This document shows positions 1-64,000 of a DNA stretch of 64,000 nt, one piece after another (the stretch's first letter is position 1; the number at the start of each line of letters is the position of its first letter). The position numbers and the translations under genes are program-made. The notes under the pieces were generated by a model that worked only from the letters and a program-made list of their open reading frames with translations, did no database searches and had not been told where the DNA came from. The DNA is taken from positions 1-64,000 of the IMG/VR virus record IMGVR_UViG_3300042914_003231; one strand, given 5' to 3'. The DNA is from a virus. Its lineage: Duplodnaviria > Heunggongvirae > Uroviricota > Caudoviricetes.

Positions 1-87
1 TTGGCAACTCCAGTATTACTTGAACATTGCTTGCAGTACCTTTTCCCATCCACATTCTTCCAGATATAGGCATCTTCCCCGCATCCA

Positions 88-318
88 TCACACTTTTTTT
101 TCTTCGGTTGTATTCCCATCTCCTTCGTTTTTACCTATATTTTTTTTACTTATTAACAATCCATTACCGAATGACTTGTTTAGGATAACAACTGTTGATC
201 TTACCTGAGTCAGATCGTTTTCTTGTTTTGCTAGAGCCTTCAGTATTTCTTCCTCCATTGGAGTCTCTGGACATATTAATAGGGATACTCCTTCGTTGCA
301 GATTGTTTCTACTCTCAT
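88..318 (-). CDS. hypothetical protein, 76 aa; overlaps the 3' end of 164..718 in another frame
   Basis: ORF track. The sequence looks natural (MRVETICNEGVSLLICPETPMEEEILKALAK). Its ATG lies inside the upstream ORF. Confidence 0.4.
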   Translation of the reverse strand: MRVETICNEGVSLLICPETPMEEEILKALAKQENDLTQVRSTVVILNKSFGNGLLISKKNIGKNEGDGNTTEEKKV

Positions 319-718
319 GTGTAATAGTATTTAACTCATAGAAAACTTTAGGTAATACTTTTGTTTCAATGAGTTTGTCAATAATTTGTTTTTTTGTGAT
401 TTTTAGCATTTTGAAGCTCATGTTATTCACATACTCCGGGTCCCCAGCAATACCATAATGTTTTATAAAACATTTTGTTATTTCCATATCTGGAAACCAG
501 TTCATAAAGAATTTATTGGCCAGTATATTAACTATCTCTTGCTTCCACAGATTAATCACCTTCTGTGCTTTTTTGTAGAGTTTTATAACTCTTTGTTTTT
601 TTTCTAATGACATCTCTTGTAATTCTTTCTCTGAGTACACACTTAGGCCATAAAGGGCTCTGTTGTACAGAAAGTTTTGATGATCATTGTAATTGTTTTT
701 TTCATAATGTTTTTGCAT
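164..718 (-). CDS. hypothetical protein, 184 aa
   Basis: ORF track. The last ~50 aa, which overlap 88..318, are low-complexity and look like out-of-frame translation. Confidence 0.5.
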   Translation of the reverse strand: MQKHYEKNNYNDHQNFLYNRALYGLSVYSEKELQEMSLEKKQRVIKLYKKAQKVINLWKQEIVNILANKFFMNWFPDMEITKCFIKHYGIAGDPEYVNNMSFKMLKITKKQIIDKLIETKVLPKVFYELNTITHESRNNLQRRSIPINMSRDSNGGRNTEGSSKTRKRSDSGKINSCYPKQVIR

Positions 719-760
719 AAGGGTTAAGAAGAGGGAATAGCATTGGTTAGAAAATAAGAA

Positions 761-788
761 AAAGGGTAAAGTATAAACCTTACCCTTT
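761..788 (-). terminator. rho-independent terminator after 800..1288
   Basis: 9-bp stem AAAGGGTAA/TTACCCTTT with a 10-nt loop. On the minus strand it is followed by TTCTTATTTT. Confidence 0.7.
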
Positions 789-799
789 TTCTTTACTTA

Positions 800-1288
800 T
801 TATAGATCAGCAGGATTGTTAGATTTGCTAGAAATACCAATAGAAATCTCATCGACCTTCTCTTTATTCTTAGCATATGCTTCTTTAATCGCGTCACCAT
901 TATTATGAGCTACTGAAATATCTTCAGAAGACATGTTAGTGGTGTAGAAAGTTTTACGATAGATAGGCTGCCCATCTTGACAGCATACTATGTTAGTCTT
1001 TCCTGCGATCTTGTAGTCGCGTTCAGGATCACTAGCATTGAATGGTTCAAGACTTTCCTTGAATATAATCTTACCAGGAAGTTCCTGATCTTTTTTCCAA
1101 CCGAAAGATTTTAGATCTTCTACTGTTCCATGCACTAAAGCACTGATTGTTTTTCTACGAGCAAAGCCATTGTCGTCAACAACAATACGATTTTGCTCTA
1201 CTCTTATGTGAGCCCATTCTGGGTTGTTCTTTGATACGATGACAACATTTCCTGCATCATCAGATGTTACTTTTACTTTTGAGTCCAT
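800..1288 (-). CDS. hypothetical protein, 162 aa
   Basis: ORF track; flanked by terminators on both sides. No family recognised. Confidence 0.7.
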   Translation of the reverse strand: MDSKVKVTSDDAGNVVIVSKNNPEWAHIRVEQNRIVVDDNGFARRKTISALVHGTVEDLKSFGWKKDQELPGKIIFKESLEPFNASDPERDYKIAGKTNIVCCQDGQPIYRKTFYTTNMSSEDISVAHNNGDAIKEAYAKNKEKVDEISIGISSKSNNPADL

Positions 1289-1352
1289 GATTTTTTGATT
1301 TTTGATTGTTAAACATTGATTTGATTGTTGAGTTAAATATAGTACAAATGCA

Positions 1353-1377
1353 AAAACCGAGTAACTCTCTCGGTTTT
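1353..1377 (-). terminator. rho-independent terminator after 1406..1717
   Basis: 9-bp stem AAAACCGAG/CTCGGTTTT with a 7-nt loop. Confidence 0.65.
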
Positions 1378-1405
1378 ACATATATGCTGTCATGGCCACT
1401 AACAG

Positions 1406-1717
1406 CTAATCTTGTTCTTCTGATTCTTGTAATTCTTCACTCTCTTCAGTGATTCCTACATCATCTACTGTTATTATTGCAATAGTAGTAGTGACTTGCA
1501 TAGGAATTTCTTCACTCTCTTCCTGATAGTCAATACTCTTATCATGAGTAACTTCAGTTTTCTTTTTGGGCTTTCTGATGGCTGATTCTTGCCAATGAGA
1601 CTCTGGATATTCACCAACATTACCTGCCATAAGATCTTGAATATCTTGATCTGTCATATCAAGATATTGCTCTGTAGATATATGTACAATTTTTCCGTTA
1701 GGTAGTTGGTAAATCAT
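1406..1717 (-). CDS. acidic hypothetical protein, 103 aa
   Basis: ORF track; Glu/Asp-rich C-terminus (EESEELQESEEQD). Confidence 0.65.
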   Translation of the reverse strand: MIYQLPNGKIVHISTEQYLDMTDQDIQDLMAGNVGEYPESHWQESAIRKPKKKTEVTHDKSIDYQEESEEIPMQVTTTIAIITVDDVGITEESEELQESEEQD

Positions 1718-1721
1718 TTTA

Positions 1722-1910
1722 TTATCTCAATAGGCTAATAAGAACAATCCCTAATGCTACACAGGCAAAAAAGATATCTCTTCTTTTAATGTTCTGCTGC
1801 AGAGTGGCAATCTGTTTCTCTAAAGCTGCTACCTTCTCTTCATATTTGTCAAGGTATACATACTTTTTCTTTTTCGGCCAACCCATTCTTCTTTCTTCTT
1901 GTTCTTGCAT
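1722..1910 (-). CDS. small protein with a C-terminal transmembrane anchor, 62 aa
   Basis: ORF track; hydrophobic tail FFACVALGIVLISLL. Confidence 0.55.
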   Translation of the reverse strand: MQEQEERRMGWPKKKKYVYLDKYEEKVAALEKQIATLQQNIKRRDIFFACVALGIVLISLLR

Positions 1911-1940
1911 AGTTATTCTTTACACAAATATACACCTTTT

Positions 1941-2453
1941 TTAAAAAGGTTGATCATCTGCTGGGATAATAGGAGTTTGTTCACTTAAGGCATCCAAAAG
2001 ATCTAAAAAGGATTCTTCTTTATATGCTATGACATACTCTAATGCCTGATAAGTCACCTGTTTTATTGCTCCACTATCCATAAATGTGAAGCTAAGCACA
2101 TAAGGAGAACTATGATAAAGATTTACGTCCTCAATCTGACAAAGTAATAATCCTTCTTTATCATAAGAGGCTCCTTCTTTCCAGTGTGGCATTTTCTTAG
2201 TTTCCCGTTTATCTACCTTCCAAGATGGTAAATGACCAAACTTAACCCAGACCATATCACCCTTCTTATACTTGACTGTAGGATATATGCCTACCAAGGC
2301 TTTCATAAGCCCCGGTAAAGCATGATCTATAGTGTTTAAATAACCCACAATAACTTCTGCCAGCTTTTCATCACTAGGATCTTTTAGCCTAGTCATCAAA
2401 GCTTCTTTCACTTGATCAGGAGAGCATTCGATCATTATTTTCTTTTCACTCAT
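1941..2453 (-). CDS. hypothetical protein, 170 aa
   Basis: ORF track; 4-nt overlap with the next gene. Confidence 0.7.
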   Translation of the reverse strand: MSEKKIMIECSPDQVKEALMTRLKDPSDEKLAEVIVGYLNTIDHALPGLMKALVGIYPTVKYKKGDMVWVKFGHLPSWKVDKRETKKMPHWKEGASYDKEGLLLCQIEDVNLYHSSPYVLSFTFMDSGAIKQVTYQALEYVIAYKEESFLDLLDALSEQTPIIPADDQPF

Positions 2454-2797
2454 TGTGTTTCCATAAACCAGGTTATGTATTCGCGATAAAGACCGTTAGG
2501 TCTTCTGTTCTTAAACCTGTTGCTACTAATAAAGTGGAACCATACTCCAAATAGGAATATGCTACTAAATAGGACCGCATCTACCTTTAAGTTAAACCCA
2601 TTGTCAAGGGCACTTACATAAGGTACTATAGCCGGTCTTGGATTTAGTATTCCAAATATGATGAAAACCAAGGTCTCCATCACTAGTACAGGTATCAAGG
2701 ATTGCATTAGTATCCTGAATGCTATCCTCACAAAGTTTGTTGTCTTCATACTTATAATATAAATTATTGGTGATAACATCCAGTAACGAGTTATCAA
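2450..2797 (-). CDS. integral membrane protein, 115 aa
   Basis: ORF track; several hydrophobic segments. Confidence 0.6.
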   Translation of the reverse strand: MITRYWMLSPIIYIISMKTTNFVRIAFRILMQSLIPVLVMETLVFIIFGILNPRPAIVPYVSALDNGFNLKVDAVLFSSIFLFGVWFHFISSNRFKNRRPNGLYREYITWFMETQ

Positions 2798-2802
2798 CAG
2801 AC

Positions 2803-3027
2803 CTATGTTGATAATTTCTCATTCACTATAGTGATTTTTACCACATCATGGTGATAATGCAACCAGGCTTTTGCCTTCTTAATGTCTTCATCCGTGTGAT
2901 GACTTTCTTTAAATAGCTGGTAAGCACATCCTCCTGGACCTGCTAGATCTTCTCGGTAGAGCATATCATTGATATCTCCACCAGTTGCCCCATTGGGTCT
3001 TAGTTCTTTTAGAGTTAGAGTACTCAT
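2803..3027 (-). CDS. hypothetical protein, 74 aa
   Basis: ORF track. Confidence 0.6.
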   Translation of the reverse strand: MSTLTLKELRPNGATGGDINDMLYREDLAGPGGCAYQLFKESHHTDEDIKKAKAWLHYHHDVVKITIVNEKLST

Positions 3028-3188
3028 TTTGTAGAATTATTATCCACAAAATAAGTATCGGCTTCTTTTCCTACTACCAATTTAAACCTGAATGTACAGG
3101 TCAATATGGCTATTAGGATCAAGAAAGCACATGCCTTAGGATGGCTTTCTATTGCTGCTAGGAATGTTTCCATGCTGAATTCCTCCAT
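3024..3188 (-). CDS. small membrane protein, 54 aa (below the track cut-off)
   Basis: Manual translation: MEEFSMETFLAAIESHPKACAFLILIAILTCTFRFKLVVGKEADTYFVDNNSTK. Start and stop overlap the neighbouring genes (ATGA-type junctions), filling an otherwise empty gap. Confidence 0.4.
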   Translation of the reverse strand: MEEFSMETFLAAIESHPKACAFLILIAILTCTFRFKLVVGKEADTYFVDNNSTK

Positions 3189-3421
3189 TATGTTCTTTTT
3201 TTAATGCCGAACGCTATACCTATTTGTGAGGTATAGATGAATCGGTCTGATTGTTCTGTATCTATGTGTGCCCATGGTGGTACTATCTCCTTAACCAGAG
3301 TATCAAAGTCTGAGGGTTCCATAATAACCAACAGTCTAAGATTCTCTGGCATCGGGGATAGTCTATACACATGATGGGCAAACAATTCGATATCAGCTTG
3401 TGTTTTTAGGTTGTTTTCCAT
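3188..3421 (-). CDS. hypothetical protein, 77 aa
   Basis: ORF track. Confidence 0.6.
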   Translation of the reverse strand: MENNLKTQADIELFAHHVYRLSPMPENLRLLVIMEPSDFDTLVKEIVPPWAHIDTEQSDRFIYTSQIGIAFGIKKRT

Positions 3422-4755
3422 TAGAATGGTAATTCTGCAAAATCTGTTACTGGAGCCTTGTCTCCTAATGCACTTCTATAATCCAGTAAGTGCTGGGTGA
3501 TCATATCTCTCAATTCCTGTGGTGGATTGTGACCTTCTCTTCCATTACGGAAGCCTTGAAGTTGGTGCATGCGTAAGCTCTTACCTACTTCCAGAGTATA
3601 CCGGATATCCTTGTATACCATAGAGAATATACCACAGTCTCCATTGTTTATTCTGCTTGCATATGTTGCTACACAATGTTCTTGTTCAATACTTTCCTGA
3701 AGCAATCGCTTCTTGCTATCAACCTCTTCTACAGGTATAGCGAAGTCCTTGAACAGACCTTTGTAATTTTTGTGCATTTTCACATGCTTCACACCCTTTA
3801 AAATTCTTTCCCTGCTAAGCTTGCTGTGTTCATCTCGCATTCTCTTGTCTGAGGTGATCTTTAAGGAGAGCTTTTTGTCCAGCTCATAGTGGTCATTCAA
3901 CCAGTCTTCTACTAACCATGACAATTCATCCTTACCAAAGCACATCTCAGAGATGAGACAACCCAGACTATACTTACTTTTAGATCCTCCTGTAAGACCG
4001 TCTAAAAAAGATATGCGAGTCTCACGAGTCTCTTCAGCTTGTTTCTTTTCTTTTTCCAGGATAAACTGACAAACTCTGTTCATCTCTCCTGGATTCTGAA
4101 GTACTTTGCAAAGAACATCTAAACCCTTTATGCTTAACTTTTCAATAAGCAGTTTAGGTATCTTTACATTGTACATCTTCTCAATGACTTCAGCCTCATT
4201 TTTAGTGTTCATAAAGTTTCTGGTAAGAACTTTATCTAATACTGGCTGGTAGTCAATGTTAAGAACTGTTTTCAAGATCTGAGGACCATATGTATGAGGA
4301 ATGCGACCACCCTTCATTATTCTCGGGCCTCTGTATCTTCTGCTGGCTATGAACACATACAATTGTTTACTGTAACAAAAGATAGGATGGTTTTTCTTAA
4401 AAGGATAGAATCGGTTCTTTTTGTAAGCATAAGCATATCCATGCTCAAACTCGGCAATACTGATGCGATCTTTTTCTTTGTTGTAGAGTATAGAAAGAAC
4501 TGTTTTAACAGGCCTAGACCTATATCCATTGACTGCTTTCATGTATATCTCTGAGTCTGGTTCATGTTTCCAACCATGCTCTTTGAAATAGTTCTTACAG
4601 TACTCAATTGCTTTTAAGTTATCAGGAGAGGTCATGTCAAAGTAATAGGAGATGAATTGCTCATTCTCTATTACCTTAACCTCCCTTTCATCAGACTGTG
4701 GACGGTATAGATCCTTTACAGTCTCTATTATCCGGTTGAATATTTCTCTTTTCAT
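3421..4755 (-). CDS. PcfJ-like protein, 444 aa
   Basis: The C-terminal segment EQEHCVATYASRINNGDCGIFSMVYKDIRYTLEV...LQGFRNG resembles the PcfJ-family signature (HCV..Y...I..G). Assigned from memory, not searched. Confidence 0.55.
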   Translation of the reverse strand: MKREIFNRIIETVKDLYRPQSDEREVKVIENEQFISYYFDMTSPDNLKAIEYCKNYFKEHGWKHEPDSEIYMKAVNGYRSRPVKTVLSILYNKEKDRISIAEFEHGYAYAYKKNRFYPFKKNHPIFCYSKQLYVFIASRRYRGPRIMKGGRIPHTYGPQILKTVLNIDYQPVLDKVLTRNFMNTKNEAEVIEKMYNVKIPKLLIEKLSIKGLDVLCKVLQNPGEMNRVCQFILEKEKKQAEETRETRISFLDGLTGGSKSKYSLGCLISEMCFGKDELSWLVEDWLNDHYELDKKLSLKITSDKRMRDEHSKLSRERILKGVKHVKMHKNYKGLFKDFAIPVEEVDSKKRLLQESIEQEHCVATYASRINNGDCGIFSMVYKDIRYTLEVGKSLRMHQLQGFRNGREGHNPPQELRDMITQHLLDYRSALGDKAPVTDFAELPF

Positions 4756-4784
4756 GTGGGTTGGTTTTTGAGTTGGTTAATTTT

Positions 4785-5084
4785 TTATTCATTTACCCAT
4801 AACTCAACAGTCATGGTAGACATACTGATAAGTTTTACTACAAGATTCTTCTTGTGTTTGGTCAACAAGTAGTTGTAAAGGTCAAAGTATGGTTGTTTAA
4901 GATCATGTGCACCAAAGCCACTGCTCTGTGATAGTTTCTCCTCATAATGCTCTCTTTCAAACTTGAAAAGGAATCTTTGCACTTTACTGCCTTTATAATT
5001 TTCTTGAGCCTGCTTTTTCAAGCTGGCCAGAGTAGGAGCAGAAGCCTTTGCTTCTGCCCTTTTCTTGGTTGTTTTTTTTGCCAT
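4785..5084 (-). CDS. small basic protein, 99 aa
   Basis: ORF track; Lys/Ala-rich N-terminus MAKKTTKKRAEAKAS. Confidence 0.6.
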   Translation of the reverse strand: MAKKTTKKRAEAKASAPTLASLKKQAQENYKGSKVQRFLFKFEREHYEEKLSQSSGFGAHDLKQPYFDLYNYLLTKHKKNLVVKLISMSTMTVELWVNE

Positions 5085-5486
5085 TTATTTATTTGCTAAT
5101 GGTTTATTTGTTAGAGGAGTCAGACTATAGCCATTTTTTGTTAGCTTTAGTACAGCATCATATTCCTTATAGAAGTCTACATCTATAGTAAATGAACCGG
5201 ATTGTGTGACATCAAGCATAAGAAACTTAACATTCTGGTTCTTATCTTGGAACCTTATTAAGTACTTTGCACCTAGATCACAAGCTATGGAATAATACTT
5301 CCTAGCCTTTGTACGGTATTCACTTACAAATGTACCTTCATGATTCATCTTGTAAACAGTGAAGTTTACATTTTTCTGATGGAGAAACTCTCCTTCAAGA
5401 ATAAGATGATACGGATCTTTTGTTTTTCCTTGTACTGATATGGTACATAACAGTACCACAATTAGTGAGTTGATTAACTTTTTCAT
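5085..5486 (-). CDS. secreted protein with signal peptide, 133 aa
   Basis: N-terminus MKKLINSLIVVLLCTISVQG is signal-peptide-like. Confidence 0.65.
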   Translation of the reverse strand: MKKLINSLIVVLLCTISVQGKTKDPYHLILEGEFLHQKNVNFTVYKMNHEGTFVSEYRTKARKYYSIACDLGAKYLIRFQDKNQNVKFLMLDVTQSGSFTIDVDFYKEYDAVLKLTKNGYSLTPLTNKPLANK

Positions 5487-5530
5487 TTTGAGTTGATATT
5501 AGATTGTTGCACCAACTGCCCGGTGCCGGC

Positions 5531-6514
5531 TTATTTCATGTTGAACATTGCTGAAGTATTCCCACCCAACATGGTGGTAGGATACTTACCATCCCAGTTA
5601 GAAGCTCTGATGTAATCGATATACTGTTGGCTTAACTGTGCTTGCTTAAGCTTCATAGCCTTAGATTCTGCATCTGCTTCTACTAACATGGCTTGTGCTC
5701 TACCTGAAGCTGTAATAACGGCTTTGGCTGAATCACCTCTAGCTAGGGCAATCTTGGTTTTGGCTTGTGCATCTGCAACAATAGCCTTTTGTATTTCCCC
5801 TTGAGCTAGCTGTACAGCCTTAGTCTTTTCTTCGATCGCGTTTCTTAATGCTTCTGGTGGAACAATATTAGTTCTAAGCTGAGATATGACAAACCATTTA
5901 CTAGTCCTCTTATTACATTCTGTAACAATCTCTGCTTCAAACTGCTCTCTCTTATTAAAGATGTCATCTACAGACCATCTATTTGCCACATCATTTACTG
6001 ATCCCACAATAGCTGTCATTAACCATCCTTGTTCTATATCCTTCACTCCGAGTCTTAGAGCTTCAAACATATCTCCGACTGCATCTGCTTTTAAGGAATA
6101 GTTGAAGGTTGGTTTAATAACTGCTGAGAATCCTCCCTTTGTTATGACACCCTGATCACCATATTCAATATGTTGCTGGTAAGTAGGAAATTCATACAGT
6201 TTTTCTACCCATGTATTATAAGCTACCCAACCGGTTTTATACTGGTAGTCACTGACCCCGCGTTCATCACCTGATAGTTTAACTTTAATACCTACATGAC
6301 CAGCATCTACCCTCTCAAGGGTGTAAGGTTGAAATATGGCAACAAGCATACCTATAATGAGGATCAATAAAGGCTTAATTAGCCATGCCGGATTAGTTTT
6401 TTCAACCAAGTCATTGTACCGATCCTTAGTTTTGATTTTTGCATTTTCGCGGGTGCTAAATAGCATACCGATTACAAATAGGAGCACTGCTCCAAAAATT
6501 ATCCATGAAATCAT
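5531..6514 (-). CDS. SPFH/band-7 (prohibitin/HflC-like) membrane protein, 327 aa
   Basis: N-terminal TM segments, then VDAGHVGIKV... and an Ala/Gln/Lys-rich coiled tail (AIEEKTKAVQLAQGEIQKAIVADAQAKTKIALARG) typical of SPFH domains. Confidence 0.75.
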   Translation of the reverse strand: MISWIIFGAVLLFVIGMLFSTRENAKIKTKDRYNDLVEKTNPAWLIKPLLILIIGMLVAIFQPYTLERVDAGHVGIKVKLSGDERGVSDYQYKTGWVAYNTWVEKLYEFPTYQQHIEYGDQGVITKGGFSAVIKPTFNYSLKADAVGDMFEALRLGVKDIEQGWLMTAIVGSVNDVANRWSVDDIFNKREQFEAEIVTECNKRTSKWFVISQLRTNIVPPEALRNAIEEKTKAVQLAQGEIQKAIVADAQAKTKIALARGDSAKAVITASGRAQAMLVEADAESKAMKLKQAQLSQQYIDYIRASNWDGKYPTTMLGGNTSAMFNMK

Positions 6515-6729
6515 TTTTCTTCTTCTTTTTTAGGGTTATTAATGTTTAAAATTTTCTGTAGCAATCTTACTATATACCATACATAGGCTACAACCATGAT
6601 GATATAAATTACAGTAGCCATTGAAAATAGTGGTATTGGGAAAAGAGGCCTTGAGATAAGCTCAAAGTAACTATCACTTGCTCCTATTACTACCATAGTA
6701 ACAAACAGGAATATGATCAGATTCTTCAT
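6511..6729 (-). CDS. small membrane protein, 72 aa, translationally coupled to the SPFH gene
   Basis: Two to three hydrophobic segments; 4-nt overlaps on both sides. Confidence 0.6.
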   Translation of the reverse strand: MKNLIIFLFVTMVVIGASDSYFELISRPLFPIPLFSMATVIYIIMVVAYVWYIVRLLQKILNINNPKKEEEK

Positions 6730-7112
6730 TCTTTAGGTCCTCCCATTCCACCACCTCCTAGTATTCTTACTATTGGGTGGTTCATTTGAGATCTCATGTC
6801 AGAAATCACATACATTACATAAGCTAACTCATTTGCGTGCTTGCAGAATGTAGATGCTTCTACCATTGCTGCGGTCAGTTTATCAGTTGCTATGAATGCT
6901 TTTCTTGCATAAGACTCAAGTTCGATAAGCCTTTCTTCAGTGATACCTAGAGCCTCAAATATTTTCTCTGAGTCAGGATTGATACATTTAACATGAAGAT
7001 GTTCGGCCTTATCTACTGTACTTACATCCATCAATGTGATAGATACTTTTGTTCTTTTTACAGGAGCTTTTTTCTTTGCCGGAGCTTTTTTCTTTGTAGG
7101 TGTTTTTGCCAT
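6726..7112 (-). CDS. protein with a histone-H1-like basic N-terminus, 128 aa
   Basis: MAKTPTKKKAPAKKKAPVKRTK...; ends ILGGGGMGGPKE. Confidence 0.65.
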   Translation of the reverse strand: MAKTPTKKKAPAKKKAPVKRTKVSITLMDVSTVDKAEHLHVKCINPDSEKIFEALGITEERLIELESYARKAFIATDKLTAAMVEASTFCKHANELAYVMYVISDMRSQMNHPIVRILGGGGMGGPKE

Positions 7113-7122
7113 ACTAATGGAT

Positions 7123-7153
7123 TGTTTAAATGTTTAATGTTTAAATGTTTAAA
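7123..7153. repeat. tandem TGTTTAA(A) x4, 11-41 nt upstream of the 7112 start codon
   Basis: Read directly: tgtttaaa tgtttaa tgtttaaa tgtttaaa. Confidence 0.9.
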
Positions 7154-7225
7154 TAATAAAGTCACCCAGTAAAAGAACTGATATAGACTATGGTACTGTT
7201 AAAATTAAGGTCAAAGACCTTCCCT

Positions 7226-7671
7226 TGTTATAAAGGCAAAGGTGAAAACCAAGTCTTGTTTATACTATCACAAGGGCCAAGCCTCTACTCTCATAGGGCA
7301 AACAAAGGTCCTCTTAATGTGATAGAGTGATCCAATTATCTCCTTTCGGAGTAACCTGTTCACTGGTTGATACTTTTTATGAAAGCTCAAAAACAATAGG
7401 GGGTTTCACAAGGGAAGCGGTTGATGGGCACACCAGGTACCCGTTTAATTTAACATGATCCAAATTCATGTCTCCATTAGCAGTGGAGTGCTATTTTTCA
7501 GATAGCGAATAATAGTTTATATGTATAGTTCTTTTACCAAGCATAAAGATCTGCAGATATCAGCTTCTGCTTCTTCTACAGATCACCTTTAGGGGAGCTC
7601 TCCCAGCGTCACCTTCCTCACAGGACCGTATGCTTAACACTTAAGTTGGTAGGACTGGTAACAGGAGAGCA
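7226..7671. ncRNA. candidate structured RNA or long leader (ORF-free, GC-enriched)
   Basis: No ORF of 60 aa or more in six frames. Contains a UUUC-looped hairpin CTCC-TTTC-GGAG, long-range pairs ACTATCAC/GTGATAG and GCTCTCC/GGAGAGC, and the palindrome ATCTGCAGAT. No family recognised. Confidence 0.3.
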
Positions 7672-7718
7672 TAATAAAATGTGGGAGGGGCCGGGTCTTC
7701 GAAGCCCCTTTATCCCAC
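7672..7718 (-). terminator. terminator after 7728..8648
   Basis: Two-tier hairpin GTGGGA-GGGGC...GCCCC-TTTA-TCCCAC, followed on the minus strand by ATTTTATTA. Confidence 0.7.
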
Positions 7719-7727
7719 TAGAGTGTA

Positions 7728-8648
7728 TTAGACCTCAGGTTCTAGTCCTTTTAAGAACTGATCAATAGTTGCCTGAAATCTAGGATCGATCTGAATACGC
7801 ATTGCTGCAGTAGTCTTGATTTGCTCCTGGCGGTCAGCTTCGAATGACTCCTTCTCTACCTTAATGGCATCAGAGTATTCATCCATAGCTTTATTCCACT
7901 CATTACGCAACTTCTCATTGCGATTGTTCACCTCAGCTTGCTTTACAGCATTCTCTTTAGCAATGCGAGCATTCTCCTCAGTCACAAGGTTCTTAACCTT
8001 GGCTTTGTAGTAGTTCACGCGTTGCTCATACTTGCGGTGAAGAGTGGCTAAAGTCTCATGATGAGCTAATAACTCTTCAGATGTGTGATGTACTTCTACC
8101 TTAATAGGTGTGCGCTCTCCATCCTTGATAGTTATCCAATCAAGAGCTTTTACCTTAGGTAATTCTTTTCTCAAGCCATCCAATATGGAGTCCTTGTGAA
8201 TGAACTGACCGATGTGAGCAGCATATGCCTCTGCTTCTATATACTCTGCATATTCTGCAGAAGTAAGTTTGTCCCAGCCCCAGTCCTCACCAATAGCTTT
8301 TGCAGCAACAAACTTTTCATAGCTTGGTTGCTCTGGAGCATCTTTTGGTGCTACATAAGACTTCATTCTCAGTTCAATAAGAAGATGGTCTTTAGCCTTA
8401 ATGTTTACCATTAAGAAAGCCTGGGTTGCATGAAGTTTTGCTTTCTCTTGCAACAAGTCAGCAACATCCTTTGGCATAGGTTTACCTACCTCTTGAGTAT
8501 AGGTATCTCCACCAATTTTGAATGTCTTAGTAGCATTATTGATACCACTTAACTTGTTGTTGATCTCTAATGCGCGCTGGTAGCACAAGTTAGAAATACT
8601 TTGAGCCTGAGAAAGGCTTAATCCGGTTTTAGACAAATGATGTCTCAT
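7728..8648 (-). CDS. hypothetical protein with a coiled-coil C-terminus, 306 aa
   Basis: ORF track; family not recognised. Confidence 0.7.
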   Translation of the reverse strand: MRHHLSKTGLSLSQAQSISNLCYQRALEINNKLSGINNATKTFKIGGDTYTQEVGKPMPKDVADLLQEKAKLHATQAFLMVNIKAKDHLLIELRMKSYVAPKDAPEQPSYEKFVAAKAIGEDWGWDKLTSAEYAEYIEAEAYAAHIGQFIHKDSILDGLRKELPKVKALDWITIKDGERTPIKVEVHHTSEELLAHHETLATLHRKYEQRVNYYKAKVKNLVTEENARIAKENAVKQAEVNNRNEKLRNEWNKAMDEYSDAIKVEKESFEADRQEQIKTTAAMRIQIDPRFQATIDQFLKGLEPEV

Positions 8649-8680
8649 GATCTTTATGGTTTCCTATACACCATTAGGTT

Positions 8681-9718
8681 TTAAGTTGTTTTATTTTCTT
8701 TCCATTGAATTCCTGGACAGTAGTTCTCTTTAACAGTCATAATATACTGCCAAAAGAATTTGAAGAACTGACCTAAGCCAGATCCTATAACTATAAAGAA
8801 TTTAGCAAATGCTACAGCTGCTTTACCAAAGGTTCTTCCAAACCATGAGTTGCATATACATACAGCACATTTAGTAAATATTCTAGCAAACATCCATACT
8901 ATAAGCACTATAATTCCTACAAATACTAAAATAATTCCAGCATTTCTTAAGAATCTCCAAAGCTTATCTGGATAAAAGTGGGCCCAAGCATAGTCAATAA
9001 CTAACCATACACCGTATGCTATAATTATTAAGAGAGCTATTGCAATAATATAACCTATCCATTTAGTATACTTTACTATATTAGTAAACATCTGTTGTGT
9101 TCTTTTCTTAGCAACTTCTCTAGCTTCCCATTCTTGTTTTTCTTTAAGAGCTAACTCTTCTTGTAGTTTTTTTCTATCTTCAGCAGCTTTTAACCAGCTA
9201 TCTTTTATTTTTTGTCTCATCTCTTTAAGCTTAAGTTCCCAATCAGGATTATCTTGCTTCCAAAGATCAAACTTCTTTCTCATAGCTTTTTTCTTATACT
9301 CTTTTGTACCATAGATAGGATCTTTACCATCTTTATCTAAGAAGTATTCATCTCTCATGAAATGATAATATTCCCAGTCAGCTTCTGAATTACTTCCACG
9401 AGTCCATTCATGATTATAGTTAACTACCCATGCTTTCATAATATCATCCTCTCCCATAATTCTAGCAGCTTGTCTAACTAAAGGTTCACAGATCTTCTGA
9501 TCAAACCAGTCTGTAGACTTCTCTATAAACCAGACAAATCCCTTAACTATTAATAGAATAAGCTTTACTAATGGTACAATAGGTATGATAAAAGTTACTA
9601 GTATACAAAAATTTGTAAGCCAGAAGTAAGGACAGAAGTTGTTGAATCTAGGCGGGTTATTAAAGACAAACCTCTGTAGTCTTCTATGCCATCCATTAGA
9701 ATTTAATGTTATTTCCAT
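8681..9718 (-). CDS. multi-pass membrane protein with a central coiled coil, 345 aa
   Basis: Hydrophobic N- and C-terminal blocks flank the Lys/Glu-rich KLKEMRQKIKDSWLKAAEDRKKLQEELALKEKQEWEAREVAKK. Confidence 0.7.
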   Translation of the reverse strand: MEITLNSNGWHRRLQRFVFNNPPRFNNFCPYFWLTNFCILVTFIIPIVPLVKLILLIVKGFVWFIEKSTDWFDQKICEPLVRQAARIMGEDDIMKAWVVNYNHEWTRGSNSEADWEYYHFMRDEYFLDKDGKDPIYGTKEYKKKAMRKKFDLWKQDNPDWELKLKEMRQKIKDSWLKAAEDRKKLQEELALKEKQEWEAREVAKKRTQQMFTNIVKYTKWIGYIIAIALLIIIAYGVWLVIDYAWAHFYPDKLWRFLRNAGIILVFVGIIVLIVWMFARIFTKCAVCICNSWFGRTFGKAAVAFAKFFIVIGSGLGQFFKFFWQYIMTVKENYCPGIQWKENKTT

Positions 9719-9730
9719 ATTTGTTTTTAA

Positions 9731-9759
9731 TTTTAAAGTTTAAATATTTTAAAGTTTAA
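9731..9759. repeat. direct repeat TTTTAAAGTTTAA x2 (16-nt period) upstream of the 9718 start
   Basis: Read directly at 9731-9743 and 9747-9759. Confidence 0.85.
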
Positions 9760-9884
9760 CTATCAGCAGTCCTTGTACTGTATCTGCTGTTTTATAAGGA
9801 AATAGTTAATAGGTATTGACTGTCTAGTAAGGGCTCCATATAAAGCACTCTCGAGAACTCTGTTACGTATGCACCAAGAGACAG

Positions 9885-9916
9885 TCAAAAAGATGGGCTA
9901 GGAGATTGCTCTCCTA
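9885..9916 (-). terminator. terminator-like hairpin after 9949..10404
   Basis: 7-bp stem TAGGAGA/TCTCCTA with a GCAA tetraloop (minus strand); T-run 6 nt downstream. Confidence 0.5.
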
Positions 9917-9948
9917 TTGGCTGGTATGAGACAGCTCAATGCCCAATG

Positions 9949-10404
9949 TTATTTGTGTAAATAGTATCTCCATTCACTGGATCCTCCAGCTTCAGAGAAT
10001 ACAAACTTTGTACTGGTCAGTTGAATAATAGGAAAAGTGGAAGTGCTAAGTTCAAAATACCCGGCATTAGGTGCTTTCCAAGAATACTTTTTTAAGTTAC
10101 ACCATATATGTCCATCATCTACATTGTAAAAACCGGTTGAGTTGTTTATATAATCAGTATCATAAAACTGCATCCTACAAGAGGTTGTATTACTTGATAC
10201 AGATACACTCTGCCTTATGTTATTGTCATACCTTACAACAGAGTCCAATAACCATAAACCTAATAAGCTTTGTTCTTGAGCTGTTAGATTGTTATTACTG
10301 TTGTTCTGATTGGTAGAAGGTGATGGATTAGTAGTCGGTGCTGGTGAGTTCTTATTGCAGGCCATCATTACAATCAGGCTTAGCAAGCAAAATAGTTTTT
10401 TCAT
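9949..10404 (-). CDS. lipoprotein, 151 aa
   Basis: MKKLFCLLSLIVMMAC has a lipobox-like motif (MAC), followed by an Asn/Ser/Thr/Pro linker. Confidence 0.7.
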   Translation of the reverse strand: MKKLFCLLSLIVMMACNKNSPAPTTNPSPSTNQNNSNNNLTAQEQSLLGLWLLDSVVRYDNNIRQSVSVSSNTTSCRMQFYDTDYINNSTGFYNVDDGHIWCNLKKYSWKAPNAGYFELSTSTFPIIQLTSTKFVFSEAGGSSEWRYYLHK

Positions 10405-10424
10405 TTGAGTTGTTGTTTAATTGG

Positions 10425-10643
10425 TTAATAAATTACTCCACATTTCTTACACTTAGTATGTCCGTGATTGGATTCACCCCATTCATGTACACATGTAGAA
10501 GGAGCTGGTGTATCTTGTTTAAGTTCATAGTTCTCATTTATTAGACTGATAATTACATCAGCTGAGGCTTCTGGAGTTCTGTCTCCATTCTCCACGGCTC
10601 TTAATAGCTTGCGAAGATAGTCTCTTTGAATATGTGTTGCCAT
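10425..10643 (-). CDS. small protein with a C-terminal zinc-ribbon-like motif, 72 aa
   Basis: C-terminus CVHEWGESNHGHTKCKKCG. Confidence 0.6.
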   Translation of the reverse strand: MATHIQRDYLRKLLRAVENGDRTPEASADVIISLINENYELKQDTPAPSTCVHEWGESNHGHTKCKKCGVIY

Positions 10644-10667
10644 AGTTTGAGTTGATTTTAGAGTTGA

Positions 10668-10704
10668 TTAATAAAATGAGAGGGCTTTCTTTCGGTACCC
10701 TCTC
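10668..10704 (-). terminator. terminator-like hairpin 25-60 nt upstream of the 10643 start codon
   Basis: 7-bp stem GAGAGGG/CCCTCTC, followed on the minus strand by ATTTTATTAA. Confidence 0.5.
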
Positions 10705-11021
10705 TGACTTTACCTGCTTGCTAAGACTTTACTGTTGGCTCTCACATCCCAAAGCTATAAGGGAAAGGCACATGTTGTGTGTTTTCATACCTGGTCTTAA
10801 CCTGTTGATAGTACAACAGTGGTAGGCCCCAGTACACGCCTACTCTAATTCCGGTTATTGTATCAGCCGGTAGATTGTTAATAGATAGGTTCCCCATAAA
10901 GGGTTGGAAGTCAAAACGCTACACTTCCCGCCAGGGTGCGACCCTGTGTTTTCATCGAATGCCATGCTAAAGACCTAGAGGCGACCACCGTTACTAGATC
11001 TAGAGTTGATGCTAGAGTATA
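10705..11021. ncRNA. candidate structured RNA or long leader (ORF-free, GC-enriched)
   Basis: No ORF in the track. Hairpins CAGGGT-gcg-ACCCTG and CCGG...CCGG. A possible TAGCTTTG -7 box on the minus strand at 10753-10760. Confidence 0.3.
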
Positions 11022-11576
11022 TTAGAGTTCAAGTAATTTGTTGATATACAATACCATCTCCTTGTAAGTGATCAAGTGATTACCCAAGTATCTTTTGATC
11101 TTAGGCCACTCAGCCTTATACTTCTCATACATAGAGGAATTCTCTAGTAATGAGTACTTTATGTTTGCGATGATATCGCAGAGCTTAACAAACACAGCTA
11201 GTTCATTCTCGACTAGTGTCCGGTAGAACTCTTCATTCTTTCTTTCGGCCCTGTTCCTACCCCTCATCTCAGTACATAAGAAAATGATCTCGGCTAATTC
11301 TTCAGCCTCCTGTTGTGCCATTCCCTTCTTCCTACCTATCTCTATGATATCATTGTATGTAACCCGAGCATCTTCGATCATATCATGACCATAGCAAGCT
11401 GCCTTGACTAAGAACAGTTTATCTCCCGGTATTAGATGACTGAACTTTTTAGCTTGTGCATGCACATAGTGCAAGTGTTGGGAATAAGGTAGAACCTTAG
11501 CATACTTCTGGTTACATACCTCATCATGCCGGCTCATACACCAGTCCCTAAAGTATTCAAATGTTATAATATCCAT
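11022..11576 (-). CDS. HD-domain phosphohydrolase, RelA/SpoT-hydrolase-like (HD_4-like), 184 aa
   Basis: His...His-Asp...Asp pattern: PYSQHLHYVH, AACYGHDMIEDARVTYNDI, VKLCDIIANIKY. Confidence 0.65.
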   Translation of the reverse strand: MDIITFEYFRDWCMSRHDEVCNQKYAKVLPYSQHLHYVHAQAKKFSHLIPGDKLFLVKAACYGHDMIEDARVTYNDIIEIGRKKGMAQQEAEELAEIIFLCTEMRGRNRAERKNEEFYRTLVENELAVFVKLCDIIANIKYSLLENSSMYEKYKAEWPKIKRYLGNHLITYKEMVLYINKLLEL

Positions 11577-11642
11577 GACTAATGGTTTTAGTAGTTAAAC
11601 AATGGGATGATATGGTATAGGCTCTATGAGAGCTCGTGTTAG

Positions 11643-11858
11643 TTAGTAATTATCAGCCATAGAAGCTAGTATAAGTATTGCACCAATGACTATTAGTATG
11701 ATGGCCAGTGGGAAACATAAGTTCCACCAGCTTAATACAGCTATGGTGACTAGCATAACTCTTGGTTTGATTTCGGTGGCGGTCTCTATATCATATAGAA
11801 TACCTGCTATTATACCTATAAGAGATAGAATAGCAATTGTTAAAATGATCTTGTCCAT
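11643..11858 (-). CDS. small two-TM membrane protein, 71 aa
   Basis: ORF track; almost entirely hydrophobic. Confidence 0.6.
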   Translation of the reverse strand: MDKIILTIAILSLIGIIAGILYDIETATEIKPRVMLVTIAVLSWWNLCFPLAIILIVIGAILILASMADNY

Positions 11859-12171
11859 GGTTTATAGGTTTAAATGGTTATACAATAAGAGCTGAGTCAG
11901 CCTCGGTTAATATCTTTAAAGCTGTGGTGATCCTTTCCTACCTATATAAGGATATAGTAATAGGTATAGATATAGAGATAGTAGTATATAGGGTAATATC
12001 TTTAAGCAAGTAAACCTATTAGGTTTATTAGCTATATGGTGCACGCTCGCCTAAAGGGTGATTGAGGGCTTATTGATCATGGTATCAAAGTGTTGTAGGG
12101 AGTTCACCCCACCTCATGCACACTCTTTTCTTACACATTATCAACTAGTTAGCTGGTTTTTTGTTTGCTTT

Positions 12172-12420
12172 AGACCTGATGAGATCTATTCAACCGGTGT
12201 TATTCTCCCTATATATAGAGATAAGATAACCACCAAGTACTAAACCTGACACAACTATGCGAAGAAATATTCAAAGTGTTTGTCCTATATATAGGGAAAC
12301 ATCTACCAACTATACCATAGACCTGATAAGACTATGCGAAGACTATTTAAAAACACAGTAGATACCAAGAAAAGAAAAAGAAAAGGAACATAGGGATATT
12401 ACTCCCTATATTCCTCTGTC
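12172..12420. repeat. three degenerate tandem modules of about 70-77 bp (starts 12172, 12242, 12319), each with A(G/A)ACCTGA and a CCTATATATAG(G) core
   Basis: Exact 12-mer ACTATGCGAAGA at 12254 and 12331. CCTATATATAG at 12208 and 12284. TAGGGA/TCCCTA hairpin at 12391-12409. Confidence 0.8.
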
Positions 12421-12433
12421 CCCTCTTTATCTC

Positions 12434-12883
12434 CTACATTTTGTCAACACCGCCTTTAACAGCCGCATTCTTTGCTTGCAACTTGGCAATGTTAGCTGAG
12501 CGATTGCTAGCCAATGTGCCTGCAAAACGCTTTAGTTCAGCAAGCTTATCTTGTGCATAAGCTGCTTTGGTAGCCTCATCAGCACCGCTGATTAAGTCGG
12601 CCAATTGCTTCTCTACTGAGTTATCAGTAAACCAGATGATTTCTCCTGAAGCACTTACTGTACGCTCCAATGTTGCCGAAGTACCATACTTAACAGCGGC
12701 TTTTGCTGTGAAGTGGATTAATGGGTTGCCCTCATCGTCCTGACTGTCAATACCTTTAGCCAATTGGTCTTGGCGGTATTGTTCTGCACCCTCGCCAGTT
12801 ACCTTGTAACTAACCATTGGTGTTCCTGTTTCCTTAGCTTTGTAAGGATTTGGGTTGCTGATTGTGATTGTTTTCTTTTCCAT
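12434..12883 (-). CDS. hypothetical protein, 149 aa, GC-richer codon usage
   Basis: ORF track. Codon usage is visibly richer in G/C-ending codons than in neighbouring genes. Confidence 0.7.
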   Translation of the reverse strand: MEKKTITISNPNPYKAKETGTPMVSYKVTGEGAEQYRQDQLAKGIDSQDDEGNPLIHFTAKAAVKYGTSATLERTVSASGEIIWFTDNSVEKQLADLISGADEATKAAYAQDKLAELKRFAGTLASNRSANIAKLQAKNAAVKGGVDKM

Positions 12884-12931
12884 TTTGAGTTGGTTTTTAA
12901 GTTATGACATTATTGTCAAGGTAGTTAATGG

Positions 12932-12963
12932 GATACAAGAGAAAGAAGATACAAGAGAAAGAA
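12932..12963. repeat. tandem 16-mer GATACAAGAGAAAGAA x2, followed by degenerate copies
   Basis: Read directly. Confidence 0.9.
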
Positions 12964-13213
12964 TACACACAGAAGAATGCACACAGGTAGCCATTGCTAT
13001 CCCATGTGCATGTCCATGACAACAAAGAACGATCACCTCAAGTCGAGGCAAATAGACCCATTGATCTTAACCACTGATTTCTTCAGTGATCTGGCCAGTG
13101 TGGTGGCTGAGTCTAATGATGGATATTGTGCTATATATTGTAGCACATGTTTGCTACTAGCCTTATCCCACACTTGTTTAAATACCTGATACATAAGCCT
13201 TTATTTAAGTTAG

Positions 13214-13348
13214 TTAATGTGATACTACAGCCATAACTATGGCCGAGTCAATAACAGCAAGCCAAAGCATTGCTATTATTTTTTTGATTACTGTCCAGTC
13301 CTTTGCATCAGATAATGCAACACCTAGACCTAATGATAGTGTTATCAT
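13214..13348 (-). CDS. small membrane peptide, 44 aa (below the track cut-off)
   Basis: Manual translation: MITLSLGLGVALSDAKDWTVIKKIIAMLWLAVIDSAIVMAVVSH. Confidence 0.35.
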   Translation of the reverse strand: MITLSLGLGVALSDAKDWTVIKKIIAMLWLAVIDSAIVMAVVSH

Positions 13349-13375
13349 AGCTTTAAGTTTTTGAATAACAGTGGA

Positions 13376-13579
13376 TTATTCTCCACTGTTATTTGAGTTA
13401 TCTTTATCCCAAGCATTGTGTCCTGCAATGCTGTTAGAGATGGTGCCGTCTATATTTCTATAGAATGACTGTTTACCTGTGTATCCTTCTTTAGGAGTGA
13501 ATGCTGGTCTTTGCTTTACAGGAGACTTGGTCTCTACTGATGGCACTTGCATGAAGCCGATTACTGGTACATTTCTCAT
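13376..13579 (-). CDS. hypothetical protein, 67 aa
   Basis: ORF track; first gene of the leftward block. Confidence 0.5.
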   Translation of the reverse strand: MRNVPVIGFMQVPSVETKSPVKQRPAFTPKEGYTGKQSFYRNIDGTISNSIAGHNAWDKDNSNNSGE

Positions 13580-13606
13580 ATGATGTTGGTTTGTGTTAAA
13601 ATAATG

Positions 13607-13742
13607 ATCAAGTGCTACAGGGTGTACATTCCCTGCTCACTATTCTAGGACTCCCTCTCGTAGGTGTATTAAGTAGTAGCCACGACTGGCCTTACTCCCC
13701 CGAATAGTCTCTCAGGATTTCTCCTGTCTTGAGCACTTGATC
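13607..13742. other. structured module A: 11-bp perfect inverted repeat closing about 114 nt
   Basis: GATCAAGTGCT (13607-13617) pairs with AGCACTTGATC (13732-13742). Confidence 0.6.
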
Positions 13743-13937
13743 AATCAAGTTGATGGGATAAAGAAGAAAGAATAGAGTAAGGTGATGAGTGGATCTCTCC
13801 ACTCGCGGCCTTATATAGTTTGTCGTTGCCCTACACATGCAACTATTAAGTATGCAGGGATCGTCCTTGGTTGGCTACATGCTCAAGGATGCATGGATGA
13901 CATGATACCATCTCATCAATCAAGTTCATGGGATAAA
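13741..13937. repeat. 22-mer direct repeat TCAATCAAGTT(G/C)ATGGGATAAA, one copy after each structured module
   Basis: 13741-13762 and 13916-13937 differ by one mismatch and are 175 bp apart. Confidence 0.85.
13783..13918. other. structured module B: inverted repeat TGATGAG(T)GG / CC(AT)CTCATCA
   Basis: 13783-13792 pairs with 13908-13918. An internal hairpin GAGTGGA-tctc-TCCACTC lies at 13787-13804. Confidence 0.5.
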
Positions 13938-14012
13938 AAAAGACAGAACTTTTTCTCCAAGGAAAAAAGTTTCTTACCAGGCTGAATTAGGAAAATGTTT
14001 TTTTCAGACCCT

Positions 14013-14058
14013 GGGGGTAGGGGGTACTATGAAACACGGGGGGAGGTTGTTGGGGAGG
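14013..14058 (+). other. G-run cluster (possible G-quadruplex)
   Basis: GGGGG ta GGGGG ... GGGGGG a GG ... GGGG a GG, within an otherwise AT-rich genome. Confidence 0.4.
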
Positions 14059-14146
14059 ACCCAATCCACAAACACTATTATGTAAAATACCCACCCCGGG
14101 ATATTATATTCTATTGATCAGGTATTGCTTATCTTAGAATTTGAGT

Positions 14147-14154
14147 TATATTTG
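14147..14154 (+). promoter_or_regulatory. Bacteroidota-type -7 box TATATTTG, 4 nt before ATG 14159
   Basis: Matches the TAnnTTTG consensus. Confidence 0.5.
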
Positions 14155-14158
14155 TCCT

Positions 14159-14902
14159 ATGAAAAAAAGTACAATATGGGTTATTGTGGGACTGATAGGA
14201 GTCTTGCTTATTACCCTGGCTTGGATTATGATTTATTCTAAGCCTAAACCTATTCCGGATATAAAAAATGGAGTAACCTATCATAAGATTTATAATCATA
14301 CTAAGGATTCGGTATTGGTATGGGTTACTTTGGGGGCAACCCCGGGGTGTCTGCAGGATGTGACTAAGATACCTTTTGTTACTTCTGGATCAGGGTTAGT
14401 AGGATCCTTCTACCTAGCAGCTGGTGATTCTACTATTTGGTATGCACCGGACTCAGTTGGATTCAATGGAGTATTTAGCTTTAATTATCAGCCAGATAAC
14501 TGCCCAGCTCCTACGTATCCTAACGGTATTAACCAGTATGAGTTTATAGTGAACAATGCATTCCAAGCAGGACAACCTCAAGAGAGTATCAATATCTCAT
14601 GTGTTCATGGGGTGAACTGTGTTATTCGTGTAGATATAATTACTAGTAATCCATTTAATGCCGGCTCTAAAGTTCCTGTTGTGGAAAGCTTTGCTAATAC
14701 ACTTGATCGGAATCAACTTGGTATCCCTGGTGTATACCCGTATGCGTGCACACATTGTACAGACTACATAGGAGCCCCCGGCTGTATCTCTACTCCTCAG
14801 CCTGTTTCTAAAGAACAAATCTGCCAGGTACAAAGACCAGCTAACCAATCAGGAGGAATGATAAAAGTTATATATTTAGGAAATGAAGAACCTGCAAAAT
14901 AA
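14159..14902 (+). CDS. membrane-anchored or secreted Cys-containing protein, possibly thaumatin-like fold, 247 aa
   Basis: N-terminal TM segment. The segment NQYEFIVNN...ESINISCVHGVNCVIRV resembles the thaumatin T.AEF.L...D.YDVSLVDGFN.P pattern. The ATG at 14159 is preferred over the track's TTG at 14141. Confidence 0.6.
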   Translation: MKKSTIWVIVGLIGVLLITLAWIMIYSKPKPIPDIKNGVTYHKIYNHTKDSVLVWVTLGATPGCLQDVTKIPFVTSGSGLVGSFYLAAGDSTIWYAPDSVGFNGVFSFNYQPDNCPAPTYPNGINQYEFIVNNAFQAGQPQESINISCVHGVNCVIRVDIITSNPFNAGSKVPVVESFANTLDRNQLGIPGVYPYACTHCTDYIGAPGCISTPQPVSKEQICQVQRPANQSGGMIKVIYLGNEEPAK

Positions 14903-14903
14903 A

Positions 14904-14935
14904 TTTGCATAATTAAAAAAACTATATTATATTTG
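14904..14935 (+). promoter_or_regulatory. promoter: TTTG (-33) N20 TATATTTG (-7)
   Basis: TTTG at 14904-14907 and TATATTTG at 14928-14935. Same spacing as the promoter at 16511-16542. Confidence 0.6.
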
Positions 14936-14939
14936 TAAC

Positions 14940-15011
14940 ATGAAACTGTTTTTCTTATCGTTTAGTTGTTTATGGTATCTCTCACAAGGAGGCAGCCCGG
15001 GCATTTCATGA
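14940..15011 (+). CDS. leader ORF 1, 23 codons: MKLFFLSFSCLWYLSQGGSPGIS
   Basis: ATG lies 4 nt after the -7 box. Residues 3-15 use only F, L, S, C, W and Y, the amino acids of the next 8 tRNAs. A terminator follows 36 nt after the stop. Confidence 0.5.
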   Translation: MKLFFLSFSCLWYLSQGGSPGIS

Positions 15012-15047
15012 TAGGTTTTTCATAGTTAAACATGATTAATTGACAAA

Positions 15048-15079
15048 ATCCCTGGGCTGATTACCCGGGGATTTTTTTT
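15048..15079 (+). terminator. intrinsic terminator immediately before tRNA-Phe
   Basis: 9-bp stem ATCCCTGGG/CCCGGGGAT with a 7-nt loop and T8. Confidence 0.8.
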
Positions 15080-15151
15080 GGACTCATAGCTCAGTAGGTA
15101 GAGCGCAGGACTGAAAATCCTGCCGCACTGGTTCGATTCCAGTTGAGTCCA
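15080..15151 (+). tRNA. tRNA-Phe (GAA)
   Basis: Acceptor GGACTCA/TGAGTCC; D GCTC/GAGC; anticodon arm CAGGA-CTGAAAA-TCCTG; T arm ACTGG-TTCGATT-CCAGT. Confidence 0.92.
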
Positions 15152-15156
15152 CACAA

Positions 15157-15239
15157 GCCGACACTGTAGAGTGGGAGATCTACACCAGACTGTAAATCTG
15201 GAGTCTTAGACTTTGGGAGTTCGAATCTCTCTGGCGGCA
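15157..15239 (+). tRNA. tRNA-Tyr (GTA), long variable arm
   Basis: Acceptor GCCGACA/TGGCGGC (one mismatch); arm CCAGA-CTGTAAA-TCTGG; T arm GGGAG-TTCGAAT-CTCTC. Confidence 0.85.
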
Positions 15240-15244
15240 CAAAA

Positions 15245-15330
15245 GGAAGGTTGGCAGAGCCTGGCCGATTGCACCAGTCTTGAAAACTGGAGGTCCCTTG
15301 GATCCGTGAGTTCGAATCTCACACCTTCCT
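15245..15330 (+). tRNA. tRNA-Ser (TGA)
   Basis: Acceptor GGAAGGT/ACCTTCC; arm CCAGT-CTTGAAA-ACTGG; long variable arm; T arm GTGAG-TTCGAAT-CTCAC. Confidence 0.9.
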
Positions 15331-15390
15331 CAACATGCATAGAAAAATGCACTTTTCTATACATGTTTTTTGAAAGTGCATAAAAACTAT

Positions 15391-15431
15391 ACATCTCTAG
15401 CTCAACTGGCGGAGCAGCGGTCTCCAAAACC
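15391..15431 (+). pseudogene. truncated tRNA-Trp-like 5' portion (acceptor 5' strand to anticodon loop only)
   Basis: D arm GCTC-AACTGGCG-GAGC and loop CTCCAAA. Shares the 13-mer GGTCTCCAAAACC with the intact tRNA-Trp (15419-15431 versus 15834-15846). No T arm and no 3' acceptor complement. Confidence 0.6.
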
Positions 15432-15464
15432 ATAAAGCAGTTTGGATACTGAAGTAAAAACATG

Positions 15465-15472
15465 TATATTTG
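15465..15472 (+). promoter_or_regulatory. -7 box TATATTTG, 3 nt before ATG 15476
   Basis: Matches TAnnTTTG. Confidence 0.45.
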
Positions 15473-15475
15473 TAC

Positions 15476-15817
15476 ATGCCTTCAAAAAATAAAGAAATAC
15501 TAAAAAAGCATAGAGATGCTTGGTATAAAAAGAATAAAAAAAAACAGATTACTAACCAGCTTGAAAAAAGACAGGAATTAAAGAAATGGTTTCAGGAATA
15601 TAAGAGATCATTATCTTGTAAAGAGTGTGGATTTAGCTTTGAATTATTTCCAGAATGTTGTGATTTCCATCACAGAGATGGAGATACAAAGAAAGATGTA
15701 GTAAGCAGATTGCTACCAATGGGAATAAAAGCACTAAAGAAAGAGATTGAAAAATGTGATCCTCTTTGTGCTAATTGTCATAGAAAGCTCCATGCAAAAT
15801 TAGAATATACAGGTTAG
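15476..15817 (+). CDS. HNH homing endonuclease (free-standing, inside the tRNA array)
   Basis: CKECG...CCDFHHRDGDTKKD...CDPLCANCHRKLH is an HNH/zinc-finger motif. The stop codon lies inside the tRNA-Trp 5' end. Confidence 0.8.
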   Translation: MPSKNKEILKKHRDAWYKKNKKKQITNQLEKRQELKKWFQEYKRSLSCKECGFSFELFPECCDFHHRDGDTKKDVVSRLLPMGIKALKKEIEKCDPLCANCHRKLHAKLEYTG

Positions 15818-15880
15818 CTTATTGGAAGCACCAGGTCTCCAAAACCTCGGATGGAAGGAGTTCGATTCTCTTAACCTGTG
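15809..15880 (+). tRNA. tRNA-Trp (CCA)
   Basis: Acceptor ACAGGTT/AACCTGT; D GCTT/AAGC; loop CTCCAAA; T arm AGGAG-TTCGATT-CTCTT. Confidence 0.85.
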
Positions 15881-15885
15881 CACAA

Positions 15886-15957
15886 GGTACCGTGGGTGAG
15901 GGGTTTAGCCTCAGGTCTGCAAAACCTGCTACGTCTGTTCGAATCAGACCGGTACCT
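15886..15957 (+). tRNA. tRNA-Cys (GCA)
   Basis: Acceptor GGTACCG/CGGTACC; arm CAGGT-CTGCAAA-ACCTG; T arm GTCTG-TTCGAAT-CAGAC. Confidence 0.92.
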
Positions 15958-15958
15958 C

Positions 15959-16174
15959 ATGAAAGAGATAGATGAAGAGTTCAACTTACTTCAGTTGTAC
16001 ATCTATGATTGCATCAACCGGATGTGTTTGAATGCATACATAGATAAGACTAAGTGTTCTCATCACCCTTTGTATACTTTTGAAGAATACAAAACGGCAA
16101 TATGGGATCCTTGGACTGGAGAGACTGTAGCAAGTAGAACAAGATGGGCTTTAAATATTAAGCCTTTATTTTAG
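15959..16174 (+). CDS. hypothetical protein, 71 aa, flush between tRNA-Cys and tRNA-Ser
   Basis: The ATG lies 2 nt after the tRNA-Cys discriminator. The stop TAG (16172-16174) overlaps the tRNA-Ser start (16173). The track ORF 15878.. was trimmed to the first ATG outside the tRNA. Confidence 0.5.
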   Translation: MKEIDEEFNLLQLYIYDCINRMCLNAYIDKTKCSHHPLYTFEEYKTAIWDPWTGETVASRTRWALNIKPLF

Positions 16175-16257
16175 AGAAGTGGCTGAGTGGCTTAAGGCAC
16201 CGCACTGCTAACGCGGAGGATGTAACAGTTCCACCGGTTCGAATCCGGTCTTCTCTG
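16173..16257 (+). tRNA. tRNA-Ser (GCT)
   Basis: Acceptor AGAGAAG/CTTCTCT; loop CTGCTAA; long variable arm; T arm ACCGG-TTCGAAT-CCGGT. Confidence 0.88.
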
Positions 16258-16262
16258 CAAAT

Positions 16263-16343
16263 GCCCATATGGTGGAATGGTAGACGCGCTGGTCTTAGGA
16301 ACCAGTACCGTAAGGTATGTAGGTTCGAGTCCTACTATGGGTA
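16263..16343 (+). tRNA. tRNA-Leu (TAG)
   Basis: Acceptor GCCCATA/TATGGGT; arm CTGGT-CTTAGGA-ACCAG; long variable arm; T arm GTAGG-TTCGAGT-CCTAC. Confidence 0.9.
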
Positions 16344-16348
16344 CATAT

Positions 16349-16431
16349 ACTCCTGTGGTGTAATTGGTAGCCGCGCTAGGCTTAAGACTCAGTGGACTTA
16401 GTCCGTGCCGGTTCGAGTCCGGCCAGGAGTA
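16349..16431 (+). tRNA. tRNA-Leu (TAA)
   Basis: Acceptor ACTCCTG/CAGGAGT; loop CTTAAGA (weak anticodon stem); variable stem GGACT/AGTCC; T arm GCCGG-TTCGAGT-CCGGC. Confidence 0.8.
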
Positions 16432-16474
16432 CTTTGCTCACCTGATTAATAAAGTGACCAAAAATTATTACACT

Positions 16475-16520
16475 GTCTACCAATCAGTTAGACCTTCTGA
16501 AGAAAATATTTTTGGTAGAC
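16475..16520 (+). other. 9-bp stem-loop at the end of tRNA block 1
   Basis: GTCTACCAA (16475-16483) pairs with TTGGTAGAC (16512-16520). The 3' arm overlaps the -33 TTTG of the next promoter. Confidence 0.5.
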
Positions 16521-16542
16521 TCAAACAAACCTATTATATTTG
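16511..16542 (+). promoter_or_regulatory. promoter: TTTG (-33) N20 TATATTTG (-7)
   Basis: TTTG at 16511-16514 and TATATTTG at 16535-16542. Confidence 0.6.
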
Positions 16543-16550
16543 TCTTGCAA

Positions 16551-16652
16551 ATGAAACGCATACAACATATCCAGATGGCCAATACAGGCAGAAATACGGT
16601 GGAGATTAAAGATCCGACCGTGTCCATGGGTGTTGCATGTAGTTTTAGATAA
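16551..16652 (+). CDS. leader ORF 2, 33 codons: MKRIQHIQMANTGRNTVEIKDPTVSMGVACSFR
   Basis: ATG lies 8 nt after the -7 box. Residues 2-24 use only the 14 amino acids served by the 16 downstream tRNAs, and all 14 occur. A terminator follows 28 nt after the stop. Confidence 0.5.
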   Translation: MKRIQHIQMANTGRNTVEIKDPTVSMGVACSFR

Positions 16653-16680
16653 GACATTTTTAGTTAGCTAAACCGCATTA

Positions 16681-16710
16681 AACCCCTGGACAAGTTCTAG
16701 GGGTTTTTTG
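16681..16710 (+). terminator. intrinsic terminator immediately before tRNA-Pro
   Basis: Stem (AA)CCCCTGG/CTAGGGG(TT) with a 7-nt loop and T6. Confidence 0.8.
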
Positions 16711-16718
16711 TTTTACCC

Positions 16719-16791
16719 CGGGATGTAGATCAGTTGGTAGATTGCGTGCTTTGGGAGCATGAGGTCGCAGGTTCGAGCCCTGTCATCCCGA
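16719..16791 (+). tRNA. tRNA-Pro (TGG)
   Basis: Acceptor CGGGATG/CATCCCG; arm CGTGC-TTTGGGA-GCATG; T arm GCAGG-TTCGAGC-CCTGT. Confidence 0.9.
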
Positions 16792-16847
16792 CTAGCAGAA
16801 GTGGTACTCCAGTGCCCGTACTGAAAACCAAACAAAACTGGAGACAT

Positions 16848-16920
16848 GGGGTTCAAGCACAAGCGGACGTGCATTAGCTTTGCAAGCTAGAGGATCTCGG
16901 TTCGAGGCCGAGGAGCTCCA
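16848..16920 (+). tRNA. tRNA-Ala (TGC)
   Basis: Acceptor GGGGTTC/GAGCTCC with a G3:U70 pair; D GCAC/GTGC; arm TTAGC-TTTGCAA-GCTAG; T arm CTCGG-TTCGAGG-CCGAG. Confidence 0.88.
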
Positions 16921-16921
16921 C

Positions 16922-17083
16922 ATGAATGAAGAACTATATAATTGGCTGGAGAAGATGTTTATGTTCTCCAATATCCCTAAGTACAGGAAGTACTTTAAGG
17001 AATGGGTGGACAACATAACTGAAGATCAGATCACCGGTTTTCAGAGAATGATGGGAGCCAACTATAAGATTAAGCAGGAATAG
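16922..17083 (+). CDS. hypothetical protein, 53 aa, flush between tRNA-Ala and tRNA-Gly
   Basis: The ATG lies 2 nt after the tRNA-Ala discriminator. The stop TAG (17081-17083) lies inside tRNA-Gly, which starts at 17074. Confidence 0.5.
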   Translation: MNEELYNWLEKMFMFSNIPKYRKYFKEWVDNITEDQITGFQRMMGANYKIKQE

Positions 17084-17148
17084 CTCATCCTTGGTAGAGC
17101 TCCAGTCTTCCAAACTGGAGGTGGCGAGTTCGAGCCTCGCTTCCTGCT
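17074..17148 (+). tRNA. tRNA-Gly (TCC)
   Basis: Acceptor GCAGGAA/TTCCTGC; arm CCAGT-CTTCCAA-ACTGG; T arm GCGAG-TTCGAGC-CTCGC. Confidence 0.92.
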
Positions 17149-17331
17149 CACAACTGCAGTGCCCATGTACAGTGGGGGTACAATCACTGCAGGTAGAAGA
17201 GTGCTAAGAAATCCGGTGTTGGGTTAGCTCTGGACACTAAGGTAAGGAGTGGGTAAGGACCACAGTCCCCGTCTAACAGGGACAAAGTTTTGCAAAAGCC
17301 TTCCCTGGGATGGAGCACTCTTCATGATATT
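17149..17331 (+). ncRNA. structured non-tRNA spacer RNA (unknown family)
   Basis: 8-bp hairpin CTGCAGTG/CACTGCAG (17154-17192). 10-bp long-range helix GAAGAGTGCT (17196-17205) with AGCACTCTTC (17314-17323). Inner hairpin GTCCC...GGGAC. GC-enriched; no cloverleaf. Confidence 0.4.
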
Positions 17332-17407
17332 GGTCTGTTAGGGGAGTCCGGCCGTCCCTACCTCACTGTCTATGAGGGGATCACGGGTTCGAATCCCGTA
17401 CAGACCG
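17332..17407 (+). tRNA. tRNA-Asp (GTC)
   Basis: Acceptor GGTCTGT/ACAGACC; arm CCTCA-CTGTCTA-TGAGG; T arm ACGGG-TTCGAAT-CCCGT. Position 37 is an unusual T. Confidence 0.78.
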
Positions 17408-17518
17408 CTGGGCGGTAGTCTAATGAGCAGGGTTAGTAGCGTGCTGACTAACTAGTCTTAGGACGATCATCTTATGGGATGATAGATATCAGTAACCATT
17501 CTGATCTGCCCCACCAAT
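17408..17518 (+). ncRNA. second structured non-tRNA spacer (unknown)
   Basis: Hairpins ATCATC-ttatgg-GATGAT and ATCAG-taaccatt-CTGAT; ends ...CTGCCCCACCA; repeated TAGTCT(A/T)A. Confidence 0.3.
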
Positions 17519-17590
17519 TGCCCCTTAGCTCAGCGGTAGAGCAAAACCCTGTTAAGGTTGAGGTCCTAGGTTCAATCCCTAGAGGGGCAG
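17519..17590 (+). tRNA. tRNA-Asn (GTT)
   Basis: Acceptor TGCCCCT/AGGGGCA; loop CTGTTAA; T arm CTAGG-TTCAATC-CCTAG. Confidence 0.9.
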
Positions 17591-17595
17591 CAAAT

Positions 17596-17670
17596 AGACG
17601 AGTAGCTCAGCCTGGTTAGAGCGCCCGCCTGATACGCGGAGGGTCACAGGTTCAAATCCTGTCTTGTCTA
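17596..17670 (+). tRNA. tRNA-Ile (GAT)
   Basis: Acceptor AGACGAG/CTTGTCT; loop CTGATAC; T arm ACAGG-TTCAAAT-CCTGT. Confidence 0.88.
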
Positions 17671-17727
17671 CTTTGGGACCGTTTGGTAGTGACATAGTCT
17701 TGAACTAGATCATAGAAACTATCACAT

Positions 17728-17800
17728 AGGAGTATAGCTCAGTTGGGAGAGCATCCGGTTTACATCCGGACGGTCCAAGGTTCGAGTCCTTGTATTCCTA
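17728..17800 (+). tRNA. tRNA-Val (TAC)
   Basis: Acceptor AGGAGTA/TATTCCT; arm TCCGG-TTTACAT-CCGGA; T arm CAAGG-TTCGAGT-CCTTG. Confidence 0.9.
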
Positions 17801-17884
17801 CAAACTTTAAAGATTTAAACTTATAATGTTTACACTATTAAAATATAAGGTTATAAAGAGAAGGATAAAACCTTAACTCATTAT

Positions 17885-17956
17885 TCCCTCATAGCTTAGT
17901 GGTAAAGCAGTATACTTTTAATATACGGAGCGGCAGTTCGATTCTGCCTGGGGGAA
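17885..17956 (+). tRNA. tRNA-Lys (TTT)
   Basis: Acceptor TCCCTCA/TGGGGGA; arm GTATA-CTTTTAA-TATAC; T arm GGCAG-TTCGATT-CTGCC. Confidence 0.9.
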
Positions 17957-17962
17957 CTTTAA

Positions 17963-18034
17963 ACCCCCGTAGCTCAATGGAAGAGTAAGAGACTTCTAAG
18001 CTCAAGGTTACCAGTTCGAGTCTGGTCGGGGGTT
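17963..18034 (+). tRNA. tRNA-Arg (TCT)
   Basis: Acceptor ACCCCCG/CGGGGGT; loop CTTCTAA (short GAG/CTC stem); T arm ACCAG-TTCGAGT-CTGGT. Confidence 0.82.
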
Positions 18035-18040
18035 CTGAAT

Positions 18041-18114
18041 AGGCCCTTAGCTCAGTTGGTTAGAGCAGTACTCTTATAAGGTAAAGGTCACCGGTTCAAA
18101 CCCGGTAGGGCCTA
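18041..18114 (+). tRNA. tRNA-Ile (TAT), reads ATA
   Basis: Acceptor AGGCCCT/AGGGCCT; loop CTTATAA; T arm ACCGG-TTCAAAC-CCGGT. Confidence 0.85.
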
Positions 18115-18124
18115 CATAATATTT

Positions 18125-18199
18125 AGCGGGGTGACTGGAGTTGGTTCCAGCACAGCCTCATAAACTGTACAGACGCGGGTTCGAGTCCCGCCCCCGCTA
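18125..18199 (+). tRNA. tRNA-Met (CAT), elongator-like
   Basis: Acceptor AGCGGGG/CCCCGCT; loop CTCATAA; T arm GCGGG-TTCGAGT-CCCGC. No 3xG:C initiator signature in the anticodon stem. Confidence 0.85.
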
Positions 18200-18265
18200 C
18201 AATGAGTGCTAATGACACCTGATAAAGGAGGGGATATATTACCAGGTCCCCCGACACTCAGTAAC

Positions 18266-18337
18266 GCTCCCATCATCTAGGGGTCAGGATATCAGGTTTT
18301 CGACCTGAGCACCAGGGTTCGAATCCCTGTGGGAGTA
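18266..18337 (+). tRNA. tRNA-Glu (TTC)
   Basis: Acceptor GCTCCCA/TGGGAGT; arm TCAGG-TTTTCGA-CCTGA; T arm CAGGG-TTCGAAT-CCCTG. Confidence 0.9.
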
Positions 18338-18342
18338 CTTAA

Positions 18343-18415
18343 GCTTGAGTAGCACAATTGGTAGTGCACCTCCCTTGTAAGGAGAAGGTTGTCAGTTCGA
18401 GTCTGACCTCAAGCT
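18343..18415 (+). tRNA. tRNA-Thr (TGT)
   Basis: Acceptor GCTTGAG/CTCAAGC; D GCAC/GTGC; loop CTTGTAA; T arm GTCAG-TTCGAGT-CTGAC. Confidence 0.9.
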
Positions 18416-18417
18416 CT

Positions 18418-18491
18418 GTGTCTGTAGAGGAATTGGTAGACTCCCCGGAATGTGGATCCGGTGCTTGTGGGTTCAAGTCCCATCAGACACC
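18418..18491 (+). tRNA. tRNA-His (GTG)
   Basis: Acceptor GTGTCTG/CAGACAC; arm CCGGA-ATGTGGA-TCCGG; T arm GTGGG-TTCAAGT-CCCAT. The only tRNA followed by an encoded CCA. Base -1 is T, not G. Confidence 0.88.
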
Positions 18492-18497
18492 CCATTA

Positions 18498-18571
18498 GTT
18501 CTCATAGCTCAATTGGATAGAGTCCTTGACTACGGATCAAGAGGTTGAAGGTTCGACTCCTTCTGAGAACA
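18498..18571 (+). tRNA. tRNA-Arg (ACG)
   Basis: Acceptor GTTCTCA/TGAGAAC; arm CTTGA-CTACGGA-TCAAG; T arm GAAGG-TTCGACT-CCTTC. Confidence 0.92.
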
Positions 18572-18576
18572 CATAA

Positions 18577-18647
18577 TGCCCTTTCGTCTAACGGCAGGAC
18601 CTGTGGTTTTGGGCCACATGATCGAGGTTCGAATCCTTGAGGGGCAA
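18577..18647 (+). tRNA. tRNA-Gln (TTG)
   Basis: Acceptor TGCCCTT/AGGGGCA; arm TGTGG-TTTTGGG-CCACA; T arm CGAGG-TTCGAAT-CCTTG. Followed by a T-run. Confidence 0.9.
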
Positions 18648-18680
18648 CTAGTTTTTTATTGTTTGCACATCCAAAGTTTT

Positions 18681-18692
18681 TTTGTATATTAG
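18681..18692 (+). promoter_or_regulatory. candidate late-promoter box TTTGTATATTAG
   Basis: An identical 13-mer TTTTGTATATTAG recurs at 44670-44682, upstream of another structural gene. Confidence 0.4.
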
Positions 18693-18716
18693 CAATAATT
18701 TTCATATATTATTAAT

Positions 18717-19607
18717 ATGGATGTAGTAAACTTTGATGCTCTCAAAGCACAGGGCAAAATTATAAAAATATCAGATGTGAATCCTGATGAGGATTACTTC
18801 ATCATTGGTCATTATGATCCGCGAAGAAGAGAATTTAAAGCTACTGATTACCCTATCTATGCTATAAAAGCACGTGATGTTTTAAATTCTTCAAATGCTT
18901 TTAATAATCCTTTTGATTTCTATTTAGATGGTAATGCTCCTGCAGGAGGGGATGGCTCAGCAAGTAATCCTTTTAATTTATTTTCTCAAGCCGTTGCCTA
19001 TATTAATACACTTCCTTCAGCAACATATACTCTATATGTATTGCCGTACAGTTATACAGAATCATCCCCGGTTATTAATCTACCAAACAATTCTGCTCTA
19101 AATATAATAGGAGTAGTAGCTAATTCTTGTAGCTTTAATTTTAATGTACAATTTACCGCAATACCAGCTTCCTCATATGCTGTATGGTATGAAAATATTG
19201 CTTTTAGTAATTTTGAACTAGATCTTTCTTTAGCATCTTTTGCTTCTATATCCTTTACAGGTTCTAAGGTAGATCTTATAAGAACAGATTCTAATCCTTC
19301 TACTATAGTGACATTACAAGGTGCAATGTTTGCCTCTACCCTTTCCGGTAGAGTTTTATGGTTAAATGGTGTAATGTTTGGTGATATTAATGTTCAAACA
19401 AATGGTGAGTTGTTTTGTAATACGGTATTACAACTACAAGGACAATTTAAGTTAACAGGATCTGCTAAGTTAAAAACTTTAAGTATGCCAAACCCTACAC
19501 CTAATGGTGTAGATGGTATTCCTGTAGGTTTGAATATACCGGTTTGGAGAACTGATGCTGCAAGTGATGAAACTTTTACAGGAACTCTTACAAAAATAAT
19601 ATATTAA
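18717..19607 (+). CDS. tail fibre or receptor-binding protein, 296 aa
   Basis: The N-terminal ~55 aa are paralogous to 19610..20287 (ALKAQGKIIKISD...DYFIIGHY versus LIAQGKILKASE...DYLIIGKY). First gene after the tRNA array. Confidence 0.55.
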   Translation: MDVVNFDALKAQGKIIKISDVNPDEDYFIIGHYDPRRREFKATDYPIYAIKARDVLNSSNAFNNPFDFYLDGNAPAGGDGSASNPFNLFSQAVAYINTLPSATYTLYVLPYSYTESSPVINLPNNSALNIIGVVANSCSFNFNVQFTAIPASSYAVWYENIAFSNFELDLSLASFASISFTGSKVDLIRTDSNPSTIVTLQGAMFASTLSGRVLWLNGVMFGDINVQTNGELFCNTVLQLQGQFKLTGSAKLKTLSMPNPTPNGVDGIPVGLNIPVWRTDAASDETFTGTLTKIIY

Positions 19608-19609
19608 TT

Positions 19610-20287
19610 ATGGAAATTTTAAACATAGAATCTTTAATAGCTCAAGGGAAAATTTTGAAAGCATCAGAATTAGATTCTCAAAATGACTATTTGATAATAG
19701 GAAAGTATCAAACTGGTAACAGAAAAAAGGCTGGTGATTTTAATGCTTATCCTGCTTATGTTATTAAAGCAGGGGATTTTAGCACACCTAAGATTTTTGC
19801 AGAATTTTCTGATAAATTAACACAATCCACTCCTAATGCTAATGAAGCATCGGCTATTGAACTTAACAGTTCTGCATCTTTTAATAGTCCTGAGATTACT
19901 ACTATTTTAGATACAAATAATAAATTAACTATTATAAATTTTAGCAAGCCCGGTATTTATAATGTTGAGTTCAACATTCAGATCGCTAGAGTTTCTACAG
20001 GATTAAGTAATGATAATGTTAGATTATGGATTAGGCAAAATGGTATAAATATATCAAGAACTCTTAGAGTAATTAACATACAAAGAAATGTAGATGAATC
20101 TGAAATTATACTTTCTGGTAATTATTTTATAGAAATACAAAATATTAACGATACTGTTCAGTTAATGTGGAATACTACAGATAGAAATGTTGTATTACAA
20201 CCTATACCTGGAGCATTTGCTCAACCTGATGTTAGAGCTTATCCAGACGGATATTCAGTATTAGTAACTATTAATAAAGTTAATTAA
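19610..20287 (+). CDS. tail fibre protein with a C1q/TNF-like (BclA-C-like) C-terminal domain, 225 aa
   Basis: Shared N-terminus with the previous gene. C-terminus KPGIYNVEFNIQIA...VRLWIRQNGINI...GNYFIEIQNINDTVQLMW fits a jelly-roll C1q-like pattern (from memory). Confidence 0.5.
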   Translation: MEILNIESLIAQGKILKASELDSQNDYLIIGKYQTGNRKKAGDFNAYPAYVIKAGDFSTPKIFAEFSDKLTQSTPNANEASAIELNSSASFNSPEITTILDTNNKLTIINFSKPGIYNVEFNIQIARVSTGLSNDNVRLWIRQNGINISRTLRVINIQRNVDESEIILSGNYFIEIQNINDTVQLMWNTTDRNVVLQPIPGAFAQPDVRAYPDGYSVLVTINKVN

Positions 20288-20622
20288 TGTCAATAGGTAA
20301 TTTAAAAACTAACGGAAATAAGGGGAACAATTTTCCTTATCAACTAGCAGTATTAGAGTTGCTAAGACAAATAGCTTCTGGTACAGGAGGATCTGGTGTT
20401 GCAAGAGCTTCATCTATGATCAGAAGTTCTTCTGCAGGTTCTATTTCTGCAGGTGCAAAATCTGTTTCTTTTTACAATTCAGGAACTGTAAATGCTACAG
20501 TTTTAGGAAGTGCTCTTAAACCAGGTGAACAAGTAACTTTTAGTGTAGAAAATCCAGACACACTTCAAACTATTCCTTATTCAGGTGTAGGAACTGATTT
20601 ATTAATAACTACAATAGTATAA
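20287..20622 (+). CDS. fibre-associated protein, 111 aa; paralogue of 23007..23510
   Basis: N-terminus MSIGNLKTNGNKGNNFPYQLAVLELL is nearly identical to that of 23007..23510. Confidence 0.6.
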   Translation: MSIGNLKTNGNKGNNFPYQLAVLELLRQIASGTGGSGVARASSMIRSSSAGSISAGAKSVSFYNSGTVNATVLGSALKPGEQVTFSVENPDTLQTIPYSGVGTDLLITTIV

Positions 20623-20623
20623 G

Positions 20624-21361
20624 ATGCCAAAAACAGACATAAGACAATTTTGTATACCACCTTATGCAGCTCCGGCATTTACTGGTTTTTCCATACAGGG
20701 ACAGCCTAGTATTATTGAAGTAGGTGTTCCTTTATCAGGTGTAAAAACTTTTTTATGGTCTACAAGTAATAGTAGTAATGTACAACCAAATACTAATGTT
20801 ATTAGGGATGTAACAAACAATATTATACTAGCTTCTGGTTTACCTAATACCGGATCTTCTATTCAGAATATAGGTACTATAGTTAATACTGCTCCTATGA
20901 GTCACTCTTGGAGAGGTGAGGCTGTAGATACACAATCTACTTTATTTATATCATCAAACTTTACAATATCTAGTATCTATCCTTATTTTTGGGGAAAGGT
21001 TTCTAGTGGTGGAGCAGCTCCAGGAGTTAATAGACCTGTTTCTAATCAAGCACTAATTAATAGTGGAAACAAGGTTGTTGCCAGTTCGGCAGGAACAATA
21101 ACTATAAACTTTAATACCACTTCTGATGATTATTTTTGGTTTGCTGTACCGGCTAGCATGCCTATAAAAACAAATTGGTATGTTAATGTGATTAACAACG
21201 GTAGTATTGGTGGTCCTGTTTCTTTGGGGGGTAATTTGTTTCCGGCACCTGATTCTGTAATTATAAATAGTCCTTCCGCTTTATGGAACAATATATTATA
21301 CAACATATATGTAACAAACTATCAAAGTGCAATAACTGTTCCTATGAATCTTAACAATTAG
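20624..21361 (+). CDS. virion or fibre protein, 245 aa
   Basis: ORF track; Ser/Asn/Thr-rich; tight gene packing. Confidence 0.55.
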   Translation: MPKTDIRQFCIPPYAAPAFTGFSIQGQPSIIEVGVPLSGVKTFLWSTSNSSNVQPNTNVIRDVTNNIILASGLPNTGSSIQNIGTIVNTAPMSHSWRGEAVDTQSTLFISSNFTISSIYPYFWGKVSSGGAAPGVNRPVSNQALINSGNKVVASSAGTITINFNTTSDDYFWFAVPASMPIKTNWYVNVINNGSIGGPVSLGGNLFPAPDSVIINSPSALWNNILYNIYVTNYQSAITVPMNLNN

Positions 21362-21364
21362 ACA

Positions 21365-22756
21365 ATGGCAATATTATTAAGTGATAATTTACAAAACAAT
21401 AGTCCAAAACCTTTAGATGCAAAATATCTAAATGGAGTTACTCCTTGGGCATCTGTTGCTGCAGCTAATGCCGGTATAGCTCTTACTGAAAGATCTATAG
21501 GTTTAACAGTTAATATAAACAATGTAGAATATTGGTATGCTGCAGGAATCACTAATAGTGATCTTGTTATTAAATCAGGAGGTTCTGGATCACTACCAAT
21601 TGTAAGATATGTATATCTAGTACAAGATGCTTCTGATGCAACTAAAATGGGTGGTACTTTAAACAACGTGTATACTACATTTCAATCAGCTTATAATGCT
21701 GCAAATGTTTTACAAGTGTCGTTGGGAGGCTCTAATATTGTTGTTGTTCAAGTAGGAAATATTACAGCAGCTGCTGCTGGAGATTTAACATTAACCAGTA
21801 ATTATAATAGATTTGTGCAGTTTTCTGGAATAAGTATTGTTTCTTCTGTATTAGGAAATATAATTGCAACAAATTCTTCTGGAAATGGGTATACTGTAGG
21901 TAACGGTACCTTACAACCAGTTTTTTTTACTAATATAAGAATAGGAAACATAAATACAAACGCTACCGGCATTAGTGGTAATTCTGGAAATGTTTCTTTA
22001 AGAGTTAATAGTGTTCAGGTTGGAAACATAGATACTTCAATAACAAACGTAACTAACACAACAGGAAATGGAGGTTCTTTCACTTATAATGTAAATACAA
22101 ATAATTTTGCTGTTTTCGGAAATATAACTACATCAAGTCAAGGTTCTCTTAGTAGTGCTGGAAGTGTAAGCATATCATCTTCTAATTTTGTTTTTTCTAA
22201 CATAACTACTAGCAACGGAAATCAAGGTGGAGTAATCTCAATAGATGCTTCTTCTGGAAGATTTTTAGGAACTTCAATAACTATAAATACTACAAGTACA
22301 GTAAGTGCTAATATATTGACTTTGAGAAATGGAAATGTTAATAATATAAATGTAACAAGTGATAAAAATATAAACATTACAAATTGCACTTTAATATCAG
22401 CAACTTTCTCTAATTCAATAATTCAAAATACTTTAAATATAGTCAGTTCAATTATTAGTGGAGTTTTAACAACTAATCCTTTAACAAAATCAATAATTAA
22501 ATTATCTTCTTTGTCTAATATTATTAATTTAGGAGATGATTCTTTTATTGTAAATACTGTAGTTGATTTTCAAAATACAGTTACACCTGCTATAAACGGA
22601 ATAGGTTCAAACTGTACAATAGTAAATTCATCTATATTAGGTGGTAGTTTAAGTATAGATAATAGCACTCCTCAAATAGTTCAAATAAGCGGAGTATCTT
22701 CAACTCCATTAATTTATATTCAAAACACAATAGGAGTAAATATAACCTTAGCTTAA
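21365..22756 (+). CDS. beta-helix-like tail fibre or spike, 463 aa
   Basis: Long run of degenerate Asn/Ile/Thr/Ser/Gly repeats (GNINTNATGISGNSGNVSL, VGNIDTSITNVTNTTGNGG, FGNITTSSQGS...). Confidence 0.55.
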   Translation: MAILLSDNLQNNSPKPLDAKYLNGVTPWASVAAANAGIALTERSIGLTVNINNVEYWYAAGITNSDLVIKSGGSGSLPIVRYVYLVQDASDATKMGGTLNNVYTTFQSAYNAANVLQVSLGGSNIVVVQVGNITAAAAGDLTLTSNYNRFVQFSGISIVSSVLGNIIATNSSGNGYTVGNGTLQPVFFTNIRIGNINTNATGISGNSGNVSLRVNSVQVGNIDTSITNVTNTTGNGGSFTYNVNTNNFAVFGNITTSSQGSLSSAGSVSISSSNFVFSNITTSNGNQGGVISIDASSGRFLGTSITINTTSTVSANILTLRNGNVNNINVTSDKNINITNCTLISATFSNSIIQNTLNIVSSIISGVLTTNPLTKSIIKLSSLSNIINLGDDSFIVNTVVDFQNTVTPAINGIGSNCTIVNSSILGGSLSIDNSTPQIVQISGVSSTPLIYIQNTIGVNITLA

Positions 22757-22767
22757 AAACAAAGTTT

Positions 22768-23010
22768 ATGAAAATAACATTTAACATAAAAACAATAAAA
22801 ATAAAACCAGCTACTGAAGCAGAAATTGCTGAAGTTTCTGAAGCTGAATTAATTTCAATATCTGACATGCCAACTGAAAAAAAAATAGTAGCTTTAGTAA
22901 ATGTGCTAGGAATAGATAGAGTTATTACGTTATGGGAAGATGAAGCTTATGATAAAGTAGGAGATTGGAGTCAAGAACAAGCAAACCAAAAAATAATAGA
23001 ATTATTATGA
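22768..23010 (+). CDS. hypothetical protein, 80 aa
   Basis: ORF track; ATGA overlap with the next gene. Confidence 0.5.
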   Translation: MKITFNIKTIKIKPATEAEIAEVSEAELISISDMPTEKKIVALVNVLGIDRVITLWEDEAYDKVGDWSQEQANQKIIELL

Positions 23011-23510
23011 GTATAGGAAACTTAAAAAATAATGGTAATAAAGGTAACAATTTTCCTTATCAATTAGCGGTCTTAGAATTGCTTAATAGTATAGCAAATT
23101 CTGGATCAAATCCTTGTTGCCCTACTGCTGCCACAGAAGCTACACTTTTAACTAGATTAAGTAAAGCAGACTTTGAAGCAAGGATTAATACTCTTGGTCA
23201 AAAGACTATGAATGAATCTACTCCAGTAACTTTAGCTATTGATCAATCTTCTATTCCGGTTACCCTACCTGCAGGTGTATCTCTTACTCCAAGTCTTGTA
23301 CTTGTTCCTGCTAATACAGCACTTACAAATACAGTAGCTGGTAAGAAGCAGGTGAGTATGCGCGCTAGTGGAGGAAATGTAACAATAGGGGGTGTAGCTG
23401 TACCTAACGGAACTACTCTTACTTATACAGCTGAAGGAAATAATACTATAGGATCTATATCTTATCAAACTGGTGCAGGCTCAACAATATTAATCTCTTA
23501 TTTGACATAA
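23007..23510 (+). CDS. fibre-associated protein, 167 aa; paralogue of 20287..20622
   Basis: MSIGNLKNNGNKGNNFPYQLAVLELL. Start moved to ATG 23007, in frame with the track ORF 22965... Confidence 0.6.
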   Translation: MSIGNLKNNGNKGNNFPYQLAVLELLNSIANSGSNPCCPTAATEATLLTRLSKADFEARINTLGQKTMNESTPVTLAIDQSSIPVTLPAGVSLTPSLVLVPANTALTNTVAGKKQVSMRASGGNVTIGGVAVPNGTTLTYTAEGNNTIGSISYQTGAGSTILISYLT

Positions 23511-23511
23511 C

Positions 23512-24375
23512 ATGGTAGGAATAGAACAACAACTTGACGGTAATATTGTAGATGGATTATATGCAGCTAATACGCCATCTACAAGTAATCCTGTAGCAAC
23601 AATGGCTGATGTTGGACAAGGTATACCTCCTTTTGCAGATCAAAGACAATATGTTCAAGTTACAAATTTTGATACTGGTAGTTTACCAGTTGGATGGACA
23701 GGTAGTGTTACTGGAACAGGTGCTTCAATAGTATATACTCAAGTAAGCGACTCAGGAGTATCACCAGGTTTAGCTTTAGCCACTCTAGGTACAGCAGTAA
23801 ATGCAAGAGTATCTATTCTAACTGGTTCTGGTTTTCAGTACATGAGAACCTTTACAGATGGTCCTGAGTCAACTTGTTTTATTCAAATGAGGTGGAGTGG
23901 TGTGCCAAGCCCTACTAATTGCGCCCAAATTCTTGGGTGGATAAATTCAAATAGTTTTTCGCCATTACCTACAATGGGAAATGCACTTGCCATTATGTAC
24001 GACCCATCAAACGCAAGTACATTTAATCCAGGGCTTATAACTAATTTATTCCTTATTGCAAGATCAAATTATAATGGTCCAACAGCAAATACTATTGTTG
24101 ATTTAGGTTTTACTTTCGATGCTTCTAATTGGCATTCTTACAAAATCACATATAACACTGTTTTAAATCAAGTAGAAGTTTATAGAGATAATATTCTAAT
24201 AACAACATTAACAAATTTGAATAATGTTCCAGGTGGATCTATAAGAGGTGTAATTCCTACAGGAGCTACTAACGGTTTACAAGCTGGTTTTTATATAGGA
24301 AATGGAGCCGTTGCCCCTGCAACAGGAACAGCAATAAGAGTGTCAAAGATTAGCGTATTTAAAAGATATTCATAA
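23512..24375 (+). CDS. fibre-tip protein, possibly a concanavalin/LamG-like jelly roll, 287 aa
   Basis: C-terminal half FTFDASNWHSYKITYNTVLNQVEVYRDNILITTL resembles a LamG-type pattern. Weak assignment. Confidence 0.45.
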   Translation: MVGIEQQLDGNIVDGLYAANTPSTSNPVATMADVGQGIPPFADQRQYVQVTNFDTGSLPVGWTGSVTGTGASIVYTQVSDSGVSPGLALATLGTAVNARVSILTGSGFQYMRTFTDGPESTCFIQMRWSGVPSPTNCAQILGWINSNSFSPLPTMGNALAIMYDPSNASTFNPGLITNLFLIARSNYNGPTANTIVDLGFTFDASNWHSYKITYNTVLNQVEVYRDNILITTLTNLNNVPGGSIRGVIPTGATNGLQAGFYIGNGAVAPATGTAIRVSKISVFKRYS

Positions 24376-24920
24376 TGGACTTAAAGATATTTCAGATAAA
24401 CTCAGTAATGAATAGTGGTATAGCCACTGTCCAACTTATTAACTATAGACACATTGGCTTGTTTAAAAAGACAATCCAGGATAAAGGACTTGATGTAAAA
24501 ACTGAGTTCTATCAGTACTATGACAACAATGTCTACAGCAATCTTATTGTTGAAGAAGTCTATACCTACATAGAGCAAAATCCTTTGTATTTAGGAATCA
24601 CTACGCAGGTTAACTGGTATGATCTTATTGACACTATAGGAGAAACACAGTCTTTTACTTACATGTTCTTACCAAATGAGATCATTGAGTTTGGTATCAA
24701 GAAGAGAGGAAATATGCTTTCTAATGCTAAGTTGTACGCGTTCCAGCAACTTGGAGTTAATGCTTATACCTTGTTGGATAACTGTGCTGTGGAGATGTCG
24801 ATCTATGTACAAGGTAATACCGCACCTCTTGTAGCTAAGGTAAATACTCAAGTAGGTGTTATACCCGGATTTACTCAACAATTAGCAAATAACATTAATA
24901 ACATATTAACAAATTTATGA
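24375..24920 (+). CDS. hypothetical protein (fibre assembly?), 181 aa
   Basis: ORF track; call is by position only. Confidence 0.5.
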   Translation: MDLKIFQINSVMNSGIATVQLINYRHIGLFKKTIQDKGLDVKTEFYQYYDNNVYSNLIVEEVYTYIEQNPLYLGITTQVNWYDLIDTIGETQSFTYMFLPNEIIEFGIKKRGNMLSNAKLYAFQQLGVNAYTLLDNCAVEMSIYVQGNTAPLVAKVNTQVGVIPGFTQQLANNINNILTNL

Positions 24921-25384
24921 AAGAATTAGCAATAGGTATATGGAGCCTTTTATGGGCAATAATAGTAAGTATTCTGATGTTTAGTATTGGTACATTATAT
25001 TCTTTAATGTATTCTATTTACATGTCTATAACATTTAAAAACAAATGGATGTTTTTTAAATTTTGGTGGAGATTAATTGATGGTTTTGCAGCGGCTATCG
25101 GACATGCTCTTTATGAAATAGCTTATGCTTTGGACCTAGGGTGGAATGTAAATGGAGAAATTTTAGAAGATATGATTACTGCCAAGGAGAATACAAATTT
25201 CTCACATAAAAATATTTCTGTATCAGCAACTACTGGAAAGTTGGAAATTGATGAAGATCTTAATACCTTTGGTAAAGGATTTAGCAAAGCATTGAACTTT
25301 TTCTTTGGTCAAAAACAACATGCTAAAGATGCTTGGTTGTATACTAAAGCCAAAAAAGAATTAAAAGAAGAGTATTTTAAATAA
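24917..25384 (+). CDS. membrane protein, 155 aa
   Basis: Two N-terminal TM segments; immediately upstream of the holin. Confidence 0.55.
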   Translation: MKELAIGIWSLLWAIIVSILMFSIGTLYSLMYSIYMSITFKNKWMFFKFWWRLIDGFAAAIGHALYEIAYALDLGWNVNGEILEDMITAKENTNFSHKNISVSATTGKLEIDEDLNTFGKGFSKALNFFFGQKQHAKDAWLYTKAKKELKEEYFK

Positions 25385-25388
25385 AATT

Positions 25389-25796
25389 ATGAATACATCA
25401 ATATTAGGACAAAAATCAAATATGGAAATACTTAAATTTTATTTATTTACTTTTTTTTACTGGTTATTAATATACTTTCAACCTACTCTCGAGTTTGTAT
25501 TATTAGTAGGATTTTTTGTAGTTATGGATACTATTACTGGAATAGCTGGTGCAATAAAAACTGAACAAGCTATTACATCAAAAAAATTTAGAGCCATATT
25601 CCCTAAATTTATAGTATATGGAGCAGCCGTACTTACAGCTCATGTTTTACAAAAGCAATTTTTTCCTGATTTTCCGGCTATGAAAATAGTAGCCGGATTT
25701 GTTGCTTATAGTGAACTCATGTCTATAGATGAGAACATTCAAAAGATTACCGGTTTCAGTGTATTTAAATTCTTTATCAAAAAACTTAAAAAATAA
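25389..25796 (+). CDS. holin (phage_holin_4-like), 135 aa
   Basis: Three to four TM segments; motif VMDTITGIAGAIK...ITSKKF; directly precedes the endolysin. Confidence 0.65.
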   Translation: MNTSILGQKSNMEILKFYLFTFFYWLLIYFQPTLEFVLLVGFFVVMDTITGIAGAIKTEQAITSKKFRAIFPKFIVYGAAVLTAHVLQKQFFPDFPAMKIVAGFVAYSELMSIDENIQKITGFSVFKFFIKKLKK

Positions 25797-26287
25797 TGGA
25801 TAAAATAACTTTAGATAGAATAGCTTTATTACATCCTCAACTGAGAGATGAAGCTTTAGAAATGTACAAAGAGATATGTGACAGATTAGGTAAAAATGTA
25901 ATCTGCAGATTTTCTCATACTTTAAGAACTTTTAAAGAGCAAAATGATCTTTATGCTCAAGGAAGAAGTAAACCTGGAAAAATTGTAACCTTTGCTAAAG
26001 GAGGTCAAAGTTACCATAACTATGGTCTTGCTATTGATATTGTATTTCTTATAGATAAAGATGGCAATGGATCTTATGAAACAGCTTCTTGGGATATATC
26101 AACAGATTGGGATAAAGATGGTACTACTGATTGGAAAGAAGTAGATTTTGTTTTCAACATGTATGGATGGAAAGGTTTGTATAAAGATGGTAAAAGATGG
26201 GACTTCCCGCATTTTCAAAAAGACTTTGGTCTAAATATTGTTAAATTACAAAAACTACCTTTAGTAGGTGGTTATCCTAAACTATAA
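25796..26287 (+). CDS. endolysin, peptidase M15 (L-alanyl-D-glutamate peptidase/VanY-like), 163 aa
   Basis: RTFKEQNDLYAQGR...GQSYHNYGLAIDIV...WDFPHFQ, i.e. the SxHxxGxAxD plus distal His zinc-ligand pattern. Confidence 0.85.
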   Translation: MDKITLDRIALLHPQLRDEALEMYKEICDRLGKNVICRFSHTLRTFKEQNDLYAQGRSKPGKIVTFAKGGQSYHNYGLAIDIVFLIDKDGNGSYETASWDISTDWDKDGTTDWKEVDFVFNMYGWKGLYKDGKRWDFPHFQKDFGLNIVKLQKLPLVGGYPKL

Positions 26288-26298
26288 AAACACAGATT

Positions 26299-26547
26299 AT
26301 GAAATTACTGAAACAGTATTATTTACCTACTCCTGCTAAATGGAGAAGAATCGGAGATGCATTATTAGCTTCTGCTGGTGTAGTAGGTGGTGGTGGATTA
26401 TTAGCTTTTGATGAGTTAAAAGAAATCTTTGATGCTCATGAACTCAAATTAATTATTGGTGGAGTACTTATCTTAGGTATTAGCGGTAAATTTATTACAA
26501 ACTTCTTTGGCCCAGAGAAAAAAGAAGATCAGACACCAAATGCCTAA
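26299..26547 (+). CDS. small two-TM protein (second holin or antiholin?), 82 aa
   Basis: Hydrophobic and Gly-rich segments; located in the lysis cassette. Confidence 0.5.
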   Translation: MKLLKQYYLPTPAKWRRIGDALLASAGVVGGGGLLAFDELKEIFDAHELKLIIGGVLILGISGKFITNFFGPEKKEDQTPNA

Positions 26548-26884
26548 GAAAGTTAGTAATATGACCTGGGCATTTCTAGGTGCAATGGGTGTTATTCTGA
26601 TCCTTGTCCTTATTCTGATATTTAGGAATCCGGAGGTAATTATGCAAGGGCCTGACCGAACTAAAGCACTTCGAGACAGTATCAATTTATTGACCGAACA
26701 GATTAAGGATGAGAAAAGCTACACAGAAAGATATAAGTACATGGCCGATAGTGTTATGAACTTGCCTCCAAAAGTAAAAGTATTCTACTATGAAAAAAAA
26801 CAGTTTGTTACTCGTGCTACTATTAGCCAATTGGACAGTATTATTCGGACAGGTTCCAAACTTCCAATACGGACCACCTATTAA
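26540..26884 (+). CDS. type-II membrane protein, i-spanin-like, 114 aa
   Basis: N-terminal TM segment WAFLGAMGVILILVLILIF followed by a soluble coiled region. Start set at ATG 26540. Confidence 0.45.
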   Translation: MPKKVSNMTWAFLGAMGVILILVLILIFRNPEVIMQGPDRTKALRDSINLLTEQIKDEKSYTERYKYMADSVMNLPPKVKVFYYEKKQFVTRATISQLDSIIRTGSKLPIRTTY

Positions 26885-27209
26885 AGATAGTCTAACTTGT
26901 TATACTCCTACAGAACTTCGAGCTGTAGCTTTAACTATTGTTAATGGCCAAGAGTGTGATACCTTATTAAAAATTGCTCACCAGGCTATCTCATATAAAG
27001 ACACTATTATAAGTTCCCAAGGAAGAACTATTGAAAAACAAGAAGTTAAACAGTTTACTACCCAATTGTTAGCTGACCAGTACAAATTCCAAAAGGAAGC
27101 AGCTGAAAGTGCACTAAAAGATGAAAAGACAAAAAAGAAGTGGCTCTTAGCCGGTTGGGGAGGAACTACAGTTTTTCTTACTGTCATAACTATTTTAGCA
27201 CTTTTATAA
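26790..27209 (+). CDS. spanin-like protein with N-terminal signal and C-terminal TM, 139 aa
   Basis: MKKNSLLLVLLLANWTVLFG...; C-terminal LLAGWGGTTVFLTVITILALL. Overlaps the previous ORF by 95 nt in another frame. Confidence 0.45.
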   Translation: MKKNSLLLVLLLANWTVLFGQVPNFQYGPPIKDSLTCYTPTELRAVALTIVNGQECDTLLKIAHQAISYKDTIISSQGRTIEKQEVKQFTTQLLADQYKFQKEAAESALKDEKTKKKWLLAGWGGTTVFLTVITILALL

Positions 27210-27226
27210 ATAAATTTGGTAAGTTT

Positions 27227-27294
27227 AAACTATACACCTTTTAAATACTACTAGTCTGCAAAATAAATATTTAACATTTAAACTTGTATAGTTT
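27227..27294. repeat. 10-bp inverted repeat AAACTATACA / TGTATAGTTT with four (G/A)TTTAAAC copies nearby
   Basis: 27227-27236 pairs with 27285-27294. TTTAAAC occurs at about 27224, 27277, 27315 and 27322. Confidence 0.75.
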
Positions 27295-27306
27295 ATAGAA
27301 AAACAT

Positions 27307-27314
27307 TATATTTG
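27307..27314 (+). promoter_or_regulatory. -7 box TATATTTG upstream of 27330
   Basis: Matches TAnnTTTG. Confidence 0.5.
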
Positions 27315-27329
27315 TTTAAACTTTAAACT

Positions 27330-27614
27330 ATGTCAGAAGAAACCAACACTGAAGAACAAGGTAAAAAACTTACCTCAGAGGAATTAGCTGAGAGACGCAA
27401 AAACCTCATCACTTTCTACAAGAGCCAAGTAGAACTTCTTAAGCACCAAGAATCTTACGAAAAACTAGTAGCTGATATTGAAGAGCACAAGCTTCGCGGT
27501 CTAGTTGCTATGGTCCGTCAGGGTCAGATCATGAGCCCTCCAGATAAAACCGATAACCCGGATACACATGCTGAAAATGAAGAGAAAAAAGAAAGAACCT
27601 TAAAAAAATCATAA
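27330..27614 (+). CDS. hypothetical coiled-coil protein, 94 aa
   Basis: ORF track. Confidence 0.6.
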   Translation: MSEETNTEEQGKKLTSEELAERRKNLITFYKSQVELLKHQESYEKLVADIEEHKLRGLVAMVRQGQIMSPPDKTDNPDTHAENEEKKERTLKKS

Positions 27615-27631
27615 GCCAAAAATAAACCAAC

Positions 27632-28054
27632 ATGGCTCAGTTTAAAATAGTAGATAAAAAAGTGCAAATGTCACAGGAACAGATTATCAAGTTCCAACTA
27701 ATTACATATTGCTATCTTAACAAGATCAGCATCAGTGAATCTGATCTTGCTTGCCTTACTCTTCTTGCTCTTAATGAGAAAGCAGAATTATCTGACTTTT
27801 GCAATGCTTGTTGCTTATCTGAGTTTCGCGATAAAGACACAAGTCTTACTTATACAAAAGTTATTTTTAAAACTCCACAGACTGTAAGAAACTGTCTTAC
27901 TAAGATGGTCAATTACAACATTATTACTAAAGAAGGTCTTGGTCATGGAAAGCTTATTGAACTTAATCCGGAGATAAAGCTTCAGGCTAAAGGTAATGTA
28001 TTGTTAAACTATAAAATGTTCAGCATTGGTACCGAAGAAAGCCAAGGAGTTTAA
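27632..28054 (+). CDS. hypothetical protein, possible winged-helix DNA binder, 140 aa
   Basis: TVRNCLTKMVNYNIITKEGLGHG is wHTH-like. Weak assignment. Confidence 0.5.
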   Translation: MAQFKIVDKKVQMSQEQIIKFQLITYCYLNKISISESDLACLTLLALNEKAELSDFCNACCLSEFRDKDTSLTYTKVIFKTPQTVRNCLTKMVNYNIITKEGLGHGKLIELNPEIKLQAKGNVLLNYKMFSIGTEESQGV

Positions 28055-28448
28055 GAAAGAAGTCGCTGAAGAACTAGGCCTTTCCGAAGAAATGGTCAGT
28101 CATGTAATAGACTTCTACTGGGAAACATTAAGAAAAAAAATGTCCAGTTTATCAGAACCTGCAATAGAGATCCCAAATTTTGGTATCTTTAGGATCAAGC
28201 ACTGGGGAATTGATGGGGAGATAGAAAAGCTTAAGAGAATTATTGCAAGCTATGAAGGAAACTTTAAACACTACGCTCGCAGAAAAGATCTTGAAGATAA
28301 GATATCAGCTTTAGAAAAGATTAAGGCTTTAGTAACAGAAGAGAAAACAAAATTTAAAGAAATAAGAGAAAAAAGATATGTTAAATATAAAAACGATTTG
28401 GAACAACAGAAAGCTAATCTGGGAGGGTCTGAAGAACAAGATCTTTAG
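28026..28448 (+). CDS. HU/IHF-like DNA-binding protein (TTG start), 140 aa
   Basis: KEFKKEVAEELGLSEEMVSHVIDFYWETLRKKM...EIPNFGIFRIK resembles the HU-fold N-terminus and arm. Confidence 0.45.
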   Translation: MVPKKAKEFKKEVAEELGLSEEMVSHVIDFYWETLRKKMSSLSEPAIEIPNFGIFRIKHWGIDGEIEKLKRIIASYEGNFKHYARRKDLEDKISALEKIKALVTEEKTKFKEIREKRYVKYKNDLEQQKANLGGSEEQDL

Positions 28449-28662
28449 AACCGACATGGTAGAGGATGTATATCAAATGCGGATGAAGATCTGCAAGAAA
28501 TGCCCGAGCATTGATCCTGAAGGAAGCAAATGTATGGTAGCTGGAACTAAACCATGCTGTGGAGTTTGTGGTTGTAGCCTTTCTTTAAAACTCCGCTCTA
28601 TGGATTCATCATGTCCACATCCAGATGGTCCTAAGTGGAAGGAGGTACAAATTGAGCAATGA
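28378..28662 (+). CDS. Cys-rich metal-binding protein, 94 aa
   Basis: CKKCPSIDPEGSKCMVAGTKPCCGVCGCSLSLKLRSMDSSCP. Confidence 0.6.
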   Translation: MLNIKTIWNNRKLIWEGLKNKIFRTDMVEDVYQMRMKICKKCPSIDPEGSKCMVAGTKPCCGVCGCSLSLKLRSMDSSCPHPDGPKWKEVQIEQ

Positions 28663-28870
28663 TGTAACACTAGTATCAGGGATTATCCTACCTAGTTATC
28701 CAAACAAGGAACAAATGGTCCTAGCTCAAGTAGTAAATTATTATGTTGATCAAAAGACTATAGAATCAGAAGAAGGAGATAAGCTCATAAATATGATTAA
28801 GTCTCCAGATGAAGAAAATGTAGAACTGGCAAAAGTCATATTACAAACTAAATACCAGGTATTGAAATGA
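28625..28870 (+). CDS. small protein, member 1 of a triplicated family
   Basis: Motif LINMIKSPDEENVELAKVIL. Exact start uncertain. Confidence 0.5.
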   Translation: MVLSGRRYKLSNDVTLVSGIILPSYPNKEQMVLAQVVNYYVDQKTIESEEGDKLINMIKSPDEENVELAKVILQTKYQVLK

Positions 28871-29175
28871 GTGAATTGATGGATGAAATAGAAAGCAAAG
28901 GTCTTTCAGTAGGTTATGTGAAATTAACTACTTATAGTATTAGAGAACTTATGGTAAATGTTGCTAAAAATACACACATGCAAGGAAGAGAGTTTGTGTT
29001 ACTGTCCGGAGGAGAGCTTACTGACTCTATAGAAAAAGAAGCTTTCTCGATGATGCTTGAAACATCTAGGACTAAATATTCTATTGAAGAATATGTAAGA
29101 CTTAAAGGTATGATTGAATCCCCAGACCGGGAAAACTTTGAGATTGCCAAACTTATAATAAAGAATAAGAAATGA
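28867..29175 (+). CDS. small protein, member 2 of a triplicated family
   Basis: Motif LKGMIESPDRENFEIAKLII. Confidence 0.55.
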   Translation: MSELMDEIESKGLSVGYVKLTTYSIRELMVNVAKNTHMQGREFVLLSGGELTDSIEKEAFSMMLETSRTKYSIEEYVRLKGMIESPDRENFEIAKLIIKNKK

Positions 29176-29366
29176 ATTCAGAGTTTGAGTTATATAAGAG
29201 AAACTGCATAGATCTTCTTGAGTTCTTAGAAGCTAAAGGAGAAGTATCAGAAAATGAGAAAGCTACTGCACTAACAATGCTTAACTCATCAGATGATGAA
29301 AATGTGTACTTAGGTATTACAATTGTAAATGAGATACAGAAAAAGTTTAAGATCCGGAGAGTGTAG
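29172..29366 (+). CDS. small protein, member 3 of a triplicated family
   Basis: Motif LTMLNSSDDENVYLGITIV. Confidence 0.55.
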   Translation: MNSEFELYKRNCIDLLEFLEAKGEVSENEKATALTMLNSSDDENVYLGITIVNEIQKKFKIRRV

Positions 29367-29419
29367 TATTAGCTCAAGAGATCATAAAAGTAAAACTACA
29401 GGAAGTAAAATTATAAAAC

Positions 29420-30238
29420 ATGTCAGTAATATTTAAAGCAGAGAACCACAAGTATGAAAGCCTAGATCCTAATGATAGGATAGACTGGGTGAGTGTAACA
29501 AAATTTGTAAGCCAATTCAAACAACCATTTGATCCAGTAAAGCAGTCTATTAAGTCTTCAAAAAATCCTAGATCAAAATGGTATGGTATGAAGCCTGAGG
29601 ATATACAAGCTCAATGGGTTAAAGAAGCAGACCGTGCTGTAACAGCTGGTTCCTTCTACCATGATCAAAGAGAGTCTGATCTTACAAGCATTGAGACTAT
29701 TCAAAGATCCGGAGTAAATATCCCTATTATTAAACCTATATGGGAAGGTGGAGTAAAACATGCTCCTGATCAAAAGCTTACTGAAGGAATCTATCCTGAG
29801 CACTTTGTCTTCCTTAAGTCTGCAGGTATCTGTGGACAATCCGATCGGGTGGAAGTAATAAAAGACACTGTGGATATTATTGACTACAAAACCAATAAGG
29901 AGATTAAGATAGCCGGCTTTACAAACTGGGAAGGTAAGGTTACAAAAATGCTGGGACCATGTGAGCACCTAGATGATTGTAACTTTAATCACTATGCTCT
30001 ACAGCTTAGTACATATATGTACATTATTTTAAAACACAACCCAAGATACCGTGCAGGAAAAATGTGGTTACATCACATCATCTTCGAAAAAGAAGGAGAA
30101 GATAAGTTTGGTAATCCAATTAACAAGAAAGATGCTAGAGGAGAACCTATAGTTAAAACTGTGGTACCATATGAAGTACCTTATCTGAAGTCTGAAGTTA
30201 TTGCAATGATTGATTATACTAAAACTAATAAAAAATGA
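29420..30238 (+). CDS. PD-(D/E)XK nuclease (RecB/Cas4/exonuclease-like), 272 aa
   Basis: GQSDRVEV...VDIIDYKTNK (D...D-x-K) and HYALQLSTYMYI (QxxxY). Confidence 0.7.
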   Translation: MSVIFKAENHKYESLDPNDRIDWVSVTKFVSQFKQPFDPVKQSIKSSKNPRSKWYGMKPEDIQAQWVKEADRAVTAGSFYHDQRESDLTSIETIQRSGVNIPIIKPIWEGGVKHAPDQKLTEGIYPEHFVFLKSAGICGQSDRVEVIKDTVDIIDYKTNKEIKIAGFTNWEGKVTKMLGPCEHLDDCNFNHYALQLSTYMYIILKHNPRYRAGKMWLHHIIFEKEGEDKFGNPINKKDARGEPIVKTVVPYEVPYLKSEVIAMIDYTKTNKK

Positions 30239-30552
30239 GTCATCCAAAATTAAAAGGTATAAGATGGTTAGATGATGAGTTACCTGACTTAATAGCCATT
30301 AAAATAACCTTAGTAAACAAAAGCATTCAAGATTTAGATATTCCAGGAATGGAAATTCCAGAAACCTATGCTGAAATGAAAGTAGATCTTTCTAAGCTAG
30401 CTGCTGTAAGTCCTTGGTATCCTAAAGGTTCGGATGACCCCGCTGAAAATGCGTGTTTAGTAGACATTGAAGGTGTAGCAAATTTTGTAGCTGATACAAG
30501 TGAAAAAGATATTATTCAAGCTTGGATTTATTATAAAAGATGTAAGAAATGA
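30235..30552 (+). CDS. hypothetical protein, 105 aa
   Basis: ORF track. Confidence 0.6.
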   Translation: MSHPKLKGIRWLDDELPDLIAIKITLVNKSIQDLDIPGMEIPETYAEMKVDLSKLAAVSPWYPKGSDDPAENACLVDIEGVANFVADTSEKDIIQAWIYYKRCKK

Positions 30553-30743
30553 GTAGTACTGATGTATACCAACAGAAACACTTCTTTGAAGAAGATCCTT
30601 TTCCCGCTCGGTGTGTGCAAAGAGATGAACAAGGAAACTGTTTAATGAGCATGAAATGGGTGATTATTGATTTTAGTGAGCCTTTTTGTAAACAAGTAAA
30701 AGATAAGAAAAATGATAAAGCTATTAGACCTGCAGAACGGTAA
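30549..30743 (+). CDS. hypothetical protein, 64 aa
   Basis: ORF track. Confidence 0.5.
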   Translation: MSSTDVYQQKHFFEEDPFPARCVQRDEQGNCLMSMKWVIIDFSEPFCKQVKDKKNDKAIRPAER

Positions 30744-31227
30744 GGTTGTTCCTACAGAACACTGTCACACCTTAGCATTCCTTAAAGATATCATGGATGC
30801 TTACCCGGAGAATCATATTCCTATCTATGGATACTTGTTCTATATGACATGTCCTAATGATGAGCTTAACCCATTCTTCAACATGCCGGCCGATGATAAG
30901 GAAGAGATGATCTTGAAAGAACTGAATGCTGACTTCAGCACAGAAGATGATCTCATACATAGAGCTCTTGAAATGTGTGAGAAGCTTTATGAAACTCCTA
31001 CAGTAAGAGCTTATCGAGGTATTAGTAACATGTTAGATAGATTAGGTATTTACATGGAGAAAACTCCAATTTCTCATGGTAGAGATGGTAACATCAACTC
31101 TCTGGTGTCTGCTGCTAAAAACTTTGAAGGTATTAGAAACTCCTTCAAGGGTGTATACAAAGATCTTAAAGAAGAACAAAATGCTAGAACCCGCGGTGGT
31201 GGAGAGCTAGCTTATGACCAAAAATAA
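30712..31227 (+). CDS. hypothetical protein, 171 aa; small terminase subunit candidate by position only
   Basis: Lies two genes upstream of the large terminase. No motif recognised. Confidence 0.35.
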   Translation: MIKLLDLQNGKVVPTEHCHTLAFLKDIMDAYPENHIPIYGYLFYMTCPNDELNPFFNMPADDKEEMILKELNADFSTEDDLIHRALEMCEKLYETPTVRAYRGISNMLDRLGIYMEKTPISHGRDGNINSLVSAAKNFEGIRNSFKGVYKDLKEEQNARTRGGGELAYDQK

Positions 31228-31232
31228 AAACT

Positions 31233-31442
31233 ATGGATGCATTATATGACTGGTTGTTTCATTACAACCCACACACAAAATCATGGGCAGCTTTTAGAAG
31301 AGAGCACATGCAAAATTACTTTAATGGTGATCATGAGAATGTAGTAAAAAGCAAGTCTCAAAAAACTTTAGAAGAGCTTATCATTTCTAATGAGGGAGAT
31401 CTTGAAAGAATTCATAAATTTGTAAGTAAGCTAAAAAGCTAA
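31233..31442 (+). CDS. hypothetical protein, 69 aa
   Basis: ORF track. Confidence 0.55.
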   Translation: MDALYDWLFHYNPHTKSWAAFRREHMQNYFNGDHENVVKSKSQKTLEELIISNEGDLERIHKFVSKLKS

Positions 31443-33649
31443 TGAATTCTTTTTTCTATACTGACATACCTACCTGGGATAATGGTGAATGGAAAACCAC
31501 CAGCTTTGGCAGCCATGAAGATTTTCGGGTCTTCATAAAAAGTGTGTTCAAAGAACCCGGTAAGTATGAGTTTGATGAGACTTCAAAACTATTTAATGCT
31601 GAGGCCACTAAGTGGAATCAACAAAAGTTTTATTGTGCTGCCCCTAGGAATACTAAGGACTACATTCTTTATTGGGATGATCAAAAAGCTAAGTGTAGAA
31701 AAGGAGTTATTTTCACCCAGAAAGGAAAGACTTGGTTTCTCCCGCGCGAGTACTACATGTGGTTGAATTTCCTACCTATCAACAACAAAGAGAAAAGATT
31801 ATTTTCTTTCCCGGATATAAGAGATGCTCAGTATCACATGGCCTTGTATAATCTATTGGCTGAGTTATTCTACAAGCATTCTGCTATCCTTAAAAAACGT
31901 CAGATAGCCTCTTCTTACTATCATGCCGCCAAACTAATCAACTACTTATGGTTTGAAGAAACTCCTATCTTAAAAATGGGAGCTTCTCTAAAAGCTTATG
32001 TATTGGATACCTGGAGATTTGTAGTAGAGTACAAGAACTTTTTGGATGAACACACAGCATGGTACCGTGATATGAATCCTAAAAAACCTTTGGATTGGCA
32101 GCAACAAGTTGAGACTGAGATTCCAGGTACCACCAGAAAGATCTTAAAAGGTTTAAAGGGAGTTCTTAAAGGAACTTCTTTTGAACAAGAACCTACGGCA
32201 GGTGTAGGTGGACCTTGTACCTACTTCTTCCATGAAGAAGCTGGTGTAGCTCCTGATATGATGGAGACTTTTGGTTACATGAAACCCGCCTTAAAATCAG
32301 GTATGATCACAACTGGTACATTTATTGCTGCAGGATCTGTAGGTGACTTAGATCAGTGTGAGCCATTACGCGAGATGATCATGAGACCCGATGCCAATGA
32401 TATTTATCCTGTAACCACTAATCTTCTTGATGATAGAGGTACAGTTGGTGAATCAGGTCTTTTTATTCCTGAGCAATGGTCGATGCCTCCTTGTATAGAT
32501 GAGTTTGGAAACTCACTTGTAGAGGATGCATTAAAAATGCTGGATGATTACTTTGCCGATCTTAAGAAAAAGCTTTCTCCAGAATCATACCAGTTAGAAG
32601 TATCTCAGCATCCGCGTAACATTGAAGAAGCTTTTGCAGCCAGAACTGTTTCAATATTCCCTACTCACTTGGTTGCTTCTCAAAAGAGAAGAATCTTGGA
32701 TAAAGAATATAGCATAGAGTATGTAGATCTTGCAAGAGGAGTTGATGGTAAATGGTTGGTGGATAAATCTAAGAAAATACCTATTTCAGAGTTCCCTGTT
32801 AGCAAAGCCACAGAAGATAAAACAGGAGTAATTTGTGTATATGAAAGACCTGATCCTAAAGCTGAGTGGGGTACATACTATGCTTCTATTGACCCGGTCG
32901 CTCAAGGTAAGACAAATACTTCAGAATCTCTATGCTCTATTTATGTTTACAAAATTCCTATTGAAGTAACAAGAATCGATGGTGAAGAAGTGAAAACTTA
33001 CATAGAAGAGGATAAGATTGTTTGTTCTTGGACTGGCCGATTTGATGATATAAACAAAACCTACAAGAGACTAGAAGATATCATTGAGTGGTACAATGCA
33101 TGGACTTTAATAGAAAACAACGTACCTGGTTTCATCACCTACATGATCAGTAAGAGAAAACAAAAGTATCTGGTACCAAAAAGTCAGGTAACCTTCCGTA
33201 AAGATGTGGAGTATGTGCAACATGGTCCAGAAGAATATGGTTGGAGAAACACCGGTACTCTTTTCAAGACTTACATCCTACCTTACCTGGTAGACTATTG
33301 TAAAGAAGAAATAGATGTTATCAAAAAACAGGACAGCGAAGATATTGTAAAGATCAAGTATGGTATTGAGAGGATTCCGGATATCATGGCCATGAAAGAA
33401 ATGGAGATGTATAGAGAAGGGTTGAACGTTGACCGCTTGACAGCTCTGGGAGCTTTAATTGCTTTTGCTAAAGTGCAGGAAGCTAACAGAGGTATACGAA
33501 AAAGGATAGACCGGACAACAGATAAGAAACAGTTGCAAAAGTCAGAAAAAATCAGTACATTTACTAATAGTCCCTTTAGACATATTGGAATGAATAACGG
33601 GTCATCAGGAAAAAGACCTCCTAGAAACCCTTTTAAAAATATACGATGA
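31442..33649 (+). CDS. terL: terminase large subunit, 735 aa
   Basis: Walker-B-like TYFFHEEAG; NIEEAFAAR; nuclease motifs YYASIDPVAQGK and TLIENNVPG; precedes the portal gene. The classical GxxxxGK[ST] P-loop is not obvious (candidates KKRQIASS and QKGKT). Confidence 0.82.
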   Translation: MNSFFYTDIPTWDNGEWKTTSFGSHEDFRVFIKSVFKEPGKYEFDETSKLFNAEATKWNQQKFYCAAPRNTKDYILYWDDQKAKCRKGVIFTQKGKTWFLPREYYMWLNFLPINNKEKRLFSFPDIRDAQYHMALYNLLAELFYKHSAILKKRQIASSYYHAAKLINYLWFEETPILKMGASLKAYVLDTWRFVVEYKNFLDEHTAWYRDMNPKKPLDWQQQVETEIPGTTRKILKGLKGVLKGTSFEQEPTAGVGGPCTYFFHEEAGVAPDMMETFGYMKPALKSGMITTGTFIAAGSVGDLDQCEPLREMIMRPDANDIYPVTTNLLDDRGTVGESGLFIPEQWSMPPCIDEFGNSLVEDALKMLDDYFADLKKKLSPESYQLEVSQHPRNIEEAFAARTVSIFPTHLVASQKRRILDKEYSIEYVDLARGVDGKWLVDKSKKIPISEFPVSKATEDKTGVICVYERPDPKAEWGTYYASIDPVAQGKTNTSESLCSIYVYKIPIEVTRIDGEEVKTYIEEDKIVCSWTGRFDDINKTYKRLEDIIEWYNAWTLIENNVPGFITYMISKRKQKYLVPKSQVTFRKDVEYVQHGPEEYGWRNTGTLFKTYILPYLVDYCKEEIDVIKKQDSEDIVKIKYGIERIPDIMAMKEMEMYREGLNVDRLTALGALIAFAKVQEANRGIRKRIDRTTDKKQLQKSEKISTFTNSPFRHIGMNNGSSGKRPPRNPFKNIR

Positions 33650-34278
33650 GTAATAACTATGTATACAGACATATTCGGCTAGATAAGAATGAGCCTTTTT
33701 ACATAGGTATAGGTTCTGGAGATTCCTATAAGAGAGCACATTCTAAAAGAGGTAGAAGTAGGTTTTGGACAGCTATTTCTAAAAAAGGATATGTTGTGCA
33801 GATCTTAGCTGAAAATCTAATTAGAGAAGAAGCTTCTATAAAGGAAAAAGAGTTTATAGAGCTATATGGAAGATTGGATTTAAAAACCGGAAGCTTGTGC
33901 AACTTTACAACAGGTGGTGATAATAATTATTCTCTATCTTGTTTGACAAAGGAAAAAATGAGAAAAGCTCACACCGGTCTTAAGCAATCTACAGGCTGTG
34001 TAGAAAAAAGAGTGGAAAAATTAAAAGGTAAGAAAAGAACACCAGAGTTTTGTGAAAGAATAAGGCTTATAAAGTTAGGATCTAAACTTCCTTCTTTAAG
34101 GAGAAAAAGACCTGAGATAAGTATAGCAAAGCAACAAAAAGTTATGAATACAGATACTCATGAAATATATGAATCTGTTAATGATATGGCTAAAGCTCTT
34201 CATATTCATCCTTTAACTGCTACTAGATGGTTGAAAAATCCAGACAAGCCTTTCATAAAAGTTAAAAATATAAGATAA
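33646..34278 (+). CDS. GIY-YIG homing endonuclease (free-standing), 210 aa
   Basis: YVYRHIRLDKNEPFYIGIG...R...EKEFIELYG...N, plus NUMOD-like C-terminal repeats. ATGA overlap with the terL stop. Confidence 0.85.
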   Translation: MSNNYVYRHIRLDKNEPFYIGIGSGDSYKRAHSKRGRSRFWTAISKKGYVVQILAENLIREEASIKEKEFIELYGRLDLKTGSLCNFTTGGDNNYSLSCLTKEKMRKAHTGLKQSTGCVEKRVEKLKGKKRTPEFCERIRLIKLGSKLPSLRRKRPEISIAKQQKVMNTDTHEIYESVNDMAKALHIHPLTATRWLKNPDKPFIKVKNIR

Positions 34279-34279
34279 T

Positions 34280-37048
34280 ATGCAAGTATTAAATGCCTTA
34301 CAACTAAAAGGTGGAAAAAAAGCAGAATATAATAGGATGGGATCGATCACCCAACCTCTGCAATTTCTTCCCAGAAAAGATAAAGATCCTGAGTGGAGAG
34401 CTTGGAATATTGACTGGTTAGAATGGAATGGTCTTAAGCAAATCCGTAGAAATGCAAGAAGACTTAGTAAAAACTACAAGCTTGCTAAAGGCGTAATTGA
34501 TAAAACCGACTATATTGTTGAGGATGACAATGAGATGAGAGATCTTGTTGACACTCTTATGAAAGAAGATGTAAGTGCATTGGAACTAAAATTTTACCCT
34601 ATTATACCGAATGTAATCAATGTATTGGTTTCTGAATTTGCAAAAAGAAATAGCAAGATCACTTTCCAGGCAAAAGATGAATACTCCTACAATGAAATGC
34701 TGGAGCAAAAGCGTTCTCAAATAGAGCAAGTGCTTTATTCGCGTGCTGAACAAAAACTCTTAGCAAAGATGTTAGAACAGGGTTTGGACCCTAATGATCC
34801 AGAAGTACAGGAACAGATGCAACAGCAGACTTCTCCGGAAGCTATGAAAACTCTTCCTGAAATCCAGGAATTCTTTGATAAGAGTTATAGAAGTTTAGCT
34901 GAGCAATGGGCTACTCACCAGTTTAAGATCGATGAAGAAAGATTTAGAATGGATGAGCTTGAAGAAAGAGCCTTCCGAGACATGCTTATCACCGATCGCG
35001 AGTTCTGGCACTTTAAGATGAATGATGATGACTATGATATTGAGCTTTGGAATCCAATGCTTACTTTCTACCACAAGTCTCCTGATGCGCGTTATATCTC
35101 TCAGGGTAACTGGGTAGGTAAGATCGATATGATGACTGTGGCCGATGTTGTGGATAAGTACGGCTACATGATGACTGAAGAACAATTGGCATCTCTTGAA
35201 GCTATTTATCCGGTAAGATCTGCAGGTTATCCGTTAGCTGGTTATCAGAATGATGGTTCTTACTATGATGCTACTAAGTCTCATGAGTGGAATACCAATA
35301 TGCCAGGCTTAGCCTACAGACAGTTTGTTTCCATGTATGATAACTTCATCTACAATGGTGGAGATATTATTAACTGGATCATGGCTGAAGGTGAAGACTA
35401 TGCTCCTATGGGGTCTGCTTTTTTACTTCGTGTAACAACAGCTTACTGGAAGTCTCAAAGAAAAGTTGGGCACCTAACAAAAGTAAATGAAAGTGGAGAT
35501 GTAGAAACTGATATTGTAAGTGAAGAATACAAAGTAACTGACAAGCCTATCTATGACACTACTCTTATCAAGAATAAAACTAAGGACACTCTAGTATTTG
35601 GAGAGCACATTGACTGGATCTGGATCAACCAGGTTTGGGGTGGTGTAAAGATTGGCCCTAACCATCCTTCCTTCTGGGGTATGAACAATCCGGGTGGTAT
35701 TAATCCTATGTATTTAGGTATTGATCAGAATCAGATCGGTCCTCTTAAGTTCCAGTTCAAAGGTGACAATACTCTCTATGGATGCAAACTTCCTGTAGAA
35801 GGTGCTGTATTCAATGACAGAAATACAAGATCTACTGCGATGGTAGACTTAATGAAACCTTTTCAAATTGGCTATAATATTGTAAATAACCAAATAGCAG
35901 ATATCTTGGTAGATGAACTCGGTACCGTGATTATGCTTGATCAAAATGCTCTTCCTAAACATTCATTGGGAGAAGACTGGGGTAAGAACAACTTCCAAAA
36001 GGCTTATGTAGCCATGAAGAATTTCCAGATGCTTCCTTTAGATACTACTATTACCAACACTGAGAATGCATTAAACTTCCAGCACTTCCAGGTAATGAAC
36101 CTTGAGCAAACACAAAGAATGCTATCAAGGGTTCAATTGGCCAACTTCTTTAAGCAGCAATGTTTTGAAGTGATCGGTATCACTCCTCAAAGACTTGGTC
36201 AACAGATTGGACAAACTGATACTGCAAAAGGTATTGAGCAGGCTATAATTGGATCATATGCTCAGACTGAGACATACTTTATCCAGCACTCTGATTACTT
36301 AATGCCTCGCGTACATCAGATGAGAACTGACTTAGCTCAGTACTACTGTTCTAAAAAGCCGTCACTAAGACTTCAGTACATGCTTTCCACAGATGAAAAA
36401 GTTAACTTTGAGATGAATGGTACAGAACTTCTTTTAAGAGACATTAATGTATATGCTACAACAAAAGCTAACCAGCGCGCTATTCTAGAGCAAATGAAAC
36501 AACTTGCTGTAGGTAACAATACAACCGGTGCCACTATCTATGATCTTGGTGAGGTTATGCAATCCGAATCTCTTGGTGAACTTACCAACAAGCTTAAAGG
36601 TCTTGATAAGAAAGCACAAGCTCTTCGTCAAGAACAAATGCAGCATGAGCAACAACTTCAAAAGCAAGCTGATGACAGCCGTCTTAAGGAGAAACAACTT
36701 GAGCTTGACTACAAAGCACAAGAAGCTGAGAAAGATCGTAGAAAAGATATCCTTATTGCTGAGATCAAGTCTGCCGGCTATGGAGCTATGCAAGATATTA
36801 ACCAGAACCAACAGTCTGATTACTTGGATGCTTTAGCACAAATAAAGTCTTCTGAAGAGTTTCAGGAGTCTATGAATCTGCAGAACACTAAAGAGAACAA
36901 CCGTATGGCTGCAGACCGTGATAAAGCTCAGATAGAGCGCGAGAAAATGCAAGCTGCCATGAGAATGAAAGAAATGGATGTGGCAATAGCCAGAGAAAAT
37001 AAGAATAAATATGATGCAAAGAAAAAAGATGAGAAAAAGAAAAAGTAG
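34280..37048 (+). CDS. portal protein, 922 aa
   Basis: Position between terminase and scaffold/capsid, and size. Gln/Glu/Lys-rich coiled C-terminal tail. Confidence 0.7.
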   Translation: MQVLNALQLKGGKKAEYNRMGSITQPLQFLPRKDKDPEWRAWNIDWLEWNGLKQIRRNARRLSKNYKLAKGVIDKTDYIVEDDNEMRDLVDTLMKEDVSALELKFYPIIPNVINVLVSEFAKRNSKITFQAKDEYSYNEMLEQKRSQIEQVLYSRAEQKLLAKMLEQGLDPNDPEVQEQMQQQTSPEAMKTLPEIQEFFDKSYRSLAEQWATHQFKIDEERFRMDELEERAFRDMLITDREFWHFKMNDDDYDIELWNPMLTFYHKSPDARYISQGNWVGKIDMMTVADVVDKYGYMMTEEQLASLEAIYPVRSAGYPLAGYQNDGSYYDATKSHEWNTNMPGLAYRQFVSMYDNFIYNGGDIINWIMAEGEDYAPMGSAFLLRVTTAYWKSQRKVGHLTKVNESGDVETDIVSEEYKVTDKPIYDTTLIKNKTKDTLVFGEHIDWIWINQVWGGVKIGPNHPSFWGMNNPGGINPMYLGIDQNQIGPLKFQFKGDNTLYGCKLPVEGAVFNDRNTRSTAMVDLMKPFQIGYNIVNNQIADILVDELGTVIMLDQNALPKHSLGEDWGKNNFQKAYVAMKNFQMLPLDTTITNTENALNFQHFQVMNLEQTQRMLSRVQLANFFKQQCFEVIGITPQRLGQQIGQTDTAKGIEQAIIGSYAQTETYFIQHSDYLMPRVHQMRTDLAQYYCSKKPSLRLQYMLSTDEKVNFEMNGTELLLRDINVYATTKANQRAILEQMKQLAVGNNTTGATIYDLGEVMQSESLGELTNKLKGLDKKAQALRQEQMQHEQQLQKQADDSRLKEKQLELDYKAQEAEKDRRKDILIAEIKSAGYGAMQDINQNQQSDYLDALAQIKSSEEFQESMNLQNTKENNRMAADRDKAQIEREKMQAAMRMKEMDVAIARENKNKYDAKKKDEKKKK

Positions 37049-37166
37049 CCTGTAGCCATATATTGCCAAATATTTTTATAGGCCCCTTACAAAGTTTCAA
37101 ATCTATTAAGTTTATTTCATTATTTTTGTTATATTATAATAAGTCAGTCAATAAACCAACCAACAT

Positions 37167-38468
37167 ATGAGTGATACAAAAGATACCACAGTAATTCAAA
37201 CAGCAGACATAGATCTGAATGAACTACTTGGAACACCAGGAGGAGACAATGTAATGCTTCCTGAAGGCCAACAGGCAAAACCTAGTTTATTTACTAGAAA
37301 ACCTGAAGACCTATCGTTCCTTGACAAACCTGAAAAAAATGATACAGCAGCTGCTCAAGCTAAGCCAGCTGAAGAAACTGATCCTGCTAAAAAAGAGAAA
37401 AGTAATAATCCGAACCCAGAAGGTACCCCCAATCCAGAAGGAAAGAAAGATGACATCCTTGATGAAATCATTCAAAACACTCCTGAAGGTGGTGCTAAAC
37501 AAGATGCAGATGATGGTAAAAAAAGTGGTCGTCCTACAGGTCTTGTAGAGCTTGGAACTAAACTTATTGAAAAAGGCATCATTACTCCTTTCGAAGGAGA
37601 AGAAGATGTTAGTAAATACACCCTTAAAGACTGGGAAGAACTTTTTGAAGCTAATGAAAAAGAGAAAGCTAAGAAACTTGAAGAACAAGTATCTGCCGGT
37701 TTTTTTGAATCATTGCCTGAAGAACTTCAGGTTGCTGCCCAATATGTAGCAAATGGCGGACAAGATCTTAAGTCTTTATTTCAGTCATTAGCTGCGGTAG
37801 AAGAAATTCGCCAGTTGGACACTAAGACTGAAGAAGGTCAGGAACAAATTGTAAGAAGCTATCTTCATGCAACTCGTTTTGGTACTCCAGAAGAAATCGA
37901 AGCAGAGTTAGAAGATTGGAAAGATCGTGATCAACTAGAAGCTAAAGCTAACCAGTTTAAGCCAAAACTTGATGCTATGCAAGAACAGATTGTTCAAAGA
38001 AAACTTCAAGAACAAGAAAAGATGCGTGCTGCTCAGCAAAAGCAAGCTAAAGTATACACTGATAATATCTACAAAACCCTTGAGCCAGGTGAATTAAATG
38101 GTCTTAAGTTAGACAAAAAAACCCAGAACATGTTGTTTGCTGGTTTAACTCAAGGTAACTATCCATCAATATCAGGGCGTTCTACCAATTTACTAGGTCA
38201 CTTATTAGAAAAGTACCAGTATCAAGAACCGAATCATGCATTAATAACTGAAGCTCTTTGGTTATTAGCTGATCCAGAAGGATACCGTGCTAAAGTAAAA
38301 GAAGGCGGAAAGAAAGAAGTTGTAGCAAATACAGTGCGTACATTAAAACAGGAACAAAGTAACAGAATTGCATCAGGATCTCAAGAGGACGATGATGATT
38401 CATCAAGAGGTGGTAAGAAGACCAGTGGTATTCCTAGACCTAGTGGTGGAAATTTCTTTAAAAGATAA
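37167..38468 (+). CDS. scaffolding protein, 433 aa
   Basis: Acidic, Lys/Glu-rich and coiled-coil-like; lies between the portal and capsid genes. Confidence 0.6.
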   Translation: MSDTKDTTVIQTADIDLNELLGTPGGDNVMLPEGQQAKPSLFTRKPEDLSFLDKPEKNDTAAAQAKPAEETDPAKKEKSNNPNPEGTPNPEGKKDDILDEIIQNTPEGGAKQDADDGKKSGRPTGLVELGTKLIEKGIITPFEGEEDVSKYTLKDWEELFEANEKEKAKKLEEQVSAGFFESLPEELQVAAQYVANGGQDLKSLFQSLAAVEEIRQLDTKTEEGQEQIVRSYLHATRFGTPEEIEAELEDWKDRDQLEAKANQFKPKLDAMQEQIVQRKLQEQEKMRAAQQKQAKVYTDNIYKTLEPGELNGLKLDKKTQNMLFAGLTQGNYPSISGRSTNLLGHLLEKYQYQEPNHALITEALWLLADPEGYRAKVKEGGKKEVVANTVRTLKQEQSNRIASGSQEDDDDSSRGGKKTSGIPRPSGGNFFKR

Positions 38469-38507
38469 TAACATTAACAATTATAAACTAAAAACAAAAA
38501 ACAAAAA

Positions 38508-40133
38508 ATGGCAACTCCAGTATTAAACAATGGTATATTCTTGCGCGACACGAATTACCATGCTACATCACATGTAGACAGTTATCACCTTCAGAACATG
38601 TTAAAAGATGCTGAACCAATGGATATGGGACCGGTAGATATTTGGGCAATGACTCAAAAGGTAGAAATGCCTCTTTACCAGTTATCATCTTTTGGTGGTA
38701 AAAATATCATCATGGTTGATAATGTCCGTGGTGAATATAAATGGCAAACTCCTGTATCACAGGATTTACCTTACATTATTGAGGACATCGAGCCTACAAA
38801 CTTAGCTAAAGGTCAGGATGGCACAACCTTCCGTATCAAGATTAACAAGCGTGAGTTTGGTCATGGTGATATCATCACTTATGACAAATACAATGGTGTC
38901 GAGTTATACATTACTGCTGATGATATCTTACCTATGGGTGACGGTTTCATCTACACTGTGCAGTTGGTAAACAATGACAACTACAAATTCTTAGACAACA
39001 AGTATTTAGTTCCTCAAACCAAATTATTCCGTAAAGGTTCTGCCCGCGGTGAGTATGGAGAAAGATTCTCTGACATCCAAACTCGCTCTGGCTTCCGTGA
39101 GTTCTACAACTTCGTAGGAGGAGCAGAAGCACATGTTCACTACTCTATCAGCTCTCGTGCTGACTTACAAATCAAGGGTGGTATGAATGCAGATGGTACA
39201 GTTCCTGTAACTGAGATCTGGAGAAACTTTGATAAACAATTAGACCCTTCAATCAGTAAGATCGAAGACATCGCTTCAAAGATGGGTAAAGACTACTTGA
39301 AGCGTGCAGTGGGTAATGGTACCTTAACCCGTACCTTCTTAACCTCTATGGAGGCTGCTCACTTAACTAAGATTTCTACTGACATTGAGACCTATTTAAT
39401 GTGGGGTCATGGTGGACGCGTTAAGCAAGATGGACCAGATGACATCCGTATGTCAGTGGGTCTATGGAAACAGCTTGACAACTCTTACAAGCGCGTATAC
39501 AACAAGTCAAGCTTTAGCTTAGAATTGTTCCGTGCTGAGTTATACAACTTCTATGCAGGTCGTGTTGAGTTCCAAGGTCCGGATCCAAAACGCTCATTGA
39601 TTGTACAAACAGGTATGGGTGGTATGCGCTTAGTAAATGAGGCTATCAAGCGTGAAGCTGTAAACTCAGGTTTAGTTATCCAAGCTGCTAGCAACAATGG
39701 TATTGGTGCTATCACAGGTCAAGGTATGGACTTAAACTATGGCTTTGCATTCACAAGCTATGTAATTCCATTCTTAGCAAATGTTAAGTTTGTGTTAAAC
39801 CCTGCGTTTGACAACTTACATACTAATGACATTGAGAACCCAATCATTGATGGTAACCCATTATCATCATACAGCTTTGTGATCTTCGACATCACAGACA
39901 CTGGTAACGACAACATCTACATGTTGAAGTTATCTTGGGATAACCAATTAAAATGGTGGTACCAGAATGGTACAATGGACTACATGGGACGTACCCAAGG
40001 CTTCCAGTCTTCTGGACAGTTTAACGGTTACCGTGTATACATGAGCCAAACTATGCCAGCTATCTGGGTGAAAGACCCTACCAAAGTGTTGAAGATTGTT
40101 ATGCGCAATCCGATCACTGGTGGTTCTTTCTAA
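38508..40133 (+). CDS. major capsid protein, 541 aa
   Basis: Position after the scaffold gene; codon usage shifts to CGT, G/C-ending codons; a GC-rich stem-loop follows. Confidence 0.65.
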   Translation: MATPVLNNGIFLRDTNYHATSHVDSYHLQNMLKDAEPMDMGPVDIWAMTQKVEMPLYQLSSFGGKNIIMVDNVRGEYKWQTPVSQDLPYIIEDIEPTNLAKGQDGTTFRIKINKREFGHGDIITYDKYNGVELYITADDILPMGDGFIYTVQLVNNDNYKFLDNKYLVPQTKLFRKGSARGEYGERFSDIQTRSGFREFYNFVGGAEAHVHYSISSRADLQIKGGMNADGTVPVTEIWRNFDKQLDPSISKIEDIASKMGKDYLKRAVGNGTLTRTFLTSMEAAHLTKISTDIETYLMWGHGGRVKQDGPDDIRMSVGLWKQLDNSYKRVYNKSSFSLELFRAELYNFYAGRVEFQGPDPKRSLIVQTGMGGMRLVNEAIKREAVNSGLVIQAASNNGIGAITGQGMDLNYGFAFTSYVIPFLANVKFVLNPAFDNLHTNDIENPIIDGNPLSSYSFVIFDITDTGNDNIYMLKLSWDNQLKWWYQNGTMDYMGRTQGFQSSGQFNGYRVYMSQTMPAIWVKDPTKVLKIVMRNPITGGSF

Positions 40134-40141
40134 GAACTCGT

Positions 40142-40230
40142 GCTCTAGAGGGAGTCTTCCATGCTCCCTCTTACATGAGCACCTTGCCCGGGGATGCGTT
40201 CACCACAGAGCTCGCAACTCTGCCCGGGAA
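40142..40230 (+). other. GC-rich structured spacer after the capsid gene
   Basis: 8-bp stem AGAGGGAG/CTCCCTCT (40147-40171) extended by GCTC/GAGC, then direct repeat TGCCCGGG at 40185 and 40221. No T-run. Confidence 0.5.
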
Positions 40231-40261
40231 CAAAACTTTACAACTTTTAAAAACTAAAACA

Positions 40262-41053
40262 ATGAAACTATTCACTAATCAGATTGCCAATACATTTTCT
40301 ACTGTAAAACAATTTGTAACATTTGTCGGTGGAAACCGTGCATATGCAACTGTAGCACAGCTTAATGAAATTATCACTAAGCTTTCTCCTATGTATAAAG
40401 TCACAACTTATCCTAATAACATTGTTGCTAAAGATTTTTCTTTAAACAATCCAGTTCTTTCAAGTAGAGAAAAATTTGTTTATAATACAGTTTTTAAACC
40501 TTCTGTTTTTACAGCTTTAAATCCTGGTTTTAAATTGAATATTATTGACATAGAAAATCAATCAGAGTTAACATCTGTTGAAAGACTTGAAGTTGTAATA
40601 GGATATGAAGGCTTAAATAATTGGGATGGTGGAGATTTTCAACTTTGGTTAGGAAATTCTCTTGTTGCAACTATTCCTTCAGCTACTATGACTAATACTA
40701 GTGGAACACCTAATTATTCAAAATCATTACTTGTACCTATTACAAATGTTATAGAACTAGCTACTGGTACTTATACAGCAGGAGTTTCTGGAAGAGGTAT
40801 TCAATTTAACAATCCTAAAACAATGTTTAACATCAGATTAACTTCTAAAACTACTAGTTTTATAGGAGCTGTAGGATTAAATATGATTGTTGCAAAACAA
40901 AATAATGCGGGATGTGGTACATGGTGTGAAACAACTTGTAATTTTAATGATCCTGCTAGTACTGTTTATTGTAGTATTATAGCAGGTAATAAATGTAGCT
41001 ATTGCAAAATTCCAAATGGAGCTTGGGATTCAGGTGATGTAAATCCTGTATAA
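40262..41053 (+). CDS. virion protein with a Cys-rich C-terminus, 263 aa
   Basis: Start moved to ATG 40262, after the structured spacer. C-terminus GCGTWCETTCNF...YCSIIAGNKCSYCKIP. Confidence 0.6.
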   Translation: MKLFTNQIANTFSTVKQFVTFVGGNRAYATVAQLNEIITKLSPMYKVTTYPNNIVAKDFSLNNPVLSSREKFVYNTVFKPSVFTALNPGFKLNIIDIENQSELTSVERLEVVIGYEGLNNWDGGDFQLWLGNSLVATIPSATMTNTSGTPNYSKSLLVPITNVIELATGTYTAGVSGRGIQFNNPKTMFNIRLTSKTTSFIGAVGLNMIVAKQNNAGCGTWCETTCNFNDPASTVYCSIIAGNKCSYCKIPNGAWDSGDVNPV

Positions 41054-41081
41054 CCTTATAAACCAACAATAAACCAACAAT

Positions 41082-42101
41082 ATGAGTACAGTAACAATCG
41101 TCTCTACTGCAGAGACAGCAAAATCAGGTGGTATATCCATCAAACCGTTCTTTGATCCAAACAAACAAAATATGGGCCTTGAAAAATACGGCCTTGCTTT
41201 GTTTGATGGCATTTTTCATGAAGAGCAATTAGCTTGCCTTGAAAGAAATGGTCAAAAAAGATACTTAACCGGACTTAATGAGTTTTCTCCAGATGTAAAA
41301 AACATCCCTAATCCTGAAGACAGGGAAGCAAAGATCAAAGAGATTCGTACTGTAGTAGCTCAACTTGAGAGAGAATTGGCTTCTAATGTTATTGATCCTA
41401 AAGATCCCGAGTTCTGGAACAAGGTTCAGTTACTTAGACCAGATAATGATGATTTGTGGTCTAAGATCACAATTCGTTGTGGTAATGAACCAGTAATTCT
41501 TGATCCTTCTAGAGAACCGTATGATCTTATCAAAATCTATGCTATTGAAGCCGGTGGATTTTCTCTTGTAGCTAAAAGCTATGAGGATGCGCGTAGCAGA
41601 GCTGTATCACCAAAATTCTTTTTGGATAAATACACAGAAACTGTATCTACCAAAACAGAAGTTACCAAGATCCGTAACAAAGCCTTGGCTGAGCTTATCA
41701 AGTTATTTGATAAGAACCAGAACAAGTTATTCTTAGTTGCAAAAGTTGTGGATGGTAATAGTGTTCAGTACAAGAAGTCTACTCCTAATGATATTGTTTA
41801 TGATAACATGGACCGCTTCATTACAGGACAAGGTGTTGAGAAAAACATGAAGCGTGCTGCTCAGAGCTTTATCGATGCTTGTGCTATGAGCATGGAAGAA
41901 TTAAAGATCAAAGCCTTGATCAAAGATTCTACCTACTACAAGTTTATTCAGTTAAAAGCTGATGGCTTTATCTACCACACAGACACTTCTACTCTAATGG
42001 GTAAGAATGTATCAGACTGTTTTGAGTTCTTGAAGAATCCTTTACACGATGCAGTGTTACTGGATCTTACTCAAAAGGTAGAAAAGTACTGGAATGTGTA
42101 A
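41082..42101 (+). CDS. hypothetical structural-module protein, 339 aa
   Basis: ORF track. Confidence 0.65.
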   Translation: MSTVTIVSTAETAKSGGISIKPFFDPNKQNMGLEKYGLALFDGIFHEEQLACLERNGQKRYLTGLNEFSPDVKNIPNPEDREAKIKEIRTVVAQLERELASNVIDPKDPEFWNKVQLLRPDNDDLWSKITIRCGNEPVILDPSREPYDLIKIYAIEAGGFSLVAKSYEDARSRAVSPKFFLDKYTETVSTKTEVTKIRNKALAELIKLFDKNQNKLFLVAKVVDGNSVQYKKSTPNDIVYDNMDRFITGQGVEKNMKRAAQSFIDACAMSMEELKIKALIKDSTYYKFIQLKADGFIYHTDTSTLMGKNVSDCFEFLKNPLHDAVLLDLTQKVEKYWNV

Positions 42102-42119
42102 TAAGAAAAACAACATACA

Positions 42120-42338
42120 ATGGCAACAAAAAAAATGAAAACTGGTGGGATGACAAATCCTAATAAAGCAGTAACAGTGAGCAAGACTCCTACTAAGTAT
42201 ACTGGCGGAAAGAATGCTTCGGCTTCGGTACAAAAAGTTACTCCTAAAGCAAGTGTAACTAAAGGCTCTAATGCTTCGGCAAAAGTGTCTCCATCTAAGA
42301 AGATGGGTGGTTCTACAAAAAGTAAGAAAAGTTGTTAA
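42120..42338 (+). CDS. tiny Lys-rich protein, 72 aa, ends KKMGGSTKSKKSC
   Basis: ORF track; C-terminus paralogous to that of 42753..42980. Confidence 0.6.
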   Translation: MATKKMKTGGMTNPNKAVTVSKTPTKYTGGKNASASVQKVTPKASVTKGSNASAKVSPSKKMGGSTKSKKSC

Positions 42339-42387
42339 ACCAGAAATGGCCCCAGAGAAATCTGGGGTCTTTCTATAAACCAAACAC

Positions 42388-42591
42388 ATGGCAAAAATAA
42401 CAAATAAAGTAGATAAAGAGTACCAAGCTAAATGGGATCTTGATACGCTAAGACAAGCTAAAGAAATTCAAAGCAATACTGCTAGAATGAAAGCTGCTCA
42501 AAACTATGCTAAAGAACAAGTAAAAATGTTAGGTGGTATTGTATCTGACAAAGGTAAAGCACCCGCAAGAAAATCTTCTAGGAAGAAATAA
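42388..42591 (+). CDS. tiny basic protein, 67 aa
   Basis: ORF track. Confidence 0.6.
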   Translation: MAKITNKVDKEYQAKWDLDTLRQAKEIQSNTARMKAAQNYAKEQVKMLGGIVSDKGKAPARKSSRKK

Positions 42592-42592
42592 T

Positions 42593-42751
42593 ATGTCTGA
42601 TAAAAAATGGATCCAAAAAGCCACAGCTTCCATCAAACGTAGAGGAACTGAAGGCAAATGTACTCCTATTACAAAACCAGGATGTACAGGTAAAGCAAAA
42701 GCTTTAGCAAAAACTTTTAAAAAAATGGCAGCAGCCAGAAAAGGAAAATAA
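42593..42751 (+). CDS. tiny basic protein, 52 aa
   Basis: MSDKKWIQKATASIKRRGTEGKCTPITKPGCTGKAKALAKTFKKMAAARKGK. Start set at ATG 42593, in frame with the track ORF. Confidence 0.55.
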   Translation: MSDKKWIQKATASIKRRGTEGKCTPITKPGCTGKAKALAKTFKKMAAARKGK

Positions 42752-42752
42752 C

Positions 42753-42980
42753 ATGGCAAAGAAATTAATAAAAAAACAAACTGGTGGAGTAAGTTCCGGA
42801 CAAAGAGCTCAACAAAAAATGGATTCCTTGTACAATGCTAATAAAGCAAGAACAAAGGCTATGTATGATTCTATGATGAAAAGCGTACCTAAAGCACAAG
42901 CTCCGAAAGCTAAAGATAGTACAAAAGTCACAATAACCAAGAAAAAAATGGGTGGTTCAAGTAAATCTAAAAAATGTTAG
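42753..42980 (+). CDS. tiny Lys-rich protein, 75 aa, ends KKMGGSSKSKKC
   Basis: ORF track. Confidence 0.6.
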   Translation: MAKKLIKKQTGGVSSGQRAQQKMDSLYNANKARTKAMYDSMMKSVPKAQAPKAKDSTKVTITKKKMGGSSKSKKC

Positions 42981-42981
42981 C

Positions 42982-43266
42982 ATGGCAAAAAAAACACCAG
43001 CATGGACAAGAAAAGAAGGTAAGAATCCTTCTGGAGGCTTGAATAAAAAAGGAGTAGCTTCATACAGAAAAGAAAATCCAGGTAGTAAATTGCAAACTGC
43101 AGTAACTACTAAACCTTCAAAATTAGATCCTGATAGTAAGGATGCTAAAAGAAGAAGCTCTTTTTGTTCTAGAATGGAAGGTATGAAGAAAAAACTTACT
43201 TCATCTAAAACAGCAAAAGATCCTAACTCAAGAATTAACAAGTCATTAAGAAAATGGAATTGTTAA
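42982..43266 (+). CDS. small basic protein, 94 aa
   Basis: MAKKTPAWTRKEGKNPSGGLNKKG...SFCSRMEGMKKK...RINKSLRKWNC. Start set at ATG 42982. Confidence 0.6.
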   Translation: MAKKTPAWTRKEGKNPSGGLNKKGVASYRKENPGSKLQTAVTTKPSKLDPDSKDAKRRSSFCSRMEGMKKKLTSSKTAKDPNSRINKSLRKWNC

Positions 43267-43340
43267 ATTTAAGATTTATGAATACACTTTATTAAAGGTG
43301 GTAAAAACAAGTAGTAAAATAAAATTTAAAAAGAAATAAC

Positions 43341-43520
43341 ATGTCCGGATTAAAAAAAGGCTCTAAGAGCACAGGTGGTATAGATGCTACAAACCTTAAA
43401 GTGATCAAGCACTATAATGATACATTTGAGGACAATAACAAAAAAAGAAATCAACCTCGAGTAGAGGTGATGCAAGAATTCTTTCCTAATGGGAAAGCTC
43501 CTAAAGCTAAAAGAAAATAA
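43341..43520 (+). CDS. tiny basic protein, 59 aa (below the track cut-off)
   Basis: Manual translation: MSGLKKGSKSTGGIDATNLKVIKHYNDTFEDNNKKRNQPRVEVMQEFFPNGKAPKAKRK. Its stop overlaps the next ATG. Confidence 0.5.
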   Translation: MSGLKKGSKSTGGIDATNLKVIKHYNDTFEDNNKKRNQPRVEVMQEFFPNGKAPKAKRK

Positions 43521-44224
43521 TGCAAAATTCCGCTATACTCATAAAGGTTCAGGAAAGGTTGAACAAGATCTCTAGCAGTGACTATGATAACATAGAACCG
43601 TGGCAGATTATTGAAGCCTTCTGTAAGGCCCAAGTCGATTGGTGCCGTAGAAATCTTCATGGTTTGAACATTAAAAAAGAAGGTGATGAACAGTCAACTA
43701 GAAGAATAGATGACCTTCAGAAATTGTTGATTGCATCTCCTATAATAATGAATAACAAGCAAACCTATTATGAGAGTGTAACCTTTCCTGCTGATTACTT
43801 ACAATGGAAAAGAGTATCTTGTCAAGCAACAAGTGAATGCTGCTCTAGTCCTAAACCTATGGTTGTTTATTTAGCTGAAGTAGCTAATGAAGATGAACTT
43901 TTAAGAGATCTTAATAAACAACCTAGTTTTGAGTGGGGAGAAACATTTGCTACTCTATTAAATAATACTTTAAGAATCTACACTAATGGTTTATTTACTC
44001 CGGTTCAGGTAGAGTTTTACTATTACCGTCAACCAAGAAGAATTCAAATAGCCGGTGTTGTAGATCCTTACACAGGAAATACATCTGCTACAGATGTTAT
44101 ATCAGAATTCAAAGATGACCTAGTAGAGGTTATGATCGATGAAGCTGTTAAGATCTTAGCTGGTGATATAGAGTCAATGACTCAATACCAAAGAGCAAGT
44201 CAATCTGTAGAAAACAATAATTAA
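43520..44224 (+). CDS. head-completion or head-tail adaptor candidate, 234 aa
   Basis: Call is by position; C-terminus DEAVKILAGDIES is adaptor-like. Weak assignment. Confidence 0.4.
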   Translation: MQNSAILIKVQERLNKISSSDYDNIEPWQIIEAFCKAQVDWCRRNLHGLNIKKEGDEQSTRRIDDLQKLLIASPIIMNNKQTYYESVTFPADYLQWKRVSCQATSECCSSPKPMVVYLAEVANEDELLRDLNKQPSFEWGETFATLLNNTLRIYTNGLFTPVQVEFYYYRQPRRIQIAGVVDPYTGNTSATDVISEFKDDLVEVMIDEAVKILAGDIESMTQYQRASQSVENNN

Positions 44225-44226
44225 CA

Positions 44227-44649
44227 ATGACAATAACTAGACCATTAAAAGGAACAAACAATAAGGAATCTCTTGAAGGTTCTGTTGCAAATTGTGTAAC
44301 TGAGCTAATGAATGCAGCTACAACATTTCATAAATTGCATCTTAAAGTAAGAGGTACTGGAGCATATGCTGCTCACAAAGCTCTTAATGAACTTTATACC
44401 GCATTACCCGAGCATGCAGATGCATTAGCTGAAGGATTCCAAGGAGCTTGTGAAAAGCTATTAGAGTGTTCAGATATGATCCCAAGAAAGGTTGAATCAG
44501 TAGATGAGGCAATAACTTACATAAGAGATCTTACTACTATGGTGAATAATCTTCAGAGTAAAATGCCATATTCAGAAATAGTGAATGAACTTGACACAGT
44601 TAAGGATACTTTTAACTCTGCCAAGTACAAATTATTATTTTTAAAATAA
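44227..44649 (+). CDS. Dps/ferritin-like four-helix-bundle protein, 140 aa
   Basis: FHKLHLKVRGTGAYAAHKALNELYTALPEHADALAEGF resembles the Dps H..vkG..F..lH..l.e.y......D.iAE pattern. Confidence 0.5.
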   Translation: MTITRPLKGTNNKESLEGSVANCVTELMNAATTFHKLHLKVRGTGAYAAHKALNELYTALPEHADALAEGFQGACEKLLECSDMIPRKVESVDEAITYIRDLTTMVNNLQSKMPYSEIVNELDTVKDTFNSAKYKLLFLK

Positions 44650-44670
44650 ATTTGCACAAAAGATAAAGAT

Positions 44671-44682
44671 TTTGTATATTAG
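44671..44682 (+). promoter_or_regulatory. candidate late-promoter box TTTGTATATTAG
   Basis: Same 13-mer as at 18680-18692. Confidence 0.4.
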
Positions 44683-44719
44683 TATTATTATTTATTTATA
44701 AACCTAAAAAAGAAAAAAA

Positions 44720-46114
44720 ATGAGTTATTTTAACCATGCCTTCTCCAAGCAATTTCTTGGAACCGGCCCAACCCGCAACCTGGTTAGTACTGGCGCAGCT
44801 GCTTCAGTAACCAACCCTTTTTCAAACGGTGGTTTCATCTTGACCCCTGGTACAAGCACAACCACTTTATCAAATCTTCCAGCAGGTACTACTAACTTGC
44901 CTAAATCAGGTTACTTTGGATTTTTTGATCCAAACACTTACCTGTCTATTGATCCAACATTGACGACTTACAACTGTTGTCCTTTAGTGTTAGCTTCGGC
45001 TTCATTATTGACTAATGACAAGATTGGTCCTTTTCACGGTGGTTACCGCGAGACTAACAAATCTAAGGTAATTAATCCTAAGTATGTACAAAAAGCATAC
45101 AAGGTTACTACTTGCGTTCCTCAACAAACTGTAGTTTCTGTAGGTAGCACTCCTCAAACTCTTTTACCAACTGTTCCTGAAAAATTCCAAGGTGGTACAA
45201 CTTCTGCAACATGTTGTTTTACTTTCCTTTGTGGTGAAACATACTACTTACGCGTAGATATTAAAGGTTCTCCTGCACTTCGTGCTTTGAATCACAATGC
45301 TTACCAAACAGTAGATGCTTATACAGGTTGCTGTGCAGGACCTACTCCAACACCGGTTGACTCTACTTTAGTGTTCATTCAGTGGGCTGAGCAAATCATT
45401 CAAAATAACTACTTAAAGCCTTTTGTGCTTCCAGTAGTATTTGATCAAACTGGTGCTGCATGGTATGCTCCTGGTACTACAGTAGATCCTATTACTTTAG
45501 CTCCAGTATTACCAGCTCAGTGGTGGACTGCTTATGTGTCTCCAGGATATACTACAGGTGCTTGTGGTGGTATGCGTTTATTCGGTGCCTTTGTTGAGAC
45601 AAAGTTTGGTAACTGTACTTTCCAAGTAACTGATTTCTTCGAGAAAGAGCCAATTAAGATTTATGCCTCTATGGTTGACTACACTGGTGATCCTTGTGTA
45701 TTCGAAGGAATTTGTGTGTATAACGACTGCCTTGGCTTACAAGGTATGGGCTTTGGTGAACAAGTTGTTCGTGACTTGATCCTTTCTGAATCATACTTAC
45801 AAAACTTCTTTGCAAGTAATGACTTCCGTGTGAGAGAGATCACTCAAGGTTATGACATCTTGAACTCTGTAAACCGTAATGCATTGTACACTCGTTACTT
45901 CTTGTTACATAGTGTGCCTCGTTTCAACAACCCTACTGGTGTGTTTGATAATGATCGTTACATGCTTGAGATTATTGTTCCTGAGGTTAACCCTCTTGTG
46001 CCGGTAGGAAATCCAGCATTGGATACCTTCTTGACCAACTGGTTAGCAAGTTGTGCAAACTGTGTACCTTTTGAAACACAATCTTGTACATACTGTACTC
46101 CAGAAAACAACTAA
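44720..46114 (+). CDS. abundant structural protein (major tail protein or second shell protein?), 464 aa
   Basis: Own promoter-like box and a strong terminator; capsid-like codon usage; several Cys pairs (NCC, CCF, GCCAG). Confidence 0.7.
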   Translation: MSYFNHAFSKQFLGTGPTRNLVSTGAAASVTNPFSNGGFILTPGTSTTTLSNLPAGTTNLPKSGYFGFFDPNTYLSIDPTLTTYNCCPLVLASASLLTNDKIGPFHGGYRETNKSKVINPKYVQKAYKVTTCVPQQTVVSVGSTPQTLLPTVPEKFQGGTTSATCCFTFLCGETYYLRVDIKGSPALRALNHNAYQTVDAYTGCCAGPTPTPVDSTLVFIQWAEQIIQNNYLKPFVLPVVFDQTGAAWYAPGTTVDPITLAPVLPAQWWTAYVSPGYTTGACGGMRLFGAFVETKFGNCTFQVTDFFEKEPIKIYASMVDYTGDPCVFEGICVYNDCLGLQGMGFGEQVVRDLILSESYLQNFFASNDFRVREITQGYDILNSVNRNALYTRYFLLHSVPRFNNPTGVFDNDRYMLEIIVPEVNPLVPVGNPALDTFLTNWLASCANCVPFETQSCTYCTPENN

Positions 46115-46134
46115 AATTATAAGCCTAGAAAGAA

Positions 46135-46161
46135 GGGGAGGGGGGAACTCCTCCCTTTTTT
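46135..46161 (+). terminator. strong intrinsic terminator
   Basis: 8-bp stem GGGAGGGG/CTCCTCCC with a GGAA loop and T6. Confidence 0.8.
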
Positions 46162-46167
46162 GTTAAT

Positions 46168-46488
46168 ATGCAGTCTATTCTTAGATGTAAAAAGCCGAGT
46201 TGCTCAAATAGTTTCGAGCAAACTAGAAAAGACAGAGTCTATTGTTCTAGACACTGTAAGACTACGCATAAGACTAACAAAAGCAAGAAGAAAAAGCAAA
46301 AGCCCTATACAATTTTTAAAAAAGATATTTGTGAAAATTGTAAATTTGTACCTATCCATTCTTGCCAGTTAGATGTAGATCATATTGATGGTGATAATAA
46401 TAACAATCAGCCATACAATCTGAGAACCTTATGTGCAAACTGTCATAGGCTAAAAACATTTATGAGTGAGGATTGGAAAAAAGTTTAA
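46168..46488 (+). CDS. HNH homing endonuclease, 106 aa
   Basis: CQLDVDHIDGDNNNNQPYNLRTLCANCHRLKT. Begins 7 nt after the terminator. Confidence 0.8.
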   Translation: MQSILRCKKPSCSNSFEQTRKDRVYCSRHCKTTHKTNKSKKKKQKPYTIFKKDICENCKFVPIHSCQLDVDHIDGDNNNNQPYNLRTLCANCHRLKTFMSEDWKKV

Positions 46489-46499
46489 TAAATTTCATC

Positions 46500-47063
46500 A
46501 TGTCAAGACACGTTTTAAGTCTGGAAATACCAGACACACTCAATAAGTGTATTCTAAGGGTAGTTGACACTAGTGTCTATGACCCAAACATAGCTGTTAC
46601 TTGTCCTCTGTTACAAGTAACTACACCTGGTTTTATACATCCTGTTAATTTTTCTGAGCCTCAAATTTTTCCCGGATTCATGGCGAACTTAACAGCTTGT
46701 GATCTAGGCCTTCAAACAGCAGATTGTAATACTGTGTTCTTTGATATTCCTGATGGGATTTATATCATAAAGTATAGTGTTGAACCAAAAAAGTTTGTGT
46801 ATGTTGAATACAATCACTTAAGAACAACTTGTGCTTTAAATCGAATCAATAAGATTCGATGCTCTCTAAACCTTGGAGCTTGTGAACCTCCTACAGATGT
46901 TTTACAAAAGCTTCAACAAATTGGTCTAATTGAACAATACATTAAAGCTGCTAAAGCCTATGTAGAAGATTGTCATGATCCTAAAAAAGGTATGGAAATC
47001 TTTAAGTATGCTGTAAAGCTAATTGATAAGTTATCTTGTTCAACTGGATGTGAAACTTGCTAA
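46500..47063 (+). CDS. Cys-containing virion protein, 187 aa
   Basis: Start set at ATG 46500. Ends CSTGCETC. Confidence 0.6.
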   Translation: MSRHVLSLEIPDTLNKCILRVVDTSVYDPNIAVTCPLLQVTTPGFIHPVNFSEPQIFPGFMANLTACDLGLQTADCNTVFFDIPDGIYIIKYSVEPKKFVYVEYNHLRTTCALNRINKIRCSLNLGACEPPTDVLQKLQQIGLIEQYIKAAKAYVEDCHDPKKGMEIFKYAVKLIDKLSCSTGCETC

Positions 47064-47085
47064 ATAATTTTTAAAACCAACAAAT

Positions 47086-47277
47086 ATGAATTGTACAAAC
47101 TGTGGAGCTAAATTAGGATGTGGTTGTCAAAAAAGAATTGCTAGTGATGGCAGATCTTGTTGTGCTAACTGCATTTCAGCATACGAAGCCGGTCTTAAAA
47201 AAACCAATTTAAGTATGCCAGGAACTAAACCTTCTAATGTAAGTGTGTTTTACACAGCTCCAAAAAAGACAAACTAA
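47086..47277 (+). CDS. small Cys-rich protein, 63 aa
   Basis: MNCTNCGAKLGCGCQKRIASDGRSCCANC. Confidence 0.6.
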   Translation: MNCTNCGAKLGCGCQKRIASDGRSCCANCISAYEAGLKKTNLSMPGTKPSNVSVFYTAPKKTN

Positions 47278-47280
47278 CAA

Positions 47281-50200
47281 ATGGCATGTTACGAAATACA
47301 AAATTGTCAGACTAATACTACTAGTATAATTAGTTATGCAGGACCTAGTTTAACACTTGGGGATATTATTAAACCTACACCTTCTATCGATCCGCCAAAT
47401 GTTAGTGCTGATTGCTGGACGGTTATTGGGGGTCCTATCCCTTGTGACAGTTTGCCTTTTGTAACAGTTACCAGTGTTGTTATTTATAATAGTTGCTCAC
47501 CTTGTATTGCAACACAACTTCCTACTTGTTATGAACTTACTGATTGTTCAGGAACTGTTGTATACTATACTAATGATAATCTATCATCTTTTGTAGGTAA
47601 CTATGTTTCTAGCCCTCTTTATCCGGGATATTGCTTTTATGTAGCAGTATCTCAAACTTGTACTAATCCTGTAGCTTTTAGTAATCCTGTTGCTTGTACT
47701 TGTACTTGTTATACTTTAACTGATTGTGAAGGAATTATTCCCCCATTTAATACATTCTCTAACTTAGCAGCTTATTTTGGTCAGGTAATTCAAATTAATG
47801 AAAATGGTGGATGTGCTGGACCATGTTTCTTTGTTAGTGTTAACACTGGAACATGTGGTGAACCTCGTGCTGCTACTGTTACACTTAATTGTCAACCGTG
47901 TCCTCCTTGTAATGATTGTTATGTACTACTTGACTGTACTACAAGACAACCGTTTCTCACTCTTTCAAACCCTACAGCAAATGGTATTGACTTATCTACT
48001 CTTATTGGTCAAGTTATTGGTCAAGTTTGTCTTGGCCCTAATAATACGCAATGTACAAATGGTTGTTGGGAAATTCAACAAGCTTCATCATGTGCTGGAT
48101 CAGTAAATGCTTATGTATATAACATATTCCAAGATTGTGTATCATGTAATGCAGTATGTTATAAGTTTACAAATTGTCAAACCTTACAAGAGATACTTGT
48201 TACTTACACTGTTCCGAATATTACTCTACCGAATCCATCAACTCTTTTAGGTAATACATTAGGTTCTTTATGTTTTAAACCTCCTACAAATTGTTTATCT
48301 GGGTGCTGGAATGTATCACTTAATGATACTGCAGATTGTTCAGGAGCTATTGATTGGACCGCTGCTCTTAGTTACACAGAGTTTGCAAATTGTACTCAGT
48401 GTCAGCCTGCGTGTTACCTTCTTACTGAATGTGCTCCGGCAATTACTCCTCCTTTTATTGTGAGTAATGACTTGAGTCTTTATGTAGGAAATGTTGTTAA
48501 AATATGTGACTCTCAAGGTAATTGTAATTGCTATAATGTAGAACTTGCACAAACTTGTGATGGATCTATTGTTATAGATAATGCTAATGCAAGCTTTACT
48601 ACTTGTGAAGAATGTAATTCTTGTGATTGTCCTCCAGGTTATACTAAGATTGATGACTATTGTCAAAAAATTACTAGTGTTCCTGCTATCTTAAATCCTT
48701 CTATTTATAACTCAGCTCCAGGAAGTATTAATGATAACTACGGTAGTCTTGGTACAAGATTCTATCCGAATGTTACAAGTCTTCCTTATCCTTTAACAGC
48801 TGTTACTGGACCAGATAGATTTGTTGATTTTGCTAATGTTAATGTTTCTTATACATCAAGTGTAGTAGGTATATGGGGTGGTCCTGTCGGATCAAGATTA
48901 AGTACGGTTGGTATATGGACATCTGTTGCTCCTAATCCTATAAACGAATGGATCGGTTTTGCACAGTGTATTAATATTCCTACAACCGGAACTTATTGTG
49001 TAGGTATTGGTGGTGATGATTGTGTAAGAGTAAAACTTGACGGAGTTATTATTGCAGAGGCTTGTATAGGATTTTTTGATTTTAGATACTGGCATGTATT
49101 TGAGTTAAATCTTACAGCAGGAACTCATGTGATTGTTGTTGAAGGAAATAGTGGAGGTGGACCTGCAGCCTTTGGTGCTGAAATTTATCAAACTAACATT
49201 GTTGCTTTACAAGCAATAACTACTGTCCCAGCTTTACAAGCTATTACTGTGTTTAGTACTTTCCCAATGAGAAGTACTCCAACACCATTCCAAACCGGTC
49301 AAACATCTGGTTACTCTTGTCCTCCAGGTTCAACACTTAATTTGTGTGGAACACCTAGTTGTACAATTATTGAAACTATTCCTTTTGTTTCTTGTGCTCC
49401 AACATTCAGAGTAACTGATTGTGCAGGTATTATGGAACCTTTTATTACTAATACAGATCTTTCTTCTTACCTAACAGGTATTCATAAAACTTGTATTACA
49501 ACTGCTAATTATAGTACTACTTGTTACTTATTAAGAGACTGTAACCGATTAGTAGATGAAGTTATTACAACAAGTAATATGGAGTCTTATCTATGGACTT
49601 CTGTTTCTCTTAATGAATATCCGGGATCATGCTTTTTAGTATTACCTTTACCTTCAAATACCACATGTGTAACTAATCCTGTAACATTAAGTTCTAATCC
49701 TTGTGTTTGCCCTAATGCTCAACAGCCTTGGCCAAATGGTTGCTATTGTGTTACAGTAGAAGAAATACTTATACCAGAAGTAGCTCCAGATTTTCTTGGA
49801 GTATTCCAAAATCAACTTTATAACTGCTGTGAGGACTGTCTTCGCGTGTGCTATTTACTTACAGATTGTCAAGGAGCCCTTGACCCAGTAGTAGTATGTA
49901 ATGATCTAGAACTATATATAGGAAAAATAATTCAGATTGAAGGTTGTGGTGATACTTGTTGGCAAGTTGCAACATCAAACAATTGTAATAGCAATACAAT
50001 CTTTGCTGGAGCTATTACCAGTTTCGAAACATGTGAAGATTGTCTTCCGCCAATTCCTCCAGCTCCACTTTTAGAGTTGCACCCAAGAAGAATTAAACCA
50101 GGGTACTTCAGCCCTAACTGTAAGATTCCTTTAGAATATATTGAAAAAGTAAACTGTACTTTTGCTAGACAAGTTTATGACAGTATGCTTATATTAAGAT

Positions 50201-51525
50201 ATGGTATAACAGTTTGTTGTGATCATGACTTACCTCTTTGGGCCAATCGAAAAGCAATTCTTGATTATGAGATGTTAATCGATCCTAGCTTATGTAAGTC
50301 TACATTATGTTATTGTCCAAAACCTTGTCTCATCAGTGTGGAAATTGTATTACTTCCTACATGTGTTGCTCCTGTAATAGTAAATACTTTGATAGATTTT
50401 GTATGTCCTGCTCCAGTAGTTATTGATGCAGTAATTGAATACAATCCAGTTACGGCTGATTGTAATTGCTATACAATAACTCCTCTGGAACAACCTATAG
50501 AAATGTTGTATTTGGATTGCTGTTGTGCTTTACAAAGAATAATAATTGATAATTTAGAACCAATAAATATTTGTGCTAGTACAACTCCTGCTATTTATCC
50601 ACAATCAGGTAGTGCTACTGTAGTACTTAATGGTGATTGTAACGATCTTGGTCCATGTAATCCTCCAATATGTTATTGTTGGAAGGTAACTAATACTAAT
50701 TCTCCAGGTTCACCTGATGGTGAAGCTTCATTTGATGCATGCTCTACAGGGCCATCCCAAACAAGTGTGTCTGCTTTTGTATCTGCTGGAAGCTTTATTT
50801 CTAATTGTGCATTTAACCCACCTACAGTTAGTTCAGGATTAGTTGTTGAAAACATGGGGCCGTGTGTTAATGGTCGTTGTGTACCTCCTCCATGTCAGTG
50901 TTATGAAGTAACATCTATGGTATCATGCCTATACAATTATACAAACTGTGATGGACAACCTGCTACTATACTAACAACTCCTGGTATTTCATACATCTGT
51001 TCTCAGACTTTACCATTTCCAGATGCTATTTGTTCAAACGAAAGTTCAGTAATTCTTACATCTTACCCTTGTGATCCACTACTTGGTACTTGTGGTCCAC
51101 CTCCTCCATGTGTTTGTTATATTGTAACAATTCAAACTCCGGGTGGTCAAGGTTGTAGTATAGATTATACTCCGTGTGGAGAATCACCTAGATCACAAAT
51201 ATTCCCTGATGGCCTAAACTATATCTGTTCACAAACTCCTCCTGTGCAAAGCGTTGGATCAACTTGCACAGTAACTATTCAGTCTACATCACTGAATTGT
51301 GGTTTAGGAGAATGTAATGATTTTGTATTACCTTGTAATTGTTATACATTTACAGTTCAAGGTAGTAATTTTGCATTCCAAAGTATAATAGACTGTTCAG
51401 GAAATCCTGGTGAAATAGGAGGTGCACCTGGAACAGTAGGTGTTGCTTGTGTACAAAATTTTGGGCCACCTAACCCTAATATTATTATATCCGCTACACC
51501 AGGAGCTTGTGGATCAACCTGCTAA
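47281..51525 (+). CDS. giant Cys-rich repeat protein with a central PA14-like domain (adhesin/receptor-binding candidate), 1414 aa
   Basis: At least 9 copies of a ~60-85-aa CY.LTDC module, about 5 C-terminal C.CY..T modules, and a PA14-like segment TGTYCVGIGGDDCVRVKLDGVII...LTAGTHVIVVEGNSGGGPAAFGAEIY (about nt 48706-49191). Confidence 0.75.
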   Translation: MACYEIQNCQTNTTSIISYAGPSLTLGDIIKPTPSIDPPNVSADCWTVIGGPIPCDSLPFVTVTSVVIYNSCSPCIATQLPTCYELTDCSGTVVYYTNDNLSSFVGNYVSSPLYPGYCFYVAVSQTCTNPVAFSNPVACTCTCYTLTDCEGIIPPFNTFSNLAAYFGQVIQINENGGCAGPCFFVSVNTGTCGEPRAATVTLNCQPCPPCNDCYVLLDCTTRQPFLTLSNPTANGIDLSTLIGQVIGQVCLGPNNTQCTNGCWEIQQASSCAGSVNAYVYNIFQDCVSCNAVCYKFTNCQTLQEILVTYTVPNITLPNPSTLLGNTLGSLCFKPPTNCLSGCWNVSLNDTADCSGAIDWTAALSYTEFANCTQCQPACYLLTECAPAITPPFIVSNDLSLYVGNVVKICDSQGNCNCYNVELAQTCDGSIVIDNANASFTTCEECNSCDCPPGYTKIDDYCQKITSVPAILNPSIYNSAPGSINDNYGSLGTRFYPNVTSLPYPLTAVTGPDRFVDFANVNVSYTSSVVGIWGGPVGSRLSTVGIWTSVAPNPINEWIGFAQCINIPTTGTYCVGIGGDDCVRVKLDGVIIAEACIGFFDFRYWHVFELNLTAGTHVIVVEGNSGGGPAAFGAEIYQTNIVALQAITTVPALQAITVFSTFPMRSTPTPFQTGQTSGYSCPPGSTLNLCGTPSCTIIETIPFVSCAPTFRVTDCAGIMEPFITNTDLSSYLTGIHKTCITTANYSTTCYLLRDCNRLVDEVITTSNMESYLWTSVSLNEYPGSCFLVLPLPSNTTCVTNPVTLSSNPCVCPNAQQPWPNGCYCVTVEEILIPEVAPDFLGVFQNQLYNCCEDCLRVCYLLTDCQGALDPVVVCNDLELYIGKIIQIEGCGDTCWQVATSNNCNSNTIFAGAITSFETCEDCLPPIPPAPLLELHPRRIKPGYFSPNCKIPLEYIEKVNCTFARQVYDSMLILRYGITVCCDHDLPLWANRKAILDYEMLIDPSLCKSTLCYCPKPCLISVEIVLLPTCVAPVIVNTLIDFVCPAPVVIDAVIEYNPVTADCNCYTITPLEQPIEMLYLDCCCALQRIIIDNLEPINICASTTPAIYPQSGSATVVLNGDCNDLGPCNPPICYCWKVTNTNSPGSPDGEASFDACSTGPSQTSVSAFVSAGSFISNCAFNPPTVSSGLVVENMGPCVNGRCVPPPCQCYEVTSMVSCLYNYTNCDGQPATILTTPGISYICSQTLPFPDAICSNESSVILTSYPCDPLLGTCGPPPPCVCYIVTIQTPGGQGCSIDYTPCGESPRSQIFPDGLNYICSQTPPVQSVGSTCTVTIQSTSLNCGLGECNDFVLPCNCYTFTVQGSNFAFQSIIDCSGNPGEIGGAPGTVGVACVQNFGPPNPNIIISATPGACGSTC

Positions 51526-51575
51526 TAAGATTTGCTAAATTGATAAAAAATAAGTATATTTAATAAACAAGAATA

Positions 51576-53045
51576 ATGAAGCCACTTAACATAGACAAAA
51601 CCGGTTGCAGTAATATATCATCTAATTGTGTTACATGGCAAGGTCCTGATATTGAGTGTATTAATTTATGTAAGGGTGACTCCGTTACTGAAGTAGTATA
51701 TAAATTAGCCCTTGAATTATGTAATCTTATGGACACTTTTGATCTTAAGAATTATGATCTTAAGTGCTTTTCTACCGGAGTGTGCCAACCTAAAGATTTT
51801 AAAGACTTCTTAAACATTTTAATCACCAAAGTATGTGCACTACAAGATTGCACTGGTTGCGGTGATAATTGTAATCCTTGCCCTACACCAACTATTCCTT
51901 CAACTAATGGGACAAATGGTGATCCTAATCCAGTAATGAAAGTGGCTCCTGCTTTTTACTATACTAATCAGTATGGTGATCAGGTTACTACCATGTCAAT
52001 GCAGGATTATGTAACTACTATTGGCAATCGTGTTTCTACACAAGTAAGCCAGATTCAGAATATTCAGGCTACTTTACTGCAGCAAAATGAGCGTATTACA
52101 AATCTTGAAAATAAACCAGATCCTAGTTTTAGTATGCCTCAAATTGTACAAGATGGGAATTTAGTTAATCTGGATGTTGTTTTACAAACATTAAGCAGTG
52201 AGTTTTCTCAGCTTGAAAATGCAACGGGTGATCCTAATTCCATCTACACAAACATGCAAAAAGTAGATGCTAATTTGTCCAACACGCCTAGTTTAGCTAC
52301 CCCTGGTGCTACTATGGGATCTTTACCAGGATGGACAGTAAATCCTTCTAACCAAGCTGAAAGCTTTGGTAACATGTGGAAAACTATCTTAGATATAAGA
52401 AATGCTGTTCAAAACTTAATCAATAATTATGTTCCAAATATCTGCTCTAGTATCTCTATTAGCTTAGTTGCTACTTATGACTCTAATGTTAACCAAGTAA
52501 CTCTTTACTTTACTGGTGCTATTCCTACAGATTTTGTTAACACAATCCCTGGAGGAACAACTTTTACAATAGCTGACGTATATAATAATACTACAACAGT
52601 ATTGATTGATATTCAAAGTGTAATTAATAATGTAGCTGGTTATGTTGTTCCTCTTGGAGGAACTCGTTTAAATACAGCAGGTAACTTGATTATATCAGCT
52701 AGTCCTTCTTATAATAGCAGATCAACAGGTTCTCAGTGTGTATCTACTCTAAACTTTACTATTGTAAATACAGGAGCCTGCCCTTCTGCAACTTACACTC
52801 CTACTAACAACTCTATTGAGTATTCATTTACTACAGAGTCAGGAACAAGAACATATACTGTTGAATTATCAAATAGTGGCGGTGGCCTACCTCCTACTAT
52901 ACAAACATTCACAACTACTAGTGTACAAAACATTACAAGTGTGTTTGCAGGATTAACTTCATTGACTAATTACACAGTAAGAATAACAGTAACTGTAAAT
53001 GGTGTATCAACAGCTTGTCCAATTACAGCAGTAACAACATTATAA
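51576..53045 (+). CDS. virion protein, 489 aa, with an N-terminal Cys module shared with 53057..54271
   Basis: SSNCVTWQGPDIECINLCKGDSVTEVVYKL aligns with DSKCVIYTGEDLPCIGVEQGNSIEQVILAL in the next gene. Confidence 0.65.
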   Translation: MKPLNIDKTGCSNISSNCVTWQGPDIECINLCKGDSVTEVVYKLALELCNLMDTFDLKNYDLKCFSTGVCQPKDFKDFLNILITKVCALQDCTGCGDNCNPCPTPTIPSTNGTNGDPNPVMKVAPAFYYTNQYGDQVTTMSMQDYVTTIGNRVSTQVSQIQNIQATLLQQNERITNLENKPDPSFSMPQIVQDGNLVNLDVVLQTLSSEFSQLENATGDPNSIYTNMQKVDANLSNTPSLATPGATMGSLPGWTVNPSNQAESFGNMWKTILDIRNAVQNLINNYVPNICSSISISLVATYDSNVNQVTLYFTGAIPTDFVNTIPGGTTFTIADVYNNTTTVLIDIQSVINNVAGYVVPLGGTRLNTAGNLIISASPSYNSRSTGSQCVSTLNFTIVNTGACPSATYTPTNNSIEYSFTTESGTRTYTVELSNSGGGLPPTIQTFTTTSVQNITSVFAGLTSLTNYTVRITVTVNGVSTACPITAVTTL

Positions 53046-53056
53046 AATAAACTAAA

Positions 53057-54271
53057 ATGAGCGATTGTACAAAATGTGGAAAATGTCAAGAAGACTGCGG
53101 GTGCATTCCTAGAGGTATGACAACTCCTAACTATTGCCCTGGAGATCTTCCGCCTTGTCCTGAGCCTTCACCATGTAATGAAACATTTGATAGCAAGTGT
53201 GTTATCTATACAGGAGAAGATCTTCCTTGTATTGGAGTAGAACAGGGTAATTCGATAGAGCAAGTTATTCTTGCTTTAAATGAAAAACTGTCTCCTCTGT
53301 TTTGTTTAGAGTGTCCTAGTTTAAATATCCCGGCTAATAATGCTGTGAATATCCCTTATGATCAAACTCTAAACTGGAATGCTGTTCCAGGAGCTACATC
53401 TTATGATGTGTACTTTGGAACAACTGCTGTTAATCCTCCTCTTGTATCAGCTGGTCAAATTTCAACAGCATATACTTATCCGTATCCGTTGCTTCCAGGA
53501 ACTGATTATTACTGGAAAGTAGTACCTAAGAATGCTACAAGTGCTGCACAAAATTGTGCTACTTACCAATTCAAGACTAAAGAAGTTACTTGTGTAAATC
53601 CTTTATCTTACATGCTTGAGTATGTAATGAGTGAGCAACCTTTAAACAGTGTGTTTAATCCTGGAACTTTAGTTGACTCTATAGTTGATTTTTTGAATAA
53701 TGGTGAGTTAATCACTAACTGTAATTTTTGTTGTCCTGATTGTAAAGATACTAACAGATATGTATTAGCTTCTGCTCCTTTGTACGCGTTACACTATAGC
53801 CAATTCTATAGTCTTCCTAATTGTCCTCCAATATGCTGTACAGAAGTAGATGCTTCTTTAACAGCTATGATTGCTACATTCAATAATGCTTCTCCATCTT
53901 TATCTGAAGCCTTTAAAGATATTCCTCCTGTGACAAACTGTTGTGGAACAAACTTCAGCGAATGTGCTGATTCTTTAAAAGTTTCTTTAGGTACATCACG
54001 GGATGCTATTTTCAAATTATTAGGTGTAGTAGAAGAATCTACAATTAGTAATACAACGCAGCTTTGTGTACTATCTACATTCTTAAACTCATTACCGCCA
54101 GCAGTTACTGATGCTCAAAAAGCTTCAATTATTGCTGCAATTCTTAACAATGGATTTGTTGTAGATTGCCGTCCAGAGGGTACTATTATTTCAGGAATTC
54201 AGAAATACAAACAATACATAACAGCTGTTCAAGATGGCTGCTTATGTTATAAACCATGTATAACACCATAA
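53057..54271 (+). CDS. Cys-rich virion protein with an FN3/Ig-like segment, 404 aa
   Basis: LNWNAVPGATSYDVYFGTT...GTDYYWKVVPKN is FN3-like. Many CxxC/CC pairs. Confidence 0.65.
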   Translation: MSDCTKCGKCQEDCGCIPRGMTTPNYCPGDLPPCPEPSPCNETFDSKCVIYTGEDLPCIGVEQGNSIEQVILALNEKLSPLFCLECPSLNIPANNAVNIPYDQTLNWNAVPGATSYDVYFGTTAVNPPLVSAGQISTAYTYPYPLLPGTDYYWKVVPKNATSAAQNCATYQFKTKEVTCVNPLSYMLEYVMSEQPLNSVFNPGTLVDSIVDFLNNGELITNCNFCCPDCKDTNRYVLASAPLYALHYSQFYSLPNCPPICCTEVDASLTAMIATFNNASPSLSEAFKDIPPVTNCCGTNFSECADSLKVSLGTSRDAIFKLLGVVEESTISNTTQLCVLSTFLNSLPPAVTDAQKASIIAAILNNGFVVDCRPEGTIISGIQKYKQYITAVQDGCLCYKPCITP

Positions 54272-54282
54272 ACCAATAAAAC

Positions 54283-55014
54283 ATGCTAACACCAGCAACA
54301 TTAACAGTAACATTCACAGCTAACTATGCAGGACCACACAGAATCTGTTGGAGAATCCAAGGATCTACAGGACCATATGTGTGCACTAATATAGTAAACT
54401 GCGCGGGAGGGGGAAACGTCTGCCAAGCAGTGGTATCCATAATGGTGGATCCTGAAAGTTGTGATCCAGTTACCTACGAAGGATATATTCAAGCAACTTG
54501 TAATCCGGAAGGATCTCCTGTAGATCAAGTACCTTGGGTGGCTACTTTTACACCTAATCCAGTATGTAAAATGTATAGTATTAGATCTACACCTAATGTG
54601 CTTTGTACAACTCCTCCACAATTGCTTCCGTTAATTCCTGCTACCACAATGGGTCTGAACTGTAATGGTACAGCTAGACCAGCTGTTCAGCTTTTTTGTG
54701 CTAAACCTGTTTATTTGTGTGCAGTAGGTATCATCCCTAATTTACCTCCAGAGTATGTTATGACATTATTTGATGGTTGCTGTTATGATTGTACTGAATA
54801 TGATGTTACTATTTCACCAGCTTGTCCTGGTTGTGTACTTAATGGATCAAGCATATATTACATAGATTGCAATACAAAAGAATTAATAAGACAAGACTTT
54901 ACTGGTAATACTGCTGTAACAATTTCCGGTATTTGTGCTGTTACTGGTTCTGTATCTTTACAAACGACTGAGGAAGCTAATGGTGTAATTACACCAATCG
55001 GACCTTGTTCATAA
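54283..55014 (+). CDS. Cys-rich virion protein, 243 aa
   Basis: ORF track; Cys residues throughout. Confidence 0.65.
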   Translation: MLTPATLTVTFTANYAGPHRICWRIQGSTGPYVCTNIVNCAGGGNVCQAVVSIMVDPESCDPVTYEGYIQATCNPEGSPVDQVPWVATFTPNPVCKMYSIRSTPNVLCTTPPQLLPLIPATTMGLNCNGTARPAVQLFCAKPVYLCAVGIIPNLPPEYVMTLFDGCCYDCTEYDVTISPACPGCVLNGSSIYYIDCNTKELIRQDFTGNTAVTISGICAVTGSVSLQTTEEANGVITPIGPCS

Positions 55015-55059
55015 TATTATGATGTCACGGTTTGTTGGTTTCAACGTGGCTGACAAGCA

Positions 55060-55097
55060 AAGTCCCTGGTTAAATTATACTGGGGACTTTTGCATTT
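55060..55097 (+). terminator. terminator after the Cys-rich block
   Basis: 7-8-bp stem AAGTCCC(T)/(G)GGGACTT followed by TTGCATTT. Confidence 0.5.
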
Positions 55098-55161
55098 AAA
55101 GAATTGTACTTTACACTATAAAAGTTTATTTTTAAACTTTCAAAAAAATGTGTATATTTAT

Positions 55162-55764
55162 ATGGGAGATATGATGTTAAAAAAATTTAGAAAACCTGAC
55201 GTTAAGGCTCCTAGATGTAGACCTGGAGCAAGTAGACTAGTTAACAAAACTTTTCTAGATGAGCTTGCTAGTTGCCATCCTGAAACAAAAGACTTAGGAA
55301 TAGCCGATGTAAATAAAATATTACAAACAATGCATGGTAAAATGTGGGACCATGCTGCTAACTATCGAGATGGAATAGAGCTTTTTGAACAGCTTGGTTT
55401 TGTATTTGTTGGTACCTGCAATTCTCCAAAGAAGTACAATGTGGATTATGGTAACTCTATTAAGAATGGATCTACTCTAAGACACAGAAATTTTGAGTCT
55501 GATAATTATTTAGCTAAGATCTTCTATACAAACTTTGCTTCTAAGTATAAGTTTAAAAATAGAGATATGTGGATGTTTGAACCAACGCGTGCATTTCAAA
55601 GAACTGTATCTAAGATATATCCTGAGAAGTGGAAGATTTTTGTTCAAGTAGAGAACAACAGAAATATCTCAAGATACATAGAAAAAGCTATGAAATCTTC
55701 TTTTATAAAAAAGAGATCTATGCTGCCAGTAGATGATAACTATGATGAATTCAATTTGGACTAA
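55162..55764 (+). CDS. hypothetical protein, 200 aa
   Basis: Start set at ATG 55162, just after the TATATTTA box at 55153-55160. Confidence 0.6.
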   Translation: MGDMMLKKFRKPDVKAPRCRPGASRLVNKTFLDELASCHPETKDLGIADVNKILQTMHGKMWDHAANYRDGIELFEQLGFVFVGTCNSPKKYNVDYGNSIKNGSTLRHRNFESDNYLAKIFYTNFASKYKFKNRDMWMFEPTRAFQRTVSKIYPEKWKIFVQVENNRNISRYIEKAMKSSFIKKRSMLPVDDNYDEFNLD

Positions 55765-56435
55765 TGACAACAATAGGTGATTCAATATCAAGGGTTAGAA
55801 ACCTAGTTAAAGGTGTTAAGGAAGATGCTTTCCTTACTGACCGACTTATCTTTTCTCTAATCGAGAAGTATGGTAAGCTTCTTATTAAAAGACAAGATGA
55901 TCAGAACAAGATCATGAAGTTTCAGTCTTTGTTTGAGAAACTACCTTGTGTAGAACTTATTGAAGTAGATAAAATAGAAGCTTGTTGTGCTGGCATAAAA
56001 TCCGGTTGTACAATTCGAAGAACTAAAGAAAAATTACCTACAGTCCTTGAAGGAGCATATGGTCCATTGTTTAGAACAATATCATCTATTGATGGCTCTA
56101 TTGAGTTTTTTAAAACTTATCCTACTACTTATGTAGCAATGACACATAGTACTAATTTTAAGTACAATAAAAATAAGTATTATTGGTATTTAGGTGGGCA
56201 TCTTTATTTTCCAAATATCGATTGGGATTCTGTTTCTGTAGAAGGCTTATGGGATGGAAGTATTCAAAGATATATTTGTGGTGGAGATGTTTGCTTGCCA
56301 AGACAACAACAAAAAATTCCTCTTCCGGAATACATGTTTGCTGACATAGAAAATATGGTTATTAAAGATCTTCTTACTACTATACAGTTACCGGTTGAAA
56401 ATAATGATGATAATCAAAACATCTTAAGAACATAA
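55764..56435 (+). CDS. hypothetical structural protein, 223 aa
   Basis: ORF track; ATGA-type junction. Confidence 0.6.
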   Translation: MTTIGDSISRVRNLVKGVKEDAFLTDRLIFSLIEKYGKLLIKRQDDQNKIMKFQSLFEKLPCVELIEVDKIEACCAGIKSGCTIRRTKEKLPTVLEGAYGPLFRTISSIDGSIEFFKTYPTTYVAMTHSTNFKYNKNKYYWYLGGHLYFPNIDWDSVSVEGLWDGSIQRYICGGDVCLPRQQQKIPLPEYMFADIENMVIKDLLTTIQLPVENNDDNQNILRT

Positions 56436-56439
56436 TATC

Positions 56440-57462
56440 ATGAGTTACAACTATACCCTGAAATATAAGACATTCAACCAGTTGCTAGAAGAAATACATG
56501 TGGATTTTCAGAATTACAACTTAGAATCTTTTATCGAACCTCAACAATTAATTAAGGTTGCTAAGCGTGTTAGTTATGAACTCGGCTTAAGAGTTCTTAT
56601 GACAAAAGAAGCTCTAGTAGAAATTCATAATGGAAAAGTAAGACTACCTGATGATTTTTATGTTCTTAACTACGCTTTGGTGTGTGATCATCTTACTATT
56701 AATGAGCCGGTGATTCAAGGAACTAATATGCAAGAAATTCCTTTAGCTCCTCCTCGTTATGAAACTTCTGCTATTATTGATCCTTGTACAGATGCTATTC
56801 CAAATTGCCAAACTTGTGGGGTACCTACATATCCATGCGCATGTCCTAGTCCGTCTAATTGCCTACCTCCGCCTCCTAATGAAGTAAATTGCACTAAGCC
56901 TAGAATAGTACTTACTTGTAAAGGTAATAATTATGAGCTAGTTCAAGTTGTGAAGACTCAAACTAGAACTTTTAGAAGATTATGGGCTTTACAATTTCTT
57001 GCTAATGATCAGACTATTGCTTGCAACTGTCCAAATCTTTATGTGAAGAGTCCTAACCATGCTTGGATACGAGATGGTTTTTTGTTTACTAATTTAGAAA
57101 ATGCTAATATATACATTAGTTATCAAGGAATGTTAGAAGATGATGAAGGAAACCTTTTAGTTCCGGACCATGATCTTATCAATGAATACTATGAGTATGC
57201 TCTTAAAAAAAGAATTCTTGAAAATCTTATCATGAATGATGAGAATGTTTCTCAGGCAAAGATTCAACTTATTGAAAATGGTTATAGAACATCTAGAAAT
57301 TTAGCTATGAGTGTTGTAAATACTCCTAACTTTGCTGAAATGAAAGAAATGTGGTGGCAAAATAGAAAAGCTCAGTATGGTAAATATTATGATATGTTTT
57401 CTAGCTATCCATGGAATCAAGCTTTCAATATTAATGTTCAAGGACAAATGAACCAATACTAA
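56440..57462 (+). CDS. structural protein with a Cys/Pro-rich insert, 340 aa
   Basis: CQTCGVPTYPCACPSPSNCLPPPPNEVNC. Confidence 0.6.
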   Translation: MSYNYTLKYKTFNQLLEEIHVDFQNYNLESFIEPQQLIKVAKRVSYELGLRVLMTKEALVEIHNGKVRLPDDFYVLNYALVCDHLTINEPVIQGTNMQEIPLAPPRYETSAIIDPCTDAIPNCQTCGVPTYPCACPSPSNCLPPPPNEVNCTKPRIVLTCKGNNYELVQVVKTQTRTFRRLWALQFLANDQTIACNCPNLYVKSPNHAWIRDGFLFTNLENANIYISYQGMLEDDEGNLLVPDHDLINEYYEYALKKRILENLIMNDENVSQAKIQLIENGYRTSRNLAMSVVNTPNFAEMKEMWWQNRKAQYGKYYDMFSSYPWNQAFNINVQGQMNQY

Positions 57463-60400
57463 TGGCACAAGAACAGAATACAAGCAATAATCAAGTAAGA
57501 ACTTTTGATAAGTCTCTTAATGAAGATGTTAATGACTTTCATTTGCCATCCAATGAATGGACTCATGGTAGAAATGTGATCAATAACTCTGTAACTGGTG
57601 ACTTAGGTAAACTTGGAAACGAGCCTGCAAACATTCTTTGTGTTCAAGCACCTTATCCTATTATCGGGTTTATTCATATTATTGAAGATCGATGGGCAGT
57701 TTTCTCTACTGATGGAACTAACTCCGAGATTGGTCTGTTTATAGAAGGTAATTGTGGTACTTTGGAGCCAGCATATTATACTATTGTAAATGCTCCGTGC
57801 TTAAAGTTCAATATAGAAAAGCTAATCATTGGTGTTTCCCGTCCTACAAGTACTTGTACTTACAAGTTATATTGGGATGATGGTATCAATCCTTCACGCG
57901 TTCTTGAGATAGACATAGATAATCCTAGCAGAAACTGGTATACTGATCCTAATAGTACTCTTCCTTGGGTACAGAATTGTGTAGATAGTAATGGTCCTTC
58001 TCCTGGTGGATGTATCATTTGTACTAATACTCCGGTGTTAGACTGTGATAAGATCAGACTAGCATTATTTATCAATCCTATTTGTCCTCGCGTAGAGAAT
58101 GGGACACAAGGTGGAAACCTTCTTAATGGTTCTTACATGGTTGCTATGGCCTATGCAATAAAGGGTCAGAAGATATCTGATTGGTATGTTTCCAATGTAC
58201 AGTCATTATGGACTCATCAGAATTCATCAGGCTCTATTGATGTGTTCATCGATAGTATTGATCCTGATTTTGATGAAGTAATTGTTACTGTGATCTCTGT
58301 TACTAACCAGCAAACTGTTGCAAGACAAGCTGGAGTATACAGCACGCGTCAAACTCGCTTAGGCTTTGATATTATATCAGACACATGGCCGGCTGTCCCT
58401 ATTGAACAGCTTCCTCTAATGACTCCTATTATTGATAAGTCAGATGCTATGTACAATGTTGGTGACTATCTTATTCGTGTAGGACCAACATCAAAAGAAG
58501 ATTTCAATTATCAGCCTCTGGCAAATCAGATTGTTTCTAAGTGGCAATCTGTAGAATACCCAGCTGACTACTATTATAAAGGAAACAATAAGACCGGTTA
58601 CATGAGAGATGAGGTTTATCCTTTTTTCATTGTGTGGGAATATGATACAGGTGATGAATCTGCAGCATATCACATTCCTGGCCGTCCTGCTTTTTCTTCA
58701 GATCTTACACCTCCTGCAGGTAATGTGATTGCTGGAGAAACACAAACTTGGCAAGTATACAATACAGCAACTCAAACTGCTACTCCTGGTACTGTATTAC
58801 CGGATGGTGGTGTAGTTATTGCTGAAGGCTTAATGGGCTACTGGCAATCAACAGAATACTATCCTGATAAAAAGCCTCAAGTATGGAATGCAAGCGCACA
58901 TTGTTGGTCATCTCTGAACCCGGGCTCGATCCCAGGATGCTTAGAACCAACTCCACCTATACCGTATACAGGTACTGCTTCAGGCCTAGCATCATTCGAT
59001 TTATGTGGTACTCCAATACGACATCATAAGTTTCCTGAAGATAGTCTTACAACTCAAACAAACCGTTTTAATGCTGGTGTAGGAAACAAGATTAGAATTA
59101 TGGGTGTGAAGTTTGAAAACATCAGAGCTCCTAGAAGAAGTGATGGAAGTCTTATTCCTGGTATTATAGGATACAAGATCATGCGTGGTACTCGTAATGG
59201 TAACAAAACTGTTATTGCTAAGGGTATGATCAATAACACACATGAGTATGATATTCCTGGAGCACCGGGCACTAAAGGCTATTATCCTAACTACCCATTT
59301 AATGATCTTAGAGATGATCCATTTTTAAGTACTACTCAGACAAGTACAGCATCTATTTTAAATCCTGCTTTACCAGGAGGAGATATAAAAAATTACAATG
59401 CTATGCCTGGAGGATTTGGTACAGGTAGATTCAGTCCTAATCTAGTAACATTTCATTCACCAGAAACTAACTTCAACAATCCTTATTTAGCTACAAAAGA
59501 GCTAAGGATCTATCAAGGTATTAATGGTAATGTGAAAGGCAAGTTTGAAATATCAGAACAGCATCCTAAAGAAAAACTTATTACTGATATGGCTTTTATC
59601 ATAGCTTCTATTGGAGGTTTAGGTGTTGCTGCTTTGGCTACAAATGGTAATAGAAGAGTTCATAGAGAATATCCTAACTATCAAGGTTTCTCACAAGAGC
59701 CTAATTACTTTACTAAGAATACTTATAACTTAAATGAGAATGGTTCAATAAATGGTACTGACACTTCTACTCAAGCTCCTTATCCAGAAGCAGGTACTGA
59801 AACCGGTGGTCCTTTACCTACACCTGTTGCAACAGCCAATCTGATAACACCTACTCCGATCATTACTACTTTAAATGAAACAACTACTAATAATGTAAAT
59901 GGGACTACTGATTTGAGTGTTCCTCAGAAAACTAATATAATATCTCAGCCAGCACCAACTCATTTACCTATTATGAGTCCTGCTTTAGTTGCAGTGTTTT
60001 CAGCTTTTACAGGATATGATGCAGTTAAAAATTCAGGAGCCTCTTTAGCTTTAACTATTGTTCCAGGAACTACAGATGATGTAGCTCAAGAAGCCGGAAT
60101 GAATACAGCAAATACAGCAGCTACAAGTTCACTTACAGGTGTATCAAGTGCTCAGATAACTATTGAAAATGAAGATGGTGATTACCAAGGTATCCCGCAA
60201 CCATTTAGAACAATAAGTTCTTTTCCATTATTCTTAAACTACTATAGTGATGGTACAGACAGTTTGATAAGACTTATCCGTGCTATCATCCGTTACAAGG
60301 ATTATGTAGTAAGATATCATTCACATGGTTTCTACAACAGAACAGAAAACAGACCTGTTACTTTTAGAACAGCTTTATCTGATCAGCAATATATTGATCC

Positions 60401-62831
60401 TGAGATTGTGGATTATAGTTCTTCTATACGAATCAATAACTTATATAGACAAAGAACTGTTGCCTTAGCTACTATTACTCCGTTTGGATCAGGTATAGGT
60501 TTACCGACAGTAGCTGATAAAACTCGTTATGATTATGCAGGATTGGCTCCTAGCTTCTGGCCTACAGGTATTTTAGGTTCTAATTGGACTCACACAGCAG
60601 AAGCTCTTTGTTCAAAATGGATCGATGGATCTAGCACTGTAGATGGGGCTAACAATGGCCAAGTTGCTTCTTCATGGTATGGTGCTCTTAAAGTAAGAAT
60701 TGACAATCAGTATGGACAATTAAACAATATTGTTCAGGTACCAATCAGTCATTGCTTTACACCAGTGACTATTAATAGAGTAACTAAACAGATTACTAGT
60801 GGATCTTCTACTGGACCATTATTTGGTGGAGACATTTATGTAAACAGATATACTGAGAAGAATACTTTCTTGTTTTTCTATGACTGGCTTTATGGTCAGC
60901 TAGATGGAGCTCAGTTAGATTATCTACAACATCAGATGATTCCTTATCCTAAGTACTGGTGTAACTTCAATCAATTCCAGACTAATGATTTTACTTCTAC
61001 TATCTTCCAAAACTTAATAACTTGGAACTGGCCTTCAGGTACTGTTTTTACTCCAAGTAGTTATTATGCTGTAGACGGTCCAGGTAATGTACCATTAGCA
61101 GGATGGAATATTTTAGCAAACATTGCTAATGCTTTCTTCTTAGATAAAAAAGGCTGGATGTATCTATCTAACTGTGGAGTGAGAGACTTCTTTGTAGAGA
61201 GTGAGATAAACTTAGCTCAACGCGATTATGGTGATATACCTGAGCAAAAATTTTACAATCCATATAATGGAGGAAGTACTAAAGACTTATTCAGCACTGG
61301 TATTATCAAGTCTGGTAATTACTACAAGTATGATCAGTCTTTAAGTATCTCTAAGTTGTTCATCAATTATGCATCTTGGTCTTCTACTCAGTCTCCAAGT
61401 TATGATCCTTATATTGCAGAGACATGTTTTGTGTATCGACCTACAAGAGTAATATATTCTTTACCAGCGCAGTTTGAAGGGCTTAGAGATGGTTGGATGG
61501 TATTTTTACCTAATAACTATTATGACTTTATTAATTTGGTCACATGCATTAAACCCGTGAATAAAAACGGTGCTATGATATTCTTTAATGCTGCTAGTCC
61601 AGTTCAATTCCAAGGATTAGATCAGCTTCAGACAGATCTTGGTACCAAGCTTACTATTGGAGATGGTGGCTTATTCTCACAGCCTTTACAACAAATTATA
61701 AATGTAGATGCTTCTCATGAGTATGCTTCTTGTCAAAATAGAATGAGTGTGATCAATACTCCAGCCGGCTTATATTGGATAAGTCAGAACCAGGGTAAGA
61801 TTTTTAATTATGCAGGAGGTCTTAAAGAGATTTCTAACATTGATCTTAAGTGGTGGTTTGCTCAATACTTACCTTATACTCTTACAAAAGATTTCCCATC
61901 TTTTGAACTAGTAGATAATCCGGTTATGGGTATAGGATGTCAGTCAGTATATGATAATGAAAACAGTTTAGTATATTTCTCTAAGAGAGATTTCAGACTT
62001 AAGCTAGAATATACTCCTGATCAATTTGAGTATTTAGGCGGCTATCAATTCAGATATCTTGTAACAGGTCTTTTAATTGACCTTGGTGACCCTGATTTTT
62101 TTGATGATACATCTTGGACAGCTAGTTTTGATCCTAAAACTAATGCTTGGTTAGGATGGCATGATTGGCATCAAACATTAAATATGCCAGGTAAAAATAC
62201 TTTCATGACTGTAAATCCGATAGACAAAAGAGGTATCTGGATTCATAATGAAAGATGTGATCTTTATTGCAACTACTATGGAGTAGATTATCCTTTTGAA
62301 GTAGAATTCAAAGTTAATACAGGAGGTACTGTAAATACTTTAAGAAGTATTGAGTATATCATGGAAGTGTACAAGTATGCATTAAATTGCTATGATCGAT
62401 TCCATGTATTAGACTTCAACTTCGATGAGGCTATTGTTTATAATACAGAGCAAGTATCTGGATTATTGAGATTGAACCTTAAGCCTAAACAAGATCCAAG
62501 TCAGATCTTGCAATACCCTATTGTCAATCTTACAAACATTGATATTATCTTTTCTAAGGAAGAGAACAAGTATAGATTCAACCAGTTCTGGGATATTACT
62601 GCAGATCGCGGTGAGTACAATCCGGCTGCACAAAGAGTGATTTGGGATACTGCTCCTAATGGTTATGCTGCAGTACTCAATCCATTCAACTTAGATTATG
62701 CTAAACCTCCTATGCAAAGAAAGAAATTCAGACATTATACGGTCACAATCCGTCTGAGAAGAAATGTATCTGGAGATAGAAAGATGTTAGTAATGCTAGC
62801 TGATATTAAAAATCTTTATTCACCAAGATAA
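57462..62831 (+). CDS. giant virion protein, 1789 aa, function unknown
   Basis: Uninterrupted ORF. No coiled-coil tape-measure character; no motif recognised. Confidence 0.7.
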   Translation: MAQEQNTSNNQVRTFDKSLNEDVNDFHLPSNEWTHGRNVINNSVTGDLGKLGNEPANILCVQAPYPIIGFIHIIEDRWAVFSTDGTNSEIGLFIEGNCGTLEPAYYTIVNAPCLKFNIEKLIIGVSRPTSTCTYKLYWDDGINPSRVLEIDIDNPSRNWYTDPNSTLPWVQNCVDSNGPSPGGCIICTNTPVLDCDKIRLALFINPICPRVENGTQGGNLLNGSYMVAMAYAIKGQKISDWYVSNVQSLWTHQNSSGSIDVFIDSIDPDFDEVIVTVISVTNQQTVARQAGVYSTRQTRLGFDIISDTWPAVPIEQLPLMTPIIDKSDAMYNVGDYLIRVGPTSKEDFNYQPLANQIVSKWQSVEYPADYYYKGNNKTGYMRDEVYPFFIVWEYDTGDESAAYHIPGRPAFSSDLTPPAGNVIAGETQTWQVYNTATQTATPGTVLPDGGVVIAEGLMGYWQSTEYYPDKKPQVWNASAHCWSSLNPGSIPGCLEPTPPIPYTGTASGLASFDLCGTPIRHHKFPEDSLTTQTNRFNAGVGNKIRIMGVKFENIRAPRRSDGSLIPGIIGYKIMRGTRNGNKTVIAKGMINNTHEYDIPGAPGTKGYYPNYPFNDLRDDPFLSTTQTSTASILNPALPGGDIKNYNAMPGGFGTGRFSPNLVTFHSPETNFNNPYLATKELRIYQGINGNVKGKFEISEQHPKEKLITDMAFIIASIGGLGVAALATNGNRRVHREYPNYQGFSQEPNYFTKNTYNLNENGSINGTDTSTQAPYPEAGTETGGPLPTPVATANLITPTPIITTLNETTTNNVNGTTDLSVPQKTNIISQPAPTHLPIMSPALVAVFSAFTGYDAVKNSGASLALTIVPGTTDDVAQEAGMNTANTAATSSLTGVSSAQITIENEDGDYQGIPQPFRTISSFPLFLNYYSDGTDSLIRLIRAIIRYKDYVVRYHSHGFYNRTENRPVTFRTALSDQQYIDPEIVDYSSSIRINNLYRQRTVALATITPFGSGIGLPTVADKTRYDYAGLAPSFWPTGILGSNWTHTAEALCSKWIDGSSTVDGANNGQVASSWYGALKVRIDNQYGQLNNIVQVPISHCFTPVTINRVTKQITSGSSTGPLFGGDIYVNRYTEKNTFLFFYDWLYGQLDGAQLDYLQHQMIPYPKYWCNFNQFQTNDFTSTIFQNLITWNWPSGTVFTPSSYYAVDGPGNVPLAGWNILANIANAFFLDKKGWMYLSNCGVRDFFVESEINLAQRDYGDIPEQKFYNPYNGGSTKDLFSTGIIKSGNYYKYDQSLSISKLFINYASWSSTQSPSYDPYIAETCFVYRPTRVIYSLPAQFEGLRDGWMVFLPNNYYDFINLVTCIKPVNKNGAMIFFNAASPVQFQGLDQLQTDLGTKLTIGDGGLFSQPLQQIINVDASHEYASCQNRMSVINTPAGLYWISQNQGKIFNYAGGLKEISNIDLKWWFAQYLPYTLTKDFPSFELVDNPVMGIGCQSVYDNENSLVYFSKRDFRLKLEYTPDQFEYLGGYQFRYLVTGLLIDLGDPDFFDDTSWTASFDPKTNAWLGWHDWHQTLNMPGKNTFMTVNPIDKRGIWIHNERCDLYCNYYGVDYPFEVEFKVNTGGTVNTLRSIEYIMEVYKYALNCYDRFHVLDFNFDEAIVYNTEQVSGLLRLNLKPKQDPSQILQYPIVNLTNIDIIFSKEENKYRFNQFWDITADRGEYNPAAQRVIWDTAPNGYAAVLNPFNLDYAKPPMQRKKFRHYTVTIRLRRNVSGDRKMLVMLADIKNLYSPR

Positions 62832-63370
62832 TGAGTAAGAATGGTCAAGATATAAGACGAGCAATGCAGGATGCAAAGCTTGAGCCTGAAAAGAAAAATC
62901 CTTTCAGAAAGGATGTTATTGTTGATCCTATGGGTCAGTGGAAGTACCCTGGTCAAGTGACTAAGATACCTTCTAACCAGATCACAATGCAAGGAGTTCC
63001 TTATCCGGTCCTTGGAGTGGATGACTTAGGTAACCAACAGATGATGTTTCCTGGTATGGAATATCAGTTTGCCGGTCAGCATGTGACTGAGTATCCTATG
63101 CCTTTTGGCGGCCAGAATTCTAAGACGGGTACCCATTTTGAAGGAGGTGGTTGGCTAGATGAGTTTGAAGAAGAGTTTAAAAGAGGTGGTATGACAAATC
63201 CTTTAATGAGATCTCGAAGTAAAAGAGCTACAACTAAGAAAAATATACAGTCCTCTATAAACAAGATATTCTTAAGAAATAAAGATATATTTGGTCCAGG
63301 AGGAAAAAATGTATATGACCCTAAATCAAAGTACCAAATGGGTGGTGGTTGGCTTGATAATCTCGAGTAA
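62831..63370 (+). CDS. hypothetical protein, 179 aa, with two GGGWLD motifs
   Basis: HFEGGGWLDEFEEEF and YQMGGGWLDNLE. KRGGMTNP resembles KTGGMTNP in 42120..42338. Confidence 0.6.
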   Translation: MSKNGQDIRRAMQDAKLEPEKKNPFRKDVIVDPMGQWKYPGQVTKIPSNQITMQGVPYPVLGVDDLGNQQMMFPGMEYQFAGQHVTEYPMPFGGQNSKTGTHFEGGGWLDEFEEEFKRGGMTNPLMRSRSKRATTKKNIQSSINKIFLRNKDIFGPGGKNVYDPKSKYQMGGGWLDNLE

Positions 63371-63376
63371 TTTTAG

Positions 63377-63384
63377 TATATTTG
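63377..63384 (+). promoter_or_regulatory. -7 box TATATTTG, 4 nt before ATG 63389
   Basis: Matches TAnnTTTG. Confidence 0.45.
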
Positions 63385-63388
63385 TAAT

Positions 63389-64000
63389 ATGACCAAAGAA
63401 GATATCTTAAACGGCATGTCAGAAGATGAGTTCTACCAACTCTATCCGACAAAGGAAGCCTGGGAGCAAGCTACTCAAATGAAGCTTGGAGGCCTGAGTG
63501 GTGCGCCTCATAATGGTCAGCCTACTGCTGATCAATTCTTTAACTATGGCTCACATGCCTTAGATAAGTTCAATATTCCTTTTGGTCATTTTGCTTATGG
63601 CGGTGGTCCTATTTATCCGGCTAAGCTTGGAGGTCTTCCCTGTCATGAATGTGGAGGAATGCACAAAGCTCAGTATGGATTCAACAGTGGAGTGAACTAT
63701 GGTTCATTTACGGTACCTATGCAGGTAGGAGGAGATCCTACATCTGTATGGTTAGCTGGAGAACAAATGGCTCTTCAGAAAAAAACTAAGGCTGCTATTC
63801 CTTCTGATGTAAAACCTACAGGTACAAATCCTTTATACTATAATCCTTTTTTAAAAGGAAGTGATATTGCTAAACCAGATTCAATGCATACAAGTCCTTA
63901 TGATCCTAACATTGCTGCTTATTTTAAAGGTGATAAGGTAATTGCGGGACCGGCTACAGATACTGGTAAAGCTAAGCAAGCTGCGATGAAGCTTAATAAA
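63389..64000 (+). CDS. hypothetical Gly-rich protein, partial (runs off the window)
   Basis: Manual translation: MTKEDILNGMSEDEFYQLYPTKEAWEQATQMKLGGLSGAPHNGQ... Open to the last base; absent from the track because it is incomplete. Confidence 0.6.
   Translation, partial: MTKEDILNGMSEDEFYQLYPTKEAWEQATQMKLGGLSGAPHNGQPTADQFFNYGSHALDKFNIPFGHFAYGGGPIYPAKLGGLPCHECGGMHKAQYGFNSGVNYGSFTVPMQVGGDPTSVWLAGEQMALQKKTKAAIPSDVKPTGTNPLYYNPFLKGSDIAKPDSMHTSPYDPNIAAYFKGDKVIAGPATDTGKAKQAAMKLNK

Follow-up and report, generated by a model that had tools for sequence, protein, structure and literature searches.

Probable insertion of a free-standing HNH endonuclease gene, with its own tRNA-Trp, within the resident tRNA-Trp of a tailed-phage genome

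A mobile cassette of ~450 bp, in which a leader and a free-standing HNH homing-endonuclease gene are followed by a tRNA-Trp of the cassette's own, has probably inserted into the resident tRNA-Trp gene of the phage sequence analysed here (IMG/VR record IMGVR_UViG_3300042914_003231, positions 1 to 64,000; this whole 64-kb stretch is hereafter called the window; Table 1). At the level of sequence, both the polarity and the boundaries of the event are shown by comparison with relatives lacking the HNH gene: these possess one intact tRNA-Trp at this place, of which the window keeps nt 1-41, and the surviving full-length tRNA-Trp of the window (designated Trp*) belongs to the cassette. A preliminary reading of the locus, made without any comparison to other genomes (the sequence-only reading), had taken it for the scar of a homing event, and proves largely right as regards the empty sites, the junction at nt 41 and the imported tRNA-Trp.

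Table 1. Features of the tRNA-Trp locus in the window, with the basis of each assignment
Feature	Position	Strand	Basis
tRNA-Ser(UGA), left syntenic anchor	15245..15331	+	ARAGORN
59-nt spacer with terminator-like hairpin	15332..15390	+	Fold; comparison with L180
Putative scar, nt 1-41 of the resident tRNA-Trp	15391..15431	+	Identity to tRNA-Trp of relatives; 5'-half model
Hairpin formed by the fragment anticodon arm and cassette sequence	15418..15451	+	Fold
Cassette leader, 44 nt	15432..15475	+	Without counterpart in L180 or L094
HNH (His-Me finger) endonuclease gene, free-standing, 113 aa	15476..15817	+	PHROG; invariant residues; AF2
Cassette-borne tRNA-Trp(CCA), Trp*	15809..15881	+	ARAGORN (Rfam gives 15809-15880)
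tRNA-Cys, right flank	15886..15958	+	ARAGORN
71-aa ORF between tRNA-Cys and tRNA-Ser(GCU)	15959..16174	+	Absent from relatives

The empty sites that the sequence-only reading had proposed to look for were found in loci L094 and L180/L181/L182, where an uninterrupted tRNA-Trp lies between tRNA-Ser(UGA) and tRNA-Cys. The tRNA order of L094 is Phe-Tyr-Ser(tga)-Trp-Cys-Ser(gct)-Leu-Leu-Pro..., without an HNH gene; L180, L181 and L182 share this order, and that of the window (Phe-Tyr-Ser-Trp-Cys-Ser-Leu-Leu...) matches it. The HNH protein found no match by tblastn in the L094, L179 and L180-182 loci, and the gene is carried by L093, which is near-identical to the window. The left anchor, tRNA-Ser(UGA), also precedes tRNA-Trp in L094, L179 and L180. 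The spacer that follows it contains a hairpin (stem 15332-15367, T run 15366-15371; -12.3 kcal/mol, z=-2.8) and was considered as a part of the insertion, an idea that we rejected since the HNH-less L180 has it as well (56 of 59 nt identical); judged by this comparison the spacer is ancestral. Only 4 nt are found at the same place in L094 and L179.

Over positions 15300-15431 the window and L180 are identical at 124 of 132 nt, and their blastn alignment ends at 15431 (nt 41 of the tRNA), to resume at 16172. The block in between (15432-16171) is divergent, giving no blastn alignment with L180 right beside a left flank that is 94% identical, and is suggestive of co-conversion of the flank. The tRNA-Cys is possibly part of such a co-converted block; a single blastn alignment running from the anticodon region of tRNA-Trp through tRNA-Cys is 81% identical to L094. 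The gap between tRNA-Cys and tRNA-Ser(GCU), which measures 2 nt in L180 and 8 nt in L094, is occupied in the window by the 71-aa ORF, whose only homolog among the fetched loci is in the near-identical L093 and for which no Pfam family exceeded its curated cut-off (MACPF_D3: E=0.17, 12.5 vs 25 bits). This ORF would either have come by another, second insertion or form the distal end of the imported block. Against an annotated phage collection, BLAST with the region and with 15 kb of its flank yielded generic tRNA matches or none, the protein encoded downstream of the array (18717-19604) retrieved no related loci, and no donor phage with an identical cassette was found.

The fragment left of the junction comprises a 5' acceptor strand (ACATCTC), a D arm, the 5' strand of the anticodon stem, a CTCCAAA loop and the bases ACC, and is identical at 38 of 41 positions to nt 1-41 of the syntenic tRNA-Trp of L094 and at 36 of 41 to those of the L180 gene. 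A covariance model of tRNA 5' halves (R1), trained on 78 non-Trp tRNAs, gave it 21.6 bits (E=0.003 over all 64 kb of the window) and had no other match with E<0.05 outside the called tRNAs of the window; the Rfam tRNA model in truncated mode aligned it to model positions 1-42 with just 12.4 bits. The tRNA likeness noted in the sequence-only reading is borne out by the 5'-half model and exceeds chance, the identity to the L094 and L180 genes being the decisive alignment evidence. No T arm or 3' acceptor strand follows 15431, again as first read, and the lost 3' half of the resident gene (T arm and GAGATGT) is nowhere within the window. An exact search for the fragment in IMG/VR returned no match, and a 19-mer common to the fragment and L094 matched L094's own contig only. 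Of the resemblance claimed between the fragment and the downstream tRNA-Trp, one part stands: the 13-mer GGTCTCCAAAACC occurs twice, at 15419-15431 and 15834-15846, and sharing of at least 13 nt was seen in none of ~800 mismatched upstream/downstream control pairs. The other part, similarity of the D arms, is weak, the 5' half of the downstream gene being aberrant.

Trp* has a CCA anticodon, a perfect acceptor stem of 7 bp (ACAGGTT/AACCTGT), discriminator G73 and a TTCGATT loop, together with several oddities (a single connector nucleotide in place of two, a D loop of 5 nt and a C-C mismatch). Its Rfam score, 30.8 bits against a gathering threshold of 29, is the lowest of the eight tRNAs in the scanned region 14900-16500, and its 5' half was missed by model R1. 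The resident type, represented by the fragment and by the intact genes of L094 and L180, has the acceptor ACATCTC/GAGATGT. As the 3' strand of Trp* cannot pair with the ACATCTC of the fragment, Trp* is a different gene and not the continuation of the old one, in support of the earlier proposal that a fresh tRNA copy came in with the endonuclease gene. Taken together, the empty sites, the junction at 15431 and this acceptor mismatch indicate that the cassette replaced the 3' part of the resident tRNA-Trp. Acceptors similar to that of Trp* also occur in L001 (GCAGGTC/GGCCTGT) and L006 (ACAGGCT/AGCCTGT), in Trp-like sequences that overlap the stop of the HNH gene; the HNH proteins of L001 and L006 are respectively 61% and 56% identical to that of the window, and both counterparts went undetected in tRNA searches. 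By whole-sequence identity Trp* is not clearly nearer to these copies than to the resident type, and its putative link to them rests on the acceptor stem and the shared ORF overlap.

The HNH ORF, which the sequence-only reading had placed correctly, starts with ATG and ends with a TAG stop (15815-15817) inside Trp*; the overlap is of 9 nt, the last two sense codons and the stop being the first 9 nt of the tRNA. The 113-aa product matches PHROG 3106/2255 ('HNH endonuclease', E about 1e-21), and the residues C48xxC51, H65-H66 and C98xxC101-H102 are invariant in 28 homologs. Its AF2 model (pLDDT 94.7) has a long helix followed by a strand-strand-helix unit (strands 62-66 and 94-98, then helix 99-112), and the protein has, by alignment and model, a beta-beta-alpha-metal core with the predicted catalytic His and a Cys4 zinc site. 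The gathering threshold of the Pfam HNH profile (PF01844) was not reached by the protein (13.6 vs 21.4 bits), and 8 of 28 homologs match this profile at E<=0.01. Foldseek against the PDB gave no significant match, the best of the non-significant ones being HNH enzymes (Cap5, T4 endonuclease VII and GVE2 HNH), while a profile search of PDB sequences gave a marginal match to McrA only. No GIY-YIG catalytic domain was found in the protein, which is an HNH enzyme. The gene is free-standing, with no match to an intron family and a start codon 44 nt after the junction; its membership in a recognised nuclease family and its presence or absence at one locus among collinear relatives are the marks of a free-standing homing endonuclease.

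A survey of 120 non-redundant HNH loci places this arrangement in a wider context. tRNA-Trp accounts for 11 of the 55 tRNAs adjacent to HNH genes vs 4 of 329 others (Fisher p=1.8e-7), an enrichment of about 20-fold, and the downstream tRNA starts between -27 and +9 nt of the ORF end in 21 of 31 cases; it is a tRNA-Trp that lies within this distance of the HNH stop in L003, L013, L098, L103, L128, L136 and L169. No tRNA is present within about 2.5 kb in 68 of the 120 HNH clusters, and the closest homolog (L095, 66%) has no adjoining tRNA-Trp. In L011 and L108, 5' tRNA-Trp fragments stop 2 nt past the CTCCAAA loop and are followed by a promoter and then by the HNH gene; these fragments were found by eye and missed by the 5'-half model, so that what supports them is their alignment to the tRNA-Trp of L010. 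In L119 an orphan 5' half, tRNA-Lys-like and broken off around nt 42, is followed by the HNH gene and next by a full tRNA that overlaps the HNH stop. The junctions of the window, L011/L108 and L119 all fall at nt 40-42 of the tRNA. A different layout is seen in L060, where the HNH gene is flanked by two tRNAs of one isotype (Pro-HNH-Pro). When orphan tRNA pieces were sought by blast beside all HNH genes, the window fragment was the only one retrieved. The CTCCAAA motif screen, for its part, produced false positives at tRNA 3' CCA ends (L105).

The cassette leader carries a TAnnTTTG box, TATATTTG, at 15465-15472, 3 nt before the HNH start codon, where an upstream box of the gene's own had been noted; such a box also just precedes the start codon in L001 (TACCTTTGttcGTG, 3 nt) and L095 (TATATTTGatacATG, 4 nt), and the motif TANNTTTG is not enriched in the window (79 observed vs 80 expected). 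Across the junction, GTCTCCAAA (15420-15428, in the fragment) and TTTGGATAC (15441-15449, in the cassette) form the arms of a hairpin. The arm TTTGGATAC(T) is likewise found upstream of the HNH homologs of L001 and L003, its partners there being AGTATCCAAA / GTATCTAAA, and L095 has the variant TTTGGATTC without the partner arm. A T-arm origin of TTTGGATACTG was considered and rejected, for no more than 8 of its 12 bases match and complementarity within the hairpin accounts for it better. It is conceivable, although we regard it as unlikely, that the anticodon arm of the fragment was kept since with TTTGGATAC it forms this hairpin upstream of the HNH gene, where the structure could serve as a terminator or processing site, as a target-like operator or as a left homology arm for homing; such a role would be compatible with the insertion account. 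Hairpin arms resembling the Trp anticodon loop do precede the HNH gene in L001 (AGTATCCAAATA..., z=-6.1), L003 and L030 (CTCCAAATA/TATTTGGAG), and the distance from hairpin to start codon is 24 nt in both the window and L001. However, the hairpin of the window does not exceed shuffled sequence in stability (z=0.03), and such an arm is lacking in L095 and L006.

The position of the junction might also merely reflect the 13-nt identity of the two tRNA-Trp genes, if the cassette had been brought in when tRNA genes of co-infecting phages recombined in the ordinary way, illegitimately or through short homology, and its HNH enzyme had no specificity for tRNA-Trp DNA. We consider this quite improbable: the enrichment of tRNA-Trp beside the HNH gene, the recurrence of breakpoints at nt 40-42 in unrelated tRNA lineages and the tight abutment of ORF ends against tRNA 5' ends all speak against it, even though the tRNA arrays of the relatives are shuffled and mosaic (the tRNA-Cys of the window aligns by blastn to L094 and not to L180), most members of the HNH family do not adjoin a tRNA, and the closest homolog has no tRNA-Trp beside it. 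The Pro-HNH-Pro arrangement of L060 lends some substance to another scenario, in which the HNH gene inserted between two tandem tRNA-Trp genes and the upstream copy then lost its 3' half. This scenario is very hard to sustain, given that all three HNH-less relatives have a single tRNA-Trp, that the two copies in the window share the 13-mer only and have incompatible acceptor stems, and that the downstream copy has the acceptor type and ORF overlap of HNH-linked copies in other phages. Practically no credence can be given to the fragment and the downstream piece being exons of a tRNA-Trp split by an HNH-bearing intron. Group I introns that carry endonuclease ORFs are known from the anticodon loops of bacterial tRNAs (PMC3984707); here, however, a 3' exon (T arm and GAGATGT) is missing from the entire window, no intron family is matched even at E<=10, the 44-nt leader and the ORF are too small for a ribozyme core, and the break falls after nt 41, outside the loop. 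A split or group I intron-containing tRNA, with neither ribozyme core nor 3' exon, was dropped as refuted by the sequence. Integrase-type islands and prophages likewise use tRNA genes as landing sites and leave a partial tRNA duplicate flanking the insert, but there an integrase acts through attP/attB recombination and the 3' end is duplicated, whereas the insert of the window is of ~450 bp, has the 113-aa HNH gene as its sole ORF and no integrase, repeats the 5' and not the 3' part of the tRNA, and keeps a 5' fragment while gaining a whole, different tRNA.

Under the insertion account, which we prefer, the HNH enzyme would during co-infection nick or cut tRNA-Trp genes that lack the HNH insert, within or close to their anticodon/variable region. 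An HNH-bearing genome would then serve as the repair template, from which the gene with its linked tRNA-Trp, and possibly the tRNA-Cys and the 71-aa ORF, would be copied in, the left crossover presumably lying within the anticodon arm. Differences from the resident type flank the anticodon loop of the linked tRNA-Trp on either side and would let it escape cutting; since the 13-mer around the anticodon is identical in both types, any immunity must rest on flanking bases. As the ORF runs into the tRNA with its final two sense codons and its stop, maturation by RNase P would strip the stop from the HNH mRNA, and such removal would hold HNH expression low, as has been proposed for T4 segB.

The closest known system is indeed T4 SegB, a GIY-YIG free-standing homing endonuclease of the T4 tRNA gene cluster (PMC2330249, PMC13096335). 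The analogy with Seg-type endonucleases, drawn at the outset, holds in detail: segB lies in a tRNA cluster, its product recognises a motif of tRNA genes, and its discoverers proposed that maturation of the downstream tRNA-Arg severs the segB mRNA after the last sense codon and before the stop (PMC2330249). Like segB, the HNH gene stands free within the tRNA array of a phage, encodes a nuclease and is missing from close relatives; SegB has its target inside tRNA genes and the flanking tRNA genes are inherited with it, to which the cassette may be likened, and a hairpin is present at the 5' end of segB as it is upstream of the HNH gene. The nuclease fold is nevertheless HNH and not GIY-YIG, so that the likeness to SegB is one of genomic role only. 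SegB recognises the universal T-psi-C motif with no isotype preference (PMC2330249, PMC13096335), whereas the HNH clade is tied specifically to tRNA-Trp and has its junctions on the 3' side of the anticodon arm. Unlike in the SegB system, the truncated target gene persists as a scar, and a replacement tRNA of matching isotype arrives with the cassette.

The F-TflI/II/IV endonucleases are nicking enzymes with sites in T5 DNA, and we know of no tRNA-isotype link or tRNA-fragment scar described for them. As summarized at second hand in PMC2330249 (its ref. 18), they are HNH site-specific endonucleases of the T5 tRNA gene region, and control of their expression through tRNA-precursor processing has also been proposed. 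By that summary, the gene of the window would resemble them as a free-standing HNH-type ORF inside a phage tRNA cluster. I-SspI, encoded by an intron in a cyanobacterial tRNA-fMet gene, is an endonuclease targeting the tRNA anticodon region, and the putative target in our case is likewise the anticodon region of one specific tRNA gene. Endonucleases of the I-SspI type, however, ride a self-splicing group I intron and the tRNA stays functional, whereas the window has no intron, a destroyed target gene and a separate tRNA copy.

A broader interpretation is offered tentatively and is, taken whole, possible but rather doubtful: the HNH clade may be an isotype-specific 'replace-the-tRNA' gene drive that follows a general rule. 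The target tRNA gene would be broken on the 3' side of its anticodon arm (nt about 40-43), and the element would install itself along with a tRNA of the same isotype that is immune to cleavage, with sister lineages doing likewise to Lys or, in mirror image, to Pro (intact tRNA, HNH, 3' fragment). The upstream hairpin resembling an anticodon loop would be a built-in homology arm or operator, and the linked tRNA would decay afterwards, as in L001 and L006, phage tRNA repertoires being both shaped and eroded in the process.

The locus offers a clean natural before-and-after pair for the entry of a free-standing endonuclease gene into a tRNA gene, in which the site can be read in sequence both empty and filled, along with the exact left junction and the replacement tRNA that was imported. 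For annotators it implies that the poorer tRNA-Trp gene of this phage may be the 'intact' one, and that orphan tRNA halves next to small HNH ORFs are to be read as scars and not as novel RNAs. The finding complements recent work on the reshaping of tRNA loci by SegB and suggests such elements as drivers of part of the turnover, duplication and pseudogenisation of phage tRNA arrays.

The tRNA array of the window comprises 24 genes on the + strand (15080-18648) covering all 20 amino acids, and the HNH region lies at its start (see table). The sequence-only reading had described a free-standing HNH gene set between a truncated and an intact tRNA-Trp copy. This description is accurate, since the 113-codon ORF ends inside the tRNA-Trp (its closing three codons, ACA GGT TAG, being the first 9 nt of the tRNA), the 13-mer GGTCTCCAAAACC occurs twice in the window (15419-15431 and 15834-15846) and a TATATTTG box is located upstream of the ORF, all as claimed. 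The ORF product matches PHROG families annotated as HNH endonuclease (E about 1e-21), and the residues C48xxC51, H65-H66 and C98xxC101-H102 are invariant in 28 homologs. The Pfam HNH profile stays below threshold for the window protein and is matched at E<=0.01 by 8 of these homologs; in the AlphaFold model (pLDDT 94.7), a strand-strand-helix unit comes after a long N-terminal helix, and Foldseek gave no significant match among solved HNH nucleases. Motifs and profiles thus establish the product as an HNH protein with putative nuclease activity.

Features of the HNH region in the window and of mirror-image loci in more distant HNH relatives
Locus	Feature	Position	Strand	Remark
Window	tRNA-Ser(UGA)	15245-15331	+	
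Window	Spacer	15332-15390		59 nt
Window	tRNA-like fragment	15391-15431		
Window	Leader	15432-15475		44 nt
Window	ORF (HNH)	15476-15817		113 codons
Window	tRNA-Trp(CCA)	15809-15881	+	
Window	tRNA-Cys	15886-15958	+	
Window	ORF	15959-16174		71 codons
Window	tRNA-Ser(GCU)	16173-16258	+	
L074	Mirror-image locus, Pro	2244-2318 and 2750-2776		17-nt repeat of tRNA 3' end and trailer
L018/19	Mirror-image locus	2243-2319 and 2711-2740 (L018)		
L030	Mirror-image locus	2346-2419 and 2819-2845		
L007	Mirror-image locus, possibly	4322-4352		

The Rfam tRNA model, forced into truncated mode, aligned 15391-15433 to model positions 1-42 with only 12.4 bits. Against a covariance model trained on the 5' halves of 78 tRNAs of other isotypes (acceptor strand, D arm and anticodon arm), the fragment scored 21.6 bits (E=0.003, whole window searched), a value that falls among those of real tRNAs, and it was the sole orphan match with E<0.05 in the window. 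Syntenic relatives, reached via the 247-aa protein encoded just upstream (14159-14899), provided the empty site that the sequence-only reading had proposed to look for: L094, an IMG/VR contig (upstream protein 55% identical), and L180/L181/L182 (74% identical) keep an uninterrupted tRNA-Trp. The order in L094 is Phe-Tyr-Ser(tga)-Trp-Cys-Ser(gct)-Leu-Leu-Pro-..., and the stretch from Ser to Cys is free of ORFs; L180/L181/L182 share this order, the tRNA-Trp being preceded by a 59-nt spacer as in the window, and L179 likewise shows Ser then Trp, where the contig ends. None of these five loci contains an HNH homolog detectable by tblastn with the HNH protein. L093, the window's phage from another sample (99.98% identical), shares the window's arrangement, HNH gene included. 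The fragment is identical to nt 1-41 of the resident tRNA-Trp at 38/41 positions in L094 (ACATCTCTAGCTCAACTGGTAGAGCAGTGGTCTCCAAAACCAAAGGTTGTAGGTTCGATTCCTGCGAGATGTG) and 36/41 in L180 (ACATCTCTGGCGCAACTGGTAGCGCAGCGGTCTCCAAAACCGAAGGCTGCAGGTTCGACTCCTGCGAGATGTG). Window 15300-15431 and L180 agree at 124 of 132 positions (56/59 in the spacer alone), and the blastn alignment ends exactly at 15431 and is not taken up again until 16172, where tRNA-Ser(GCU) starts.

Two other histories were considered for this arrangement. The downstream tRNA-Trp could combine the 3' half of the old gene with a new 5' half, or L094 and L180 could be deletion products of the window arrangement. The resident acceptor in both relatives is ACATCTC/GAGATGT, perfectly paired, and that of the window's tRNA-Trp is ACAGGTT/AACCTGT; this mismatch therefore rules out both. 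The lost 3' half of the resident gene was not found in a search across the window. A group I intron, an integrase island and a tandem duplication were also rejected for the locus. The simplest history, judging from these alignments, would be an insertion in the window's lineage, in which resident nt 42-74 were lost and a complete, different tRNA-Trp was brought in. Empty sites, the 15431 junction and the differing acceptors bear out the proposed insertion into tRNA-Trp with a fresh copy; at the level of sequence comparison, they demonstrate insertion, polarity, left junction and import of a tRNA-Trp.

Divergence from L180 runs to 16171, spanning tRNA-Cys and the 71-aa ORF (MKEIDEEFNLLQLYIYDC...), which is missing from L180 and L094, where the gap between tRNA-Cys and tRNA-Ser(GCU) is 2 and 8 nt, respectively. 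No Pfam family matches this ORF above the curated cut-off, and of the fetched loci only the near-identical L093 carries a homolog. The ORF may have inserted separately, or it may mark the distal end of a block imported with the HNH gene; such a divergent block fits, but does not prove, co-conversion of flanking markers. Elsewhere in the array, ARAGORN predicts a tRNA-Ile with a genomic TAT anticodon at 18041-18115, and the syntenic position of L094 (8962-9037) has a CAT-anticodon tRNA; few bacteria and phages have a true UAU tRNA-Ile.

The tRNA-Trp downstream of the HNH gene is the weakest tRNA of the scanned stretch (Rfam 30.8 bits, gathering score 29), and its 5' half does not match the 5'-half model. 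In the HNH-bearing loci L001 and L006, the ORF likewise continues into sequence that resembles tRNA-Trp, CTCCAAA loop included (L001 2443-2516; L006 4333-4403), and is too degenerate for ARAGORN or Rfam to detect. Their acceptors (GCAGGTC/GGCCTGT and ACAGGCT/AGCCTGT, respectively) resemble that of the window, and the T loop of the L006 copy is non-canonical. We read the HNH gene and tRNA-Trp as one travelling cassette, and the 5' part of its tRNA as probably under conflicting constraint, since it also encodes the protein C-terminus. The three HNH-linked copies look progressively degenerate at the overlap, and each may be the only tRNA-Trp encoded by its phage.

IMG/VR, JGI metagenomes and other assemblies yielded 168 loci, which form 120 clusters at 90% protein identity. 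The locus contains tRNAs in 52 of these clusters, and in 38 a same-strand tRNA is directly adjacent. tRNA-Trp makes up 11/55 adjacent tRNAs versus 4/329 non-adjacent ones (Fisher p=1.8e-7), and 7/23 adjacent tRNAs for homologs at least 46% identical to the window protein; good copies (37-69 bits) lie downstream in L003, L013, L098, L103, L128, L136 and L169. Of 31 downstream tRNAs, 21 start within -27 to +9 nt of the stop codon. By these counts, the family is associated with tRNA-Trp and with tRNA 5' ends. In L004 (4319-4389; also L005), a 52% identical homolog overlaps a tRNA of 45.6 bits with a CTCTGAA anticodon loop, missed by ARAGORN. In L102 (about 1085-1160) and L109 (about 175-250), a CUA-anticodon tRNA labelled 'Pyl' by ARAGORN, which we take to be an amber suppressor, lies 10 nt upstream of the homolog and a tRNA-Ser 3 nt downstream, suggesting that HNH elements also adjoin suppressor tRNAs, in phages with possible stop-codon recoding.

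Further scars accompany other family members. The 5' tRNA-Trp fragments of L011/L097 (...GGGGCTCCAAACC|TTATATTGACA) and L108 (...TTGGCTCCAAACC|ATAAATTGACA), homologous to the intact tRNA-Trp upstream of the HNH gene in L010, break 2 nt past the anticodon loop; a TTGACA-17-TATAAT promoter and then the HNH gene come next. L119 repeats the window architecture with a different isotype: an orphan 5' half (2414-2455, anticodon CUU, 17.3-17.9 bits) that breaks off at about nt 42, the HNH gene (2501-2833) and a full tRNA (2824-2895, anticodon UUU, 41 bits) overlapping the stop. With the window counted in, a breakpoint at nt 40-42 therefore recurs across unrelated tRNA lineages. More distant relatives have the mirror-image order, with an intact tRNA (Pro or Trp), the HNH gene and an orphan 3' piece (T arm and acceptor).

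In the window leader, TTTGGATAC (15441-15449) pairs with GTCTCCAAA (15420-15428), the anticodon arm of the fragment. L001 and L003 have this right arm ahead of the HNH gene too, with AGTATCCAAA or GTATCTAAA as its partner, and the arms in L030 are CTCCAAATA/TATTTGGAG; the cassette leader thus tends to hold sequence resembling the Trp anticodon loop. Such sequence could be what erosion has left of an earlier scar, or else a homology arm or a regulatory hairpin. The hairpin upstream of HNH in L004 contains TCTCTGAAC, an echo of it. TATATTTG boxes stand at 14928-14935, ahead of the array, and at 15465-15472; the start codon follows the TAnnTTTG box after 3 nt in the window, as in L001, and after 4 nt in L095. 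These boxes, of the Bacteroidota -7 type, hint that the host belongs to the Bacteroidota and that the HNH mRNA is leaderless, and the motif is not enriched over the whole window. A terminator-like hairpin with a T6 run at 15332-15371, shared by L180 (56/59) and missing in L094 and L179, would block read-through into the Trp position.

We propose that the HNH enzyme would nick or cut HNH-less tRNA-Trp genes near the anticodon or variable region, and that repair templated by an HNH-bearing genome would install the cassette, whose own tRNA would be protected by its differences to either side of the shared 13-mer. RNase P acting at the tRNA-Trp 5' end would cut the HNH mRNA ahead of its last three codons, stop included. 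A similar way of limiting expression has been suggested for the HNH enzymes encoded in the T5 tRNA region and for segB; in the latter, maturation of tRNA-Arg would sever the mRNA after the last sense codon, just ahead of the stop codon (PMC2330249).

The closest known system is T4 SegB, an enzyme that recognises tRNA genes by their T-psi-C motif and drives the inheritance of its own gene and neighbouring tRNAs (PMC2330249). Both are free-standing endonuclease genes in tRNA clusters, absent from relatives. Unlike SegB, for which recent work showed a wide association with tRNAs and no preference for an isotype, the window's enzyme belongs to a different family and has apparent isotype specificity; its junction falls within the anticodon arm, not the T arm, and a visible scar and a replacement tRNA accompany it. 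The initial finding is real and was correctly read, and natural empty sites document it unusually well. An HNH gene in a tRNA array will not surprise the specialist, and the element is arguably a variant of known systems; its tRNA-Trp specificity, recurrent breakpoint and replace-the-target architecture are the concrete, testable aspects.

Follow-up and report, generated by a model that had tools for sequence, protein, structure and literature searches.

How protein genes come to be expressed when they lie between tRNA genes, with start codons adjoining one tRNA and stop codons falling in the next, is the question raised by a 64,000-nt stretch (here the window) of a distant crAss-like phage whose host probably belongs to the Bacteroidota. 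The 24 tRNAs of its array (ARAGORN and Rfam, with acceptor pairing checked by hand and by script; ARAGORN ends correspond to the discriminator plus one base, since C74 is included) make up two putative operons that also carry protein genes, and all features considered below are on the plus strand. The first sub-array, of eight tRNAs, opens with tRNA-Phe(GAA), tRNA-Tyr(GUA) and tRNA-Ser(UGA) (15080..15330; 5-nt spacers beginning CA) and closes with tRNA-Ser(GCU), tRNA-Leu(UAG) and tRNA-Leu(UAA) (16173..16431). The second, of 16, runs from tRNA-Pro(UGG), a conserved 56-nt spacer and tRNA-Ala(UGC), with G3:U70 (16719..16920), by way of tRNA-Gly(UCC) (17074..17148), to a further 13 tRNAs, Asp to Gln (17332..18647). 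The second operon also includes, from tRNA-Gly to tRNA-Asp, a conserved structured spacer RNA (17149..17331) with compensatory changes at 13 of 24 predicted pairs (nine lineages) and no match in Rfam.

The original prediction was of mitochondria-like tRNA punctuation of three ORFs, and its junction coordinates all hold with ARAGORN, Rfam and the pairing checks. Two small ORFs had been said to start 2 nt past a tRNA discriminator, and they do: a single base, C74, intervenes, which puts the ATG at tRNA position 75. For ORF1 (71 aa; 15959..16174) the upstream tRNA is tRNA-Cys(GCA) (15886..15957; discriminator U 15957, C74 15958) and for ORF2 (53 aa; 16922..17083) it is tRNA-Ala (discriminator A 16920, C74 16921). 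All three ORFs end in the next tRNA as proposed, with a complete TAG within it or across its start. The ORF1 TAG (16172-74) is at nt -1 to +2 of tRNA-Ser(GCU), which starts at 16173, and so overlaps it by 2 nt; that of ORF2 (17081-83) is U8-A9-G10 of tRNA-Gly, whose nt 1-10 are the last 10 nt of the ORF; and that of an HNH ORF is at nt 7-9 of a tRNA-Trp. RNase P cleavage would leave a terminal U, open to completion by added A residues, on ORF1 alone. Punctuation of all three is a different matter, as ORF1 and ORF2 are flanked 5′ by a tRNA whereas the HNH ORF follows a promoter-like box of its own.

Among 142 tRNAs in 11 related arrays, 138 have C74, position 75 is A or T, and an encoded CCA is never seen. 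Apart from the ORF1 and ORF2 junctions, C74 is followed by ATG at only one junction in this set (in L007), where the following tRNA begins at the G of the ATG. The 1-nt gap and 10-nt overlap of tRNA-Ala, ORF2 and tRNA-Gly are identical in 10 lineages, other spacers being 5 to 438 nt, and CTCCA-C-ATG is invariant across these lineages with synonymous sites saturated. From the rarity of C74 plus ATG and the constancy of the ORF2 gap and overlap, the arrangement is judged, on comparative grounds, to exceed chance. The acceptor stem of tRNA-Gly also encodes the ORF2 C-terminus, its variants GCAGGAA, GCAGAAG, GCAGAAA, GCGGGAA and GCAAGAA yielding QE, QK, QK, RE and QE, respectively. (Invariance of the 3′ overlap is in part trivial, any indel breaking either the ORF or the tRNA.)

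The first of the conditions set for refuting the original prediction, a lack of evidence that the small ORFs are translated, falls away: by evolutionary criteria, third-position variation and dN well below dS, both are real, translated small genes, neither showing in its sequence a promoter or untranslated leader for itself. ORF2, which is in 10 of 10 lineages, has 16 homologues, some in normal gene contexts outside arrays. Its dN/dS values of 0.06-0.27 (dS being saturated) and its variable columns by codon position (17/14/40) point to strong purifying selection, and its AlphaFold model (pLDDT 87.8) is a confident three-helix protein. ORF1, like the HNH ORF, is polymorphic, several relatives being without it, and its variable columns are distributed 22/16/43. 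Of its three homologues (72% identity), that in L003 likewise has tRNA-Cys before it and a Ser(GCU)-like tRNA after it, and that of L004-6 is in an ordinary operon outside the tRNA array. Neither ORF1 nor ORF2 has a nuclease or other family match above threshold in Pfam or PHROG. Upstream of both is G+C-rich tRNA and not the A-rich leader of other window genes, whose upstream regions are 50% A and of which one in 33 has a Shine-Dalgarno-like core. A GAGGAG in the window's tRNA-Ala is missing from L001, L019 and L013, so that ORF2 has no conserved Shine-Dalgarno. The first 45 nt of both mRNAs are nearly unstructured. TAA is the stop in 28 of 33 large window ORFs and TAG in all three embedded ones.

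The HNH ORF (113 aa; 15476..15817, TAG 15815-17) matches PHROG HNH families (E = 1e-21), contains the HNH motif, is absent from L001 and L012, and has free-standing homologues in unrelated contexts. Its ATG is 3 nt past the box of a promoter-like site, P2 (15441..15472). Ahead of it are the first 41 nt of a resident tRNA-Trp (15391..15431), broken just past the anticodon loop and aligning with the intact tRNA-Trp of L001 (612-685) and L012 (88-161). Overlapping its end is a replacement tRNA-Trp(CCA) (15809..15880) with a different acceptor stem, a weak match at 30.8 bits against an Rfam gathering score of 29. A terminator-like AT-rich hairpin and T-run 3′ of tRNA-Ser(UGA) (15332..15371; -12 kcal/mol, z = -3.9) is also absent in L001 and L012, whose Ser-to-Trp spacer is 3-4 nt. 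The motif, an insertion in a conserved target that varies among relatives and the intact copy of that target linked to it identify, at the sequence level, a free-standing HNH homing endonuclease, a mobile cassette with its own promoter and separate from the punctuated genes, which broke up the resident tRNA-Trp and provides in its place one that holds the HNH stop codon. In their HNH motif, polymorphism, insertion at a conserved gene and linked functional substitute, the T4 mob genes and Aeh1 mobE are alike, whereas here the target appears to be a tRNA anticodon stem-loop and the substitute tRNA carries the endonuclease stop.

P2 and two further sites, P1 (14904..14935; TTTG-N20-TAtaTTTG, Bacteroidota sigma-A type) and P3 (16511..16542), are the only three such plus-strand motifs within the tRNA array. 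The P1 box is 4 nt from an ATG, and in relatives an ATG is 5-6 nt past the P3 box. As the Flavobacterium sigma-A box occupies -12..-5 (PMC9723704), the P1 transcript would begin at the A of the ATG, and the short leader ORFs following P1 and P3, as well as the HNH ORF, would start no more than about 4 nt from the transcript 5′ end. Bacteroidota transcripts with a 5′ UTR of <10 nt amount to only about 3.7-5.5% (PMC7366714, PMC9723704).

Leader ORF 1 (23 aa, MKLFFLSFSCLWYLSQGGSPGIS; 14940..15011) has codons 3-15 all belonging to the eight tRNAs of sub-array 1 (Leu-UUR, Ser-UCN, Phe, Ser-AGY, Cys, Trp, Tyr and Leu-CUN), a run of 13 when the longest in the background is six (P about 4e-8 per position). 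All eight tRNAs are covered within nine consecutive codons, which happens in none of 13,421 real windows and none of 2 million simulations. Three relatives, L001, L007 and L003, share the core LSFSCLWYL, with synonymous differences only, and also have in common the arrangement of a terminator-like hairpin and U-run abutting tRNA-Phe (15045..15079; -18.1 kcal/mol, z = -4.5). In modelled nascent RNA an antiterminator segment late in the ORF (CAGCCCGGG; 14993..15001) pairs with the terminator 5′ arm at 15051-15059 (-14.2 kcal/mol, against -7.4 for shuffles), and the pairing is lost once a ribosome covers codon 20 or beyond.

Leader ORF 2 (33 aa, beginning MKRIQHIQMANTGRNTVEIKDP; 16551..16652) is the counterpart for sub-array 2. 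Its first 22 codons use 16 of the 16 sub-array 2 tRNAs, both Arg and both Ile isoacceptors included, and none from sub-array 1; such coverage occurs in none of 12,992 real windows (the best has 12 tRNAs) and in none of 2 million simulations. The 14-amino-acid composition is conserved, residue order differing among lineages. Here too an antiterminator segment (16621..16634) pairs with a partner (16681-16692) in a terminator-like hairpin and U-run (16680..16714; -19.9 kcal/mol, z = -4.9), just 5′ of tRNA-Pro, and the partner sequences co-vary across seven lineages. (The original prediction had missed both leader-peptide/terminator elements, one of them, at 16511-16714, being in the interval it flagged.)

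The leader/terminator arrangement is conserved in 12 leaders, and with the modelled ribosome at codon 15 or earlier, ORF nt 54-82 pair with the terminator 5′ arm in 12 of 12; with it at the leader stop codon the antiterminator pairing is largely lost, 0-5 bases being left paired. Cognate duplexes average -13.7 kcal/mol and non-cognate ones -9.6, and in 10 of 11 leaders the duplex is more stable than at least 96% of shuffles. A promoter-proximal codon-enriched ORF, a terminator ahead of the first tRNA and modelled ribosome-dependent alternative pairing are hallmarks of attenuators, though what lies downstream is tRNAs with ORF1 and ORF2 instead of biosynthetic or aminoacyl-tRNA synthetase genes. 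The elements are thus probably ribosome-mediated attenuators of tRNA operons, by which the array would regulate its own tRNA supply. When a charged tRNA is scarce, a ribosome would stall at a leader codon and leave the antiterminator free, and transcription would read through the terminator adjoining the first tRNA; fast leader translation would mask the antiterminator and transcription would stop. The tRNAs and the ORF1 and ORF2 proteins would then be made only as the decoding capacity of the cell falls, possible triggers being late-gene demand, host shut-off or anticodon-nuclease defences.

Leader peptides control the trp, his, leu, thr, pheA and pheST attenuators of enterobacteria. The likeness extends to a promoter-proximal short ORF with related codons, an intrinsic terminator before the first gene, and pairing, governed by ribosome position (in the present case as modelled), between the 3′ part of the ORF and the terminator 5′ arm. 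The differences are that control here is of tRNAs and not biosynthetic enzymes, that the leader mRNA is leaderless or nearly so and in a Bacteroidota phage, and that there is about one codon for each of 8 or 16 downstream tRNA species in place of one repeated amino acid. No precedent for leader-peptide attenuators of tRNA operons was found.

Sampling by leader 2 of the 16 tRNAs from Pro to Gln would imply a single transcription unit spanning ORF2. From P3 to tRNA-Gln at the end of the array there is no other Bacteroidota-type promoter motif, and no terminator besides the hairpin ahead of tRNA-Pro. For both small genes the preferred proposal, about as likely as not, is that they are co-transcribed with the tRNAs, that 3′ maturation of the upstream tRNA exposes the AUG and that RNase P removes the stop. 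The AUG at position 75 would be buried against the folded tRNA-Cys or tRNA-Ala until the 3′ end is cut; cutting would yield an mRNA with a 0-1 nt leader, to be entered from its 5′ end by host ribosomes that act independently of Shine-Dalgarno pairing, the same route that the promoter-proximal (near-)leaderless ORFs of the operons would use. Such entry at a 5′-terminal AUG is plausible given a host type without Shine-Dalgarno use and operons that begin with (near-)leaderless ORFs. RNase P cleavage at the downstream tRNA would leave a stop-less, short-lived mRNA. Since that cleavage takes the stop codon, translation and maturation of the flanking tRNAs would be mutually exclusive on any one molecule, and output of the ORF1 and ORF2 proteins would be both tied to, and capped by, tRNA processing. 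As to the original prediction, the anatomy bears out a near-leaderless mRNA on removal of the upstream tRNA (0-1 nt for ORF1 and ORF2) and loss of all three stops on RNase P cleavage, and the expected competition, or ordering in time, between translation and tRNA maturation would follow from it. Joint operation of the attenuators and true tRNA punctuation of ORF1 and ORF2 is a more tentative proposition, on the doubtful side.

Two features of bacterial tRNA processing tell against the proposal, as does the small share of Bacteroidota transcripts with so short a 5′ UTR. Several E. coli tRNA operons are separated by RNase P alone, with exonucleases trimming the 3′ trailers, and if host processing were of this type the ORF RNA would be a degraded trailer and not a released mRNA. 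Further, C at position 74 is reported to disfavour B. subtilis RNase Z. Deletion bias might simply have squeezed ordinary genes against tRNAs, with translation starting internally on precursors that are unprocessed or transiently unfolded, and tRNA processing having no positive role but merely destroying some of the mRNA. Phage genomes are compact and the tRNA-tRNA spacers here are only 2-10 nt. An ORF reading through has about a one in three chance of ending at the TAG that is common at tRNA nt 8-10 (81 of 142 tRNAs). The L003 ORF1 has its own TAA 3 nt ahead of the Ser-like tRNA, the window copy resembling a 5-nt deletion of it, and remote ORF2-like genes are 4, 14 or 20 nt past a tRNA or tRNA-like element, or far from tRNAs, so the family does not require exact abutment. 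Squeezing alone nevertheless seems rather unlikely, as in 10 lineages with other spacers of up to 438 nt no insertion between C74 and the ATG has ever been fixed, the AUG adjoins the acceptor/T-arm helix, within the mRNA footprint of the ribosome, and ORF2 has neither a conserved Shine-Dalgarno nor an A-rich leader.

That the overlaps serve only to keep expression very low, through rapid loss of the stop codons to RNase P, the start position being meaningless, would be in line with what has been put forward for T4 segB and for T5 F-TflI, F-TflII and F-TflIV (PMC2330249), and would suit the HNH ORF with its potentially toxic product. It is improbable for ORF2, which is not a selfish nuclease but occurs in every lineage and is under strong purifying selection, and whose start junction is the most conserved feature, when segB has a leader of 41 nt. 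Least credible, to the point of being negligible, is that the small ORFs are unexpressed, as chance frames or decaying remnants in tRNA spacers. Their shortness (53 and 71 aa), the lack of a Pfam or PHROG family above threshold and the several relatives without ORF1 would be in keeping with this, but the homologues, some in normal operons, are not assembly duplicates of a single sequence (70-92% identity), and status as non-genes is contradicted by the codon-position variation and dN/dS of both ORFs as well as by the three-helix model for ORF2.

That tRNA maturation can remove a stop codon has, then, been proposed before, for segB, which is part of a tRNA precursor transcript and would be cut at its stop codon, and for the T5 endonucleases (PMC2330249). 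T4 segB and the T5 F-Tfl genes are, like the ORFs here, on the same strand inside a phage tRNA cluster, with a homing endonuclease among the tRNAs (in the window the HNH ORF only). There, ORF and tRNAs share a single precursor and the stop-codon cut is proposed to limit expression, and the like may apply here. The T4 cluster also has stable structured RNAs, rnaC and rnaD, as the present array has its conserved spacer RNA. However, segB starts 41 nt past tRNA-Ile in a region described as having a Shine-Dalgarno, and ends 5 nt before tRNA-Arg (RefSeq annotation), whereas the AUGs here are at position 75 and the stops in the next tRNA; of the three ORFs only the HNH one encodes a nuclease, and ORF2 is fixed across the lineage.

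In the tRNA punctuation model of Ojala, Montoya and Attardi for mitochondria, coding sequences on the same strand are flanked by tRNAs with 0-1 nt spacers, excision leaves near-leaderless mRNA, and the tRNA enzymes set the mRNA ends, all of which have their parallel here, the last two as proposed. The mitochondria-like description holds for the 5′ abutment of ORF1 and ORF2. It fails on the 3′ side: mitochondrial T or TA stumps are completed to stops by polyadenylation, whereas here cleavage would destroy a complete TAG held in the tRNA. Moreover, just two or three genes among 24 tRNAs are involved, and the setting is a bacterial virus that has promoters and terminators of its own.

If tRNA 3′ maturation does make ORF1 and ORF2 translatable, mitochondrial tRNA punctuation would have in them its counterpart in a bacterial virus, and they would represent a natural leaderless-mRNA route in a phylum without Shine-Dalgarno use, offering a conserved test case where the making and the loss of an mRNA are decided by RNase P and a 3′-processing enzyme. 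The leader peptides weigh more than the embedded genes, as they bear on the control and retention of phage tRNA arrays. Whether such arrays counter tRNA-depleting defences or the decay of host tRNAs is debated, and a leader sampling every encoded tRNA would amount to a built-in sensor of decoding capacity, making the idea of feedback directly testable. If correct, classical attenuation would reach beyond amino-acid operons into tRNA genes, and the leader, in place of testing a single amino acid, would be a multiplexed codon panel, a design that could also serve synthetic biology.

Within an array of 24 tRNA genes, all on the + strand (15080–18648; called by ARAGORN and confirmed by Rfam), two short open reading frames each follow a tRNA with one base intervening. 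The ends called by ARAGORN lie one base beyond the true discriminators, as judged by sequence reading and a scripted check of acceptor-stem pairing. The ATG of ORF1 (71 aa, + strand), at 15959, comes after the tRNA-Cys discriminator at 15957 and a C at 15958; the ATG of ORF2 (53 aa, + strand), at 16922, comes after the tRNA-Ala discriminator at 16920 and a C at 16921. At the other end, the ORF1 stop codon (16172–74) overlaps the first two bases of tRNA-Ser(GCU), the ORF2 stop codon (17081–83) is U8-A9-G10 of tRNA-Gly (17074–17148), and the TAG of a third embedded frame, an HNH ORF on the same strand, occupies 15815–17, nt 7–9 of tRNA-Trp (15809–15880). All the coordinates in the original prediction stand up to sequence reading and acceptor pairing.

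The embedded junctions are real and conserved. The sequence CTCCA-C-ATG is constant in ten lineages, the window and the related contigs L012, L021, L022, L001, L024, L019, L020, L013 and L007, in all of which ORF2 ends 10 nt into tRNA-Gly (the tRNA-Ala of L013 and L007, missed by both ARAGORN and Rfam, has a cloverleaf fold with the G3:U70 identity pair). Other spacers in the same ten lineages span 54–438 nt (Pro-Ala), 5–112 nt (Asp-Asn), 5–72 nt (Ile-Val) and 5–70 nt (Asn-Ile). The C-terminus of ORF2 follows the acceptor stem of tRNA-Gly, GCAGGAA giving QE, GCAGAAG and GCAGAAA giving QK, and GCGGGAA giving RE. The base that follows the discriminator (position 74) is C in 138 of the 142 tRNAs in the arrays of the window, L001, L003, L007, L012, L013, L019–L022 and L024, and the next one (position 75) is A in 100 and T in 38. 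None of these tRNAs has an encoded CCA. ORF1 and ORF2 thus begin exactly where the usual ‘CA’ trailer does. C74 followed by ATG recurs at just one other junction in the 142 (in L007), and there the G already belongs to the next tRNA, as its first base. Spacers between tRNAs in all arrays compared are typically 5 nt, of the form CAnnn, and with C74 and A/T75 this suggests, from the sequence pattern, a specific determinant for 3′ processing or for RNase P. The stop codons are borrowed from the tRNAs, since TAG is common at tRNA nt 8–10 (81 of 142) and terminates all three embedded ORFs, whereas TAA serves 28 of the 33 window ORFs of at least 180 aa (TGA 3, TAG 2). More distant ORF2-like genes show looser versions of the upstream arrangement: 4 nt after a weak tRNA-like element (Rfam 28.7 bits) in L028 and L033, 14 nt after tRNA-Cys in L016–18 and 20 nt after a tRNA-like 3′ end in L030; some sit apart from any tRNA.

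Translation of the small ORFs, on which the original prediction depended, has evolutionary support for both. ORF2 has 16 homologues at 70–100% identity, and a codon alignment across seven lineages shows saturation at synonymous sites, with dN/dS of 0.06–0.27 and variable columns distributed 17/14/40 over the three codon positions. For ORF1, with two homologues at 72% identity, the distribution is 22/16/43, and dN is about 0.2 against dS above 0.86. One ORF1 homologue, in L003, is likewise flanked by tRNA-Cys and a Ser(GCU)-like tRNA; the other, in L004–L006, is in an ordinary operon beside a uracil-DNA-glycosylase-family gene with no tRNA nearby. The AlphaFold model of ORF2 has three helices (pLDDT 87.8) and no Foldseek match in the PDB; that of ORF1 (pLDDT 50) is too poor for structure search. 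Pfam yields only a sub-threshold similarity of these families to DUF7746 (E = 0.005–0.016; 6 of 13 members), and PHROGs have no match to ORF1 or ORF2, a distant ORF2 homologue (P0015) having a sub-threshold one to a family of unknown function.

The type of host bears on how ribosomes might reach these start codons. PHROG assignments cover the large terminase, the portal and the major head proteins. TerL shares about 24% identity with its counterparts in crAss-like gut phages, in Flavobacterium and Cellulophaga phages and in an Azobacteroides phage. Among deposited phages there is no close relative by nucleotide sequence, blastn matches being confined to tRNAs. The window is 36.7% G+C. A Shine-Dalgarno (SD)-like core precedes only 1 of the 33 ORFs of at least 180 aa, and A makes up 50% of the 20 nt in front of genes. 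Because this matches the SD-independent initiation of Bacteroidota (PMC6847099), the host is most likely a member of that phylum; a search of isolate genomes returned no isolate, only a contig from a metagenome-assembled genome. ORF1 and ORF2 have no promoter-like box (no TAnnTTTG occurs inside tRNA-Ala or tRNA-Cys), no A-rich leader and no conserved SD, and their AUG abuts the acceptor/T-arm helix. An SD-like GAGGAG in the window's tRNA-Ala was considered as a ribosome-binding site and rejected, as it is not conserved. The 5′ ends of the ORF mRNAs are unstructured, though no more so than shuffled sequences, and so carry little weight.

Promoter-proximal ORFs are found at the heads of the tRNA operons. 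On its + strand the 64-kb window has four copies of the Bacteroidota promoter pattern TTTG-N(17–23)-TAnnTTTG, and three of these are in the array (14904–35, 15441–72 and 16511–42), with an ATG 4, 3 and 8 nt later, respectively. Since the box is at −12 to −5 in Flavobacterium (PMC9723704), the ORFs concerned would start at, or within about 4 nt of, the transcript 5′ end. The second site precedes the HNH ORF; the first and third precede short leader ORFs, each followed by a strong hairpin and U-run (−18.1 and −19.9 kcal/mol; z = −4.5 and −4.9) that abuts, or is at most 4 nt from, the next tRNA. These elements (14904–15079 and 16511–16714) have counterparts in L001 (228–356, 1094–1251), L007 (2701–2836, 3649–3827), L003 (3431–3570), L012 (976–1126), L021 (343–503), L013 (412–572), L022, L024 and L025. 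The leader 1 core, TTA TCG TTT AGT TGT TTA TGG TAT CTC, covers all eight tRNAs that follow it (Leu-UAA, Ser-UGA, Phe, Ser-GCU, Cys, Trp, Tyr and Leu-UAG), and its differences across four lineages are synonymous. Every one of the sixteen tRNAs of the second sub-array, both Arg-ACG and Arg-UCU and both Ile-GAU and Ile-UAU among them, is called for by the first 22 codons of leader 2, and none of the first eight is. Its residue order varies by lineage and its composition is constant (14 amino acids within about 20 codons, with no F, Y, S, W, C or L); in L013, the sole lineage with tRNA-Pro upstream of the leader, Pro is missing from the leader segment. Leader 1 has 13 consecutive first-group codons, against at most 6 in a row in the window's genes (13,685 codons); nor do these genes contain a 9-codon window that covers all eight tRNAs or an all-second-group 22-codon window that covers more than 12 of the 16. 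Neither leader pattern arose in two million simulated windows.

In 12 of 12 leaders, with the ribosome placed at or before codon 15, the 5′ arm of the terminator is predicted to pair with ORF nt 54–82 of the nascent RNA, and with the ribosome modelled at the stop codon this antiterminator pairing is largely gone (0–5 bases still paired). The arms vary between lineages and their partners change along with them, cognate duplexes averaging −13.7 kcal/mol versus −9.6 for non-cognate ones, and the duplex energy of 10 of 11 leaders beats at least 96% of shuffles. On this structure prediction and statistics, the elements, with the anatomy of the classical type, appear to be ribosome-mediated attenuators of tRNA operons that sense tRNAs through a multiplexed codon panel. 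They have every sequence-testable feature of leader-peptide attenuators, but they would regulate another kind of gene, and each leader samples many codons instead of a single repeated one. No tRNA-operon attenuator with a multi-codon leader came up in the literature searched. A DNA pattern search for further copies of leader 1 returned only a known contig and one chance match in a coding gene, and no leaders are evident in two unrelated arrays (L030 and L033).

The HNH ORF, grouped with ORF1 and ORF2 in the original prediction, proves to be of another nature. Its PHROG matches are HNH endonucleases (E = 1e-21), its ATG is 3 nt from a promoter-like box of its own, and its homologues are free-standing in unrelated contexts. 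L001 and L012 lack it, and the gap between tRNA-Ser(UGA) and tRNA-Trp is there 3–4 nt. Of the resident tRNA-Trp, which L001 and L012 have in intact form, the window keeps upstream of the ORF only the 5′ 41 nt (15391–15431), broken off just past the anticodon loop; 3′ of the ORF comes a second, distinct tRNA-Trp, whose acceptor stem differs and whose Rfam score is marginal (30.8 bits), and the HNH stop codon lies within it. From this context the ORF is read as a homing-endonuclease cassette standing in place of part of the tRNA it targets, T4 segB (PMC2330249) being the closest precedent. Remnant and downstream tRNA share only 13 nt, GGTCTCCAAAACC, a likely recombination or target site. Directly after tRNA-Ser(UGA) is a terminator-like, AT-rich hairpin with a T-run (15332–15371; z = −3.9) that L001 and L012 lack. 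This hairpin and the HNH promoter have probably split operon 1 in the window phage, uncoupling tRNA-Trp through tRNA-Leu, and ORF1, from attenuator 1.

Other aspects of the array deserve mention. In the first sub-array (15080–16431) are the tRNAs of just those amino acids that have UNN codons (Phe, Leu, Ser, Tyr, Cys, Trp), their CUN and AGY isoacceptors included; all other tRNAs are in the second (16719–18647), and by simple wobble rules the 24 tRNAs can read every sense codon but CGG. At 18041–18114 is a tRNA-Ile with anticodon UAU, its place being taken in L001 (2388–2460) and L012 (2381–2453) by a CAU tRNA that is probably lysidine-dependent Ile2; the ATA codon is kept in the leader of the window and of the CAU-bearing relatives alike. 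The tRNA-Trp of L003 (3830–3913) and L007 (3102–3185) is 84 nt with a long variable arm, and the slot of tRNA-Ser(GCU) in L001 (762–850) has a non-canonical tRNA-like sequence with a GCU loop, called by neither ARAGORN nor Rfam.

Several spacers are structured, with no match among Rfam families. The Gly-Asp spacer (17149–17331; 170–183 nt), aligned with L012, L021, L022, L001, L024, L019, L020 and L013, is a conserved structured RNA with compensatory changes in 13 of 24 predicted pairs and an invariant core, AAGGAG..AAAGCCTT; by analogy it may correspond to the T4 stable RNAs rnaC and rnaD. The Pro-Ala spacer (16792–16847; 54–56 nt; also in L001, L012, L021 and L024) starts with conserved CTAGCAGAA and contains a CTCCAG/CTGGAG hairpin. 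The Asp-Asn spacer (17408–17518, 111 nt; L012 1810–1921; L021 1183–1293) has a tRNA-like multi-branch fold with closing stem GGGCGG/CTGCCC, and a T-arm-like hairpin in L012 and L021; it is not called by tRNA finders, its alignment gives no consensus structure, and it ends in CCCCACCA, the sole encoded CCA-like end in the array. Whether or not it is an odd or suppressor tRNA bears on the genetic code in use. Reading of TAG as sense, common in crAss-like phages, is rejected for now, with no suppressor tRNA called and the large ORFs intact under the standard code, this element being the caveat.

In the preferred model of expression, ORF1 and ORF2 would be transcribed within tRNA precursors; leader 2 covers all tRNAs from Pro to Gln, which supports one transcription unit that includes ORF2. 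A cut 3′ of tRNA-Cys or tRNA-Ala, after N73 or C74, would bare a 5′-proximal AUG, open to ribosomes by the route that the promoter-proximal AUGs of the leader ORFs must also rely on, and the RNase P cut at the next tRNA would strip the stop codon and end the useful life of the mRNA. Full-length translation would then be confined, per molecule, to the time after 3′ maturation of the upstream tRNA and before the downstream cut. The model has two main weaknesses: it has to assume which enzymes process the RNA in the host and in what sequence they act, and leaderless mRNAs are a minority in Bacteroidota, 3.7–5.5% (PMC7366714, PMC9723704). Pure compaction with internal initiation would account for stop capture and tight spacing; it leaves unexplained both the total lack of insertions between C74 and ATG across ten lineages and how ribosomes load beside a folded tRNA without an SD. 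Purely negative control, as proposed for segB, suits the HNH ORF and less well the fixed and strongly constrained ORF2, while non-expression of the small ORFs is contradicted by their codon-position variation and dN/dS.

The likeness to mitochondrial tRNA punctuation put forward in the original prediction survives on the 5′ side, which would work alike; the defining 3′ feature there, completion of stop codons by polyadenylation, fails here. The arrangement belongs rather with ORFs embedded in phage tRNA clusters, T4 segB and T5 F-Tfl; an earlier proposal for these (PMC2330249) has them co-transcribed with the tRNAs and cut at the stop codon during maturation. The original interpretation is partly right and was partly anticipated in T4, though segB, unlike ORF1 and ORF2, has a 41-nt leader and encodes a nuclease. 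The apparent tRNA-sensing attenuators are considered the more novel feature of the region. Both they and the embedded ORFs are variants on known systems, with new features.
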